The notes beneath the pieces are model-generated. The model ran no database searches and had not been told where the DNA came from. It saw only the letters and a list, made by a program, of their open reading frames with translations. A stretch of DNA of 60,384 bases, filler included. It is 5 parts of 5 records of this genome, joined end to end, with 100 filler letters (N's around TTAATTAATTAA, not from the genome) between each part and the next. Parts side by side here need not be neighbours in the genome. Positions count along the whole stretch, not along the records: positions 12,118 to 24,519 come from DRR378314_730; 4 more parts are not named here. The stretch is one strand, 5' to 3'. The translations under genes and the position numbers were made by a program. Below, piece by piece: positions 1-60,384 of the stretch. Position 1 is the stretch's first letter, and each line of letters opens with the position of its first letter.

Positions 1-346
1 ACCGGGTCAGTTCTCAATGAAAACCAACAGTTTTGTAAATTCCGCAGCGTAAACCAACTTATTTTAGGCGGTTTGGGGCGTATTTTTGTCAATCTTTGAG
101 ATCGTTCCGGCCGTGATGGTAAGCCTGTTTGCGACTAAAGGCCAGTCTGGAAGTTGCATCCAACGGGCGTGTTTTGGGTGTTTTATTCGCTTTTATGGTG
201 TGATCGTCGTGTTTGCCGGGGGCGTAACATGGGAAACTTGGGCAACTGCCTGTTGGCGGGCGCGGCGGGGGTTGGCAGCGCCTCTGCCGCGCGATAACTT
301 CGGTGCAAGCGCCCCGGGGAGGGGCGCATCAACGGGAGAAACACCA

Positions 347-1363
347 ATGACTAAATTTTTGAGCGGCGCAGCTGTCTGCGCCATCTCTTTCGCGTTTGCA
401 TCACAGGCTGCGGCCACAGAATGGAACGTGTCCGTCTGGGGCAAGCGCCGCGCCTTTACAGAGCATGTTGAAAAGCTGGCCGAGCTGGTCAGCGAAAAAA
501 CCGGTGGCGAATTCACCATGAACGTCAGCTATGGCGGCCTGTCCAAGAACCGCGAGAATCTTGATGGTATCTCTATCGGTGCCTTTGAGATGGCCCAGTT
601 CTGCGCCGGCTATCATGCGGATAAAAACCGCGTTGTGACTGTGCTTGAACTGCCGTTCCTTGGCGTTGAGAACCTGGAGCAAGAGCGTGCGGTTTCCAAA
701 GCGGTCTATTCGCATCCTGCTGCCGCCGAAGAAATGGCGCAGTGGAACGCAAAACTGCTGATGACCTCGCCCATGCCACAGTACAATATTGTGGGCACCG
801 GAGATCCGCGCATGACGCTGGAAGATTTCAAAGGCATGCGTGTACGTGCAACGGGTGGTCTGGGCCGTGCATTCGAGGCGGTTGGCGCTGTGCCCACATC
901 CGTCACCGCGACCGAAGCTTATCAGGCAATGGAATCCGGTGTTGTTGATACGGTGGCCTTCGCCCAGCACGCGCACCTGTCCTTTGGCACGATCAATCAG
1001 GCGGATTGGTGGACGGCCAACCTGAACCCCGGCACTGTGAACTGCCCGGTTGTTGTGAACATCGACGCCTATGAAGCACTGTCGGATAAAGAGCGTGAAG
1101 CGCTGGATTCCTCCGTGGAGGAATCACTGGACCACTATCTGGCCAACTACGGCGAATTGCTGAAAAAATGGGATTCGGTGCTGGAAGAGAAGGGCGTCAA
1201 GAAAGTCGAGATTGCACCGGAAGTGATCGAGGAATTCCGCGCGGCGGCTGCGGCCCCTGCACGTGACGCATGGATTGCAGACATGGAAGCGCAGGGCCTG
1301 CCGGGTCAGGAGCTTTATGATCTGGTGGTCAAGACATTGGCGGATGCCAAAAGCGGCAGCTAA
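347..1363 (+). CDS. dctP: TRAP transporter substrate-binding protein (DctP family)
   Basis: Signal peptide MTKFLSGAAVCAISFAFASQAAA after GGAG RBS; DFKGMRVR and EAYQAMESGVVD motifs; followed by dctQ/dctM. Start moved from 86 to ATG 347. Confidence 0.92.
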   Translation: MTKFLSGAAVCAISFAFASQAAATEWNVSVWGKRRAFTEHVEKLAELVSEKTGGEFTMNVSYGGLSKNRENLDGISIGAFEMAQFCAGYHADKNRVVTVLELPFLGVENLEQERAVSKAVYSHPAAAEEMAQWNAKLLMTSPMPQYNIVGTGDPRMTLEDFKGMRVRATGGLGRAFEAVGAVPTSVTATEAYQAMESGVVDTVAFAQHAHLSFGTINQADWWTANLNPGTVNCPVVVNIDAYEALSDKEREALDSSVEESLDHYLANYGELLKKWDSVLEEKGVKKVEIAPEVIEEFRAAAAAPARDAWIADMEAQGLPGQELYDLVVKTLADAKSGS

Positions 1364-1461
1364 GCCGGTGACATGACCGGCGGGATCAACCCCGCCCTGC
1401 GGTGCAGTATGCCGTAGGGCGGGGATAACCCCGCCACCCCTCCAAAACAAAGGATATCGCC

Positions 1462-2091
1462 ATGGCAGGCTCGGCCGCAGTGCTGGAAGATTCCAGTCTC
1501 CTCAGTAAACTTGACCGAATGTTGCTGCCGATCGAGCGTTTTTGTGCGCTGCTTTCTGGCTTGGCGATATTCTCCCTTATGTTTCTCGCCGCCTATTCGG
1601 TGACATCGCGCAAGTTTTTTGGCGCACCGATGATGGGTTATGTCGATTACATCGAAGCCGCCATGCCAATTATCGCCATCATGGGCGTGTCCTATGTGCA
1701 GCGCGACGGCACCCATATCCGCATGGATATGCTGGTTTCCGCGCTTAAGGGCCGTGTGCTGTGGCTGTTCGAACTGGTCTCCGTAGTCTTGATCCTGATC
1801 CTTATTGTCGCGCTGACCTATGGCGCATGGGAGCATTTCGACCGTTCCTTTGATTGCGCCCGCCCGCTGTGCAGTCGTGACAGTTCCATTGATGTGGGAC
1901 TGCCGATCTGGCCCAGCAAACTGGTGGTGCCGATTGCTTTTGGCGTGCTGGTGTTGCGGTTGTTGTTGCAAACCTGGGGATATGGCCGCGCGCTGGTGCT
2001 TGGGCTGGAAAACCCGGTAGCGGTACCACTGAACCTTTCTGTTGCGGAACAGGCCATGCTTGAGGCCAAGGCGCTGGAAGGGGCTGACTAA
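1462..2091 (+). CDS. dctQ: TRAP transporter small permease
   Basis: Four hydrophobic segments, HIRMD motif, lies between dctP and dctM. Confidence 0.9.
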   Translation: MAGSAAVLEDSSLLSKLDRMLLPIERFCALLSGLAIFSLMFLAAYSVTSRKFFGAPMMGYVDYIEAAMPIIAIMGVSYVQRDGTHIRMDMLVSALKGRVLWLFELVSVVLILILIVALTYGAWEHFDRSFDCARPLCSRDSSIDVGLPIWPSKLVVPIAFGVLVLRLLLQTWGYGRALVLGLENPVAVPLNLSVAEQAMLEAKALEGAD

Positions 2092-2190
2092 GATGTTTCC
2101 AAGAAAAATTAAAAATAACCACTCGACGGGCCCGTTCGTCCAGAGCGAAAGACAAGGCCAGCCGATGCAACTAGAACTGGGAACATCCTG

Positions 2191-3591
2191 ATGGAACCGA
2201 TTGAGATTGGCATATGGGTGTCCGCAGGGATGCTGGTGTTTGTGGTGCTTGGCATGCGCGTGGCCTTTGCCGCCGCGATGGCCGGGTTTGTCGGGCTGGT
2301 TTGGCTGCGTTGGAACGGGTTTGACTATGATCCCGATAGGTTCTGGAAAGCCGTTGAAATCAGCGTGAAAATTGCGGGTCTTACACCGCATTCCAAAGTC
2401 TCGGCGCAGGTGTTGTCGTTGATCCCGGTCTTCATCATGATCGGCTATCTGGCCTATTACGCCAAACTGACCACAGCCCTTTTCGAGGCCTGTAAACGCT
2501 GGTTCGCATGGGTGCCGGGCGGGCTTGCGGTCTCGACCGTTTTTGCCACTGCCGGTTTTGCCGCAGTATCCGGTGCATCGGTGGCCACGGCAGCGGTGTT
2601 TGCCCGTATCGCCATCCCCGAAATGCTGAAGATCGGGTATAATAAACAATTCGCCGCCGGTGTGGTTGCGGCAGGGGGCACCTTGGCCTCTCTGATCCCA
2701 CCATCGGCGATCCTCGTCATCTATGCGATCATTGTGGAGCAGGACGTGGGTAAACTTTTGCTCGCGGGCTTTATCCCCGGTGCATTTTCTGCGGTGGTCT
2801 ACGCCGCATTGATCATCGGCATTGCGATGATCTGGAAAAATGTTGGCCCGCCGGTCACAGGCTATTCATGGGGCGAGCGGTTTGCCTCTATCCCACCGGC
2901 ATCGCCGATTTTTGCGGTTGTGATCATCATCATCTTCTTTGTTTACAACCCCTTTGGGGATGCATGGGGCACCCCGACCGAAGGTGGCGCCGTGGGCGCG
3001 TTCATCGTGTTCCTGATGGCCCTGTGGAAAGGCATGCGCTGGACCCAGCTGCGCGAGGCGCTGCTGGACACGGCCAAGCTGACGGTGATGATTTTCACCA
3101 TCATCTGGGGCGTGTTGATCTACGTGCGCTTCCTTGGCTTTGCTGAACTGCCGGATGCTTTTGCAAGCTGGATCACCTCACTTGATATGGCCCCGCTGAC
3201 CATCCTGATCTGTATCCTATTGGCCTATGCGGTGCTGGGCATGTTCATGGATGCCATCGGTATGTTGCTGCTGACCTTGCCTGTGGTGTACCCGGCCGTG
3301 ATGGCGCTGAATGGCGGTGAAAACGTACTGGCGGCGGACTCTGCCTTTGGCATGTCGGGGCAGATGTGTGCCATCTGGTTTGGCATTCTGGTGGTGAAAA
3401 TGGCAGAGTTCTGTCTGATCACCCCGCCGATTGGTCTGAACTGTTTTGTGGTCGCCGGTGTGCGCGATGATCTGACGGTTCAGGACGTTTTCAAAGGTGT
3501 GACACCGTTCTTCCTGGCAGATGGTGTGACAATTGCACTGCTGGTTGCCTTCCCAAGCATTGTTTTATGGCTGCCCTCACTGGTGGGCTGA
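2191..3591 (+). CDS. dctM: TRAP transporter large permease
   Basis: Polytopic membrane protein with SGASVA, GTLASLIPPS and ITPPIGLN motifs. Confidence 0.95.
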   Translation: MEPIEIGIWVSAGMLVFVVLGMRVAFAAAMAGFVGLVWLRWNGFDYDPDRFWKAVEISVKIAGLTPHSKVSAQVLSLIPVFIMIGYLAYYAKLTTALFEACKRWFAWVPGGLAVSTVFATAGFAAVSGASVATAAVFARIAIPEMLKIGYNKQFAAGVVAAGGTLASLIPPSAILVIYAIIVEQDVGKLLLAGFIPGAFSAVVYAALIIGIAMIWKNVGPPVTGYSWGERFASIPPASPIFAVVIIIIFFVYNPFGDAWGTPTEGGAVGAFIVFLMALWKGMRWTQLREALLDTAKLTVMIFTIIWGVLIYVRFLGFAELPDAFASWITSLDMAPLTILICILLAYAVLGMFMDAIGMLLLTLPVVYPAVMALNGGENVLAADSAFGMSGQMCAIWFGILVVKMAEFCLITPPIGLNCFVVAGVRDDLTVQDVFKGVTPFFLADGVTIALLVAFPSIVLWLPSLVG

Positions 3592-3615
3592 CGCCCCGAT
3601 TATAGGAGAAACACC

Positions 3616-4779
3616 ATGGCTGTTCTGCCCATCATAGACGCCAGCACGGAAGAGTTGACGGAGATCTTCAAGGATCTGCATGCCCATCCTGAAATCGGGT
3701 TCACCGAAACCCGCACCGCTGGCATCGTTGCGGATAAGCTGCGCGAATACGGTGTCGACGAGGTGCATGTGGGCATTGGCCAGACCGGTGTTGTCGGGAT
3801 CATCAAAGGCAAGCGCGCAGGGCCGCGTCGGATCGGGGTCCGTGCGGATATGGACGCGCTGCCGATTAGCGAGGAGACCAACCTTGCCTACGCCTCGACC
3901 AATCCCGGTGTGATGCATGCCTGTGGTCACGACAGCCATACAACCATGCTGTTGGGCGCGGCGAAACATCTGGCGGCAACCCGTGATTTTGCGGGGACAG
4001 CCGTGATGATTTTCCAACCCGCGGAAGAGGGGCTTGGCGGCGCGCGTGACATGATCAGGGACGGATTGTTTGACCGGTTCCCCTGTGACGAGGTTTACGG
4101 CATGCACAACTCTCCGAACGGCACACCGGGGTCTGTGGGAATCTGCAAAGGGGCGGCGATGGCAGGCGCATCTTTTTTCGACATTACGGTGCAGGGCAAG
4201 GGCAGCCACGCGGCCATGCCGCATCAATCACGCGACCCGCTGGTGATCGCGTCTAACCTGGTGGGCAGCCTGCAAACCATCCTGTCACGCAATGTGGCCC
4301 CGCTGGACACCTGTGTCTTGTCCGTCACGCAGCTGCACGCCGGTGCCGCCTATAACGTGGTGCCAGATACGGCGACCCTTGCGGGTACGATCCGCTATTT
4401 CAAGGATGAAGTCTGCGCCCTTGCCGAAACCCGCATGCGCGAACTTTGTGCGGGTTTCGCAGTGGCTTATGGCGTCACGATCAACATCGATGTGCGCAAT
4501 GTCTTTGACGTGCTGATGAACGACAGCGAACTGTCGGATGCCTATATGGAGGCTGCCGCTGACATCGTGGGGCGCGAGAACATCAGCGACACGGATCAGC
4601 CTGCGACCGGTTCGGAAGATTTCGCGGATATGCTCAAGGTCATTCCCGGTGCCTATTGCCGGATCGGTCATTCCGGCACCACAGGGCTGCACAACCCCAG
4701 CTTCTTCCTTGATCCCGAGGTGCTGCCCGTCGGCGCCTCGATCATGGCGCGGATTGTGGAACGGCGGTTGGTGGCGTAA
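3616..4779 (+). CDS. M20D family amidohydrolase (hippurate hydrolase-like)
   Basis: HAHPEIGF, RADMDALP, MHACGHDSH, FQPAEEG, GSHAAMPH and SEDF motifs. Confidence 0.93.
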   Translation: MAVLPIIDASTEELTEIFKDLHAHPEIGFTETRTAGIVADKLREYGVDEVHVGIGQTGVVGIIKGKRAGPRRIGVRADMDALPISEETNLAYASTNPGVMHACGHDSHTTMLLGAAKHLAATRDFAGTAVMIFQPAEEGLGGARDMIRDGLFDRFPCDEVYGMHNSPNGTPGSVGICKGAAMAGASFFDITVQGKGSHAAMPHQSRDPLVIASNLVGSLQTILSRNVAPLDTCVLSVTQLHAGAAYNVVPDTATLAGTIRYFKDEVCALAETRMRELCAGFAVAYGVTINIDVRNVFDVLMNDSELSDAYMEAAADIVGRENISDTDQPATGSEDFADMLKVIPGAYCRIGHSGTTGLHNPSFFLDPEVLPVGASIMARIVERRLVA

Positions 4780-4817
4780 AGGGGACGCTACTGACGTCCC
4801 AACTACAAAGACCCGAC

Positions 4818-5819
4818 ATGCTGCTTGATCAACACGCACGGCTTTCTGTCGCCCCGATGATGGATTGGACCGACCGCCACTGCCGGTATTTGCATCGGCT
4901 GCTCAGCCGCAACGCGCTGCTTTATACCGAGATGGTTACCTCTCCCGCATTGGTGCGGGGTGGGGTATTGCATCTGCTGGATCACGATGTGTCTGAACAT
5001 CCCGTGGCGCTGCAATTGGGTGGTTCCGATCCGGTTGAACTGGCCAAGGCGGCCAAGCTGGGCGCGGATGCAGGCTATGACGAGATCAATCTGAACGTGG
5101 GTTGCCCCTCGGATCGGGTGCAATCGGGCTGTTTTGGCGCGGTGTTGATGGAACGTCCCGCGTTGGTGGCGGAATGCGTGGCCGAGATGCGCGCGGCGGT
5201 GGACGTCGATGTCACCGTGAAATGCCGCATCGGTGTGGATGAACAGAACCCCGAAGAGGTGCTGCCCGAGTTTTTGGCACAGGTCATTGCAACGGGTTGT
5301 ACCCGTGTGCAAATCCACGCCCGCAAGGCGTGGCTGAAAGGGCTGTCCCCTAAAGAAAACCGCGATATTCCGCCGCTTGATTACCCTTTGGTGCAGCAGA
5401 TGAAACAGTATTTCCCGAACCTGCATATTTCGATTAACGGGGGCATTACCTCGCTGGATCAGGCGGTTGCGCTGCTCGACAGCGGTTTGGACGGGGTGAT
5501 GATCGGGCGGGCCGCCTATCACCAAGCGGGGGACATTCTAAGCACTGCGGACCGCAGGATTTACGGGCAGGGCGAAGATACCACCGCGGAGGATGCGGTG
5601 CGTGCCATGCTGCCCTACATAGAGGCGCATTTGAGTGCCGGTGGCAGGTTGAATCAGATCACCCGCCATATGATGGGGCTGTTCACGGGACGGCCCGGTG
5701 CGCGGATCTGGCGGCGCATCCTGTCGGAAGGGGCGTCAAAGCCCGGGGCAGGGCCGGAACTGGTATTGGAAGCACTGGCCAGCATCGAAACACTGGCAGC
5801 TGCGCAGGAAGCCCTGTAA
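4818..5819 (+). CDS. dusA: tRNA-dihydrouridine(20/20a) synthase DusA
   Basis: VAPMMDWTDRH, EINLNVGCPSDRVQSG, HARKAWLKGLSPKENR, GVMIGRAAY. Confidence 0.95.
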   Translation: MLLDQHARLSVAPMMDWTDRHCRYLHRLLSRNALLYTEMVTSPALVRGGVLHLLDHDVSEHPVALQLGGSDPVELAKAAKLGADAGYDEINLNVGCPSDRVQSGCFGAVLMERPALVAECVAEMRAAVDVDVTVKCRIGVDEQNPEEVLPEFLAQVIATGCTRVQIHARKAWLKGLSPKENRDIPPLDYPLVQQMKQYFPNLHISINGGITSLDQAVALLDSGLDGVMIGRAAYHQAGDILSTADRRIYGQGEDTTAEDAVRAMLPYIEAHLSAGGRLNQITRHMMGLFTGRPGARIWRRILSEGASKPGAGPELVLEALASIETLAAAQEAL

Positions 5820-5848
5820 CAGTCGGGAAACAACAGCGGAGCCTCCCC

Positions 5849-6667
5849 ATGCCGGAAACCATGTTATTGATCCAGATGACCCTGTTCCTGCTGGTGATCG
5901 GTGCCTTTGCCGGCGTGCTGGCCGGATTGCTGGGCGTTGGTGGCGGCATCGTTCTCGTACCCGCTTTTTTCTATTCTTTCCATGCGCTTGGCTTTGATGG
6001 GCCACAGTTGATGCAGATGTGTCTGGCGACGTCACTGGCGACAATTGTGGTGACCTCCCTGCGCTCGGTTCTGAGCCATAACAAGAAGGGGGCCGTTGAT
6101 TGGGACATCCTGCGCGGCTGGGCCCCGGGGATTGTCATCGGGGCCAGCCTGGGTGTGCTGATGGTCGCGCAGCTGCGTTCGAGCACATTGCAAATGGTGT
6201 TTGGTGTGCTGGGGCTGACGATCGGGCTCTACCTTGGGTTTGGGCGCTCTGAATGGCGGTTGGGACAGAAGATGCCGGTGGGACTGGCACGCGCGGTCAT
6301 GTCGCCGGTGCTGGGTTTCCTGTCTGTGCTTCTGGGTATTGGCGGGGGCAGTTTCGGGGTGCCGGTGATGACGCTTTACAACACGCCGATGCACCGTGCG
6401 GTGGCAACCGCTGCCGGGTTTGGCATGCTGATTGCGGTGCCTGCGGTGATCGGGTTTCTGTTTGTCCCGATGCAGGGGGCGGTGCCGCCCTTTACCCTTG
6501 GGCTGGTGAACCTGCCAGCCTTTGGCATCATCATTGCGATGACCCTGATCACCGCCCCTTTGGGGGTGAAAATCGCGCATATGATGGACCCCAAGCCGCT
6601 TAAACGTGTGTTCGCAGTGTTTCTGATAGCGGTGGCGCTGAACATGCTGCGCAAAGCGTTGATGTGA
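5849..6667 (+). CDS. Sulfite exporter TauE/SafE family membrane protein
   Basis: Duplicated GLLGVGGG / LLGIGGG motifs, A..TSL motif, about 8 TM segments. Confidence 0.9.
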   Translation: MPETMLLIQMTLFLLVIGAFAGVLAGLLGVGGGIVLVPAFFYSFHALGFDGPQLMQMCLATSLATIVVTSLRSVLSHNKKGAVDWDILRGWAPGIVIGASLGVLMVAQLRSSTLQMVFGVLGLTIGLYLGFGRSEWRLGQKMPVGLARAVMSPVLGFLSVLLGIGGGSFGVPVMTLYNTPMHRAVATAAGFGMLIAVPAVIGFLFVPMQGAVPPFTLGLVNLPAFGIIIAMTLITAPLGVKIAHMMDPKPLKRVFAVFLIAVALNMLRKALM

Positions 6668-7416
6668 TGCGGGGCGGCCTTGCCGTCTTTGACGTTGATC
6701 CCCGTGTGGTAATATGGGCCGAAGCCGCTCATAAGCTGGCCTGCCGAACGGCTGAAAATCCGGCACTCAGGGCAGCAAACCTGCGCCATGGCGATACATG
6801 GTTTGTCGGGGTGGATGCCCTGCCAAATGCAGCTGACGGCAGCATCGACGGCATAGCACTAGCCGGCCCATGGCAGAACCGGATACCTGAACCCGCCGAA
6901 TGGCACCCGGCGCAGCTGTCCATCGTCTATCCCGGCTATCCGAAGCAGGACCCGGGTGAAAGTGATGCCAACCACCGCTACCGGATCACGCGCCATGCGG
7001 CCCATGTGGACGGGCTGCTGCCGATTGGCCCTGCGCGCCGGCGTTTTCTGTTGGAACCCCACGCGTTTGTCCTTGGCCTGCCATTGAACCACTCAGATGC
7101 GGCACCGCTGATGGTTTGGCCGGACAGCCACCATATCATGGGGGCGGCGTTTCGCGCTTTGGTCGGTGACAATGACCCCTCTACCATTGATCTGACCGAA
7201 GGATATCAGGCGGCCCGTCGTCATGTCTTTGAAACCATCACACCACAGCCGGTGATCGCACAACCGGGGGCGGCCATCCTGTTGCACCGGCATTTGTTAC
7301 ATGGTGTCGCCCCTTGGGCATCTGATGCGACTGCTCCACCAGAGGGCCGGATGATTGCCTATTTCCGCCCACAGTTCAGCGCCGCAGAATGGCTTGCACC
7401 TGATGAGATAATTTGA
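6664..7416 (+). CDS. Hypothetical protein, probable 2OG-Fe(II)/PhyH-like oxygenase fold
   Basis: GTG start overlaps upstream stop; HVD motif, 'PDSH' and distal 'LLHG' resemble the HxD...H triad. Confidence 0.55.
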   Translation: MMRGGLAVFDVDPRVVIWAEAAHKLACRTAENPALRAANLRHGDTWFVGVDALPNAADGSIDGIALAGPWQNRIPEPAEWHPAQLSIVYPGYPKQDPGESDANHRYRITRHAAHVDGLLPIGPARRRFLLEPHAFVLGLPLNHSDAAPLMVWPDSHHIMGAAFRALVGDNDPSTIDLTEGYQAARRHVFETITPQPVIAQPGAAILLHRHLLHGVAPWASDATAPPEGRMIAYFRPQFSAAEWLAPDEII

Positions 7417-7748
7417 CTTTCCCTACAAAGGCCGTTGCGTTGCCCCATTGTTGCCATATGCGCAACGATACTGATCCCAACAAACGCGACATGACAGGAC
7501 CAAGTAAAATGACAGCAATTATCACAGGTGCAGCGGGCAGTATCGCATATTGGGAAAGTGCTTCCCGTCCGATGGCACAGCGGGCATTTGGCACTGATGG
7601 TTCTTTTCAACAGGCCAGCCAGACGCGCTTTGCAAGCCTGAGCGCCTTTGCCGCCAATAGCAACCATGCGCCATCGCATCTTGATTGGGCGGACTCATGG
7701 GACGCAGGCGTTGATTTCCTTTTTAGGATCGCGGGCGCGCGTTAAGCG

Positions 7749-7982
7749 TTACTTTCGGGCCAGCCGCGCCGCACGTCCACCGCGACGTTTGGTGATCTGA
7801 CCCGCACGTGTCGGCAATTCTGCCATGATCTCGCGACGCGCTTCGGGTGTCATGCGGGACCAGCTGCCAATCTCGTCAATGGATCGCAGACAACCGGTGC
7901 ACAATCGCGCCTCGGGGTGTATCACGCAGATCTTGACGCAGGGGCTTTCGACCTCCTCGCGCTTCCAGACCTCATCACTCAT
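7749..7982 (-). CDS. DUF1289 domain Cys-rich small protein
   Basis: SPCVKIC...CTGCLRSIDEI..W pattern; overlaps ruvX stop. Confidence 0.85.
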   Translation of the reverse strand: MSDEVWKREEVESPCVKICVIHPEARLCTGCLRSIDEIGSWSRMTPEARREIMAELPTRAGQITKRRGGRAARLARK

Positions 7983-8464
7983 CTTGCGCTTCCTTCTCTG
8001 CGCAGCACCGCCAACCGGTCCAGCACCCCTTGCAGGATATACCCGGCTGCTACGTGATCAATCACCTCTGCGCGACGTTTGCGGGATGTATCCGCCTCCA
8101 ACAGGGCACGTTCAGCGGCCACAGTGGAAAGACGTTCATCCCAAAAGGTGATGGGCAGCGGTGTTATCTTGTCAAAGTTTCGGGCAAATGCGCGGGTCGA
8201 CTGGCAGCGCGGCCCTTCCGACCCATCCATATTGCGCGGCAGGCCCAGCACCAGCCCACCTATGTTACGATCCGCAATGATCTCGGCAAGGCGCGCCGCA
8301 TCGACGCCGAATTTCTTGCGCCGCACGGTTTCCAGCGGGGTTGCAACACTTAGAAAACTGTCAGATACGGCCACACCAATGGTTTTCTCGCCCAGATCAA
8401 GCCCAATCAATGCCTGCATCGGCGGCAGGGCAGCGACAAAATCGGCCATTTCTTCAAAGATCAT
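7979..8464 (-). CDS. ruvX: YqgF/RuvX RNase H-like nuclease
   Basis: GLDLGEKTIGVAVSD, GLPRNMDG, WDERLST, IDHVAA motifs. Confidence 0.95.
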   Translation of the reverse strand: MIFEEMADFVAALPPMQALIGLDLGEKTIGVAVSDSFLSVATPLETVRRKKFGVDAARLAEIIADRNIGGLVLGLPRNMDGSEGPRCQSTRAFARNFDKITPLPITFWDERLSTVAAERALLEADTSRKRRAEVIDHVAAGYILQGVLDRLAVLRREGSAR

Positions 8465-9687
8465 TCCGCAACCCCCGCCTGAGAACCCGCCGCGCGGATA
8501 ACATCCAAGGCACCGGGATTACCCTCAAACACCTCAATGGCGTTGTTAAAGATGGCGAGCGCCTGATCCGGATTGCCCATCACTGCCAGTGAAGTGATCA
8601 GCCTCGCCCAGTCCTGTGGTGGCCCGCCTTCTGTTGCCAGCCGGTTCGAGAGCCCCTCAACCATACCGCCAATCATCTCCATCCGTTCTTCATTTGTCAT
8701 TTCAGATGCGGCTTCGATGTCCTCAACCGAGGGACCGGGGGCTGCGCCTGCGCCGATCGCGGGAACGGTATAGTTGACACCTGCCAGATAGGCGACTTCC
8801 TCGATCTGCGACAGGATGGGCGCAATCCATGCGGCATCTTCGGGACCACGGCGCAACAGGGCGTCCCACAGCCGGAATCCGATGTCAGGCCGCCCGGTCT
8901 GCACCATCATCAATCCCAGATAATAGCGCGCGCGCTCCTCGGTTTCGTCCCGTGTCAGAGCGGCGCGAAAGGCCACTTCCGCCTCTGGCGATACATAACC
9001 ACCTGCAGCCAGTACCAGAAGTTCGCCGAAATCGGTGGTATCCTGCGCTGTCGCCGCATCCCCCTTGATGCGCAGCACTTGTTCCTGCGCATCTGCTGCT
9101 GCCGCAAAATTCCCGATCCGCGCTTCGTTTTCAGCCAGCAGCTTATTGCCCTGTAAATCTATCGGTCGATTGGCAACGGTTTTGCGCAGCTGTGCCATCA
9201 GATTGCGAAACTCATCCGTGACAGTATCAAGCGGGGTGAACGGTGGCAGGCTGTCCACAGCGGTCTGCTGATCCGGGCGGTTTTCGCGCATACGCTCGGC
9301 AAAGGCGATCCGATCCGCCAGCGCCAGGTCACCATAGCCCGGCTGTCCCAATTGGGCGTAAACCGCAAGGGACCCGCCAATCACGGCAAGGGCGATAACG
9401 ATGACAAGGGGCCGTCCGGGGGCCGTGCCAGTTGGTGCTTTGGCGCGTGATCCGGCGTCTGCCGCCAGAATCCGGCGGGAAATTTCTGTGCGGGTGCGTT
9501 CGGCATCCTCTGCCCCCAGCACCCCGCGCGCCACGTCACGCTCTACATCTGCCAGTTGATCCCGATATACCCCAAGATCGTATTCCACTGCATCGCGGCT
9601 CTGCTCGTTTTGCTGGCGCAGCAATGTACGGCCCAGAATGGCCACAACAAGCACCGACATGGTTGCACAGATCATCCAAAAAATCAT
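8461..9687 (-). CDS. ccmI: c-type cytochrome biogenesis protein CcmI/CycH
   Basis: N-terminal TM, YRDQLADVERD...EISRRIL, second TM followed by LGQP, TPR-like region. Confidence 0.9.
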   Translation of the reverse strand: MIFWMICATMSVLVVAILGRTLLRQQNEQSRDAVEYDLGVYRDQLADVERDVARGVLGAEDAERTRTEISRRILAADAGSRAKAPTGTAPGRPLVIVIALAVIGGSLAVYAQLGQPGYGDLALADRIAFAERMRENRPDQQTAVDSLPPFTPLDTVTDEFRNLMAQLRKTVANRPIDLQGNKLLAENEARIGNFAAAADAQEQVLRIKGDAATAQDTTDFGELLVLAAGGYVSPEAEVAFRAALTRDETEERARYYLGLMMVQTGRPDIGFRLWDALLRRGPEDAAWIAPILSQIEEVAYLAGVNYTVPAIGAGAAPGPSVEDIEAASEMTNEERMEMIGGMVEGLSNRLATEGGPPQDWARLITSLAVMGNPDQALAIFNNAIEVFEGNPGALDVIRAAGSQAGVAE

Positions 9688-9945
9688 GTCACGTCCAATT
9701 CACCCACGGGCTGTTACCCGCTCCCATGTGTCTATGCCCTGCGCCCCGGCGACAAAAGGGGGCAATTGCCCTGCAGACTGCGACAAAGGCAGCACCCGCT
9801 CTCGGCTATTGCAGCGGATGTCGTAAAATTGATAGTAAATGCCGTGGCCAGTATCCTTTTTTCCGCTGATCCGGCCAGAAGAGGGGCTGAGGGGGCGGTG
9901 CCGCACTCCAAACGGGCCACTGCGCTGCTTTCAGGGATTTGTGAT

Positions 9946-11190
9946 ATGAAAAAATACTCCGTCTTTGCCGTCGCCCGCGAGGCCATGCGCCATCACACCG
10001 GATGGGACCGAGCCTGGCGCGATGCACAGCCCAAGGCGAAATATGATGTCATCATCATCGGGGCAGGCGGGCATGGTCTGGCAACGGCCTATTATCTGGG
10101 TAAGAATTTCGGCATCACCAATGTGGCGATCCTTGAAAAGGGCTGGCTGGGCGGCGGCAACACCGGGCGCAACACCACCATCATCCGCTCGAATTATCTG
10201 CAGGACCCCTCTGCCGCGATTTATGAAAAATCGCGTTCGCTTTATGAAACCATGTCGCAGGATTTGAACTACAATGTGATGTTCAGCCCGCGTGGCGTGA
10301 TCATGCTGGCCCAGACTGAACATGAGGTGCGTGGCTACAAACGCACCGCCCATGCCAATGCCCTGCAAGGGGTGCCGACCGAATGGATCACGCCGGAACG
10401 GGTGAAAGAACTCTGTCCGATCATGAACATCGATGGGCCGCGCTATCCGGTTCTGGGCGGGCTCTGGCAGGCACGCGGCGGGACCGCACGCCATGACGCG
10501 GTGGCCTGGGGCTATGCCCGCGCCTGTTCCGACATGGGCATGGATGTGATCCAGCAATGCGAGGTCACCGGCATTCAACAGCAAGGCAGCAAGGTCACCG
10601 GCGTCACCACCAACAAGGGCGATATCGCCTGTGACAAGCTTGGCATGGTTGTCGCGGGGCATTCGGGTCACCTCGCGGATATGGCGGGTTTCCGTCTGCC
10701 AATCGAATCCGTGGCGCTGCAAGCATTGGTGTCGGAACCGATCAAACCGGCGATGGATATCGTGGTGATGGCCAATACCGTGCATGGCTACCTGTCACAG
10801 TCTGACAAGGGCGAAATGGTCATCGGTGGCGGCACCGACGGCTACAACAATTATACCCAGCGCGGCTCTTTCCACCATATCGAGGAAACCGTGCGCGCTT
10901 TGATCGAAACCTTCCCGATGCTCTCGCGGCTCAAGATGCTGCGCCAATGGGGGGGGATTGTGGATGTCACTGGCGACCGTTCGCCGATTCTGTCCAAAAC
11001 GCCGGTCGAGAATATCTTCATCAACTGCGGTTGGGGCACCGGCGGTTTCAAAGCCATCCCCGGTTCCGGCTGGGCCATGGCCGAACTGATGGCTAAAGGC
11101 CAGTCACCCCTGACCGATGCCTTCGGGCTGGAGCGGTTTGTTGAGGGCCGCTTTATCGATGAAAGCGTTGCCGCAGGGGTGGCACATTGA
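9946..11190 (+). CDS. soxB: Heterotetrameric sarcosine oxidase beta subunit
   Basis: GAGGHGLATAYYL, GGNTGRNTTIIRSNY, NCGWGTGGFKA, C-terminal AAGVAH. Start set to ATG 9946. Confidence 0.96.
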   Translation: MKKYSVFAVAREAMRHHTGWDRAWRDAQPKAKYDVIIIGAGGHGLATAYYLGKNFGITNVAILEKGWLGGGNTGRNTTIIRSNYLQDPSAAIYEKSRSLYETMSQDLNYNVMFSPRGVIMLAQTEHEVRGYKRTAHANALQGVPTEWITPERVKELCPIMNIDGPRYPVLGGLWQARGGTARHDAVAWGYARACSDMGMDVIQQCEVTGIQQQGSKVTGVTTNKGDIACDKLGMVVAGHSGHLADMAGFRLPIESVALQALVSEPIKPAMDIVVMANTVHGYLSQSDKGEMVIGGGTDGYNNYTQRGSFHHIEETVRALIETFPMLSRLKMLRQWGGIVDVTGDRSPILSKTPVENIFINCGWGTGGFKAIPGSGWAMAELMAKGQSPLTDAFGLERFVEGRFIDESVAAGVAH

Positions 11191-11284
11191 TCCGCTTTGC
11201 CAGAAATATTTTCAGCCGGACATGGAACCAACCCTGCCTGACCTGTGTTGATAGCCCAATAGATAGATTGAAAGGCTCAACACA

Positions 11285-11533
11285 ATGGCAGATCCAGATC
11301 ATACCGTTTCTGAACACAACACAACCACCACGACCACCACAAGCGGCGGTGCTGGCATGGGCGTCATCGTCGGGGCGCTTGTCGTGGTCGTCGCTGTGCT
11401 GGCGTATTTCGTGCTTGGCGGCGATGCACCGTCAGAAGGTGCAAATGACGTCAACATCACCATCGAAGGTGCCGGCGATGCCGTCGAAGGGGCTGCAGAA
11501 GCCGTCGAAGACGCCGCTACGCCAAGCGAATAA
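11285..11533 (+). CDS. Small single-TM protein with acidic C-terminus
   Basis: 82-aa ORF with coding-like GC3 bias, one hydrophobic helix, lies between soxB and soxD. Confidence 0.65.
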   Translation: MADPDHTVSEHNTTTTTTTSGGAGMGVIVGALVVVVAVLAYFVLGGDAPSEGANDVNITIEGAGDAVEGAAEAVEDAATPSE

Positions 11534-11650
11534 CACCACCATAAAAATTTATGACCGATGGGCTGGCCTCTTTGCAGGGGCCAGCCCTTTTGCGTCCGCG
11601 GTGTCTCTTGTCACCCGCCGCCCCTCCCTTTCTGTCACCGGAGCTGTCCC

Positions 11651-11983
11651 ATGTTGACCATCCATTGCCCCAACTGCGGAATCACCGCCGAGGAAACCGA
11701 ATTTCACGCCCATGGTGAGGCGCATCTGAAACGCTTTGGCCCCGGGTCAACCGATGATCAGTTTGAATCCTATCTGTTCATGCGCAAAAACCCCAAGGGG
11801 GTGCATTTTGAACGCTGGCGCCACCAGAATGGCTGCGGCAAGTGGTTCCACGTCGCGCGCTGCACCATGACCCTTGAAGTTTTCGGCAGCTATTCGGCCC
11901 AAACCTATACGCCGCCCCAAGAGATCATCGAGAAAATCCAACACCGCCGTCCAGACTGGTCAGCAGAGGCAGACGCATCATGA
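11651..11983 (+). CDS. soxD: Sarcosine oxidase delta subunit
   Basis: MLTIHCPNCG...EF...NPKGVHFERWRHQNGCGKWF zinc-binding pattern; GGAG RBS before ATG 11651. Confidence 0.93.
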   Translation: MLTIHCPNCGITAEETEFHAHGEAHLKRFGPGSTDDQFESYLFMRKNPKGVHFERWRHQNGCGKWFHVARCTMTLEVFGSYSAQTYTPPQEIIEKIQHRRPDWSAEADAS

Positions 11984-12017
11984 GCTATCCCCTCTTTTTG
12001 GCCTTATATACTGTCCG

Positions 12018-12117
12018 NNNNNNNNNNNNNNNNNNNNNNNNNNNNNNNNNNNNNNNNNNNNTTAATTAATTAANNNNNNNNNNNNNNNNNNNNNNNNNNN
12101 NNNNNNNNNNNNNNNNN
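12018..12117. other. Artificial contig linker (N-run + TTAATTAATTAA six-frame stop + N-run)
   Basis: The same 100-nt structure occurs four times; composition changes across it. Confidence 0.98.
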
Positions 12118-12121
12118 GCCT

Positions 12122-12144
12122 TTCGCTTGCAGGCAAGCTCCCAC
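12122..12144 (-). repeat. REP-like palindrome (GTGG-GAGCTTGCCTGCAAGCGAA)
   Basis: GTGG tetranucleotide followed by GCTTGC-CT-GCAAGC hairpin, at a contig end and downstream of a gene. Confidence 0.55.
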
Positions 12145-12171
12145 AAATCCGGCTTCGTAGCGGAGTCTGTT

Positions 12172-12344
12172 CTAATAGTCGCGCAGGTTATCCAGCATCC
12201 GACTCCCGATCTCGATAAAAGTATTCTGGTCTGTCTTAGTAATGCCTTTGAGAAGCGTCTTTTTCACTTCATCTTCCGCTTCCTTGATACGCGCCATAAG
12301 ACCCTGACCCTTATCGTTGAGCGACAGAAGCTGGGCGCGGCGAC
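12172..12344 (-). pseudogene. MarR-family regulator, 3' remnant
   Basis: Minus frame reads RRAQLLSLNDKGQGLMARIKEAEDEVKKTLLKGITKTDQNTFIEIGSRMLDNLRDY*; in-frame TGA just upstream and no start codon. Confidence 0.7.
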
Positions 12345-13030
12345 CTCAGCGACTTCCCGAAGAACCACGAAAGCGCCAACTTCAAACCGCTGATTCCCCG
12401 CCCGGGGCAAACGGAGATCCCGCTGCCGCCGTTCGGCGACGCGCCTCCGGAAGAACGACCCATAGTACGTACCTACACCCTGCGCCACTTCGACCACCAA
12501 CGCGGCGAAGTGGCGGTGGATTTTATGATGCACGCCGACCACGGCCCCGCCTCCGGCTGGGCCGCCGCCGCCCGTCCCGGTGACCGGATCGGCTTCGCCG
12601 GGCCCGGCGCCCCCAAGTTCGCGGACTTCGACGCGGACTGGTTCCTGTTCGCCGGCGACATGTCCGCGCTGCCCGCCATCGGCGCCAACGTCGAACGCCT
12701 GCCCGCCAACGCCCGCGGCTACGCGGTGCTGGATATCCTCGACGACGCGGACCGGCAGGCCCTGCCGTTCCCGCCCGGCATGGAAGTGATCTGGCGGGTG
12801 AACCCCAACCCGGAACAGCCCGCCATGGGCTGGGTGGATACCATCGTCGGGCTACCCTGGCTGGACGGCTCGCCGTCGGTCTGGGTGGCCGGCGAAAGCG
12901 GCGCGGTGCGCGCCGTGCGGCGCTACCTCACCCAGGAACGCCAGATCGAACGTCGCCGCCTCTACGCCAGCGGCTACTGGCAGATCGGCCTCACCGAGGA
13001 CCGCCACCAGCTCGAAAAGCGCAAGGATAA
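12342..13030 (+). pseudogene. Siderophore-interacting protein (ViuB/YqjH family), 5'-truncated and lacking its normal stop
   Basis: RTYTLR, HGPASGWA, AGDMSALPAI, WVAGES, ASGYW motifs; frame open only from 12321 with no N-terminus; reads through antisense into ychJ. End coordinate approximate. Confidence 0.8.
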
Positions 13031-13046
13031 AAGGATAAAGAGGCGC

Positions 13047-13492
<446 letters not shown>

Positions 13493-13496
<4 letters not shown>

Positions 13497-14113
13497 TTGG
13501 GGCGGTACATCTGAAAGAACGTATCCGGGCTGATGCCGAAGTAGTCGGCCGGGCCGCCGCCGCGCAGGATCGGCTCGGCGTCGGCGGTCTGGTAGACGCC
13601 GTCCTTGAGCAGATGCCGGGCGATGTGCACGCCCACCACCTCGCCGAACACCATCCAGGTATCGGTCTCGGTGCCGTCGGCGCCGGTGAGCCGCAGAATC
13701 TGGCTGAGCCGGCATTCGAACGACACCGGCGTCTCCTTCACCCGGGGCACGCCGATCACCCGCGACGGCTCCGGCGTCAGCCCGGCCAGCTGGAACTCGT
13801 CCACCTCCGGGCCCACCCCCGCGCAGCTCTGGTTCATCGCCTCCGCCAGCGGGCGGGTAGCCAGGTTCCAGCCGAACTCCCCGGTCTCCTCGATGTTTCG
13901 CACGCTGTCCTTGTAGCCGACGCTGGCGAAGCCCACCAGCGGCGGCTTGTAGTTAAAGGCGTTGAAGAAACTGTAGGGCGCCAGGTTCAGCACCCCATCG
14001 CGGCTGCGCGAGGAAATCCAGCCGATCGGCCGGGGTGCCACCAAAGCGTTGAAAGGATCATGGGCCAGCCCATGGCCAGCGGAGGGTTGGTAGAAATGAA
14101 TGTCGTCACTCAT
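13493..14113 (-). CDS. Flavin reductase family protein (DIM6/NTAB)
   Basis: [44 protein letters not shown]. Confidence 0.9.
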
Positions 14114-14174
14114 CCGCCAATGCTACGCGCGGCGGACTCCAAACGACAAGCGCGGGCCAGGCCCGCGCTTGCAG

Positions 14175-14202
14175 CTATCAACTGTCAATTATCAACTATC
14201 AA
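14175..14202. repeat. Intergenic heptamer tandem repeat (CTATCAA x4, imperfect)
   Basis: ctatcaa ctgtcaa ttatcaa ctatcaa immediately after the alkB stop. Confidence 0.75.
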
Positions 14203-14203
14203 C

Positions 14204-15406
14204 TCAAGCCGCCACTTTGGCCGGCGCGTCGCCGTACTCGATACCGTACTTCCGAATCAGCTTCTCGCGCTTGGCCGGGTCGAAGTTGATGTTGCGGGCG
14301 TCGTTGCCGGCGTGCTCCAGCAGACGCTTGTCCATCACCTTGTACCAGATCGGCGGGAAGTAGCTGATAAAGAACATACCGAAGTAGCCGTTGGGCAGCT
14401 CGGGCAGGTTCTCGAAGTGGCGCAGGCTCTGGTAGCGACGGGTGGGGTGCGCATGGTGGTCGGAATGGCGCTGCAGGTGGAAAGTGGCCCAGTTCGAGAA
14501 CATATGGTTGCTGTTCCAGCTGTGGTGCGGCTGGGTGCGCTCGTAGCGGCCGTTGGCCTTCTTGTGGCGCAGCAGGCCGTAGTGCTCGATGTAGTTGGCG
14601 GAGGTCAGCTGGAAGGCGCCCCAGAAGGCGGTGCCCAGAATGTAGGGCAGCAGGCCGATGCCAAAGATAGCGAGCACGGTGCCCCAGGCGACGAGGGTGA
14701 TGATCGCCGGCTGGATGATCTCGTTCTCCAGGGACCAGACCGATTTGCCCTGGGCGTTCAGGCGGTCCTTCTCCAGGCGCCAGGCGCGCTTGGCGGCGCC
14801 GGGCAGCTCGCGCAGCGCGAACTTCCAGATGCTCTCGCCCATGCGCGAGGAGGCCGGATCTTCCGGGGTGGCCACGTCTTTGTGGTGGCCCTTGTTGTGC
14901 TCGATAAAGAAGTGGCCGTAGGCGCACGGCGCCAGCACGAACTTGGCCAGCCAGCGCTCGCCCTTGCCCTTCTTGTGGCCCAGCTCATGGCCCAGGTTGA
15001 TGCCCACGCCGCAGGTGCTGCCGATCAGGTAAATCATCGCCAGCACGCCGTGCCAGGGCAGGCTCTGGGTGCCCACGAACCAGGCGCCATAGAACCAGGC
15101 GCCCCAGATCAGCGGCACCAGGGCGTACAGAATCCAGCGGTAGTAGGGGTCGTTTTCCAGCTGCGGCACCACCTCTTCCGGCGGGTTGCTGGTGTCCTCG
15201 CCGATCAGCATGTCCAGCACCGGCACGGTCAGGTAGTAGAACGCCAGCGGCAGCCACAACATCAGCGCGTTGTTGCCGGTGGCGAAATAGAGCGCCGGGC
15301 CCACGAACACGATGGCCGGCACGAACAGCGACGAAAACCACAGATGCCGTTTGCGGTCGCGGTAGATCACACCGGACGGCCCGGTGAATACACCTGCCTT
15401 GCTCAT
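14204..15406 (-). CDS. alkB: Alkane 1-monooxygenase (membrane di-iron hydroxylase)
   Basis: HELGH, EHNKGHH, NYIEHYG and LQRHSDHHAHP histidine boxes; GAGGTGAG RBS before ATG 15406. Confidence 0.97.
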   Translation of the reverse strand: MSKAGVFTGPSGVIYRDRKRHLWFSSLFVPAIVFVGPALYFATGNNALMLWLPLAFYYLTVPVLDMLIGEDTSNPPEEVVPQLENDPYYRWILYALVPLIWGAWFYGAWFVGTQSLPWHGVLAMIYLIGSTCGVGINLGHELGHKKGKGERWLAKFVLAPCAYGHFFIEHNKGHHKDVATPEDPASSRMGESIWKFALRELPGAAKRAWRLEKDRLNAQGKSVWSLENEIIQPAIITLVAWGTVLAIFGIGLLPYILGTAFWGAFQLTSANYIEHYGLLRHKKANGRYERTQPHHSWNSNHMFSNWATFHLQRHSDHHAHPTRRYQSLRHFENLPELPNGYFGMFFISYFPPIWYKVMDKRLLEHAGNDARNINFDPAKREKLIRKYGIEYGDAPAKVAA

Positions 15407-15554
15407 AAACCTCACCTCTTTGTTATGTAATGGTTCCATCCTCCGCCTGTCCGGGGTCCACCGGCACCGCTTAGAGTGGCAATAAATCGTCATAAAGTGA
15501 CAAGGCGGCCGACATTCACTACCTTGGAGGGAAGGCTTCCAGGGAGCGGCACCC

Positions 15555-16577
15555 ATGACCGTGCAGATCACAAACCGGCTGCGCCCCGCGATTCACCCCA
15601 CCTATCCGCGTCTTTTGTGCGCGTATTTGCACGAGCGGGGCTTCGATAACGCGGTGATATTCCAGGACACCCGCCTGCAATGGGAGCAATTGCTGGGCGA
15701 CCACCGCTATTTGAGCCTGGAGCAGATGTCGCGCCTGATCCGCCGCGCCATCGACCTCACCGGCCAGCCCTGGATCGGCCTGGAGACCGCCGGCGTCACC
15801 TCGGTGTCCGCCCACGGGCCGCTGGGCTACGCGGTGGTGTCCGCGCCGGACCTGCGCGAAGTGCTGCGGGTGGTGTCCCGCTACGTGGGGGTAAGGTTCC
15901 AACTGGTGGGGGTGCGCTTCGAGGAATTCGACGACCACGCCGTGCTGACGCTGGACGAGCAGGTGGACCTGGCCGAGATCCGCGAGTTCGTCACCGGCTC
16001 GATCCTGGCCACCTACTTCCAACTGGTGGACACGGTGACCTCGCGGCGGCTGCGCGACGTGGCCGTCACCCTGCCGCTGGACGAGCCCGCCTGGGCGTCG
16101 GTGTACGAAGAGTATCTGGGCTGCCCGGTGACCTTCGGCACCGGCCAGCTCACCATCACGCTGCCCGCCGCGCTGCTCGACACCCCCTGCCTGACCGCCG
16201 ACCCCACCACGCACCGCGCGGCGTTGCGGGATTGTGAGCACCAACTACGGCAGATTCAGAGTGGCGGCCCGCTCAGCCAGCGCATCGGCGTGATGCTGCT
16301 CGACCGCGACGGCGACTACCCGACCCTGGACGACACCGCCGAGGAATTCGCCATGTCCCGCCGCACCCTGATCCGCAAGCTCAAAGCCGAAGGCACCAGC
16401 TTCCAGGAACTGCTCGACGACGTGCGCCGCGAACTGGCCGCCTGGTACCTGCTGGAAACCAGCCTGCCGGTGGAGCGCATCGCCGAAAAGCTCGGCTACC
16501 AGGACCCCTCCAACTTCAGCCGCACCTTCCAGCGCTGGTTCGGCACCACGCCGCTGCGCATGCGCCGCGCGCCCTGA
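15555..16577 (+). CDS. AraC family transcriptional regulator, divergent from alkB
   Basis: HGPLGYA ligand-domain motif; C-terminal MSRRTLIRKL and IAEKLGYQDPSNFSRTFQRWFGTTP HTH motifs. Confidence 0.93.
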   Translation: MTVQITNRLRPAIHPTYPRLLCAYLHERGFDNAVIFQDTRLQWEQLLGDHRYLSLEQMSRLIRRAIDLTGQPWIGLETAGVTSVSAHGPLGYAVVSAPDLREVLRVVSRYVGVRFQLVGVRFEEFDDHAVLTLDEQVDLAEIREFVTGSILATYFQLVDTVTSRRLRDVAVTLPLDEPAWASVYEEYLGCPVTFGTGQLTITLPAALLDTPCLTADPTTHRAALRDCEHQLRQIQSGGPLSQRIGVMLLDRDGDYPTLDDTAEEFAMSRRTLIRKLKAEGTSFQELLDDVRRELAAWYLLETSLPVERIAEKLGYQDPSNFSRTFQRWFGTTPLRMRRAP

Positions 16578-16578
16578 G

Positions 16579-17145
16579 CTACGGCGTCAGCGCCAGCAAC
16601 CGCCGCTCCAGCCCGAACACATGCTCGTCCTCGGCGCCCAGCTCGCGCAGTGCCTCCGCCAGATGCAGCAGATAATCCCGGTTGGCACCGCTGGGCCCGT
16701 GGCTGCCATGAATATGCCGCGCGATCTCGTCCTCCGGCGCCGGCCCCAAAAAGGCCGCGTTATCCTCGGTGGCGATATAAACCAGCCCCTCTTCATGGCC
16801 GCCGTCGGCGAACGTCATCGGCGTGGCGAACCGCAAATAGCCGTTCTTCTCGCGCACATCCAGATGCTCGAACACCGACGGCGCCACCCGGTACGCCATG
16901 CCCGCGCACACCGTGCCCGGGCTTTCCACCAGCGTCAGCACCCGGCCCGGCCGCTCCGGCGTGCCGCGATGATCGTGGGAGCCCTGCCAGAAACGCCGCG
17001 CCCAGCCCTCGATGCTGGCGGGCCGGCGCTCCAGAAACGGAAAGTCCGCCTTGAAGATCAGCGAGCCGTAGCCGAACAGCCAGACGCTGTCGCGGCCATT
17101 GAAGTCATGGCGGGTCTTATTAAGTTCGGAAGTGTCGAGAGTCAT
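16579..17145 (-). CDS. chaC: Gamma-glutamylcyclotransferase, ChaC family
   Basis: WLFGYGSLI, RRFWQGSHDHRGTPERPGRV, GPSGANRDY. Start set to MTLDT (17145). Confidence 0.9.
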   Translation of the reverse strand: MTLDTSELNKTRHDFNGRDSVWLFGYGSLIFKADFPFLERRPASIEGWARRFWQGSHDHRGTPERPGRVLTLVESPGTVCAGMAYRVAPSVFEHLDVREKNGYLRFATPMTFADGGHEEGLVYIATEDNAAFLGPAPEDEIARHIHGSHGPSGANRDYLLHLAEALRELGAEDEHVFGLERRLLALTP

Positions 17146-17154
17146 AACGGAAGG

Positions 17155-17182
17155 AAGATACAGGATGCAGGATACAGGATGA
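17155..17182. repeat. Intergenic heptamer tandem repeat (AGGATAC x4, imperfect)
   Basis: aagatac aggatgc aggatac aggatga upstream of chaC. Confidence 0.7.
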
Positions 17183-17285
17183 AGCGCGGCCAACGCCGTC
17201 CAGCTGCCACCCTTGACTGCATCTTTTATGCGTAACGGATAACATCTATGCGTTATGCATAACTCGGAATTGCCAAGGACACCCC

Positions 17286-17915
17286 ATGAAAGACGTACGC
17301 CAGGAATACCACGCCCCCGGCCTCACCGAAGCGGACCTGCTGGCGGACCCGGTGGAACAAGCCCGCCGCTGGGTCGACGACGCCATCAACGCCGAGCTGC
17401 CCCTGGCCAACGCCATGACCCTGGCCACCGTCTCCGCCGACGGCCGCCCCTCCAGCCGCGTGGTGCTGCTTAAAGGCATCGAAGACGGCGGCTTCGTCTT
17501 CTTCACCCACTACGACAGCCGCAAAGGCGACGACATCGCCGCCAACCCCAACGTCTCCTTCGTCATGTTCTGGGGCCCCTTCGACCGCCAACTGATCGTC
17601 AACGGCCGCGCCGAGAAAATCCCCGCCCAACAATCCCGCGACTACTTCGCCTCCCGACCCCGCGGCAGCCAGCTCAGCGCCGCCGTCTCCCATCAGAGCC
17701 GGCCCGCCAGCCGGGAGCAGTTGGAAGCGGATATGGCCAAGCTGGCTGAGCAGTATCCGGAAGGTGAGACCATTCCCATGCCGGAGACCTGGGGTGGTTA
17801 TCGCATCGTTCCCGAGGAGATTCAGTTCTGGCATGGGCGGCCTAGCCGGCTGCATGACCGGTTCCGCTATATCAGGGATGGCGACGAATGGGAGCGGGAG
17901 CGCCTGGCTCCCTGA
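17286..17915 (+). CDS. pdxH: Pyridoxine/pyridoxamine 5'-phosphate oxidase
   Basis: NAMTLAT, RVVLLK, YF.SRPRGSQ, WGGYRI, FWHGRPSRLHDR, RLAP. Confidence 0.96.
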   Translation: MKDVRQEYHAPGLTEADLLADPVEQARRWVDDAINAELPLANAMTLATVSADGRPSSRVVLLKGIEDGGFVFFTHYDSRKGDDIAANPNVSFVMFWGPFDRQLIVNGRAEKIPAQQSRDYFASRPRGSQLSAAVSHQSRPASREQLEADMAKLAEQYPEGETIPMPETWGGYRIVPEEIQFWHGRPSRLHDRFRYIRDGDEWERERLAP

Positions 17916-17927
17916 GGCGATTTAGAT

Positions 17928-18170
17928 TTATTGGCCTGGTCCCAAGAAACAGGCCCCTGCCGTCCACCCCCTATTCAAGGCGAGCCAGCTTAAAAATACC
18001 GAAACCTTTCGCTCCGACAGCTCAGCCGGGGGGCGCAACTTATGAAACCTAATGAAATAGCGAATCCAGTACCAGTAGGTCTTCTCGGTCCATGGGCTGT
18101 AATGGCGCATTCGAATGGCATCGCGGAACTGATCACGGAGTCTTAGGCGCCTGTCACTATCCGTGTACAT
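17928..18170 (-). pseudogene. intI: Integron integrase remnant (N-terminal SAM-like domain only)
   Basis: LRDQFRDAIRMRHYSPWTEKTYWYWIRYFIRFHKLRPPAELSERKVSVFLSWLA matches IntI N-termini; similarity ends after LALNRG (~17970) and the tyrosine-recombinase domain is absent; divergent from a cassette array. Confidence 0.9.
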
Positions 18171-18186
18171 GGCTACTCTCTTGTTG

Positions 18187-18202
18187 CTGTCCATATGAAC
18201 AG
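18187..18202. promoter_or_regulatory. LexA (SOS) box upstream of intI
   Basis: CTGT-CCATATGA-ACAG is an exact CTGT-N8-ACAG match, 16 nt upstream of the intI ATG at 18170. Confidence 0.85.
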
Positions 18203-18356
18203 CCTCATGGCAATTGGGAAATAAAGAAGTGAAGCGAACGGGGACACACCACGCGGCAGGTTTGTAACTTATTGAGTTTTCTGGTTTTATTTGAAGATAC
18301 CAAAAACTATAACGTGATACGACGCTGGCGCATTCATTGGATATTCGAGCCGGCGT

Positions 18357-18373
18357 CCTAATACCTGTTAAAC
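18357..18373 (+). mobile_element. attI recombination site core
   Basis: CCTAATACCT-GTTAAAC resembles the attI1 simple site; GTTRRRY lies 3 nt before the first cassette ATG and pairs with TTTAAC at that cassette's end. Confidence 0.75.
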
Positions 18374-18376
18374 GCC

Positions 18377-19039
18377 ATGACGATCTACCAACAATTCGAA
18401 AACAGCATTGCAGCAGCCGATCAGCTGGTCGATATGTATACCGAACTCCGCCGCAGTAGAGGGCTGGGTACCAGAGGTCGCCTTGATGCGGCCAACACTG
18501 ACCTTCTTTGGCTACCGCGGTCTGCCGTAGTTGCTTCGCTCTCCGCTATGGATTCCTATATCCACTCAGTACTGTACGACCGCATTCCGGAGGTTATCCG
18601 AGAGGGCAATGTTCCAGATCCGTTGGCGGAAGCGCTTTCATCAATAGTCCCGATAAAGAATGGCCAGAGTTTCAGGGCGGCGCTTCCGATATTGCAGCAG
18701 GCGGATACCGTAGACGCGTTGTGTGGTCGCCTCCGAGAGAAGACATTGTCATTTCTCTCATATCAAGCGCCTGAGAAAATAATAAAAGGCTATGAGATGA
18801 TTGGGCATCCAAATATATTTGATACTGTCGCAGCGACATGGCCTGGGCCACGAACCGCAGCCGACGATCTCCGTCGGACCCTCGCGAATTATGTTAAGCG
18901 ACGGAACCAAATTGCACACGAAGGCGATCTCGAAGCAAGCGGAGATCCTCGTCCGATGCAGCCAAAATATGCAACTGACTGTAGGTACTTTATTGAGAAT
19001 CTAGTTTATCGCTTAGACCAAGCGATATATGGCCTTTAA
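18377..19039 (+). CDS. Cassette 1: HEPN domain protein (RiboL-PSP-HEPN-like putative RNase)
   Basis: RNQIAH (Rx4H) followed by EGD; N-terminal RSAVVASLSAMDSYIH helix. Confidence 0.8.
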   Translation: MTIYQQFENSIAAADQLVDMYTELRRSRGLGTRGRLDAANTDLLWLPRSAVVASLSAMDSYIHSVLYDRIPEVIREGNVPDPLAEALSSIVPIKNGQSFRAALPILQQADTVDALCGRLREKTLSFLSYQAPEKIIKGYEMIGHPNIFDTVAATWPGPRTAADDLRRTLANYVKRRNQIAHEGDLEASGDPRPMQPKYATDCRYFIENLVYRLDQAIYGL

Positions 19040-19060
19040 CAAAGCCTTCCAGCTAGCACT
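19034..19060 (+). mobile_element. Collapsed attC1 remnant
   Basis: CTTTAAC-AAAGC-CTTCCA joined directly to GCTAGCACT, one mismatch from GTTAGCACT, the complement of cassette 2's AGTGCTAAC. Confidence 0.7.
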
Positions 19061-19083
19061 CGATTAAGTTCGGAGATCATGAG

Positions 19084-19914
19084 TTGAGAAAACCACGGCT
19101 ATTTATCGCGTCCTCAGTTGAAAGCCTTCCTATCGCTGAGGCTGTGAATGTTAATCTGGATCTCGATTTTGAAGTGACTATTTGGAAAAATGGTACATTC
19201 AAACTCTCATCATCAACGATCGAAGATCTGGTAGAGAAATCATCAGCTGTGGATTTTGCGCTGTTCATTTTTGCACCCGACGATATTACTACAATCAGGA
19301 ACAGAAATGAGCATGTAGTCAGGGACAATGTGATATTCGAAATGGGACTGTTTGTTGGTGCAATTGGAAAGTCTAGATCCTTCGTTCTAAAGCCACGCGA
19401 TGTTGATATGCATTTGCCGACAGATTTGTTAGGTGTAATGCCGGCGGACTTCGATGCAAACCGCTCCGATGGCGATCTTGTTTCGGCGACAAATAGAGCA
19501 TGCTCTTTGATTAAATCAGAGGTAGAGAGGCTTGGGCTTATAAACCATGCAAGTCTTTCTGAATCTAAAACCATCATAGCCAACCCCGCGAGCTATGAGC
19601 TAAAAGAGCAGGACTACAAGTTTCTAGCTGCTTGTCTGCAAAGTCATGTTGCGGATCCAGTCGGCTTGCCTTTCCATAGAATAGCAAATAGCTTTTGTGG
19701 GGTTAACGAAGCTATTTTGCAAATATCGCTCATTAAACTGGAGCGTATGGGGTTAATAAGCAAATCTGTAGAGACAGATCACCAGGATGATTATGATTTT
19801 TATGCATACTCAATCACAGAGTTGGGTGTAGATGAGTTGCTGAAGAATGAGGAATACCTACAGCCAAAAGCGTCTAAGGCGACGGATGGTTTTGATGATG
19901 ATATCCCGTTCTAG
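19084..19914 (+). CDS. Cassette 2: TIR domain protein (CAP12/Pycsar-type TIR) with winged-helix-like C-terminal domain and SSB-Ct-like tail
   Basis: RLFIASSVE, DFALFIFAPDD, RDNVIFEMGLFVG, LPTDLLG; LIKLERMGLI...YSITELG; ends GFDDDIPF; TTG start after GGAG. Confidence 0.85.
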   Translation: MRKPRLFIASSVESLPIAEAVNVNLDLDFEVTIWKNGTFKLSSSTIEDLVEKSSAVDFALFIFAPDDITTIRNRNEHVVRDNVIFEMGLFVGAIGKSRSFVLKPRDVDMHLPTDLLGVMPADFDANRSDGDLVSATNRACSLIKSEVERLGLINHASLSESKTIIANPASYELKEQDYKFLAACLQSHVADPVGLPFHRIANSFCGVNEAILQISLIKLERMGLISKSVETDHQDDYDFYAYSITELGVDELLKNEEYLQPKASKATDGFDDDIPF

Positions 19915-19986
19915 TGCTAACAAAGCGCTCTTGCCGGACAAGTTTTCCGCTGCGCTTCAAACTTTCCGCAAAGCGCGGCGTTACAC
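19915..19986 (+). mobile_element. attC site 2 (72 bp)
   Basis: TGCTAAC...GTTACAC with imperfect internal palindrome (gcgctcttgc/gcaaagcgc). Confidence 0.88.
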
Positions 19987-19996
19987 GGCCTAAACG

Positions 19997-20785
19997 ATGA
20001 AGCGATGTATATTCTGTAATCTGGACTGCAGTGGGTCGAGGCGAGCGAAGGAGCACATCATTCCTGACCACCTTCAGCGGAGGTATGGGCTGCCGAAAGA
20101 AAGGCTTTCGAATGCTCACTCCAAGATAGTAAGCGGTGATTTTGCGGGCGGCCATATATCTAAACTTCCAGCTGAGCGTGAACTGACTTATTCAGGGTTT
20201 CTTGCCGGTCGAGTTTGCAAAACCTGTAATAATGGGTGGATGTCGGAATTAGAAAAAGGGGTTATACCTCTTGTTTATCAGCTTATCGACGGGGAGGTGG
20301 GCCTTGATAAAATAAAACAGAAAGAACGGGAGAGTCTAGCTCGCTGGAGTTTTAAAACCACCGCTGCATTGAGTGGTTCTACAAATGCTCCTCAAAACTT
20401 TGTTTCTGAATCTCATTCTAAAGAGTTTTACTCTAGCGGCGGTGTAAGCATTCCAGAAAATGTGGGAATCTTCGCTGCTACCTCCGATGAAGCCGACTTT
20501 CTCTGGAGCTTTAGCCCAACTTGGCAGGTCAGAACGGACAGTGACATACCGAAAGAGCTACTTCAATTTATGCAGAGAAAATCCTACAAGGTGTTTCTTC
20601 AATTAGGGCACTTGATGTTGGCGGTATGCTGGTGGCCGTCTAACACCATCACATACACTTTAGAGTCGTGGGCTGGAACCGAATTGTCGGGTTTGAAAAA
20701 CTTAGATACTAATAACGAAGATTGCAGGGAATATTTTGACAAAGAAAATGAGGCGTTCCTAATGGCAATTGGAGCGAAGGTATGA
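19997..20785 (+). CDS. Cassette 3: HNH endonuclease-like protein (HNH_5-type N-terminus)
   Basis: CIFC...KEHIIP...VCKTCNNGWMSELE pattern. Confidence 0.75.
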   Translation: MKRCIFCNLDCSGSRRAKEHIIPDHLQRRYGLPKERLSNAHSKIVSGDFAGGHISKLPAERELTYSGFLAGRVCKTCNNGWMSELEKGVIPLVYQLIDGEVGLDKIKQKERESLARWSFKTTAALSGSTNAPQNFVSESHSKEFYSSGGVSIPENVGIFAATSDEADFLWSFSPTWQVRTDSDIPKELLQFMQRKSYKVFLQLGHLMLAVCWWPSNTITYTLESWAGTELSGLKNLDTNNEDCREYFDKENEAFLMAIGAKV

Positions 20786-20792
20786 AATTGGC

Positions 20793-20876
20793 GTGTAACA
20801 AGCGCAGGCACAGAGACGGCTTTTCCATTGCGGCTTCGCCTCCATTACAAAGCCGCGCGTGCTGCGGGCGTTATAA
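20793..20876 (+). mobile_element. attC site 3 (84 bp)
   Basis: GTGTAAC (complement of upstream GTTACAC)...GTTATAA; cgcaggcac/gtgctgcg and cggcttt/aaagccg stems. Confidence 0.9.
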
Positions 20877-20891
20877 CTCAAGGAGAGATCG

Positions 20892-21320
20892 TTGTATTTT
20901 CTAGAATCTCAAGAATTTTGGCTTTCTATTGCCGTGATAATTGGCGGTGCGGGAGCAATTTGGGCTGCCTATAAATTTGGAAAATCTCTATCTGAAAGGG
21001 AATTGAGCCATTGGTTTCATGAATATTGGGTTTATTGGTTCGATAAAAATTCCAATCAGTATGACCGAAAGCTGGCTCTACAAGAATTTTCTGAAGCCTA
21101 TCGAGGCTATTTGAGAGAGCGGAATGATTTCTGGGAGAAATACGGCCAAGTCACCGTTTCCGTAGCCATCATTGTTGTATTGGCCGTCCTTCTTTTGACA
21201 AAGACAATTAGTCCCGAAGCGGGGTTGCCAATTTTAAGTGCTGTAGGTGGTTTTGCCATTGCTAAAACAGCGAACGTTTCAAACCAAAACCGCCCCGGTC
21301 CCGGTGGCCCACAAGGCTAG
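20892..21320 (+). CDS. Cassette 4: small membrane protein (2-3 TM)
   Basis: AGGAG RBS with TTG start; hydrophobic segments; fills the cassette. Confidence 0.75.
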   Translation: MYFLESQEFWLSIAVIIGGAGAIWAAYKFGKSLSERELSHWFHEYWVYWFDKNSNQYDRKLALQEFSEAYRGYLRERNDFWEKYGQVTVSVAIIVVLAVLLLTKTISPEAGLPILSAVGGFAIAKTANVSNQNRPGPGGPQG

Positions 21321-21322
21321 AG

Positions 21323-21377
21323 TTATAACAAGTAAAATCAGTGGACGCTAAACGCGCCGCTGCTTTAAGCGTTGGGA
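21323..21377 (+). mobile_element. attC site 4 (55 bp)
   Basis: GAGTTATAAC is the 10-nt reverse complement of GTTATAACTC at the cassette start; ends GTTGGGA. Confidence 0.85.
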
Positions 21378-21389
21378 ATGAGGTGGCGC

Positions 21390-21887
21390 ATGCAAGACAT
21401 TATTCAGCAGGTTAGGGCTGTGAACGGAGCAGATTTATACTACGTATCTCTGTTCTCCGCTCTTGCACTTCCAGATATCTGCGCTGCATTAGAAGCCGCT
21501 GATGGGCAAGCGTCAAAGGCGAAATACGTAGCTTGGTTTGATACACATGTGGCGTCGCGCTACAACGGTTTCCTTGACGGCGAAACCTCTTATTACTTCC
21601 GATGTTCAATGCTGCATCAAGGCTCTACACGGCACCCTCGGGGTCGCTATTCGCGCGTTATATTCGTAGAACCCGGCCACTCTGGAATGGTCTTGCACAA
21701 TAACGTCATAAATGACGCGCTGAACATCGATGTTCGTATCTTCTGCGAAGACCTTTGCCAAGCTGCGGAGCAATGGTGGCAAGGTGCAGCTTCGGAGGCT
21801 AATGTCCAGACAAATCTTGCGCGCTTCGTGACGCGCCACCCAACTGGTCTCGCACCATACATTGGCGGCGTCCCGGTTATTGGCTGA
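21390..21887 (+). CDS. Cassette 5: hypothetical protein with HEPN-like Rx4H motif
   Basis: GAGG RBS before ATG 21390; ALALPDIC helix and YFRCSMLHQG. Confidence 0.65.
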   Translation: MQDIIQQVRAVNGADLYYVSLFSALALPDICAALEAADGQASKAKYVAWFDTHVASRYNGFLDGETSYYFRCSMLHQGSTRHPRGRYSRVIFVEPGHSGMVLHNNVINDALNIDVRIFCEDLCQAAEQWWQGAASEANVQTNLARFVTRHPTGLAPYIGGVPVIG

Positions 21888-21892
21888 CGTAT

Positions 21893-21973
21893 GCCCAACA
21901 AGCGCGTGGAGCCGGACTCGCTACGTCGGCGCTTTGCGCTGCCTCCGCTCGCCGCTCACGCGGAGCGTTAGGC
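21893..21973 (+). mobile_element. attC site 5 (81 bp)
   Basis: GCCCAAC...GTTAGGC; cgcgtggagc/gctcacgcg stem with extrahelical base. Confidence 0.9.
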
Positions 21974-21990
21974 GTAAAAGAGGAAGCATC

Positions 21991-22554
21991 ATGAAGAAAC
22001 TTACACTGGCAATATTCATTGCACTGTTCACAATCTCGATTGCTCATGCGGGCGCGACCTCGCCCGGAGATTATTACGTCACAGCAAATAAGCTGAATGT
22101 CCGTTTGGCACCGAATAAATCAGGAAAAGTCACAGACACTGTATACAAACGGCAAAAGATTGAAGTCCTCGAAGTCAAAGATGGCTGGGCGAGAATTTCC
22201 CGTTATTACGACGGAGGGGTCGAAGGGTTGTCGGGAGATGTCGCCCGTTGGGTATTCGCTAAGTATCTCTCCACCAACCGCCCTGCTGAACAAAAAGTGG
22301 CAGATCTAAACTCTCCTGTAGCAAGAGCAATAAAATCATCGGATGACTTTTCAAAATATCAAAGCGTCTTTGTATCGGCATCAGAGCAGCTAATCAGGTC
22401 AGGCACATGTACACTCGAAGATTTCAAAGAAATGGGGGGATGGTGGAGGTCAACTAATCATAAACCAAAGCCAGTATATTTTACGTATTGCGGAGGTATA
22501 ACAAAAAGCAATCGCGTCTATCTCAATGCTGCGACCGGCAAGGCATTCAGGTAA
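21991..22554 (+). CDS. Cassette 6: secreted SH3b domain protein
   Basis: Signal peptide MKKLTLAIFIALFTISIAHA; LNVRLAP...EVLEVKDGWARI...WVFAKYL SH3_3 pattern. Confidence 0.85.
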   Translation: MKKLTLAIFIALFTISIAHAGATSPGDYYVTANKLNVRLAPNKSGKVTDTVYKRQKIEVLEVKDGWARISRYYDGGVEGLSGDVARWVFAKYLSTNRPAEQKVADLNSPVARAIKSSDDFSKYQSVFVSASEQLIRSGTCTLEDFKEMGGWWRSTNHKPKPVYFTYCGGITKSNRVYLNAATGKAFR

Positions 22555-22555
22555 A

Positions 22556-22581
22556 GCCTAACAATGGACTTCAAGGGACGC
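22556..22581 (+). mobile_element. attC left half, interrupted by IS
   Basis: GCCTAAC (complement of upstream GTTAGGC)-AATGG-ACTTCAAG, then the IS end. Confidence 0.8.
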
Positions 22582-22632
22582 TGTAGTTTCCCCGCTTTAG
22601 TGGACACCTTCTCCTAATGAGAGGAGGTGGCA

Positions 22633-22839
22633 ATGCCCAGATATAAGTATCCGAGGAAGACCTGGCAGTACTCGGCGGATTTCAAGGTGAAGGCTGTCGA
22701 GCTGAGTCATCAAGAAGGGATTGAGGTCCGGCAGGTCGCTGCAGGTCTGGATATCCATCTGTTTATGCTTTCACGGTGGCGTAAGGAATACCGCGAAGGC
22801 AGAATCAGGCCAGATGGTCGTAAACGTGTGGAAGGCTGA
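22633..22839 (+). pseudogene. IS3-family OrfA (HTH), truncated
   Basis: YSADFKVKAV...VAAGLDI..MLSRWRKEY; lacks the coiled-coil C-terminus. Confidence 0.8.
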
Positions 22840-23438
22840 TGCGTGAAGCCTCGCTGATCGCGCGTGCTGGCAGGGTATACCGCCGAATCCCAGGCATTGA
22901 GCGTTTTTATGAGCGCCACAGGAACATACGGTTGAATCAGCCGGCACCTACGGGGCTGCACCAGCAATGGGTCGCGGATCTCACCTATATCCGGGTTGGA
23001 AATGAGTGGCGATACCTGGCGGCTGTACTCGATGTGTATTCGCGAAAGGTAATTGGCTGGTCTTTGGGTAGCAGGAAGACAGCGAACCTGACTCTGCGAG
23101 CGTTACGTCACGCATTGCGAGTGAGGACGCCCAGGCCGGGCTTGATCTTCCACACGGACCGAGGCGTCGAATACGGGGCGCACCTGATCCAGAATGAGCT
23201 GGGCAGGCACGGAATTCAGCCCAGCATGAATCGGCCCAACCAGTGTACGGACAATGCGCATATGGAGTCCTTTTTCCATAGCATGACGGCAGAAGTGATC
23301 CATGGCGTCTCGTTCAAAAGCGAGAAGGAGCTAAGAGTGGTTCTGAGCGGCTACATCAACCAGTTCTATAATCAGAAACGGTTGCACTCTGGTATTGGGT
23401 ATAGGGCCCCGGCAGAATACGAGAGAATGGTAGCGTGA
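22839..23438 (+). pseudogene. IS3-family OrfB DDE transposase, N-terminally truncated
   Basis: WVADLTYI, LDVYSRKVIGW, HTDRGVEY, DNAHMESFF, YNQKRLHSGIGYRAP. Confidence 0.88.
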
Positions 23439-23472
23439 AACGAAGCGTGTCCATTTTATCGGGGGAAGATCA

Positions 23473-23521
23473 CCGGTACTACGCTGCACTCCGTGCCGGC
23501 AGCTTACCCACGGCGTTATGT
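23473..23521 (+). mobile_element. attC right half
   Basis: ccgg...ccgg stem, then GCTTACC-CACGGC-GTTATGT. Confidence 0.78.
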
Positions 23522-23533
23522 GTAGGGGGCACG

Positions 23534-23877
23534 ATGAAAATATCAGGCAGACGATACTATTGGCTCGTTCTAGCCGGATTGTTGCTAGGATTGATTTCAG
23601 GAATATTCGGTGCCCGCTACGAGGAGGCCATAAACTCCGATTTAGGCCTGATGTTCGGAATGCTCGTCATAATGGTTGTGTCGGGCATTTGCTATTACAC
23701 GGTGGCGTGGGAAATGTGGGCTAGATGGGGGGTAAAATTTATAGCCGTTCTACTAGTCCTGGGCGTGCTTGCAAGAATGCTTCACCCTATTTTTTTTTTT
23801 TTGTCATTCTCTTTCTGACTCCCGTTCTTTACTGGGCGGGGCGAATCAATGGCGTTCACGATAGAGAAACCACATAG
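23534..23877 (+). pseudogene. Cassette 7: membrane protein, frameshifted at a T13 tract
   Basis: ORF 23534-23818 as written; the alternative frame after the poly-T continues VILFLTPVLYWAGRINGVHDRETT* to a stop inside R''. Confidence 0.6.
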
Positions 23878-23960
23878 CCAGACGGTCAGCCGGAGGTCAA
23901 GAGTGTGCCGCGTTTGGTTCCCTTCGCTGCGCTCCGGTGCCGGTTACCTCAGCGTTAGGT
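23872..23960 (+). mobile_element. Degenerate attC site 7 (89 bp)
   Basis: ACATAGC where ACATAAC is expected from GTTATGT; ggtcagccgg/ccggttacc stem; ends GTTAGGT. Confidence 0.72.
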
Positions 23961-23999
23961 GGCAAGGCCTCGAAACTCTCCGAGGCCCGCCTTTCAGCC

Positions 24000-24199
24000 T
24001 CAGCGGCTACAATCTCGAACAATCGACAGCCGCCCATCCTCAACCTAATCGATACTGGTGTGTCGATGGAAAAGCCGGCTTGTTCCAGCCAGAGACCTTC
24101 CAAAAGAATGAACGGCGCCACGCGATTTCCGCTAGAAGGGGTGCGTTTGGGGATATAGTCCCAGTGGCCTTAACGGACTTTGAGGGTGCGGTTGTTCAT
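24000..24199 (-). pseudogene. symE: SymE-family type I toxin pseudogene
   Basis: AGGAG RBS; MNNRTLKVR*GHWDY...PFILLEGLWLEQAGF; a 1-nt frameshift restores EDGRLSIVRDCSR*. Confidence 0.8.
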
Positions 24200-24243
24200 G
24201 GTTAAGCTCCTGTTGTGCAATTTCTAGGTTGCGTAAGTAGGGC

Positions 24244-24325
24244 GGTCGGGAGGCTAGAAACAGCAACAGGTACTGCTCCGACTATTTCCTGCAAGCAGGT
24301 GTGCTATTCGCCGGACCTCTCGACC
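24244..24325 (-). ncRNA. Candidate C4/CI-like cloverleaf antisense RNA in the symE leader
   Basis: Closing stem ggtcgggagg/cctctcgacc, internal hairpins, and two 7-mers complementary to sites at the symE RBS. Strand inferred. Confidence 0.5.
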
Positions 24326-24404
24326 ATTACATTCCCGGATTTCGGGTACAAAAAAACCGCAATGCTTCCGGAGTGCGGCTTCGCCCGCCCCCGGCTAGCC
24401 TCTA

Positions 24405-24518
<114 letters not shown>

Positions 24519-24519
24519 A

Positions 24520-24619
24520 NNNNNNNNNNNNNNNNNNNNNNNNNNNNNNNNNNNNNNNNNNNNTTAATTAATTAANNNNNNNNNNNNNNNNNNNNNNNNN
24601 NNNNNNNNNNNNNNNNNNN
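24520..24619. other. Artificial contig linker
   Basis: N-run + TTAATTAATTAA + N-run. Confidence 0.98.
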
Positions 24620-25849
24620 CGTGTGCGCATGTATGTCCGTATGCGAAAGGATGGGGAATTTTGTTGTATATATACTCATTATGTAAAGGACTGTCTCCGG
24701 CACCAGCCGGTGTGGTTGCGTGGGGTGCGAAGGCACCCATACCGCTGTGCTTATGTCGCCGACTTTTGTTCATGATGCAGGGAATACTTGCTTTTTCATG
24801 CATATGCACCAAATAGCTCTCGTATTTTCTCTCCATGAGGAATGCCTTTTCTACGACTATCTCGAGTCTTCGCTCTGCAGCGCCTGCGGTCACTGGAGCG
24901 GCTTCGCGACGCTATATAATTGGCAGTCTTCTCCAAGCTGCTGGTTCATTGTTCTACGTGCTAGGGTTTCATATTGCAGCAGCACCCTTGCCACCTGTCG
25001 AGCGGTGAAGCGGACACGCGGCGCGCGGACAGCGGCGGGTTTAGCGGCGTTCCTTCTCACCCATGCCCGCCTCACGCAGGTCTTCTGCGCCGTGTACGTT
25101 TTCCTTTCTGGCGCATTATGCGGCGCGTAGAAATTTGGTAATGACATTTTTTCTCTCCGTGAAATGCTGGAACTGAGAGTTTTCCCTACGGAGATGGGTC
25201 TCGAATTGCGTGCAGACGCGCATTGGAAAGCTGCCTTGGCACTTTTCTTTGCAGGCTTCCAGTTTTGTTGCCATCGTCTAGGCAACCTGTTTTTGTTGGC
25301 GTTCACCGGCTGTCGTGTGCGGGAGATTTGGGGCCTGCCTGTGTCATGCAGTCTCGCATTGTTTCCATTTCGAGTGGTGATGGCTAGGTCTTCATAATGT
25401 GCGTTCGTGTCTCGAAGACTTGCGCGCCACCGCGGCGCTTACCCGCGAGCGTATTCGTGTATTCTGGGACGTGTGGCGTTGCGAAACGCGTTGCGGGTGT
25501 AAATCAGAGTCGCGCTTCTAACGAAACAGATCGGGTTCCGTATTTTCGGCGCGCAGACGCGGCGTATTTACCCGTTGGTAGCGAAGATGCCGATTTGAAT
25601 GTGTTTCCCGACGATGGGAAACAACGTGATGATGCGGAATCGGGAGGTACGCGACGCCAGCGCGAGAGCTCGCGCACCACCTCTGCAAGCCAGCGGATTA
25701 CCCGCGTAGAAAGTCCAGACTGCTTCGTTGTGCGGCTCTGTATGCGTCTGCTTCTTCCTGCCGTTTGACAGTTCGCTGACACCTCGCGCTCCTTCTCTGA
25801 CGCATCTCGACTGGCGTTGGATATGCTGTTGTAAAGTTGCCGTACCACT

Positions 25850-28800
25850 ATTGGACAGAAATGGGTTACAGCAGCGCGAACACTTCTCAACGGCGAAACT
25901 GATTCTGCTTACAATCTGCATGGCGGGAACGCAGTTCGCCTGGGCTGCCCAGGTGCGCAAGCGGACGCCGTGCCGCGTCCGACTGCCCAGCTCCGCAATG
26001 CGATCGCACTCCTGAGCTGGGCCTTACGCGGAATTTATGACGAATTTGTGATGATATGTATCGCGTTTTCTGCGTGTGTTACTTTTTGTAGAATGGAATG
26101 GCGACAAAGACGTTTCGAGAGGCTGGCATGAAGTCATCCGTGGTGTCCCTAGCGTTTCTTGCGGGGCCGATTTCCGGCATTATTGTGCAGCCCATCGTTG
26201 GTACGTTGCATCCGCTGCGCGATAAGAGCAAGAAAGCGATATTCCTGACGGTGTTGCTCACAACATATGCTATGATTGGAGAAACTGTGAAAATGACCGC
26301 TGTAAGGTGCATCTGACGGATAGAAATTCGTAAACAGGCACGGTGTAATCCTTATTGCAACGCCTTGGTTCGTTTGTCCAGGTGCCTGGAGCGACAACAT
26401 CCAAACGCGACTTGGCAGGCGCCGCCCGTTCTTGATCGCCGGAGCTGTTGCAATCGCGTTTAACATGCTCCTATTTGCATATGGGACGGAGCTAGGTGTA
26501 GCCTGGGGCGATCCTTCTGCCTGTGACGAGAACAAGGTACAATCGGGCGGCGCATATGTTGTTTTGGAGAGGTTCTGGCTCCATCAGCGGCACAGGAGAA
26601 CACTGAGAGCAAAGGAAAGTACTGTTGCGCGCTGCCGTCCTTGGGGCTACGCCTGCCCGCCCTCTGGCGCAGCGTTTGTCCACCTAACTTTCCTGCAACG
26701 GTCCGTTGTAACTCGCTGTAGTCGTCTGTCAAAGAAGGGCAGTGCCCGCGGTCGCTTGGAGTTCTTGTCGTTGCCTTTTGGCTCTTGGATTTCGCGCTGA
26801 ATGCCGTGCAAGGGCCGGCGCGTGCTCTTTTAGCCGATGTTCTACCTCCCGACCAACACGAGGTCGGCAACGCATGGTGCGCTCACTGATGGTGCCTACA
26901 GCTGCCCGGCTGTCGCTTTCGATGCACCCAGCACCTCGCTGCATCTCCGCGAAACCCTCACCGCCTGACGTTCGCGGGAAGCCCATCCCATTGCCTGTGG
27001 AAACCCAGCACCGCACACACGCTGCTCCGTTCGTCTAATGCAAGTTTTTCTTGAAAAATATATTTTTTGATGATTTCATGCGTTCCGCTTGCGCCGCTGG
27101 ACAGGTTTGCGTTCATGATATCGATTGGGAACTTAGTAGGCTACGGGCTTGGCTCGGTGGACCTCACGGACTATCTTTCGTTCTTCGTGACGAATCTGCG
27201 CGCCCTCTACATCGTGTGTGGTGCTGCGTGCGTCGGGTGTGTGATTCTCACTTCCGTTACAATTCACGAGCCCGTCTTTGTTCCCCAGAGCACATCAGTG
27301 CCGCGAGTTAGAGGTACGAAATCGTACACGCTTTGCCGCAGCGAGCGGAAATGCGGGCAAAACGCAATGTGTGTATGGTTGTCCAATCTCACAGGCACGT
27401 GCCGCGTTCCTTTCTGCGCGGCGGGCTCCCTTCGACAGTATACGGCGTGGTCCAGCGCTGGACTTTTTCAAGAAAACAAGCATACCGATGCTCGCATCAT
27501 TGTCAGGGGTTTGATGTGTTGCTATTATAAAGTATTTTTCGTTCGAATCTCCTTCCGCAAAGGAGCCTGTGGTGGGCATGCACCTGTGGACGTGCGATCC
27601 AGATGCTTCGCCCGTTGCCGTCTTGTTTTCCGCCAACTCTCCCATTATATGTGCCTCCTTTCCTCTCCGGTTCACAGGCGTTGCAGTATTAAAGAAACTG
27701 CCCCGATCGTTTGTACAATCGCCCAAGATTCTGAAGCGATGCTTTGCTGTGCAGTGCACAACATGGTTCGCGTTCTTTATGACATTCATCTATTACGCAG
27801 CCTTTGTCGGCGAAAGCGTGTACGGCGGGATTGCGTCCGATGGTGCGACCAATACCATAATCTATTGCACGGCATATCCATTCGGTGATTCGCTGCTAGC
27901 CACTGTTTGGATGCGCATTGACCTGGCACGTACGAAGCACGACGTTTGTCGTCGAAGAGTGTGGCGTGGACCTCTTTGTAGACCGACGCACCGTTGCTGT
28001 TTTTACGTATAGTACTTTGGCTCTATCTGAGCGTTGCCGGTTAGCAGTGTGTACACCAGATTGGGAAATCGATCTTCGATTGCGATATTGCGCTCGATGC
28101 AATGCAGCGTAATCTGCTGTTCGTTTCCTCGTGAGCTTCCGAGCCGTTTTCTCGAACAAGAGATCGTTGCTGCCGCCAGCGTTTCAGCCACGCCCCCATG
28201 TGGATGAATTGCTGAGGACTAAAGTATTGTTCTCACTCGCTACGAATTTCCCTTTATCCGACCATGTTACAAAGGAACTGCGCGGGAGAAAGATATTTTC
28301 AACGAAGGCGTCCGCCTGGCCAATCTGGGACTCGCGATCCAGTCGGCCGTTGCCGCCCTGTACTCCTTCTCCCTGTTCGGTGTCCGCTCGCTAGTAGTGC
28401 AAATGATTGACTGGCTTGGTTCTCGCCGAGTATATGTACTTTCACAGGTTGTCCAGGTAAGCCATGTTCAGTGTAGCCCTTTCATGTGTGCGTGTGTATC
28501 GTGTGCCTTACAATTGCGCAGCACGTTCTTTCTTCTTGTTTGTATGCGTTGGCATGTACTTTTTTTGTCTTGCATGCGCGAGACTCGACGACGCTGGTAC
28601 CGCTGCCGCGCCAAGGACACTGTGCTCATGTGGGGAGAAAGCATCAGTGCAGTGCTCTCTTGCGCTGCTCCGACTTATTGTTCGATAGCTTGCGAAATGA
28701 TACTATGCGAAGCGTTGTGCATGCAGTGGATTTCCTTGGTAGAACATACCTGCCGCATTTGTGCCGCTATTGGACAGCATAGTCGTGACGACGCGTGCGG

Positions 28801-29787
28801 AGCGCGCGAGCGACCTACCCTTTGTGATCGTGTTCTCACGTGATCTCTATGCCGCCTTTCACTTGTATCTGTAGGGCGTTTCACTCGCTCTGGCACCCGC
28901 GGCAGCAGTTGCATATTACCCTCCCCCGGTTCACGCCCGGATTCTTGCCGTCCTCGTCATTGCTTTGAGTGGGATTACGTGGGCGACAACGATGACCGTC
29001 CCGTGGTCGCTCGTATCACGCGGCGTCGCCGATTCCAAGGTGCGACCGCGCGTCCCTAGCACATTCTTCAAGAGGCGACGTCGTGTACTGCTGAGCGCTA
29101 CAGCTGTCACAGGAGCGCAAGATCCAGCGCGTGTAGTGGATCATTCCTCTTTTGAGAGCTACTCGCTGATGGCAGCGTTTCCGAGAGGAATTCGCTCGTT
29201 GCTACTCTGCAATCGCACGCCAACGTCTGCGAACCCCGTCGCGCTGCTGTCGTGCAGAAATGCAGCCTATCCACATTCACCTCGTATCGAGTACCGTTGT
29301 ATTTACGTCATTTCATCTCGTTCATATTGTTTCTGTTGTTGATGATTGATTCTCTGTGGAGCAGGATAGCGGAATGCTTTTGGCAGTTTTCAATTTGTCT
29401 CAGGTACGTACCGATGAGGCGGGAAGCGATCTGCGCAGCTCCGGAGCTGTAGACCCTCGACGAGCTCTTGCCCCCGCTGCGCAGCGGGGCATCGGCTTCA
29501 TGTGCGAGCTGTTCAATACCAGCTCCTCGCGGCCGCAGGTGCATACATCCGCTCTCTCTTGCCTGTAATTTTTAGATGGTGTTGGTTGTTGTGTTTGCTC
29601 ATTTACGCGTTATTCGCTCGTTCCTGTTGCTCGGTGTACTGTAAAGTGTATCCCAGAGATCTTCGCGTCGCTCCTTGGATCAGCGGTGGTGTCGATATTC
29701 GGCTCCCTTGTATCTCCACTTGTGCTGGCCGGGATCGTAGCGTTTGCTGGTGCTCCGCTGATTGTTTGGCTCCGCGTCGGCGAGTAG
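25850..29787 (+). CDS. Multi-exon eukaryotic SUC/SLC45-type (GPH) sugar transporter; 5' end unresolved
   Basis: GT-AG bounded exons encode GTQFAWAAQ, LAGPISGIIVQPIVG, WSDNIQTRLGRRRPFL, FWLLDFALNAVQGPARALLAD, GESVYGG, GVRLANLGL, TMTVPWSL, AVFNLSQ, IPEIFASL...VGE*. Confidence 0.88.
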
Positions 29788-29901
29788 GTCTTTGTTTGAG
29801 AAACTTTTATTGGTTGATATAGTGTGTATACAAATTGCTCGATCTGCCTTTCTGAATGGGAGGGAAGGAAAGGTGGAGCAGGTTTGCTGAAAGAAATGGC
29901 G

Positions 29902-29927
29902 CTGCTGCTGCTGCTGCTGCTGCTGCT
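29902..29927. repeat. (CTG)n microsatellite, about 9 units
   Basis: Run of ctg triplets read directly. Confidence 0.85.
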
Positions 29928-30467
29928 CGACGGGTACATGCAAGCGACAAATATACTACATGTGCTGATTTTCCTGCCCGTATTCCGCTGCATGCGTTCT
30001 CACGACGCTCTGAAAACACGAACGCTGCGCGTCTTTTCGGCACTGATGTACGTGCATCCCGCAAAGCCGCCGCCCTGGCGTCTCTGTGAAGTTCGAAGTG
30101 GGAAGCGCACACGGTACTCCGCCGTATTCTGCAAACATGCCGCAAAATTACCGCACATGCTGGCTTCTCCGTGCCCTCGAGCCTGCAGTTTTGCGAAGCT
30201 TTGCTTCTCCGAGAGGTGCGCGACATTCATCTCCGTACGCGTTCCTGGTCGCGGCGCGCGTTTGCTGACACCAGGCTGTCCCACGAGGTCATGGGGCTAG
30301 GGGGACAGTACTGATTCCCCCTTCCTCCTCGCACCGTCGCTTGCGCTCGTATAACTAGGGGGTCAGTCACAATTTCCCCCCTGCTCGGCGCGCCGCGTCG
30401 AGCGCTGCCGGCGGTGGGCGCGCTCGCCCTTGCCTCTCTGCTGCGCCGCTCGTGGCGCACGGCGGCG

Positions 30468-33400
30468 ATGGCGATGGCCGCTCGCCGCCCAGGGCGGAAG
30501 CCTGCCGTAAGCTTTCGTGTTCTTCTCTGCGTACCGGTTGTCTTTTGTTTCATTGGACTGCTTGCGACGTCGCTGTTTGTGCATCGCGACCGCACGTTCA
30601 GCCGCCAAGTGCACTCGCCCGGCGCTGCAGTCCAGCGCGGCAGCGCTGACACAGCACCTCTGGCAAAAGTTCACAGTGTCCAAGATGCGCTACGAGTATT
30701 GACACGTCGCTTCGGAGACCTGGAGGTGCGAGGGCATCGGTGTTTCGTGTACATACTTGCATAATGAATGATTGGTTTTTACGCTCCTGGGGAGGCCATA
30801 TCGTGCGAGCGATGTGCGTGTTCCGTACAGGGTTTCTGACCTCGGCCGCTTGCTTCTCTGTGCGTTTGCTGGTGCAGGCGCCGGTAGCTGGACTCCCACG
30901 ATTTCCGCGCTCATTCACGCGGGACGGCATCTTGGCTGCACTCTTGATGGGTGATGTAGACTTATTGGAAAAACAGGTGCGGCGGTTGGCACTTTGGGCC
31001 ACGTGTGCCTGCCATTGGGCTGGAAGACGGCGGACGTCGGCTGCTGCTTCGCTCTTACGGACGCCACGTGTGCGCGTTGTTTTCTTTTTCTTTTCGGTGT
31101 TCCTTCGTGGGCTCAGGTGCTGCTCTGCGCGCAGCAACAGGCGACGCGGAGAGATCCGCGCTCAGGATCGGAGCCAGGAAAGATTCATCACGAGTATCCA
31201 GGTGTTTCGCTCCGGTACGCTACAGGCGAGCCGGCGCAGCTCCCTGATGCTGTGCCCAGCAGCCCCTTTTGCAGCGACGTGATGGCAGTGCCCGCTCGCC
31301 GCCGTGTGCCGTGGCTGCAGGAGCTGCCGCACCTTGCGCTCTCCCGTTTGCTGCTGCCTCGTCGCTCGCGACGTTTCCAGCTACGAAGTCCGACGCGTGC
31401 ATCCTTCCAGCTATCAATGTACTCGTTTGTTGCTCCCCCTCATTATCGACAGCGCTGCCATGTGCATTTTGCGGGAAACAGCTGGAGCCAGGATGCTAGA
31501 GTGCAGGCGAACGTATTGCCCAGCGTACCAAAGCTTTACCATTATTATTTTGTTCGTGCTTTTGTCGCAGCATCGTTCCTGGTAGGACCTTCCTCACTCA
31601 TGCTCTTGTCCTCCACCAGGCGAATCAATCAAAAATTGTTGTTTTTGTTGATAATATTTTTTTGTGCGCTTCTGCTGTGCGATCGCTTTCGCGTGCAGGG
31701 GCCACTCAACCGCTTACAATGCTTTGGATTCCACGGCTCTCTTTGTCATCGGAGCAGTCCGAACGGGTGGCGACGGCGCCGCCGTTCGTCCCAACATTGA
31801 CGCTGCACTGCGGTACATTGAGGACCACGTCGATCATCGTGGACTCTTTGTTGACGATCCCAAGGGATCACGAGCAACGAGTTATGCGCTGCATGTGACT
31901 TACTGGTACGCGCGAGTTTCTCTGCTCGCAGAGCGTTGTGGCGATCTCGGTGCACGCTGCAACCAGCACGACTCGTGGACAGTGTCTGGCCTGCAGAATA
32001 TCAGGAACGAGCGCCTCGTTTGTGTCACTTTCTGTGCTAAGCCATATGATATCATTAGTATTTTGTATTTGGCTAATTCTACGGAGCAATGGACTGCGTA
32101 TGGACATGCAGGAAGGACTCAATTCTTCAGGCGCGGCGCGGGAAGCGAATGCAGAGCGCCCCGGCGTGGCCTGCATGCTTTACGGTGGCGCATATGGCAG
32201 CGCTTCGTGCGGCTGGAGATGTATATTCGCGTGCACTGCTTCGACCGCTTACGAAAAATCCTCTGTCTCAGACGCTAGGAGAGCGTGCGAAACAGCTGTA
32301 CTTGAAATTGCTTCGCGGTGCTCGTTTGCTCCGCGATGACCGTTCGGGAGGGTTTAGCGTTGGATTCGATGCCGAGGGGCGCATCGACGTCGACGTGTCG
32401 TCGGATCCTCTGCACGCGCTCTTCTACCTCCTCCCGTCAGAGCTCGCCGCTATTGCTGCAGAAAAGCCTTTTGATCCTCTTGGCAATGCCCAATCGGTGA
32501 ATGCTGCTACAGATGTAGGAAACCGTTTCGTGGGCGGGCATTCGCGCATCCCTCTTGCCGCATCCGCCGATCGCTCTGGTCTGGCGCGCGACGTTGCGCT
32601 GCGCGCTGCCGAGCACGCTGTTGTACTCGAAACTCCGATCGGGTACCTCACACAGGTAAGTGTGGCCTGTGACCCGCCGTAAAGTTTAATGTAACAGTTC
32701 CACAGATAAATTTTCAATCTTGCAGAACCAAATTTGTGTGCGTTTTTTTGGTTTTACGTACTATGAGGGGAACGAGGTGTTGAAGATCTGCGTTGCGCGG
32801 TGCTTGCGCGTGCGGGAAAGCGCGTCCAGACAAGAAAAGTGCAGACGGTCGCAGGTTCTTCCCATGTCTGACTTACGGCTTTTCGCCCAATATGCAACAA
32901 AACCTAGTAAAATGGCATGTAACTCCCTTATTGCGCCTATTTCATCGCCTTTATTCCGGTTGAAAATGCACCATGGCGTGCGAGGAGTTAGCTCCTGCAG
33001 AGAGCACGGTTTTTTGCTTCTGCGCTGGCGTGTTGTGTCCGCGCAGGTAGATCCTGTGACCACCCAGAAATATGCCCTTGTCTATTTGGGATCTTCCTAA
33101 CGATCATATTCCAATTGTGTGATTTTCAAAATATTCCTTGTGTTCTTTTGGGTGCGTTTGTGTATCGGGCGCACGTTCGCTCTTCGTCCCGGCGCTCGTT
33201 GTGTGCAGAGCGGCGCGCAGGGCTATCACGCGGGGACCATATGGCCTTTTGAGCAAGCAATGCTACACGCGGCGGCAGTTCGGTTCGACATTCCACGCAC
33301 GGAGATGGTTTCAAAACGCATGCAAGATGCACTCAAGGCAACGGTGTCGTTTCCTGAGCTTTATGTCCGCGCGAACGCGACGCTCACAGATCCACAGGTA

Positions 33401-34469
33401 CGTTGCTGTTCTCTCTGCTCTGGAGCGAAATTCCCGCCGAGGCGACGCGCGCGCGGGGCTACTGGCGATTGCCACGCCGCGCAGTATCGTGGTCCATCTG
33501 GCGGGCAGCTTGATAAACACATATCTGTCATAAAGGCTGTTGTTGCTCGATATTTTGTCGCGTGTTCTGCTAGATCGATGACTGGGGTGAACGTGTGCGT
33601 GTTGAAGTGTACGGTTCTCGGGACGGGTCGCGCGTCTACACCTCCGGCGGTCGAGTCCTCGTCGGGCACGCGGGCAGCGGAAAACTTGTATCCTCGACAT
33701 TTGCAGCGCGCGGGTGCCGAGTACAGCTGTGGACTGCTGCCGCTGCGCAGTACTTTGCAGCACCCTCCGCACACGAGCAGTTATATTTGGGAGAGGCGGT
33801 CCGTATGCGAGGAGAGTCTCGAGACTCGCGCGCGCTCGAAGACTGCCGACGGAGACTTGATGCGGGAACGTTTACGTGTGATGGTACGTACAGCTGTGGC
33901 GTAGTAGCAGTTTGCTTTGTATGTCTCCACCGCGTTTTGTCGAGCAAAACGTGCCCAGGCCACTGGAGGAGCGGGGCGCCTTGGCAGCAGTGCGCGAGCG
34001 CTGACCCTCTGCCGCTCGCAGACGCTGACACTGCGCCTTGCGTGGTACCCATTCGACGCGTCCGCTGGGCAGGGAGAAAACTTTCATGCCGCATGGCGAA
34101 CGACGACTACTGCGACTGTCCGAAGAGCGGTATAGATGAACCAAGCAGCTCGGCGTGTGCACAAGGGCGATTTTTCTGCCGGACCAATGGGGAGCGGATC
34201 TGGTCGTCGCGCGTGAATGACGGTACGGACAGGGTGGCGGCGAGCATGGTTACAGGGCGGAACATCACGCGGCGACGTTGGCGCGCGCACTTTTTCTGCC
34301 CTGGTCTGCCTATTGCACACAAGATCTGTCCTTCTCTTCGTTCATGATGCTGATATGTGTCTGTGTGTCCATGTATTCCATCTCGCCAGGTGTGTGCGAC
34401 TGCTGTGATGGCAGCGACGAGTTTCTTGCGCGGACGGTGTGCAAGAGCACGTGCACAGCCGCGCAATAG
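30468..34469 (+). CDS. Multi-exon type II membrane glycosidase: GDE/amylo-alpha-1,6-glucosidase-like domain plus C-terminal glucosidase II beta (PRKCSH-like) Cys-rich domain
   Basis: Exons encode an N-terminal TM, AGLPRFPRSFTRDG, EPGKIHHE, YNALDSTALF, W|KDS, YHAGTIWPF, FPELY, CRVQLWTAA, then NDDYCDC...DEPSSSAC...RVNDG|VCDCCDGSDE. Exon limits approximate. Confidence 0.72.
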
Positions 34470-34760
34470 CTGTACAATAGTGGCGGAGCGGTGCCGAAGA
34501 AGCACGAATGCCTCCGTATGTGCGTCACGGCGTACGGTTGTGTCTCATTGCGACGCGTAGAAGCGCATCTCTTTTCTATTTCATTCTACTCGTTTGGCCG
34601 GAAGAGGGCCGGGATGGGAACCTCTGAGTAGCGACGCCCATGTTGCGAGCACATGGGCCATTGTTGGCGTGCTCTTTCGCTGTGAAATGGCCCAATCCTC
34701 AATAAATGTCAATGATGGGGAGCACTCGATTGCGAAAACGCAAGACATGTATGTTCAGGA

Positions 34761-36080
34761 TTAAGAGTTGACATTAAATTTGTGCGCGCATTTGGGGCAC
34801 TCGTAGAACACAGTCTGCCCTTCATCGGCAGACCGCAGCTGTCGAGTGTAGAATAGCAGTCGCGGGTTGTGGCATTTCGGGCACTCTTCATCGATCTGCA
34901 CACCACCATGCAAATAGAATTTACCAACGGCGTTAGAGAACTCTGCGTATTCTTGAATTGAGAAGAAAAATTGAAAAGGGAATGGCAATGGCGCAACGTT
35001 TCCCAAGCGCGAAATCTGATCGCAGCACACTGCATGGCAATAGCGTGCTGGCGCGGCACTCTCAGAAAATCCATCCTTCGACAGCCCCAAGGCACCCGCC
35101 GCAACCAAATTGCCCATCGTTCTACACATAGGGACACCATAGCACTACATGTGAGTTCTATGCATCCTAAGCGGTTTCGCGCCAGCGGATTGAGGTGCGT
35201 GCTACGATGGTCGATGCGCCGCAGGCAAACATCGTGAGCAGACGCCTTGTTCGTCCGCTTCCGGCGAGCTCTTCGTGCTCCCGTGGCGATTCCGGCAAGG
35301 ACGATCCCACGCCTCAAATTCTCCAGGCTTTTCCTTGCGCAATGTTGTAGAGTCAATCTCGTTCGCTACGAAAAGGAAGAAGCTGGTAAAATACGCTCCG
35401 CGGTGTAGGCAAATGAGAGAGCAGAATCAATCCACCCAGAACGGGTGCTCGTACGTACCTCGGCGCGGCTGGGGTCCTTGCCCTTCTCGCCCTCCTCTTC
35501 CGTCGTCTCTATAACCGGGGTATTTCGCGTTACCACGACAAGTTTTTGGGATTCTGATGTTGACAGCACATGAAATGGTCACGTAGTACTTCAATGCATG
35601 AGTGGAATACGCTCATATCAGATAAATACGGATAGACGGTGCTTCGCAGGTGCAGTTCCCGAAACGCAACGAAAGGACCGCACCGCCACCGTGCGCAAGG
35701 ACTGCCCGCGCGCGCCCGGTGGAGGCTTCCCATGCACGCCGCGCGTATCGCATCCGTAGCCGCACCTTCGAACCGTTGCACAAATCCGCATCTCGGACAG
35801 TTTGAATCACCAGTTGTCTGAAACCGAAGAGGAGCAGAAGCACCCGTACGAGAGGCTGTGAGTCGTGCTGGCGAGCGCAGCGGCACTAGCAACGGGAGCC
35901 GGCGGCTCGCCTTGTGGAGCGCCAGCACGTGCTCTGCGACGTGCACAGGCCCTGTGATCACGGCCAACACACCTCCGACGGAAGGTCGAGCAACGTTCCA
36001 CATTTGGGACAAAAGAGTGTTTCAGCAGCTTGAGATGCGGTCGCGCTGGCATACACGCCGGACAGCGGATTGAAAGGCAT
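34761..36080 (-). CDS. RPA12: Multi-exon RNA polymerase I subunit RPA12
   Basis: Exons encode FCPKCGTLLDLP, CPRCG and IDEECPKC...TRQLRSADEGQTVFYECPKC; SADEG (not SADEP) indicates RPA12. Confidence 0.9.
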
Positions 36081-37646
36081 CCTTCCGTGGAAGAATTGGT
36101 AACCGAAGCCTCGCCAGCAGGACGGGGGCGAGCAGCGAAGACCCTGTCGCTGGAGGAGCGCGCACACCCGGACAGCGCTATGTACGGATAAGCGAATGAA
36201 CTTTCTCGACGTGTAGCGCGCGTAAATCTTTGCGCAAACAAAGGCGTGCAAGAAAGGAAACAAGGACGAGTCGTACCAGATTGGAGGATGACGAAGCAGA
36301 GACTCCCTACGACGATGCCGGCCGCTGGCGGATCGTACCCGCAACGACGCGTTTGTGCCTTTGCTTTCCTGCCAGCGTTCGTGGTCCACCACGGAAGCGC
36401 GGAGCGCCTCCTCGCGCTTGTTCGCAACCACAGCAGAAGCGAGGCTGTTACTTCAAGTACGATATATCCATGCGACGCGAGAATTGCACAATGTTTGTAT
36501 TCAAATACAGTTTCTCACTGGGGAGAATATATATCCAATACATTGTACAATATGGCGCTCTGATTTGACTCCATCTTAACATAACCCCTAGTTATGTGAT
36601 TCATAAATGGAGTTGTGCTAATGCCGTGCAATGTGGCTATAGGGCTTCGTATCGGATGTCGAAGCGGCGCTTTGGTGAATCGCGTGCGACTTTGTTTGTC
36701 CTGTGCTGCAGCACCTGCACGCGCGCAGCGGAGACTCTGGCTCTGCGCTGCGGGCTGGCTTGCTTCCGCAGCAGCTGTGCCCAAGCGCTGGCCACGCACC
36801 TTCGAGTACCCTCCGCTTCGCTGGTGTTGGGAACCTGAGCGTCCGTAAGATGCATCGGAGAGGACAGAGCGGAACCTCTTTGCTCTCGCATGTCGAGCGC
36901 GCGCTGCGAGATCGGTGCGTATTGGGCATCGGCGCGTTGCAACTGTGCGCTTTTCTTTTTTCCCCCCGCCTGACAACGACGGAGAGCGCTGGCGCGCACG
37001 CGCAGCACCACCCTGAACGCCGGGCGCGCCGCGGTCCAGCACACGTACGCTGTTTTCCATACGTGAAAACTGCAGCGCATCGTGCGCCAAATGCGCGCCA
37101 TGGGCTCACCAGGACAAGGCACGAATATATACAGACTGGATAGATTGAAATGAGTACCCCGCCCGCGCATGCGCGCATAGCTGACGCGCCTATTTGAGCG
37201 TTGCTGGCGGCGCCAGGCGCGCATCGGCCATGTCGTTGTTGCCTGCGAGCCCGAGCACGAAGCGAGGCTGCGTCGGCTTTGAGCGCTGACCTTGCTCGGT
37301 GGCCAGCGCGATGGTCTTCCGCGCAGCGTTGCACTTGAGTTTCCTTTTCGCGCTCTGTGTGATTCTTTGCACTATCGTAGCTCCTATAACTGGCCATTTG
37401 TATATGACTGTATGATGATGGTACCCGGGTATTCGGCTGCCTGAACGTCGATTTGCTGCGGGCTCGGCTTCGCGCAAGCCTGCGCATGCGTACCGTGCGG
37501 GGTAACTCTGCGCGTCCCGTCTGCGCCATGCACAGTGCTGCCGCCTACGCCGCCGCCGCCAGCTGACACAGCATAGAGGGCGTCTTGGCTCTTGCTTTCC
37601 GTGTGCAAAGCTGTGCTTTTTGGCACTGTAGTCATCACGATGATAG

Positions 37647-37746
37647 NNNNNNNNNNNNNNNNNNNNNNNNNNNNNNNNNNNNNNNNNNNNTTAATTAATT
37701 AANNNNNNNNNNNNNNNNNNNNNNNNNNNNNNNNNNNNNNNNNNNN
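37647..37746. other. Artificial contig linker
   Basis: N-run + TTAATTAATTAA + N-run. Confidence 0.98.
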
Positions 37747-38318
37747 GCTGCTGTTCGCAAACGCGTTCGCAGGACAAGACGCGCTCGTCCCGTTGCAGTG
37801 CTCGGCAACATCGCAGTCGCCCGATGCCGCACGACACACGACGCTGCTGTTTGCAAACGCGTCCGCCGGACACGCCGCACTTGTCCCATTGCAGTAATCG
37901 GTCACATCGCAGACACCGTTTGCTGTGCGACACGCCACGCTGCTGTTCTGAAACGCGTCCGCCGGACATGGAGCACTTGATCCAGTGCAAAACTCTGCTA
38001 CGTCGCAAACTCCAGCGACAGGCCGGCATACAGTAGAGCTGAGTTTGAACCGATCGGGAGGACAAGCAGCGCTTGTCCCATTGCACACTTCAGCAATGTC
38101 GCAGTCGCCCGCAGCAGCTCGGCAGACGGTGCCGTTTGCAGCCACTTCGTCCGCAGGACACTCGGTGGAAGTCCCATTGCAGTACTCGGCTGCATCGCAC
38201 CCTGACACTGCTGCGCGGCACAGCGTACCGGCAGGCGCCGGTGCACGCGCTGGGCACGCGGGCGATGTGCCGTTGCACATGGACGCACTCTCGCACCCGA
38301 TGCCTGCAAGACACTGCA
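37747..38318 (-). repeat. Coding tandem repeat, 96-bp (32-aa) disintegrin C-half units, six or more copies
   Basis: gctgctgtt recurs at 37747, 37843 and 37939; unit CRAAxGxCDVAExCNGTSAxCPADAFxNSSV; the array runs off the contig end. Confidence 0.9.
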
Positions 38319-41300
38319 CGTTGCTCAGCCGCAAGCGGCAATCGGTATCACAGCAAGCGCGCTGCAGTGATGAACCAATGGCGGTATCGCACTGCTCGTC
38401 ACCGGATACGACACCGTCACCACACGACGAGCATGAGCTGTTCGCAGGGCACGCTGCAGCGGTGGCGCACGTGCCGTTCGGCATCAGAGCCAGCGGATGG
38501 TCGCATGCGGTGCAGTTGGTGGGCCCGGGCCCACGGCAGGCCAAACATGACGAGTCGCACGTTTCGCACGACAGCGTCGCCTCGCTGCCACTTCCCGACC
38601 AATTGGCATACAGGCCCGCGCGACACTCTTCGCAGTGCAGGCCACGGCGCGAAAACGAGCACGAGCAGATACCGTCCTCACCAATTGTTCCGCCACTGTT
38701 GCACGTGTTGGCGTTCGTTAGATTGCACGAGCGTCCCGCATATCCCGACTTGCAAAAGCAGGAGCCCGCCCCGGCGCTACACGACGTGTTCACTGACCCA
38801 GCTGTGTCGCATCCGCACGCCTCGCAGACATGAGGGTCGAATCCGAGCGCCGGCGCCAGCCCCATTGCGGCGCGCGTCGCGTTTGTCGGCACAAAATACC
38901 CTGCCGCACACGACTCGCACTCGCTCCCGCTGTGCCCAGACGCGCACCCTACTGCGACGCGGGCGGCGGTGCGCGCAGTGACATTCTCCGCTGACGCCGC
39001 AGGCGACGCAAGCAGCTGCGGCAGTGCAAGCAAGATATCCGCGGTGGCATTCGACGGAAGCCCTCCACTTCCCACCGAAAACGGGCCAAAGATGACGCGT
39101 ACCGAATCCGCAGCCGTCAGTATTGCAACGGCCGACTGCGCCGCAGGCAGTCCCAGGATGACTGCGCTGTAATTCCCCGCCGCACTTTCGTTCAGTCCCG
39201 CACCGGCCGCCGTTCCTACGGCCGGGTTTCGAATCAGTCTAGCAGAAACATTCTGCACAACAATTGGCAGTATTGTCCCGCGGAGGGACGTCGGCTCGAG
39301 CAACTCGGCCTCAAGGCCGCTCTCCGGAGTCAATGCGCTCGGGAAAGTGACAGCTAGAGACGTCTCATTGCGCCATCCTTCGCCGCCCGTTTCGAAGCCG
39401 ACGAGAAAGGCAACGTTTGCCGCATCCGCAGTGGCATTGGTAACGCCTGCAGTCGCATTAGCTAAAAGACCGACGGAGCACGGCGGAAGACCCATTGCAG
39501 CGGCGGCCGACGCGTTGACGGGGTACGGACACGGAATCGTCGCGCCGTTGCCGCGCAGATCCACCGTCGCACCACGCGCGATCAGGTCCGCAAACGAAGA
39601 CGGCATCGATGTGAAAGCATTGTAGCTGAGATTGAGTAGCGGAGCACCGGGAAGGGTGCCCAAGGATTCCGGTAATGGGCCGCTTAGTGAATTCAGCGAC
39701 AAGTCCAACGAGAGCATGCGCGTCCAATTCCCCACGTCTTCCGGAATGGACCCGGAGAGCGCATTCTCGCTCAGGTCCAGCGAAAAGAGGTGCTGCAGCG
39801 ACCCGAGCGCGCTAGGGAGAGCGCCGTGTAGCGAAGTATTGCGCAGCATCAGAGTTCCTAGGTTGCGCGCATTCGAAACGGACGCATCAAGCGAGGCGTT
39901 GAGCGGATTATCCGAGAAATCAAAGAGCGACAAACCCATGGCGCCATGGCCAAACACCAGCGGCCCGTTGTGCTGTAGAAAATTGCGCCGCACCCGCACA
40001 AATCCAACTGACGACGAGTTTGTGAGAGCACCCGAGATCGCTCCACTCAGTTGACAGTCATCGGCCTCGATCAGCGTCAGGTGCGACGGGAACGCAGTCG
40101 GCAGCGCGCCACCGAGAAGCGCGTTGCCGCTCAAGCGCAGCGTTCGCAGCGACAGCATGCTCGCAAACGACGCCGGAAGCGATTCGTTGAGTGCGTTTCG
40201 GCGAATGTCAAGCTCGGAAACATGCTCGAGCGAGAGCAGCGATGCGGGCAGCCCCCCAGATATCGCATTGTCGCTGAGTGTAAGCAGCCGCAGAAGCGGC
40301 GCGCTCGCAAACGCGTCAGGCAGCGGCCCGGAAAACGAGCACGCGCTCATGTCCACGGAGCGCAGATCCGACTTGTTCGCGAAAAACGCCGCCGGGATCG
40401 GCCCGCCAAGCAGCGGATTCCTGCGCACGGAAAACGTATCAAGCGCTGCAAGCAGCCCAAATTCCGCGGGAAGCGTTCCGGTGAAATTGTTGCTCGACAG
40501 AGAAATCTCGGTAACGTTGGTCCAGTTTGCGATTCCGGCGCCGGAGAGCGCGCCGGTGAGGTTGTTCGATCCGAGCCCGACGTATGTCAGCTGGCGCATC
40601 GCAAAGAGAGACTCCGGAATCTCGCCGCTGAATTCATTCCCTTCCAAATGGAGCTCCGTCAACTTGCCAAGCGAGCCCAGCGACGCGGGAATCGGACCCG
40701 AAAGCCTGTTGTGTCCGAGTCGCAGCGACTGCAAGAGCGGCGTCGCGTCGAACCTGTCCGGCAGCGCGCCGGAGAACTCGTTATCTTCCAGCCATAGTAC
40801 GTGGAGGAACCGAGCGTCAAAGAGCGCGGCGGGTATCGTTCCATTCAATTTGTTGCCGTGCAGGAACACAGTCGACAGGTGTGTCAGGTTCCCCATCGCC
40901 GTAGGAAGCGGCCCCGCGAGGTTGTTCGCAGGAAGCGCAAGCGACGACACCGCATCGCCGAGACACCCTACGCCGCGATACGGATACAGCTCCGAGCACG
41001 GGTTCTGCGACGTGTCCCACGTGCGCCTCCACGCAGGCCCGCCCGTCGCGTTGTACAGCGCTACGAGAGCCTCCTTTTCAATCACGGTCGCACAGCTTTC
41101 CGACGAATTATCGCTCTCGCAGGGCAAGTGCTCGTACGTTTCCATGATCTGGAACCCGGCTTCGGTCACAACCGCCATTTGCACCCGGAATTCCGGCGTC
41201 GCAAACGTTGTCGCTGCAAACACATCGGTGACTACAACCGTTACATTGGCCGTCCGCGCAGGTACTGTCGGGTCGAGCGCAAGCGTGCGCACGCGAGCAT

Positions 41301-44300
41301 CTGCATCGCGCACGGCCGCTCGCCCACCTGTGCGCCCGCCTGCGCCCGTACCGCTGCTCTGCGTGCGCAGCGGTCGCATGGCATCACCAGTACGCGTTCT
41401 CGTCGAGGCGAACTCCGCGTTGGCCCTGGCTCCGCCGTCCAGCGCCATCACGGCAGCACGCTCCCCGGCCGGCTTTGCGATCGCCTGGGCCGACGCGCCG
41501 CTGCGGAATGCGCTGATAACGTGATTGGATACCAAAGGAGTCCCAAACGAGCCCGGAATGTTTGCGACAGGGTAGATGCGTGACGTCGGCTGGTACGTGT
41601 ACCCGATGGGAAGTACAATGCGCAAGCCGGCGCTCCCCGATATCGCTTCCTCGGGCGTAAACGAAATCGTCACATTCGCTACGCTCAGCCCGCTGGGAAG
41701 CGTGACATTCAAGTGCACGTCACCCAGCAGCGCCACCGAGCACTCGTCCAGGTGCAGCGAGTCGGAATCGTTTCGGAAAAACGGATACGGACACGCGAGG
41801 TCGTTCTCACGCAGATCTACGTACGTGTTTCGTGCCGCGAGCGCAGAAATGTTGGTAGGATACACGGTAAAGGAATTGTCCGACAGGTCCAGGATTCGCA
41901 GCGACGGCAGCTGCGTTACCGCGTCTGGAATCACGCCGCTCAGCTGCGCATCAGAGAGTCGCAGGTCCTCCAACGCCTGCAGCTGCACGAGGCGCTCGTC
42001 AAAACCGCCCCCGAGGTTGACGCTGCTCACGCGCAGCGTCGTGAGGGCCGACATACTGTACACAGTGTCTGTAAGCCCGCCGTAGATCGCGGTCGCGCTG
42101 GCATCTAAAAGTGTTAGGTTCCCCAGGCGCGCCATCGAGGCCGAAAACGAGGCATTGTAGCGTGCGTTGCTGCTCAGATCCAGCTCCGAGAGCGCACGCA
42201 GTGTCCCATACCGCACCCCATACGCGCCGGAGAACGAGTTGTGCGACGCGTTTACATGCTGAAGAGCAGGCGCGTCCCCGAGCCACACGAGAAAGTCGTC
42301 GTTGTTGAAGCCATTGCGCTGCACGCGGAGCGTGCTCAGCGACGTCCACGCGGAAACCCCGGGCAGTCGATTCGTGAACGAGTTGTTCGAGACGTCAAGC
42401 GATGTGAGACGAACGCACGAGTGCAGGTCAGAAGGCAGCGACCCGCTGATTGCATTGTCGGAAAGATTCAGGCGCTCCAGCGCGGGGAGTCGCCCAAACA
42501 CGCCGTATGGGATCGAACCCGTAAGCCCGCGCGCGCTCAGCTCCAAGTCCGAGACCCGACTCCCGTTGCACGTCACCCCCTGCCATTCCTCGCATGCGTA
42601 CCCGGTGAGCTCGTTCGATCCATCCGGCGTGGGCCACGTGTTCTTCCAGTGTGCCCCGTCGAGCGCCACGTAAAACTCGCGCAGCGCGTCGTACTCGGAC
42701 GCGTAGAGGCACGGCTTAATGACAGTATCAGGAAATCCGGTTCGCTTGCATATCCCGCCTGCAGCGCACAAGCAGCTACTCGCGCGGCCGCACGCAGTGT
42801 TGGCGTTCGCGAACGCGTCCGCGGGACATGTCGTCGAATCCCCTGGACAGAGCTCTGCTACATCACACTCGCTCGTAGCGGCTCGGCACACCGTCGTATT
42901 CGACGCAAACTGGCACGAGCCTGTGCAGCACGGCGACGCCGAGTCGCACGCCTCGGTGCCGCTGACAATACCGTCGCCGCACACGCACCCGCGCGCGCTG
43001 AGCGCTGACGACGAGCTCACCGATGTTGTCCACACGCTCGCATTCCGCCCCACAGAGCCACTTCGAGATACGCTGGTCCCGATCAGCACATCGCTCGTCA
43101 GCGCCAAGCCTCCGCCGAGTTCCAGCTCGTCCGTGCGGTTCTCGCCGCTTGGCGCAACCAGGCCCGCCACGCTGATGGCAGCGCCGCTACCGCCATCCCC
43201 CACCGTAACGTCGCCCAAAACGACGACCGCAGTCGACGGATCCAGCACTCCCCCGCCTCCAGCAGACGCCCCTACTATACTAAACGCAATGCGAGAGCCC
43301 ACAACGTATGAGACCAGCGAGTCGCTGGCAACAGCTGCGCCGGCAGGCAACCCTGTAGGCCTGCCCACTCCGCCACGCCGCTCGTAGCCGACCACGGCTC
43401 CAGAACCGGCGGACGCGTTCGCAACAAACACCGAGAGGAAGCCGTCAAACGTCGCCGCAGGCCCCGATGGGAGCGATGTATCCGAGCTGTCCCATCCAAT
43501 ACTGCGCGTACTCAGCACAACACCCGTAGATCCGTTGTTCACAAGGGTGGCGCCGATGCCAAACACCTTGAGCGATGCAACTGCGTCGCTCTCGAGCGAG
43601 GTGCTTTCCGCGACGATCGACGCGCTCAACGGCCCACCGCTCGTCCACGGCGAGCCAACACCACCGCTCCGCGACCACGCGTATACCCTTCCAACGCCAC
43701 CCGCGGCAGTAACCATCGCGCCGGTCGCAGGCGCTCCGGCAATGGCGCGCCCGTTGCGGAGCGCTGCAACAGAGCCCCAGCACGGGTCTGCGCCGTGAGG
43801 GCTGGACAACGTCGATGAGAGAGTCCACGCCACCGTGCCGTCCGCAATGGTTTCCGACTCTGGTACATGCGAGCTGCGGCCACTCGACGGGATCCGTCCC
43901 ACCGTCCCGGATAGCACTGCAAGCGTCCCCGCATAGCCAGCGAGCACCTCGACGGAATCGCCGTCAAACGCAAGCGATGCCGGAGCGCCAGCCGTGCGCA
44001 CCAGTGCACAAGCCTCCGCGGACGCCGACGAGGATACTGCAATCGTTGCCTCGACCTCCCAGCCAACCGCGAGCGCGCTGCTTGCTCCCTCACGCTGCTG
44101 CCGGAAGATTTCTACCTGGGCCGCAGCGCCACTGCGCGCGGTGAGCGCCACAATGCGGAGGCCCGCGGCAGTGGATGCCACTGCCACACGCGCAGCCGTT
44201 ACGTTGCCGCTGCCATCAACAGCCGTCGTGTTGCCAGGAAGCGATACAGGAACCATGGAGCGCAACGTCGCATCCCACGCCCACACCTGCACGGAAGGCT

Positions 44301-47300
44301 GTCCCGACGCAGCCCCCACCACCGCTGCAGCAACCAGCTCGCGGCTCCCTACTGCCGACGCAGCAACAGGGACACCCGTTTCCGCATCCGTCCCGCTCGC
44401 CGCGTTTGCGGTTGTATTCCACGAAACGCGCGTTGTGCACCATGGAAGTGCCGCCGTAGCGCACACGAGCGTGCCGCACCCGCCCGTAGGCTGGCCAAGC
44501 GCCATCGCGTACGCCGCATACGTGCTGTTGTGCACAGCCACGACCACCGCACCGTTCCCATTCGGCGCAAGCACGCCGCGACGCGCAAAGCCCACCGAGC
44601 TCGCAAACTGCAGATGCTCGGATTCGAGCTCAAGAACGCTCACCAGCGAGCCCTGTGAATTCACTGCTGCTGCGCGCCGCCCATACACAACAAACGCCGT
44701 GCCCGAGCCATCGACGCCGATCACGGCAGTTGTCAGGGTACCTGCGGGCATCACACCGGCGGTACGGAACTTGCCCGCTGTACTGCCGCTGACAGCTTCG
44801 CGACGCAGCGCACCGTCGCTCTCCATCAGATACAGGAAGCCGTCGTCGCTGAGAGCAACCTCCCCGACAATCGACACGCCGACGCCTGATCGTGTAATGT
44901 TAGCTTGTCTCGTCGTCAGTCGCACGTCGTACACCACACGATCCCCTGTGGCCATCTTGAGTACAGCCACCTCGGAGTGCGGAACGCCTCCAACTACGAC
45001 TGGTGATCGCTCTGGAGAAACGCCATCAAGAACTCCCGTGAGTGTCGCCACCGTCGAGCCGTCATATGAATTGAGCGCATACGCTTTTCGATTGGTACAT
45101 TGTATCAGTACCAGCGACCTAGGACCAAGAGCAGGCGGAGTGCAACGCACCCCGGCACCCGCAACAAACTGCCAGATCAGCGAAGAGTTCGTCGTCGAGT
45201 ACGCGCTCACAGAAACATAGGTCGCCACATACACGACCGTAGAGTCCGCCCCTCCTACCGCGCTTCCCCAAGGAGTCCCGTCCAGCGCAACCACAACCGA
45301 TGATGTATTCGCACTCCACGACAAGACTGGCGATACGGAACGGGCAATGACTAGCTTTACTGTGCTTGTCACTGCGGCAACTGCGCCGTCCGCAAGCACC
45401 GTTGGAGTACTGGTTAATCCCGCCCCGATACCCACGCCAGGCATCTGAATGGTGGACGCTGTTCCGTTCGGGAAAATGCGCGATAAATACTTCGAGAATA
45501 CATACATGACCGTGCCGTCTGCGGCAACAACGAATCCACCTCCTACGCCAGTGAGCGCCACCTCCTTGGCCTGCCCAGTCCCCACGGCGTCTTCCCGATC
45601 AACTACCGCAGCCGCAACCACAGCAGCTGGAACTCCGTTGCAGTCCGCAGTGCACAGCGCAGGCTGCACCATAGGCGCAAACGAGTTCTGTCCCGCACGA
45701 CCCAGCCTTCCGGGCCACACTGCCTGCGTCACGCGCGCAGCTACGATCGTGTTCGCACTACCGACATGCTTTCCGGTAATCACCGCGTCGCCGTCGGCAA
45801 GCGGGACCACAGCGGCATTGCCCGCCACGTGCCCAGCGGTGTCACCGGCCGCAAGCGTCCAACGCGCAGTCCCGTTGAACGCATCAATACCGTGCACTGA
45901 TCCACTCGAGTCCACCACGTACAGAACACCGGTGAGTCCTACCGTTGGGGGCGCGCTCAGAGTGCGCCCGCTCGCTTGCGCGCCGGCAGAGAGCACCGAT
46001 GCATTCCACGCTGTGAAACTTGCCCCGTTCGCAGACACCACTTCGGCAGAAACAGCGCCAGTCCGACGAACCACCACGAACGCTCCCGCTCCCGTCCGCA
46101 CCCCGCGCACATACCCGATTTGCGCGTGCGCGCCGGCAAGCCCTGCAGTCCCCACTGGAATAGGTGACACAGCAGCAGCCGTAACGGCAGCTTCTGTGGC
46201 ATTTGCCTCGGTCGCATTCACAAGAAACAGCGCCATCGCACCGTTACCGCCGTCGTCGGGCGGCGTTCCGCGCAGCACAGCAGCCAACCCGTCGTCACCC
46301 AGCGTGAGCGTCGCTGTGGCATTTGTTTCATCTACACCAGCAAACGTCGGCGCCAAGCTCGTGTTGCGCAACGGCGTCACAGTGCAAGCCTCGTCACTTA
46401 GATTCGCTCGATAGAGCATGGAGCGACCGAGGATGAGCAAAGCGCCGTCGGGTGTGGCCAACAGAGATCGGGGGCCGTCCGGAGCGCTGGCGGCGCAGTA
46501 CTGCAGCACCGCACCGTTGCTAGCATCTACGATCGCAACGGTGTCGTTGCCGCGCGTGTGCACCGCCACAGCGATACCGCGCGTCGTATTCAGAAGAGCA
46601 AGGCCGCCGCGCGCCCCTTCGTCGATCCCACCAATAGGACTGTCGCTGGACATCGGCATCAAGCTGCCATCCCCCATCGTTGTGACTGGCAGCGATACCG
46701 TTTCCGCCAGGTCCTCCGTGTCATTCAGACCGATGCGCAGTGACCACCGCGGAACAAAGGCAGATCCTATGAGATCGAGTGCAACTACGCTACCGCCGGC
46801 CACAGCAAACACCGTTCCATTTGCGCCAACTGCGATATGTCCGACACGCTGAGCCCCCTCTCCAAAGTCGTACTCGGCTAGCCGCGTTCCGTTATCTGGA
46901 TCAATTGCGACAAGCTTGGCATTTTCCGATTCGCCGCCATGCACAGGGACGAGCAGTGTGCCATTCGCTCCTACAACACTGCTGGCGTCAATGTATCGCT
47001 CGCCACTCGACGCATACGCCCAGAGTATTTCTGGAAACGCGTCAAACGTCGCCGTGCGCAGCTGTGGCCCCTGCGCAATGCCTGTGAGGTTCGCTGATGC
47101 CATGACTCGCGGAAACGTTTGGTTGGCCAACAGCAGCGACGTATCCTGAAATGCGCCGCACGAGCCTGAACAAGAGCAGGCATGCGAGAAGGAAGCACAC
47201 GAGGCCGCCATACAAGGCGTGTAAGAAAAGGTAGCGTGGCAATAGCTCTTCGGCGCAGCGTTTCCTGCCCCAATGAAGTAAGAATTATACACGTGCGCGT

Positions 47301-47472
47301 GCGTAACGACCATTCTGCCATTGCATTGCCGTGAAAGGCACTTGCACGACGCAGGACAGCCGATGCTGAGAGAGAAGAATTGGCCGCGCCGGGCGCACCG
47401 CCGCGCGTGCGCTCTGCCCCGCCAATCGAGCATGCTCGCCCACAGTCGCAAACGGAGCGCCTTGGCTTGCAC
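37747..47472 (-). CDS. Giant extracellular mosaic protein (PQQ/FG-GAP-like propellers, disintegrin, two plant-type LRR blocks, laminin-EGF/furin-like, disintegrin repeats); 3'-partial, true start uncertain
   Basis: About 9.7 kb open frame; LxGxIPxxLxxLxxLxxLxLxxNxLxG repeats with EKEALVALYNATGG caps; CGDGIVSGTEACD...CDVAELCPGDSTTCPAD; many N-x-S/T sequons. Confidence 0.85.
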
Positions 47473-50400
47473 GCTAACATCGCAAAAGCTGCAGTACGTA
47501 CAAACAATGCTATGCTAATACTCTTGCACGTGTTTTGTGCATCGCAGTGTAGGATTCGGGTTGCTGCTGTATAATACGTGCGTAGGGGCACGAGCGCACT
47601 CTGGGCAGCGCTCTGGGACCGCCAGAAGGTTTTCAGCTGCGGGGGGGGGAAACGCAGCTTGCCATACGCAAAGCCTTGGCAGCATCCCCTTGCTACCACT
47701 CTACAACACCGACCCGCCGCTCGAGGTTCGGAAATGCCTCGAGTACGTAACATCAAACGGTAGACAGAATTGTGAAAGTAGAGCACAAAGATCAGCCGCG
47801 GTGGCAGCCCAAAGTTCCGACAGCACTACCCGGCAAGCGCGCTCGCGTGCCTTTGACGCGCAAGAACTGCCACGCGTGCCCAAACCCGGTCCACAACCGT
47901 CTCCGCCCATACCCTCAAAGTACGAAGGCCGTGGCCACAGCACCGCAGAAATGGTCCCAGGAGAATTTCTTTCCTCTTGCGATACTTCTGATCTGAACTA
48001 AACTCGCTCGCATCTCCACTCCATGTAGAAACGGGCGTGTGAAAGCACAAGGGCTTGGGGCGCCCACGACCGTACAAACCACCACGCGCGCCCTTACGTA
48101 AGGTTGCGCGACCGTTGCGCGGTCCAGACGCAGGCTGCGCGCATTGCCTCTTCCCACTGGACCTGGCATGGCCGTTGACGGAGAGCGCTATTCACTACGT
48201 TTTCGTTCCTTTGTCGGGCACGCTTCCCACTGCGAGAGGCGCAGACCCGGCGGCGACGGCTGCGTTGCACGTGACCAACGGGCGCCGCACGACAGGCAAA
48301 GCGTGCCATCGGCGTGCACGCAAGCACCGCGCTCCGACAGGGCGGCTACGCGTGCGCAGAAAACACGCGAAACAAAGCGCCAGCACTGTGCTCGCCACGC
48401 ATCCCTCGTACCTAATATGATGAGAATCCACAACAGCGCCGCCATTCTGGCGTGGCGCCTGGTGCGCGTCGGTGACATGTCCCGTTGGCGAAGAACTGGA
48501 GCAAGACGCGCACGAGCCCCGAAGGTTCCGCAGAATCGCGAAGCACCGCAGAATCCTTGGCGCAACACTGCGTTAACCTGAGAAATAAATACGCAGCCTC
48601 GACCGACCAAAATCACGGATCGTCGCACCTACACACAGAAAAGGTAAATTGTAGGCATATTACACAACGTAGAGTTTGAAGGATTGTCTCGGTAAGCCCG
48701 ACGTGAATGCAGGAGCTGAGACGTTTGGCACGTGAGCGTGTGGGCGTAGGCGCTCACGCCCGCGGGAAGGGGCCTTGACGTGCGCCACAAACGAACGCGA
48801 CCAGCGAGAAGCAGCAAGACAAAATACAAACGCACAAGCCCCAGCCCACGTTCCGGAGGTAGGAGTAGACTCTCTTTCTTTCTCTACGCCCAGGTGCATG
48901 CGCAGAGACGATTTCCGAAATGCGGGCGGGAGCTCCGGTAACCGGCGCTCAGTGTGCTGCCGAACGAGCCAGCTCGCACGCAGGTCGCGCGCGCGCGCGA
49001 CATACTTGGCTCGACACACACGAGCGCACGAGGATGCGCGGCGGCCTTTTCCCCCTCCTTTTGGCACCTGTGGCAGACTGTATCCGCGCGCGGCCTCCGC
49101 GCAGCGTCCCCCGCGCGAGCGCACATGGACCCAACTACGCGTGCCCGTGGCAGTACATGAAAGAATCTCCTGAAGCTCCATGGCGACGCAGTTGTACATG
49201 CGAGCCGCCTTCGTGGCTAAACGTTCGCCAAAGGCTTCAGCGCAACAGCTGTGCGCCAGGGTGGAGAAGCTCGCACTGCGTGGCAGTGCTGGCACCGGCG
49301 CCTCGCGCGCGCGGAACGTGCCGCCATTGACGCTCCCTTCACACGCTGCGATGCCCTCCTGTAGCTTCTGAATCACTTGCAGGCGGGCCCGTACGCCACA
49401 GCTTGCACCAAGCTCGTCTACTTCGGGAGGACCTCCAACCCTTTGCCGTTTGTTTGACGCGTGCGGAGACAGAGCAGCGGTAAACGCAGCTGGCAAGAGC
49501 AACCGCGCGAGCCAGCGTCTGCGCTCTCACGAAAGGAGGTGCCCCAACGTACCGCCACGCAGCGCCTCGGTCTGTCCCGAGGAAAAAATCTTGCAATGCC
49601 CAAAACGCGCGCAAGCTGCCAGACCAGCTCGTGAACCGACGGAGCGGCTGCTTGAGTGCGCACTGCATTGCGGAACCTAGTCCTGCCAGCCCTGGCTCGG
49701 CAGGCGGCCCGCGACACGCTACAATGAGAGGCAGCAGCAGGTGCTGCACAGGCGCACGGCGCCGTGCTCTTACACCACCCCGGCCCTGCTCAGCCTCTAC
49801 CCAGCACATCCAGCCGCACGAGGATAGAAGCATACGCATGCGTTCATATTTGCACATCAGCGATGGGGTGAACGATCCAGGTGCACTCTTCAACGGAAAG
49901 TAGCTCCAAAAATTTAGGGATGCATCAGCAAAAGCGCAGCAGCCACGCAGCACTGCGCGGACTCGTCGCTCTGCAGCCACACGCACATGCCACGCGCGAC
50001 GGAGCCATTAGTCAAACGCTACCCAGTGTGGCCACAGAAAAATTGGAAATTTATGCTGCCTATGCGTTGCAAAGGACGCAGCCTCCCGGGCAAAGCACCG
50101 AGCAAATTTTGTACGCGCACGCGCCCTGATCGAGCACCGCTATGCGTTGTTGTTTCTGACAAACAGCGCACGCGTTCAGCAGCCTGCGCAGCGTAGGAAC
50201 GAGGTCGCCCCTAGTCTCTACCGGCACACCTTGCCCATGTGCGCGCTTGCCCAACGGCTGGTTCAACCGAACCCCCGACAGGCTGCACTGTAGCCGAGCG
50301 CACAGCAACGGACCCCAAGCTCGACGTGCGCCGTGCCAGCGCAGCCGTTCCGATCGGCAGCTGATTACAAAAGCGTTTATTCTCCCATACGACCTCGCTC

Positions 50401-51206
50401 GAAGATTCATTTTGCAAAGTATGCAGAAAACAGGCGAGCCAGGAGCCCAGCAGCCACTTGACACGCAGCGCAAAAACTGAACCCCAGCACAGCGCAGAGG
50501 CAGCAGAACGGGAACCGCAACCTCAGCACGTGCGGCTGCCACGCGCTCTGGGCGGGCCTAAGTTTGGCCACGGTTGCTACTACCAGCCACGCCCTCGTTC
50601 TCCCGCACTCCCTTCAGAGTTTACCACTGTCTACCTATATCCACAATATGCTTCGAAAGGACGCGCACACATACAAGTGCCGGGGCCAACCTAAGGCACC
50701 GACAAGCAAGCGCAGCTGCAGTTGCTCCGGGCTTATCCGAGCTGCGCTGCAATAAACTGTGCAATGCCTCGGACGCAACGCCCGCCACATGCTGCCCGGC
50801 GGTCTCGCCTGTTCGCAGCAATGGTCCTGATCCATCTCAAGAGCCAGGTTCCGATGCTGACCTCGAGTGTATTGGATACGCAACCCTGCAAAATTATACG
50901 GTGGTCGTAAAACGGACCTTGGTGTCCCCGCAGCGTCCCAAGGCAAGGATGGGGGCGAAACAAGCAGCACAACTGGCGGTCGCCGCAAAAGCACAGCCAA
51001 CGTGTGCCAATCGAAGCACGGCGTTCACAGTTTCTGCAGAAACGTCAGCCTTGCCCCGAAACTCACGCTGATCCCTCCCTTTCCTTTGCGCGCTGGCCTA
51101 TCGCATGGAATACTGCTCATAAATCTACAGCTACAGGCAAGACATCTTTTGTCGCGCTCGACTCGATGCCGCCCTGAGACGGTGGCGACGCGCCGCGGAC
51201 TGCACG

Positions 51207-52142
51207 CTACAGCGACTCCCGCCGCTCGCGCTCGTGGTGCAGCGCAAACGGGGTTGCAGCGCGCCGTGCGCGCGACGAGGGCGGGCTCGCCCACGGGCGC
51301 GCGGCCACGCTGCCACCGCTCCCCTCTGTGCGCGACACTGTTCCCGCGCTCAAAGGAACAGGGACGCATAATCCTGGTCGCGCGTCCACTGGTATCGATC
51401 GGCATGCGTGTACAAGATTGCGTTGCGCCATACGCCGAAGATCCGCAAGCTGGTAGCGGCCAGCGAGGAGGTACGCCTCGGCGAGAACGTCAAGCAGCGC
51501 CTCCCAGTCCCGGAGCGCAGCGTACGCAGACGACGCAAAGAGCAGCGCCGACGCAATGGCGCGTGCGTCAGGCACCTCGCGCGCGACACGCTCCCACTCC
51601 AAAAAGTAGCGCACAGCCTCCTCAGGAGCCTGCATACACAGATTGATTTCGCCAAGGCTCCGGCATGCACGCTGCAGCCACGTGCGATCGGGGATGCCAG
51701 CCGCGACCTCGCGCGCTGCCAGCGCTTCGCGCATCGCCTGTCCCAGCTCGCCGCTCCCCTTTCGTAGCGCGCTCAGGTTCAGCCGCGCAACGCACGCGTA
51801 CGGACGCAGACGGTCGCTCGACGCGACCACAGCCAGCTGCTCAAAAGCTTTGCACGCGTCGTGGCTCGCCCCATTTCGCCATGCCACACATCCGGCCTCG
51901 TTTAACAGCGAACATGCTTTACTCGTGTCGCTGCTTTGGTGCGCGGCGTGCGCCGCTGCCATGAAAAAGCCGTACGCGTGCTGGAGGTCCCCCCTCAGCT
52001 CGTGCGCGCGCGCCTGCGACTCGGCCGACACTGCAGCTGCTGCTGCGCTTGCCGCCACTGCGGCTGCAGCTGCGGACGACGCGGAAGGACCGGCTCCAGC
52101 GCCCACTGCTCTGCGCCCTGGACTCTGCTCAGTTTCCCCCAT
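51207..52142 (-). CDS. TPR-like helical repeat protein (probably first exon; 3' extent uncertain)
   Basis: Ala-rich N-terminus, then TPR-like units (ARLNLSALRKGSGELGQA, RACRSLGEINLCMQAPEEAVRYF). Confidence 0.55.
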   Translation of the reverse strand: MGETEQSPGRRAVGAGAGPSASSAAAAAVAASAAAAAVSAESQARAHELRGDLQHAYGFFMAAAHAAHQSSDTSKACSLLNEAGCVAWRNGASHDACKAFEQLAVVASSDRLRPYACVARLNLSALRKGSGELGQAMREALAAREVAAGIPDRTWLQRACRSLGEINLCMQAPEEAVRYFLEWERVAREVPDARAIASALLFASSAYAALRDWEALLDVLAEAYLLAGRYQLADLRRMAQRNLVHACRSIPVDARPGLCVPVPLSAGTVSRTEGSGGSVAARPWASPPSSRARRAATPFALHHERERRESL

Positions 52143-53578
52143 TGCCTCGCCGCAGTGCGTGGATGCCGCACCGCGCGCTACAAATATGATTCTGCAAAAT
52201 GAGAAACTACACCCAAGGGGAAGGAAACAATCTCCGCAACCGCTGCGCTAGCCCGCCGCCTTGCCTTGCCAGTGTACACCCAGCGCAACAGCGTGTTACA
52301 CGCGACCGTCCACCCGCCACAATCGATTGTTTTGTTTCGTATTTCTTCCCTCCCGTGAGCCCGGCTCGCCCCGCTGATCACCAATAGCACTGCAGTTCGC
52401 AGTACCCGCAACGCACACGCAAAGTGTGCGATGCAAGGCCCCGCCGCACCCAGCAGCTTTGCTTCGCCACGTTGTTCTGCCAGCGAGCCAAATTAAAATC
52501 GTGCTCGCGCAGTCCAAGCTCAGCACCCGCCAAAGTGCAGCGTAAAGGCTACTTGGCAACCACTCCGCCTCGCGTTCAGCGAAAGAATCGCCACCTCCCA
52601 CAAAAAAATAGCTATGCGAACAATGCGCAGGGAGAATGTGGCTACGCAGCGTGCCAGCTCACCATCTGCGCGTGAGAATCGACACAGAGACGAAAAGACC
52701 TGGCGGAGGTAGCCAGATGTTGCAGAACGCTGGGCAAGGAAAGCAGAATGTGTCCCACGCGCACGCGAGACACCATCCAACGAAGAGCCATACACCAACC
52801 TAGTGCCTCAACCACCGAGTCAACGACGTTCAACGGCTAAGATTGCGTCTCGCCCTAGATAGCTAACCTTTGGTCGTTCGTCGAAGCTCCGTTCGGTGCG
52901 AAACGGCCCGTACACAAGCAGGCGTAGCCGACCCAAGCAGTGCGTTCGGGCGCGCGCAGTGAGGAAAACAAAGCCCACCAAACGAGAAGCGCACTGCATC
53001 CTTGGCCACACGCCGGGCGCGGACTGTGATGACTTGTTACCGAACATGCATGCACCCTGCAAAGTCTGTCGGCTACTGCGCAAATTATTGCAGGGTTCTC
53101 AATTGTATTTGCATGACAGAACTCTCGGGACGGCCGAACGTGGAACGGCGCCCAAAGGAAACGGAGTACAAGCAACACTAGGGGCCTTGGTCCTTGTGAA
53201 CAAGCACTGCCGCGAAAGCAGCGCGCCAGCTACACGTGTATAACTCGCATCCTGTCCCCGCCTTTGTAAACGCAATCTCGAACGGCGGTTCCCGGACGGC
53301 TGCACAACTGCAACGAAGCCACAAAGGCCGCACTCTAGGTGCCAGTGCTCGTGCACCGCGACCTTTGCCCGGCCACCGACAGATGCAAACGCAGACCCCA
53401 TCCCCACCGCCCTTGCAAAACAACGATTCCCAGGGTCAATGCAAAACCAGGAACAACTCCGGTGCTCCAACGGCGGAACGCGACGTAGCCTCGGAAAGGA
53501 AAAATGACAACAATCGCCTGCGCTATGGAAGCATGCGCTGCGAGACGAGCACTGCCAACCCCGTTACCGACCAGTCGA

Positions 53579-54305
53579 CTATCCTTCGCTCTCCGCAGCC
53601 TTGAGAATCTTGGCCCACACAGGATCGCCGGTGAGCGCAACATCCTCAGCGCAGTACTCCAGGTCAGCCGAGGCGCTGAAGCCTGCATTCGCACACACCG
53701 TGCGCGCCAATTTCAGGTCTTCGGCGGTCGGCTGATAGTTTGCGCTCCATCCGGCGGGTGTCGCCGGAGCCGACTTGGTGAACAACGACGTAGACGGGAC
53801 GTTGTCCGCGAACTTGGCGTCGTCGTCAGAAGCGTCGCCGTTGTAGTTGCCAAGCAGACCTGTCACCCCGCTCTTGTACTTGGGTGGCAGCGACACGGAA
53901 ATCGTCAGCGCACCGTTCTCCTCGCATCCCACATTCACGGAGACGCCGCCCGCCTCGCGCACGTACGCCATCTTGCCTTCGCGCTCGACGGTAAACTCTT
54001 CCTTGCCAGCGCGAGTCACGCTCGTCTTCCCGCCGGTGGCTACGGCCATCTCGTTTCCGTTGTGAACAAACTCGTAATGGCTCCCGCTGCGGCAGTACGC
54101 CTCGAGCGTTGCACCATGGTGCGAGAAGGCGACAGCACTGAACATGGTTCCACCGTGATTCTTCGACGCAGCAACCGCGCGTGCCTGGATGGAGAAGCTC
54201 GGCGTCGCAGTCGTCGACTTGGACAGCACAACCTCGCCAACGAACGATGTGTCCGATGCAGGCTTGCCGTCCAGAGTGCGGAAGTGCGGATCGCCGCCCA
54301 CGCGC
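53579..54305 (-). CDS. von Willebrand factor type D (VWD) domain protein, 5'-partial
   Basis: GDPHFRTLDG and VTGLLGNYNGDASDD motifs; C-terminal C..DV..TGD; strong GC3 bias. Confidence 0.85.
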
Positions 54306-54405
54306 NNNNNNNNNNNNNNNNNNNNNNNNNNNNNNNNNNNNNNNNNNNNTTAATTAATTAANNNNNNNNNNNNNNNNNNNNNNNNNNNNNNNNNNNNNNN
54401 NNNNN
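54306..54405. other. Artificial contig linker
   Basis: N-run + TTAATTAATTAA + N-run. Confidence 0.98.
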
Positions 54406-54406
54406 G

Positions 54407-55681
54407 GGCGGCACCTGCCTGAACGTCGGCTGCATTCCATCCAAGGCGCTGCTGCACGCGTCACATATGCTTCATGAGGCAGAACATAACTTTGCTGAAA
54501 TGGGTCTGAAGGGCAAAAGCCCCTCGGTCGATTGGAAGCAGATGCTTTCCTACAAACAATCCACCATCGACACCAACACAAAGGGCATCGAATTCCTGTT
54601 CAAGAAAAACAAGATCGACTGGCTGAAAGGCTGGGGCTCAGTGCCGGAGGCAGGCAAGGTCAAGGTGGGTGACGAGGTTCACGAGGCCAAGAACATCATC
54701 ATTGCCACAGGCTCTGAGCCGGCCTCCCTGCCCGGTGTCGAAGTAGACGAAAAAGTGGTTGTCACCTCTACCGGCGCGCTGGAACTGGGCAAGGTGCCGA
54801 AAAAGATGGTGGTCATTGGTGCCGGGGTGATCGGGCTGGAACTGGGCAGCGTCTATGCGCGTCTGGGCAGCGAAGTCACTGTGGTGGAGTTTCTGGATGC
54901 GATCACCCCGGGGATGGATCCCGAGGTGCAAAAGGTCTTTCAGCGGATGCTGAAGAAACAAGGGCTGAGGTTCGTCATGGGGGCGGCGGTGCAAAAGACC
55001 GAGGCGACCAAGACCAAGGCCAAGGTGCACTACAAGCTGCGTAAGGATGACAGCGAACATGTGCTGGACGCGGATGTTGTGTTGGTCGCCACCGGTCGCA
55101 AGCCGGTGCATGACGGGTTGGGCCTTGACGCGCTTGGCGTTGAACTGACCAAGCGCGGCCAGATTACCGTCGATAAAAACTGGCAGACGGCGGCCAAGGG
55201 CATCTATGCCATCGGCGACGTGATCGAGGGGCCGATGCTGGCCCATAAGGCCGAGGACGAAGGCATGGCTGTTGCCGAGGTGATCGCGGGCAAACATGGC
55301 CATGTGAACTATGGTGTGATCCCCGGTGTGATTTATACCCATCCCGAGGTTGCCAATGTCGGCGAGACCGAGGCAACTTTGAAAGAAGCAGGGCGTGCCT
55401 ATAAGGTGGGCAAGTTCAGCTTTATGGGCAATGCACGGGCCAAGGCAGTGTTTGCTGGTGACGGCTTTGTGAAAATCCTTGCGGATAAGGAAACGGACCG
55501 CATTCTGGGTGCCCATATCATTGGCCCCGGTGCAGGTGATCTGATCCATGAGGTCTGTGTTGCAATGGAATTCGGCGCGTCAGCCCAAGACCTTGCCATG
55601 ACCTGCCATGCGCATCCAACCTATTCCGAAGCCGTGCGCGAGGCCGCATTGGCCTGTGGAGACGGTCCGATCCACATGTAA
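54407..55681 (+). CDS. lpdA: Dihydrolipoyl dehydrogenase, 5'-partial
   Basis: [16 protein letters not shown] at the contig edge, [30 protein letters not shown]. Confidence 0.97.
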
Positions 55682-55755
55682 GCAATGGGGGGTGGGCAGA
55701 AATGCCCACCTGCCCCGGCAACAAGCGTCGGCGGAATATTCCGCCAACCGCCGCT

Positions 55756-56361
55756 CTACCACATGGTTTCAGCGGCCCTTGCGCCCCAAGAATCGTCATA
55801 GGGCGCGCCACCCTCTTCGCCGCTGGTCATCTCGGCCAGAATGTCCCCGACAGTCGGCAAGTCACCGCTTTCATCCTTGCCCGACCATGTACCGGCCCGC
55901 ATCAGGGCGCGGGCGCATTGGGTATAGATCTCTGCAATTTCGATGATGATCACCGTGGTCGGCTGGCGTCCCTGTTTTTCAAACCGTGCCCGCAGATCCG
56001 CATCATCCATCAGAAACGCCGTTCCGTTCACCCGCACCACATTGGTTGAACCCGGCACGATGAACATCAGCGACACACGCCCGTCCTCAACGATGTTGCG
56101 CAAGGAATCCAATCGGTTGTTGCCACGCCAATCGGGCATCACAAGCGTATGCACGTCCAGCTCTGTCACCACAGGGCCATCATCGCCCCTTGGGCTGCCG
56201 TCCGTGCCTGCCGCCCCGACGGAACTCAGCACGCAAAGCCGCGATGCCATGATCCACTTGCGATAGAGGGGCGTCATCTGTGTGGCGACCTTGCGCAGGG
56301 AAGGGGCACCCGCTTTGCCATAGAGAGCTTCAAGGGCCGCGATGTCATTGATCTTACGCAT
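55756..56361 (-). CDS. Pyridoxamine 5'-phosphate oxidase-like FMN-binding protein (MSMEG_1061 family)
   Basis: DGSPRGD, PDWRGNNRLDSLRNI, RVNG, CARALMRA; start MRKIND at 56361. Confidence 0.85.
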   Translation of the reverse strand: MRKINDIAALEALYGKAGAPSLRKVATQMTPLYRKWIMASRLCVLSSVGAAGTDGSPRGDDGPVVTELDVHTLVMPDWRGNNRLDSLRNIVEDGRVSLMFIVPGSTNVVRVNGTAFLMDDADLRARFEKQGRQPTTVIIIEIAEIYTQCARALMRAGTWSGKDESGDLPTVGDILAEMTSGEEGGAPYDDSWGARAAETMW

Positions 56362-57079
56362 TTTCACGCCAGCCTCCCTCGTGCAGCAGCGCATTAGAGG
56401 CGGTTTCAACCGTTTCCTCCAACTGCTTCATAAACACATCTTTGCGAAGACCGGGGGCAATGGCGGGCAAAAATTCAACAACAGCCACGCCGGGGCGCCG
56501 GTAAAGCCCGCGTCGCGGCCAGAAGTAACCGGCATTTGTCGAAACCGGAATGCAAGGCTGGTTCAGCTGCGTGTATAGAACCGCGGTGCCCACCTTATAG
56601 GGCACATGGGCACCGGGGGCGACGCGGGTGCCCTGAGAATAGATCACAATCTGACCGGGCTCGATCCGACCCGCGTTCACATCCTCCATCATTTTGGAAA
56701 TCGCCTTGCCCCGTTTGCCACGGTCCACTGCGATCATCTCCATGCGTTTGGTGTATTGGCCAATCACCGGCGTCCAGAGAATTTCGCGTTTCATGATGAA
56801 CTTGGCCCGTGGCAGGGCGTGAAAGATCATCAAGATATCCAGAAACGACTGGTGTTTTGCAGCGATCAGCACCTCACCATCCGGCACCTGCCCGCGTATT
56901 TCGCACCGCAAGCCAATCAGCCAACGCGCGGTCCACATGCACCATGCAGCATAGGTTTTGCAGGCGGTATAAGCCCCGGTTTTGGAAAACATCGCCCAGG
57001 GTGCAAACAGCAGACCAATCACTGGCATGGCGATGGTGGCCTGAATGATAAACACGAACGACCGGATCCATTGTAGCAT
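56354..57079 (-). CDS. Lysophospholipid acyltransferase (PlsC-like)
   Basis: KHQSFLD (HxxxxD), YSQGTR, YKVG motifs; typical position after ftsEX. Confidence 0.9.
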   Translation of the reverse strand: MLQWIRSFVFIIQATIAMPVIGLLFAPWAMFSKTGAYTACKTYAAWCMWTARWLIGLRCEIRGQVPDGEVLIAAKHQSFLDILMIFHALPRAKFIMKREILWTPVIGQYTKRMEMIAVDRGKRGKAISKMMEDVNAGRIEPGQIVIYSQGTRVAPGAHVPYKVGTAVLYTQLNQPCIPVSTNAGYFWPRRGLYRRPGVAVVEFLPAIAPGLRKDVFMKQLEETVETASNALLHEGGWRENA

Positions 57080-57984
57080 CAGGCAAGCTCCCTCAAGGTA
57101 CGGCGGGCCGCCGCGCGGGTGGCGGCAAAGGCGACAATGCCCGCCAAAATCGGTATGCAGATCGGCCAGAGCCAATGTGCGCCTTTGAACCCCAGCCCGG
57201 TCAGAAACCCGCCGGTTTCAGAGGCCGAAGGCAATAACAAAACCGCCAGCATGCCCAACGCCGCACCGCCCGCAGCACCGGACAAGGCCCGCAGGGTAAA
57301 GCGGCGGATAAAGGCCAGCGCGATATATTCATCCGTTGCGCCCACCAGCCGCAGCACCGCGATCACCTGCGCATTCGCCGCAAGGGCAGCATTGGCCGCC
57401 AGTGTGATCATCGCGGCCACAGCCGTCGTGATCAGCGCAATCGACACCCACCCCAACAGCCGCAGCCGCGAGGCCGCCTGCACCAAAGGAGCCCGCCACC
57501 GGCTGTGATCATCCAGCACCGCCCCCGGCACTTCGGCGGCAAGGCGCAGGCGCAGGCCCGCAGGGTCCATGCCGTCACTGTCTTCGATCACCTCGATCAG
57601 CCGTGGCACCGGCAAACTGTCCAGCGCCAGATCAGCACCGAACCAAGGCGCCAGCAGCGCCTGTTGTTCCGCATCACTCAGAGCGCGGGCAGAGGCCACA
57701 CCTTTGGTGGTTTCCAGAATCCGCAGGGCGGCATCGGTTTGTGCAGCGCGCTGGTCCAGTGGCGCAACGATGCGGATCGTCGCTGACCGGGCCAGCTCTT
57801 CCCCCCAACGCTCTGCCAAACGGCCCGCCGCGAGGGACAAAGCCAGTGCAAACACCGCCAGAAACGCCATCGCTGCGGCGGCAAAGACGGTCAGCTGCGC
57901 GGTGAACCCAGAGGGTGGCACCACACGGTCCGCATGATGATCCCCTGCAATAAGGGCACGCAATGTGGCCAGATCAAACTTCAC
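57079..57984 (-). CDS. ftsX: Cell division permease FtsX
   Basis: TM + periplasmic domain + VLRLVGATDEYI motif; coupled to ftsE. Confidence 0.9.
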   Translation of the reverse strand: MKFDLATLRALIAGDHHADRVVPPSGFTAQLTVFAAAAMAFLAVFALALSLAAGRLAERWGEELARSATIRIVAPLDQRAAQTDAALRILETTKGVASARALSDAEQQALLAPWFGADLALDSLPVPRLIEVIEDSDGMDPAGLRLRLAAEVPGAVLDDHSRWRAPLVQAASRLRLLGWVSIALITTAVAAMITLAANAALAANAQVIAVLRLVGATDEYIALAFIRRFTLRALSGAAGGAALGMLAVLLLPSASETGGFLTGLGFKGAHWLWPICIPILAGIVAFAATRAAARRTLRELA

Positions 57985-58658
57985 AGGTCCGCCCCCGCCA
58001 ATTGGATACGCCGGTTGGCGATGCGCAGCACGCGGGCCTGCACATGGGCCTTGGTGGCGCGGATCAGGCTCAGATCATGGGTGGCGATCAGCACCGTCTT
58101 GCCCATCTTGTTCAACTCGATCAGCAGCCGCAGCAGGCGTTGTGACATTTCCCAATCGACGTTGCCGGTCGGCTCATCCGCCAGCACCACATCGGGCGAA
58201 ACAATGACCGCCCGCGCAAGGGCCGCCCGCTGGCGTTCGCCGCCGGACAACTCCGGAGGCATCGCATCAGCGCGGTTGGTCAGTCCGACCCATGACATCA
58301 ACTCGTCCAGATCGCCGCCCTTCGCTTCGCTGTGACGTCCTGAAACGGTCAGAGGCAAGGCAATGTTTTCAGTCACGCTCAAATGATTGAGGAATTGTAC
58401 GTCCTGATGCACCACGCCAACACGGCGGCGCACCACGGCGATGTCATCGCGGCTTAGCCCCCGCGCATCCGCTCCGAACAGACGTACATGTCCCGCCGTG
58501 GGCAACAACGCCCCGTAGCACAGCCGCATCAGGGTTGTCTTGCCCGCACCCGACGGTCCGGTCAAAAAATGAAACGATCCCGGCGCAAGTTTCAGCGAAA
58601 TATCAGATAGCAATTCGCCACCACCATAGCTGTACGCCACATTTTCCAGCTCGATCAC
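57981..58658 (-). CDS. ftsE: Cell division ATP-binding protein FtsE
   Basis: GPSGAGKTT, LSGGERQR, LADEPTGNVD, ATHD. Confidence 0.93.
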   Translation of the reverse strand: MIELENVAYSYGGGELLSDISLKLAPGSFHFLTGPSGAGKTTLMRLCYGALLPTAGHVRLFGADARGLSRDDIAVVRRRVGVVHQDVQFLNHLSVTENIALPLTVSGRHSEAKGGDLDELMSWVGLTNRADAMPPELSGGERQRAALARAVIVSPDVVLADEPTGNVDWEMSQRLLRLLIELNKMGKTVLIATHDLSLIRATKAHVQARVLRIANRRIQLAGADL

Positions 58659-58822
58659 AGTATTATCCTTGCCACCCTCATCTGTTGTGCCTCAGCACCG
58701 CTGGGGATTCAATCCGTCCCTTCTGGACTTTGGGTACAGTTAACGCTTTTACTAAGGATTTGTAGATCTTATGGTGTGTGAAAACGCACAAGTGTAGTTA
58801 TCAGTGAGTAGCGGAATACCAA

Positions 58823-59671
58823 ATGAGGTTGACCTGTCCAAATTGCGACGCCCAGTATGAGGTGCCTGATGAGGTTATTCCAACCGCAGGCCGTGACGTG
58901 CAATGTTCCAATTGCGGCAAGACCTGGTTTCAGCATCACCCGGATCATTTGCCGGAAGAGGAAGATGGCACGGCCCCCCTTGGCGTAGAGGCACCGGCCC
59001 CGGATGAGGAGGTCTCACCACCGCCACCGCCCACCCCGCCCCCGTCAAAAGAACCCGTGCGCAAACAGCTAGATCCAGCCGTGGCGGATATTTTGCGCCA
59101 AGAGGCTGAAGCCGAATTTGAGGCCCGCAAACAACGCCAGTCGACCAACCTTGAGAGCCAGCCGGAGCTGGGTCTGGACGCGGGCACCAATGAGGCACCA
59201 GCATCGCCTGCACCGCAGGAAGACAGCGATGAACGCCGTGCACAGGAAGCCAAGCGGCGGATGGCGCGTTTGCGTGGGGAAACCGAACCAGTGGCTGAAG
59301 CCGCAGCAACGGCCGCGGCCATTTCATCGCGCCGCGAATTGTTACCGGACATCGAGGAGATCAACTCAACCCTGCGCCAAGACCAGACCCCCAGCGGCGT
59401 TGATGCGGATGCACGGCAAGAATTGGGGGCTGGCGGCTCGCACAAGCAATCGCGCGGTTTTCGCAATGGTTTCCTGAGCATGGTGGTTCTGTTTGTTCTG
59501 CTTGTCCTGCTTTACGTCTATGCAGCGCAGATTGCAGCGGCTGTGCCCTTCCTCGGTGACTTCCTGGCCAGTTATGTGGCAGGCTTGGACCACCTGCGCG
59601 TGATGCTGGATGCCCAGATCACCTCACTGCTCAGCTGGCTTGACACAATGGCCACCGAATCTGCCAATTGA
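58823..59671 (+). CDS. MJ0042-type zinc-ribbon membrane protein
   Basis: MRLTCPNCDAQY...GRDVQCSNCGKTWFQ; C-terminal TM; divergent from ftsE. Confidence 0.88.
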   Translation: MRLTCPNCDAQYEVPDEVIPTAGRDVQCSNCGKTWFQHHPDHLPEEEDGTAPLGVEAPAPDEEVSPPPPPTPPPSKEPVRKQLDPAVADILRQEAEAEFEARKQRQSTNLESQPELGLDAGTNEAPASPAPQEDSDERRAQEAKRRMARLRGETEPVAEAAATAAAISSRRELLPDIEEINSTLRQDQTPSGVDADARQELGAGGSHKQSRGFRNGFLSMVVLFVLLVLLYVYAAQIAAAVPFLGDFLASYVAGLDHLRVMLDAQITSLLSWLDTMATESAN

Positions 59672-59702
59672 CCGTCACAGGGGCGAGATGCGCCCCTGTC
59701 GC

Positions 59703-60384
59703 TCAGAAACGTTCCAGCAAACGGTTAAGATAGTCGCGTTCAACATCTGGCCGGGCTGTTTCACCTGATCTGCGGCGGATCTCGTCCAGCAACTCCCGTG
59801 CGCGTGCTCCACCATCACCCTGCCCCAGATTGAGCGGCCCGTCCGAACTACTTTCACCGGAATTGCTTTGATCGCGGCCCAATGGATCGCGGTTGTCTGC
59901 GCGGCGGTCGGCCTCGGCCTGCCCCTGCCCGGGCTGCTGGTTCTGCTGTTCCTTCGCCATGGCTTCCCCCAGTGACCGCATGCCCTCGCGCAGGGCTTCC
60001 ATCGCCTGCGCCTGATTGTCGATGGCGTCAGCCAGATCGCGGTTGCGCAGCGCCTGTTCGGCCTCGTCCATCGCGCGGCCTGCACGGTCCAGCGACTCGC
60101 GGGCCGCATCCCCTTCCGGTGTGCCCTGACCCGGAAGTCGCCCCTGCTGGCGGTTCAACTCGTCGCGAAGCGCGCGCTGACGTTCGGCCAGCCCTTCTTC
60201 ACTGCTGCGCGGTCCCTCGGAGCCGCCTTCACCCCTCTCACCGCGCTGTTCTCCGCTGCCCTCCCCCTGACCGTTCTGTCCTTCATGGCTTTCACCGCGG
60301 CCCTGACCACCATTGCGCCCCTCATTGCCGTCGCTTTCGCCCGCCTGCGCATTCGGATTGAACTGTTCCTGCAGATCGCGGAAC
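59703..60384 (-). CDS. TIGR02302/DUF4175 family protein, C-terminal part (5'-partial)
   Basis: Gln/Gly-rich; RDPLGR, ARARELLDEIRRR, ERDYLNRLLERF*. Confidence 0.85.
   Translation of the reverse strand, partial: FRDLQEQFNPNAQAGESDGNEGRNGGQGRGESHEGQNGQGEGSGEQRGERGEGGSEGPRSSEEGLAERQRALRDELNRQQGRLPGQGTPEGDAARESLDRAGRAMDEAEQALRNRDLADAIDNQAQAMEALREGMRSLGEAMAKEQQNQQPGQGQAEADRRADNRDPLGRDQSNSGESSSDGPLNLGQGDGGARARELLDEIRRRSGETARPDVERDYLNRLLERF

Follow-up and report, generated by a model that had tools for sequence, protein, structure and literature searches.

An integron cassette protein that joins a TIR domain and an acidic winged helix to an SSB-like C-terminal tip

Here we describe a 276-aa protein composed, in this order, of a TIR domain, an acidic winged helix, a variable disordered linker and the terminus FDDDIPF, whose seven residues are also the last seven of E. 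coli SSB (...MDFDDDIPF). Its gene stands in an integron cassette on a contig of about 12.4 kb, one part of the window, by which we mean the whole stretch of DNA analysed (60,384 nucleotides). As judged from paired sequences, the tip tracks the resident SSB across phyla, which is a new result; a literature search found no paper describing a TIR plus SSB-tail protein architecture. The first-pass annotation of this DNA had placed a TIR domain, a winged helix, a linker and FDDDIPF in 19084-19914, and the open frame, Pfam, the structural models and the homologues all agree with that layout. With slightly less than even confidence, we read the protein as a stand-alone abortive-infection NADase in which the SSB-tail mimic serves as a docking or bait peptide. 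The killing of infected cells by TIR NADases is well known, and the way in which infection is sensed is known for few of them; here the position of the sensor is held by a mimic of the tail that recruits partners to SSB, an essential and universal hub.

Domain architecture of the protein

The open reading frame runs on the plus strand from a TTG start to a TAG stop at 19912-19914, with a Shine-Dalgarno-like GGAGA 7-8 nt upstream of the start. The start position is common to the homologues, the codon there being TTG, ATG or GTG; of 644 matches to the protein, many are related to it through the TIR domain only. Two promoter-like sites were found by a promoter scan of 17900-20100, against 3.0±1.7 expected by chance, and one metatranscriptome sample yielded two contigs of 151 nt, which span 19293-19576 with 0 differences, carry-over of DNA being a possible source. 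The gene has the following features.

19072..19076, plus strand: Shine-Dalgarno-like GGAGA (from the sequence; GGAGA or GGAGG is kept in homologous loci)
19084..19542, plus strand: TIR domain of the Cap12/PycTIR class, residues 1-153 (Pfam, PADLOC, PDB, AlphaFold, Foldseek)
19339..19341, plus strand: codon of Glu86 in RDNVIFE, the counterpart of the catalytic E84 in SfSTING (alignment; invariant in 65 sequences)
19543..19593, plus strand: inter-domain linker, residues 154-170, of low model confidence (pLDDT 55-64)
19594..19854, plus strand: acidic winged-helix domain, residues 171-257 (two AlphaFold models, structural matches, net charge -9)
19855..19890, plus strand: variable linker, residues 258-269, disordered and comparable to that of SSB (the least conserved part of the protein)
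19891..19911, plus strand: SSB-Ct-like tip FDDDIPF, residues 270-276 (sequence, conservation in homologues, co-variation with resident SSB tails)

The TIR domain is recognized by Pfam as PF10137 at residues 5-124 (E 5.9e-34; 117.1 bits against a cut-off of 24.7). The CBASS-TIR and PycTIR models of PADLOC match residues 1-153 and nothing beyond, the match to the PycTIR model being confined to its TIR part (profile positions 150-286). Sequence matches in the PDB include Cap12 (9lmq, 5.6e-21), PycTIR (8jsj, 9.6e-20) and TIR-STING (7un8, 5.8e-18), and the motif RDNV[IV]FE is aligned between all three and the cassette protein. A first AlphaFold model, built from 32 close homologues, left the TIR domain unfolded (pLDDT 25-45), which was fixed by an alignment of 65 sequences; this deeper model (pLDDT 80.7) has a TIR/flavodoxin-like fold and retrieves 9lmq (E 4.6e-13) and 7un8 (E 1.6e-9) in Foldseek.

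The NAD pocket of SfSTING, according to the part of the source available, consists of F6, S10, W33, F37, L47, R78, N80 and E84, with D110 supplied in trans (PMC9402430). Their equivalents in the cassette protein, by alignment to SfSTING, are F7, S11, W34, F39, L49, R80, N82, E86 and D114, and each of the nine is invariant or at least 90% conserved among 65 sequences whose identity goes down to 37%. By sequence and predicted fold, this is a TIR domain of the Cap12/PycTIR class with a complete NADase active site, for which catalysis is predicted. The same class and the RDNVIFE glutamate had been named from the letters alone, and the PF10137 match and the invariance of E86 in 65 sequences bear this out. 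Since D114 must come from a second TIR domain, as in TIR-STING, a monomer would be expected to lack activity, which the packing of several copies would confer.

With Cap12 (TIR-STING; SfSTING, 7un8, 9lmq) and PycTIR (8jsj) the protein shares the PF10137 subfamily, the residues of the NAD pocket (the catalytic Glu and the trans-acting Asp among them) and the domain order of TIR followed by sensor. In contrast to the cassette, those systems have a STING, SAVED or cNMP-binding domain and a cyclase gene. Neither Pfam nor PADLOC detected a STING, SAVED or cNMP domain, or a cyclase, among the six open frames of the array, as had already been noticed at the first pass for the STING/cNMP domain and the cyclase; the place of the sensor is taken by the acidic winged helix, the SSB-like linker and the tip. 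Two assignments to characterized systems were rejected. As a CBASS Cap12 effector, the protein scores only 121.9 and 85.1 bits against the NCBIfam Cap12 equivalogs, far under their cut-offs of 450, with residues 3-139 alone matched; moreover, its C-terminal domain is a winged helix, and no CD-NTase is adjacent. As a Pycsar PycTIR, it has no cNMP domain by Pfam and no conserved neighbour, and the PADLOC model matches the TIR part alone. The protein is not fully accounted for by any characterized system; a complete match to one, or a tail that is not conserved in homologues, would have refuted the earlier proposal, and the tail is conserved (see below).

The winged helix (residues about 171-257) is modelled with a pLDDT of about 85-90 in both AlphaFold models. 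Its best structural match in VIA-align is the MarR chain 5h3r_A (Z 11.0, rmsd 2.0 over 78 residues), and numerous MarR, PadR and HxlR chains follow at Z 9-11. The fold is therefore that of the wHTH-like domain suspected earlier, though an acidic one: its net charge is -9 in this protein and lies between -3 and -10 in all 55 proteins compared, with a wing rich in D and E, so that it is probably not a DNA-binding wHTH. The net charge of the TIR domain ranges from -1 to -9 across the proteins. By sequence the winged helix has no Pfam match, nothing significant among PDB sequences, and only 13-15 bits (E 0.03-0.1) against the NCBIfam families Sta1, Lrs14 and PadR, whose cut-offs are 80-102. A search of the ESM Atlas with the winged helix and tail gave 0.78, under the level of a lead. 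Among 1.84 billion representatives of any length, all 46 matches to the winged-helix and tail module are of the TIR architecture or fragments. A two-copy complex prediction for residues 155-276 scored 0.00 against a mark of 0.32, in a run that left the alignment unused and the controls unfolded.

The SSB-like tip and the SSB of the host

The tip is conserved at F270 (82%), P275 (89%) and F276 (98%) in 121 sequences, and directly upstream the mean column identity falls to 0.48 (residues 261-270), against 0.75-0.99 elsewhere in the protein. Residues 258-269 are the least conserved stretch, in agreement with the flexible linker described at the first pass, and the part from residue 258 to the end varies between 2 and 37 residues across loci. 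An [ILVM]PF ending is present in 103 of 120 close clusters, in 32 of 46 distant matches to the winged-helix domain and in 37 of 54 genomic loci, which answers the question, raised earlier, whether the D-rich IPF end is conserved among TIR-wHTH homologues. In the six-frame translation of the window, the TIR gene is the sole open frame with such an ending. A conserved tip beside a linker at 0.48 identity indicates, at the level of sequence, that the tip is under selection. The layout is that of bacterial SSB, a disordered P/Q/K-rich linker followed by an acidic tip with terminal [IL]PF. In contrast to bacterial SSB, the cassette protein has no OB fold (PF00436) by Pfam, its linker is much shorter, and its tail is carried by an enzyme and not by a ssDNA binder. 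In the deeper AlphaFold model the tail has a pLDDT of about 60, not about 30.

The tip is not universal. Among the close homologues, many have tips of lower acidity (FKNDVPF, FDRDLPF, GYNKNIPF) that differ from the SSB of their own host; the canonical tip is absent from 17 of the 54 genomic copies, about 30% of copies being decayed or replaced; and in one well-supported clade of five genera it is replaced by another conserved C-terminus, ...QQPPVRS. This replacement, together with the copies that lack a canonical tip, suggests that the protein may work without it.

Tips and resident SSB tails were paired in 49 genomes, where 34 copies end in [ILVM]PF. One metagenome-assembled genome, which has a DDDIPF tip and three SSB candidates in the bin that end otherwise, was left out as possibly mis-binned. 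In Bacteroidota, 9 of 9 copies end in -DLPF, like their own SSBs, and position -3 is L in both members of all nine pairs. In all 25 proteobacterial pairs position -3 of SSB is I, its counterpart in the TIR protein being I in 16 pairs, V in 8 and M in 1. Further upstream, between positions -14 and -7, 74 residues out of the 200 compared coincide with the SSB of the same genome. Shuffling of the hosts gives 42.7±4.9 coincidences, and not one of 20,000 shuffles attains 74; the test ignores shared ancestry, and its result is driven by a handful of pairs. L054, L030, L020, L060 and L022, on separate branches of the tree, match their SSB at 5 to 8 of the 8 positions, and 13 of the 25 proteobacterial pairs match at two or fewer. 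In several genomes the 12-14 terminal residues of the TIR protein nearly equal those of the resident SSB, and in L060 the same residue is encoded by 23 of the last 40 codons of the TIR gene and ssb. This co-variation of the tail with the resident SSB tail fits what a mimic predicts.

We know of no contact of SSB clients with the residues of the extended matches (e.g. YNEPPMDF). These matches may reflect capture of the 3' end of ssb instead of selection for binding. Any such capture is not recent, given the synonymous differences between the TIR gene and ssb. Recent gene conversion from ssb is not supported, given these differences at the DNA level, with which old capture and convergence both fit.

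The integron cassette and its distribution

The gene lies in a cassette array beside an integron integrase that is truncated, so that the integron is defective. The array has the following features.

17928..18194, minus strand: remnant of the integron integrase, N-terminal 88 codons, then pdxH (Pfam Phage_int_SAM_4, E 3.2e-18)
18368..18374, plus strand: GTTAAAC, likely attI/cassette junction (G|TT) before the first cassette frame (sequence and metagenome)
18377..19039, plus strand: upstream open frame of 220 aa, RiboL-PSP-HEPN-like (Pfam PF18735, 27.5 bits, just under the cut-off of 28.4)
19052..19059, plus strand: degenerate 5' cassette border with GCTAGCAC; its counterpart at other loci is GTTAGCAC, which is the R' box of the attC before it (by-eye alignment)
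19913..19988, plus strand: attC of the TIR cassette (covariance model R1, 94.5 bits; the site is itself a member of the model)
20792..20878, plus strand: attC of the next cassette, which has a 262-aa frame at 19997-20785 (R1, 43.2 bits, E 2.1e-11)
21321-21379: weaker attC candidate (R1, 12.7 bits, E 0.31)
21891..21975, plus strand: further attC of the array (R1, 21.2 bits, E 4.4e-4)

The blastn blocks shared with other loci begin at 19054 or 19072 and stop at 19983-19984, and in the attC of the TIR cassette the R'' box GCTAAC is at 19916-19921 and the R' box GTTAC at 19980-19984, with crossover at G19980|T19981. No match to the attC covariance model was obtained at the 5' border (19052..19059). 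Metagenome contigs diverge at the attI/cassette junction, with loose ends at 18370 and a rise in depth over 18291-18381; depth is raised also over the attC of the TIR cassette (19929-20019), and at the attC of the next cassette it reaches 39-370, with numerous loose ends in two metagenome runs. An independent seawater contig spans 18341-20504 with 0 differences, the HEPN-like frame being contiguous with the TIR gene. The model R1 was built from 5 similar attC sites and is narrow, so that counts based on it are lower bounds. It replaced a hand-written scorer that did no better than its control (sites at 3 of 54 loci, and at 4 of 270 positions used as control), and an 8-sequence attC alignment was discarded as too ragged. 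With R1, an attC-like site was found directly 3' of the TIR gene in at least 15 of 54 loci, and its 30 matches across these loci all lie on the strand of the TIR gene. The TIR gene is a single-gene integron cassette.

No family of flanking frames is common to more than 4 of the 54 loci, and no cyclase was found near the TIR gene in any of these loci, which come from many genera. The neighbours that the TIR gene has in the window are present in 0 of 80 related loci; the upstream HEPN-like gene, considered as a partner of the TIR gene, was rejected on this ground. The TIR gene stands alone, without a conserved partner gene, and the cyclase independence proposed at the first pass is in keeping with these counts. 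The protein has 3 full-length copies on plasmids and 0 matches among 50,697 phage records: the cassette gene is mobile and not phage-borne.

A possible mechanism, its alternatives and related systems

For the stand-alone NADase that we favour, we propose the following mechanism. The tip would act as a flexible peptide onto which proteins with a pocket for SSB-Ct dock, and the trigger would be a multivalent client with such pockets, made or assembled as phage or other invading DNA replicates; prime candidates would be those annealases, recombination mediators and replication proteins of phages that turn the SSB tail of the host to their own use. A client binding several copies would pack the winged-helix cores and thereby assemble the TIR domains; NAD+ hydrolysis would follow, and the infected cell would no longer sustain the phage. 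The binding of SSB-Ct clients by the tip, the activation by clustering and the anti-phage function are all proposed here from sequence features and from analogies with other systems. That a phage protein can bind the SSB tail is illustrated by lambda Red-beta, whose Kd for the SSB-Ct peptide is, according to the available part of the source, about 11 uM (PMC6393309), and DRT10 is described, in the excerpt at hand, as controlled by a phage SSB-like protein ending in FDDDIPF and by host SbcB.

The proposed logic of activation has parallels among other TIR effectors. According to the available part of the source, SpbK of Bacillus subtilis ICEBs1 is a TIR NADase activated as the dodecameric phage portal clusters its TIR domains (PMC12847820). 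In Swarozyc/KpSwz (DUF4062), as far as the excerpts describe it, a TIR-like NADase is combined with an HTH/winged auxiliary domain, which uses flexible modules to bind the portal as the cores pack side by side. Both place the NADase and an auxiliary sensor in one polypeptide, the sensor core of Swarozyc being HTH/winged, and their activation by assembly on a multivalent phage protein, as given in the same excerpts, is the logic proposed here for the cassette protein. In contrast to Swarozyc, the cassette TIR belongs to PF10137 and not to DUF4062, and no relation to either system was detected; a Pfam search of the cassette protein up to E 0.1 yielded PF10137 only and no DUF4062 (PF13271). The excerpts on SpbK and Swarozyc contain no mention of an SSB-like tip.

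The same parallel gives rise to the alternative that we consider unlikely, yet with an appreciable chance, namely that the winged helix is the true sensor of infection, recognizing a phage portal or another oligomer, with the tip as no more than a tether or safety catch. As a tether, the tip would park the enzyme on abundant host clients of the SSB-Ct, or within the SSB hub, held apart and inactive or close to replicating DNA. The portal-binding HTH/winged domain described for Swarozyc in the excerpts would be its precedent, and the winged helix, being acidic and highly conserved, looks like a protein-binding module; the tail-less clade in five genera and the roughly 30% of decayed tips would suit an accessory tip, and the tracking of the host SSB suits host clients at least as well as phage proteins. 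However, there is no sequence relation to DUF4062/Swarozyc (PF10137 being the only Pfam match, and the PDB giving no significant one for the winged helix), the winged helix is without a known partner, and the tip is conserved above what would be expected of a dispensable tether. Quite improbable, in our estimate, is that the acidic tail acts in cis as an autoinhibitor on the TIR domain or the winged helix until displaced, its SSB likeness being a by-product of copying ssb. The tails of SSB, T4 gp32 and T7 gp2.5 fold back onto their own DNA-binding surfaces, and the arrangement of linker and acidic tip is the same as in SSB; the extended identity with resident SSB linkers, as in L060 (23/40 codons), suggests descent from ssb, and the tail pLDDT in the deeper model also counts for autoinhibition. 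However, both the winged helix and the TIR domain are acidic and offer no obvious basic surface for an acidic tail, and neither the switch from I to L with host phylum nor the exact terminal [IL]PF is predicted by autoinhibition alone.

The integron and plasmid setting would also suit a role outside immunity, as a cassette-borne modulator or toxin competing with SSB for its clients, for instance where ssDNA is handled in integrons, conjugation or transformation, or as an addiction toxin that stabilizes the array. We give such a role a similarly small chance: no antitoxin or partner gene is conserved, the TIR domain has its nearest relatives exclusively among phage-defence effectors, and the full NAD pocket is conserved. 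Finally, the TIR domain, being of the CBASS/Pycsar class, could belong to an orphan effector whose system is encoded elsewhere in the genome, with the winged helix as an unrecognized nucleotide sensor; the sequence spans a contig of only about 12.4 kb, so that a distant cyclase is possible. This we regard as very improbable, since the gene travels as a single-gene cassette with no cyclase near it in the 54 loci, the C-terminal domain is MarR/PadR-like and not of the STING, SAVED or cNMP-binding kind, and the Cap12 equivalog scores are far below their cut-offs.

Should the tail be a bait, it would represent a new principle of sensing, for which phage recombinases and replication factors that bind the SSB tail would form a broad class of triggers; should it be a tether, it would show immune effectors wired into the hub of replication and repair. 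A wider and more tentative reading, doubtful though worth stating, is that SSB-tail tips are a portable adaptor or 'integrated decoy' of bacterial immunity on unrelated single-gene effectors (here a TIR NADase, in neighbouring cassettes a DARNA-like HEPN RNase). They would be renewed occasionally, once a cassette has reached a new host, by capture of the 3' end of ssb, and the effector would fire when phage proteins that exploit the SSB hub of the host seize the false tail and cluster it. If this were true, a mimic would directly sense the binding of SSB tails as a pathogen-associated pattern, and the arrangement would be a bacterial counterpart to the integrated decoys of plant NLRs. RRS1 with its WRKY domain is a plant NLR with an integrated decoy. 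The likeness is one of concept, in that the likeness of a host target is built into an immune protein, often a TIR-bearing one, to serve as bait; in contrast to the plant proteins, the putative bait here is a short linear motif and not a domain, and there is no NB-ARC or LRR.

The DARNA-like effectors offer a further comparison. DARNA / PD-T7-3 ('Dandelion', PDB 9wxf) is described, in the part of the source available, as a HEPN tRNase activated by ssDNA that the phage SSB presents; it is a single-gene defence effector on the SSB/ssDNA axis, as the cassette protein would be, and differs from the latter in its unrelated HEPN RNase effector and in its sensor, a ssDNA-binding domain. The excerpt makes no mention of a tip on E. 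coli DARNA. In contrast, a second cassette family, unrelated to the TIR proteins and consisting of marine cassette-borne relatives of DARNA/PD-T7-3, has similar acidic SSB-like tips in 70 of 120 clusters, which suggests that the SSB-like tip is a reusable module. In one locus, L017, a tipped DARNA-like relative lies in the cassette adjoining the TIR-winged-helix gene.

Domain layout and NAD pocket of the TIR protein

The gene of the TIR protein is an open frame with a TTG start, a TAG stop and GGAGA 7-8 nt upstream of the start; the start position is common to the homologues, the codon being TTG, ATG or GTG.

Layout of the TIR protein
19084-19914, plus strand: TIR-protein gene, 276 codons
residues 1-153: TIR domain, Cap12/PycTIR class
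residues 154-170: connector, of low confidence in the model
residues 171-257: winged helix, folded confidently in both AlphaFold models
residues 258-269: variable linker, followed by FDDDIPF

The CAP12/PycTIR class and the RDNVIFE glutamate proposed in the first-pass annotation are both upheld: Pfam PF10137 matches with E 5.9e-34, and E86 aligns with E84 of the TIR-STING reference SfSTING. The match to the PADLOC CBASS-TIR and PycTIR models is confined to residues 1-153, the sequence matches in the PDB are Cap12 (9lmq), PycTIR (8jsj) and TIR-STING (7un8), and the AlphaFold model from a 65-sequence alignment (pLDDT 80.7) has TIR-STING filaments as its top Foldseek matches (E 4.6e-13). In SfSTING, the NAD pocket is reported to comprise F6, S10, W33, F37, L47, R78, and N80, with E84 as the catalytic residue and D110 contributed by the opposite TIR (PMC9402430). 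The equivalents by alignment, for the residues named in the available part of that account, are F7, S11, W34, F39, L49, R80, N82, E86, and D114. Across 65 sequences, with identity down to 37%, each of the nine positions is either invariant or conserved to at least 90%, and by its pocket residues the TIR enzyme looks competent. Since the NAD pocket is completed in trans, TIR-TIR contact would be needed for activity; activity through such contact is the established logic of this TIR family.

The wHTH-like domain of the annotation stood as to its fold, the closest structural matches of the winged helix being MarR, PadR, and HxlR proteins (Z up to 11.0, rmsd 2.0 over 78 residues); no wHTH family profile in Pfam or NCBIfam matched the TIR protein at its cut-off. 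The domain, with many Asp and Glu residues in its wing, has a net charge of -9 in the window protein and of -3 to -10 in 55/55 proteins, and it is probably not a DNA binder.

A mobile gene in a frozen cassette array

At each filler site (12018-12117, 24520-24619, 37647-37746, and 54306-54405) two 44-N runs flank a TTAATTAATTAA linker. The window consists of several chained contigs, so genes across a TTAATTAATTAA linker are not necessarily neighbours. The contig with the TIR-protein gene (12118-24519) runs from chromosomal genes through an intI remnant and a GTTAAAC junction into a plus-strand cassette array 3' of that junction. The search for attC sites used a covariance model trained on five such sites.

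Features of the integron
17928-18194, minus strand: integron integrase remnant (Pfam), first 88 codons only, abutting pdxH
18368: GTTAAAC junction, attI-like, where independent metagenome contigs diverge
18377-19039, plus strand: HEPN-like ORF, 220 aa (RiboL-PSP-HEPN-like, 27.5 bits, just below the Pfam cut-off)
19913-19988, plus strand: attC of the TIR cassette (covariance model, the site itself being a model member)
19997-20785, 20892-21320 and 21372-21887, plus strand: cassette ORFs of 262, 142, and 171 aa
20792-20878, plus strand: attC (covariance model, E 2e-11)
21891-21975, plus strand: attC (covariance model, E 4e-4)
22627-23438, plus strand: IS3-type transposase-like ORF pair (orfA-like HTH and DDE integrase-like parts, translations judged by eye)

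The array is a frozen integron without integrase. DNA identity of the TIR cassette with homologous loci starts at 19054 or 19072 and stops at 19983-19984, at the G|TT of the attC; its 5' border reads GCTAGCAC in the window versus GTTAGCAC in other loci, and the covariance model detected no attC at this border. Because the border attC is degenerate, the TIR gene and the HEPN-like gene, which holds the first slot after the attI-like junction, appear welded into one unit in this genome, and they may now move, or stay, together. The window's HEPN-like gene is absent from 80/80 related loci. Pfam gave no significant match for the 262-, 142-, and 171-aa ORFs; their lone PADLOC match is a weak Cas10 on the 142-aa ORF (E 0.0079), and the 262-aa ORF has a weak N-terminal HNH-like match (E 0.032). 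The IS3-type transposase, 3' of the last clear attC, probably interrupts the array. In one metatranscriptome sample from a hydrothermal vent, two contigs of 151 nt cover 19293-19576 with 0 differences, a weak hint of TIR-gene transcription in nature, DNA carry-over being possible.

A word-index search with the TIR protein gave 644 matches; the best 120 clusters have 76-100% identity, are nearly all 276 aa long, and include named members from many gammaproteobacterial genera. A scan of species-representative genomes yielded 54 full-length loci, Bacteroidota and Betaproteobacteria included at 38-52% identity. An attC model match lies right after the gene in 15/54 loci; all 30 model matches in these loci are on the gene's strand, the Bacteroidota loci giving none. 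Full-length copies occur on three plasmids, and 50,697 phage records contained no match. The annotated lack of a cyclase in the array was borne out, and no partner is conserved either: at most 4/54 loci share any flanking ORF family, and such cases represent same-genus synteny. The TIR-protein gene is stand-alone and mobile.

With residues 155-276 as query and no length restriction, phmmer found only 46 matches in 1.84 billion representatives, all of the same architecture or fragments, and none was another effector fused to the winged-helix and tail module. Close TIR-domain relatives (L056-L080; 40-65% identity over residues 1-150) have quite different C-terminal regions, which may represent further sensor modules of this TIR subfamily; one alphaproteobacterial group among them, 240-255 aa long, has ...DYF, ...NYF, or ...GFY as a frequent ending. 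Cassettes and attC sites of gammaproteobacterial type were seen in two MAGs that are likely mis-binned, L012 (labelled Polaribacter, Bacteroidota), whose bin has an SSB of proteobacterial type, and L039 (labelled Peptococcaceae, Bacillota).

Conservation of the tip and the resident SSB

The tail read at first pass as SSB-like proved to be conserved. Conservation over 121 close sequences is lowest in the linker (0.48) and reaches 82% at F270, 89% at P275, and 98% at F276; an [ILVM]PF ending is found in 103/120 close clusters, 32/46 distant matches, and 37/54 loci.

The resident SSB was taken by Pfam PF00436 from 52 genomes with TIR loci, two of which had no match, and with L039 left out the final set comprised 49 SSB/TIR pairs. 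L039 has three SSB candidates with tips ...VPF or none, versus DDDIPF on its TIR protein, and may be a counter-example to SSB tracking; mis-binning is likely because a near-identical cassette occurs in Alcanivorax. The [ILVM]PF ending occurs in 34/49 paired TIR proteins. At position -3, the Bacteroidota have L in both proteins in 9/9 pairs (SSB ...DDLPF, TIR protein ...[DN]DLPF); they form one clade on the core tree, hence the change to L happened once. The proteobacterial SSBs have I in 25/25 pairs; in their TIR proteins this residue is I in 16, V in 8, and M in 1. Over the stretch from -14 to -7, N-terminal to the universal tip, 74/200 residues are the same as in the SSB of the own genome, versus 42.7±4.9 upon host shuffling (0/20,000 shuffles reaching 74), in a permutation test that ignores kinship and draws its signal from a minority of pairs.

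Tails of SSB and TIR protein from the same genome
L054, Aliivibrio: SSB YNEPPMDFDDDIPF; TIR protein YNEPPMDFDDEIPF
L060, Oxalobacteraceae: SSB PAPNFSDMDDDIPF; TIR protein PAPNFADMDDDIPF
L020, Marinobacter: SSB MPEPVDDFDDDIPF; TIR protein RPEPVDDFDDDIPF
L030, Cellvibrionaceae: SSB QPAGFDSFDDDIPF; TIR protein QPVGFDSFDDDIPF

These four loci, L022, and L025 are on separate branches of a maximum-likelihood tree of core residues 1-257. The matching tail stretches differ at synonymous sites, so any copying from ssb is not recent.

The canonical tip is absent in 17/54 loci, some truncated and others ending in ...GQIDF, ...FDDMDF, ...DIQF, or ...WDDW. A strongly supported clade of five genera has another conserved end, ...QQPPVRS, and a large subclade, from hosts with FDDDIPF as the SSB end, has F-x-S-D-V-P-F or F-K-N-D-V-P-F. 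These losses, the two groups, and the uncorrected permutation count against a simple mimic. The following C-termini could be alternative docking peptides.

C-termini without the canonical tip
L044-L048 (well-supported clade; Photobacterium, Aeromonas, Oceanimonas, Vibrio harveyi, Enterovibrio): SSB-like tip replaced by ...KKRQAGWGAPQQPPVRS
L019, L021, L024 (smaller clade): ...GQ[IV]DF
L052: ...AIWDDW

Possible activation and a second tipped family

We argue that the tip, being conserved, terminal, and following the host SSB, may engage proteins built to hold the SSB tail; candidate partners are SSB-interacting proteins of the host and phage proteins that have adapted to its SSB. Red-beta is reported to bind the peptide of the SSB C-terminal tip (SSB-Ct) with a Kd of about 11 uM (PMC6393309), and the DRT10 defence system to be under the joint control of the host exonuclease SbcB and a phage SSB-like protein whose C-terminus is FDDDIPF. 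SpbK is reported to be activated when the dodecameric portal clusters its TIR domains (PMC12847820); for the recently described Swarozyc system, the reported assembly on a portal has the winged cores packed side by side and uses flexible recognition modules. The model that we tentatively favour by analogy, at somewhat short of an even chance, is that a multivalent SSB-Ct client arising during infection would hold several copies by their tips, whereupon the TIR domains would assemble and NAD+ would be destroyed.

The main rival, which we consider unlikely, gives the sensing role to the winged helix, with the tip serving as a tether or safety catch; in Swarozyc, the HTH/winged auxiliary domain carried by a TIR-like NADase is reported to bind the phage portal, not DNA. 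Autoinhibition in cis by the tail is improbable: the TIR domain and the winged helix are both acidic, which suits it poorly. A role outside immunity, improbable to the same degree, and an orphan CBASS/Pycsar effector, the most doubtful reading of all, are less likely than tip docking.

A literature search of article texts found no TIR effector with an SSB-type tail described; the two TIR surveys citing PF10137 do not mention SSB, nor does the listed text of a mobile-integron defence preprint mention TIR. Single-protein TIR NADase effectors are already known; the putative SSB-like sensing or docking element would be what is new here, and it is testable.

An SSB-like tip is also present on another protein; at one of the homologous loci its gene lies in the cassette that immediately precedes the TIR gene.

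L017:2528-3925, plus strand: DARNA/PD-T7-3-like HEPN protein, 465 aa, ending in ...EDDDDFPF

It matches PADLOC PD-T7-3 (E 6.6e-34) and the solved "Dandelion" HEPN protein. PD-T7-3 is DARNA, reported as a HEPN tRNase that is switched on by ssDNA when phage SSB, and not host SSB, presents it; the available text of the DARNA preprint makes no mention of an SSB-like tip. An acidic [ILVMF]P[FWY] tip occurs in 70 of the 120 best relatives of the L017 protein (P0168-P0287), for example ...DDDDIPF, ...DDDEIPF, and ...VEDIPF. Thus, SSB-like tips are a recurrent feature of cassette-borne effectors of defence type, seen on at least two that are unrelated.
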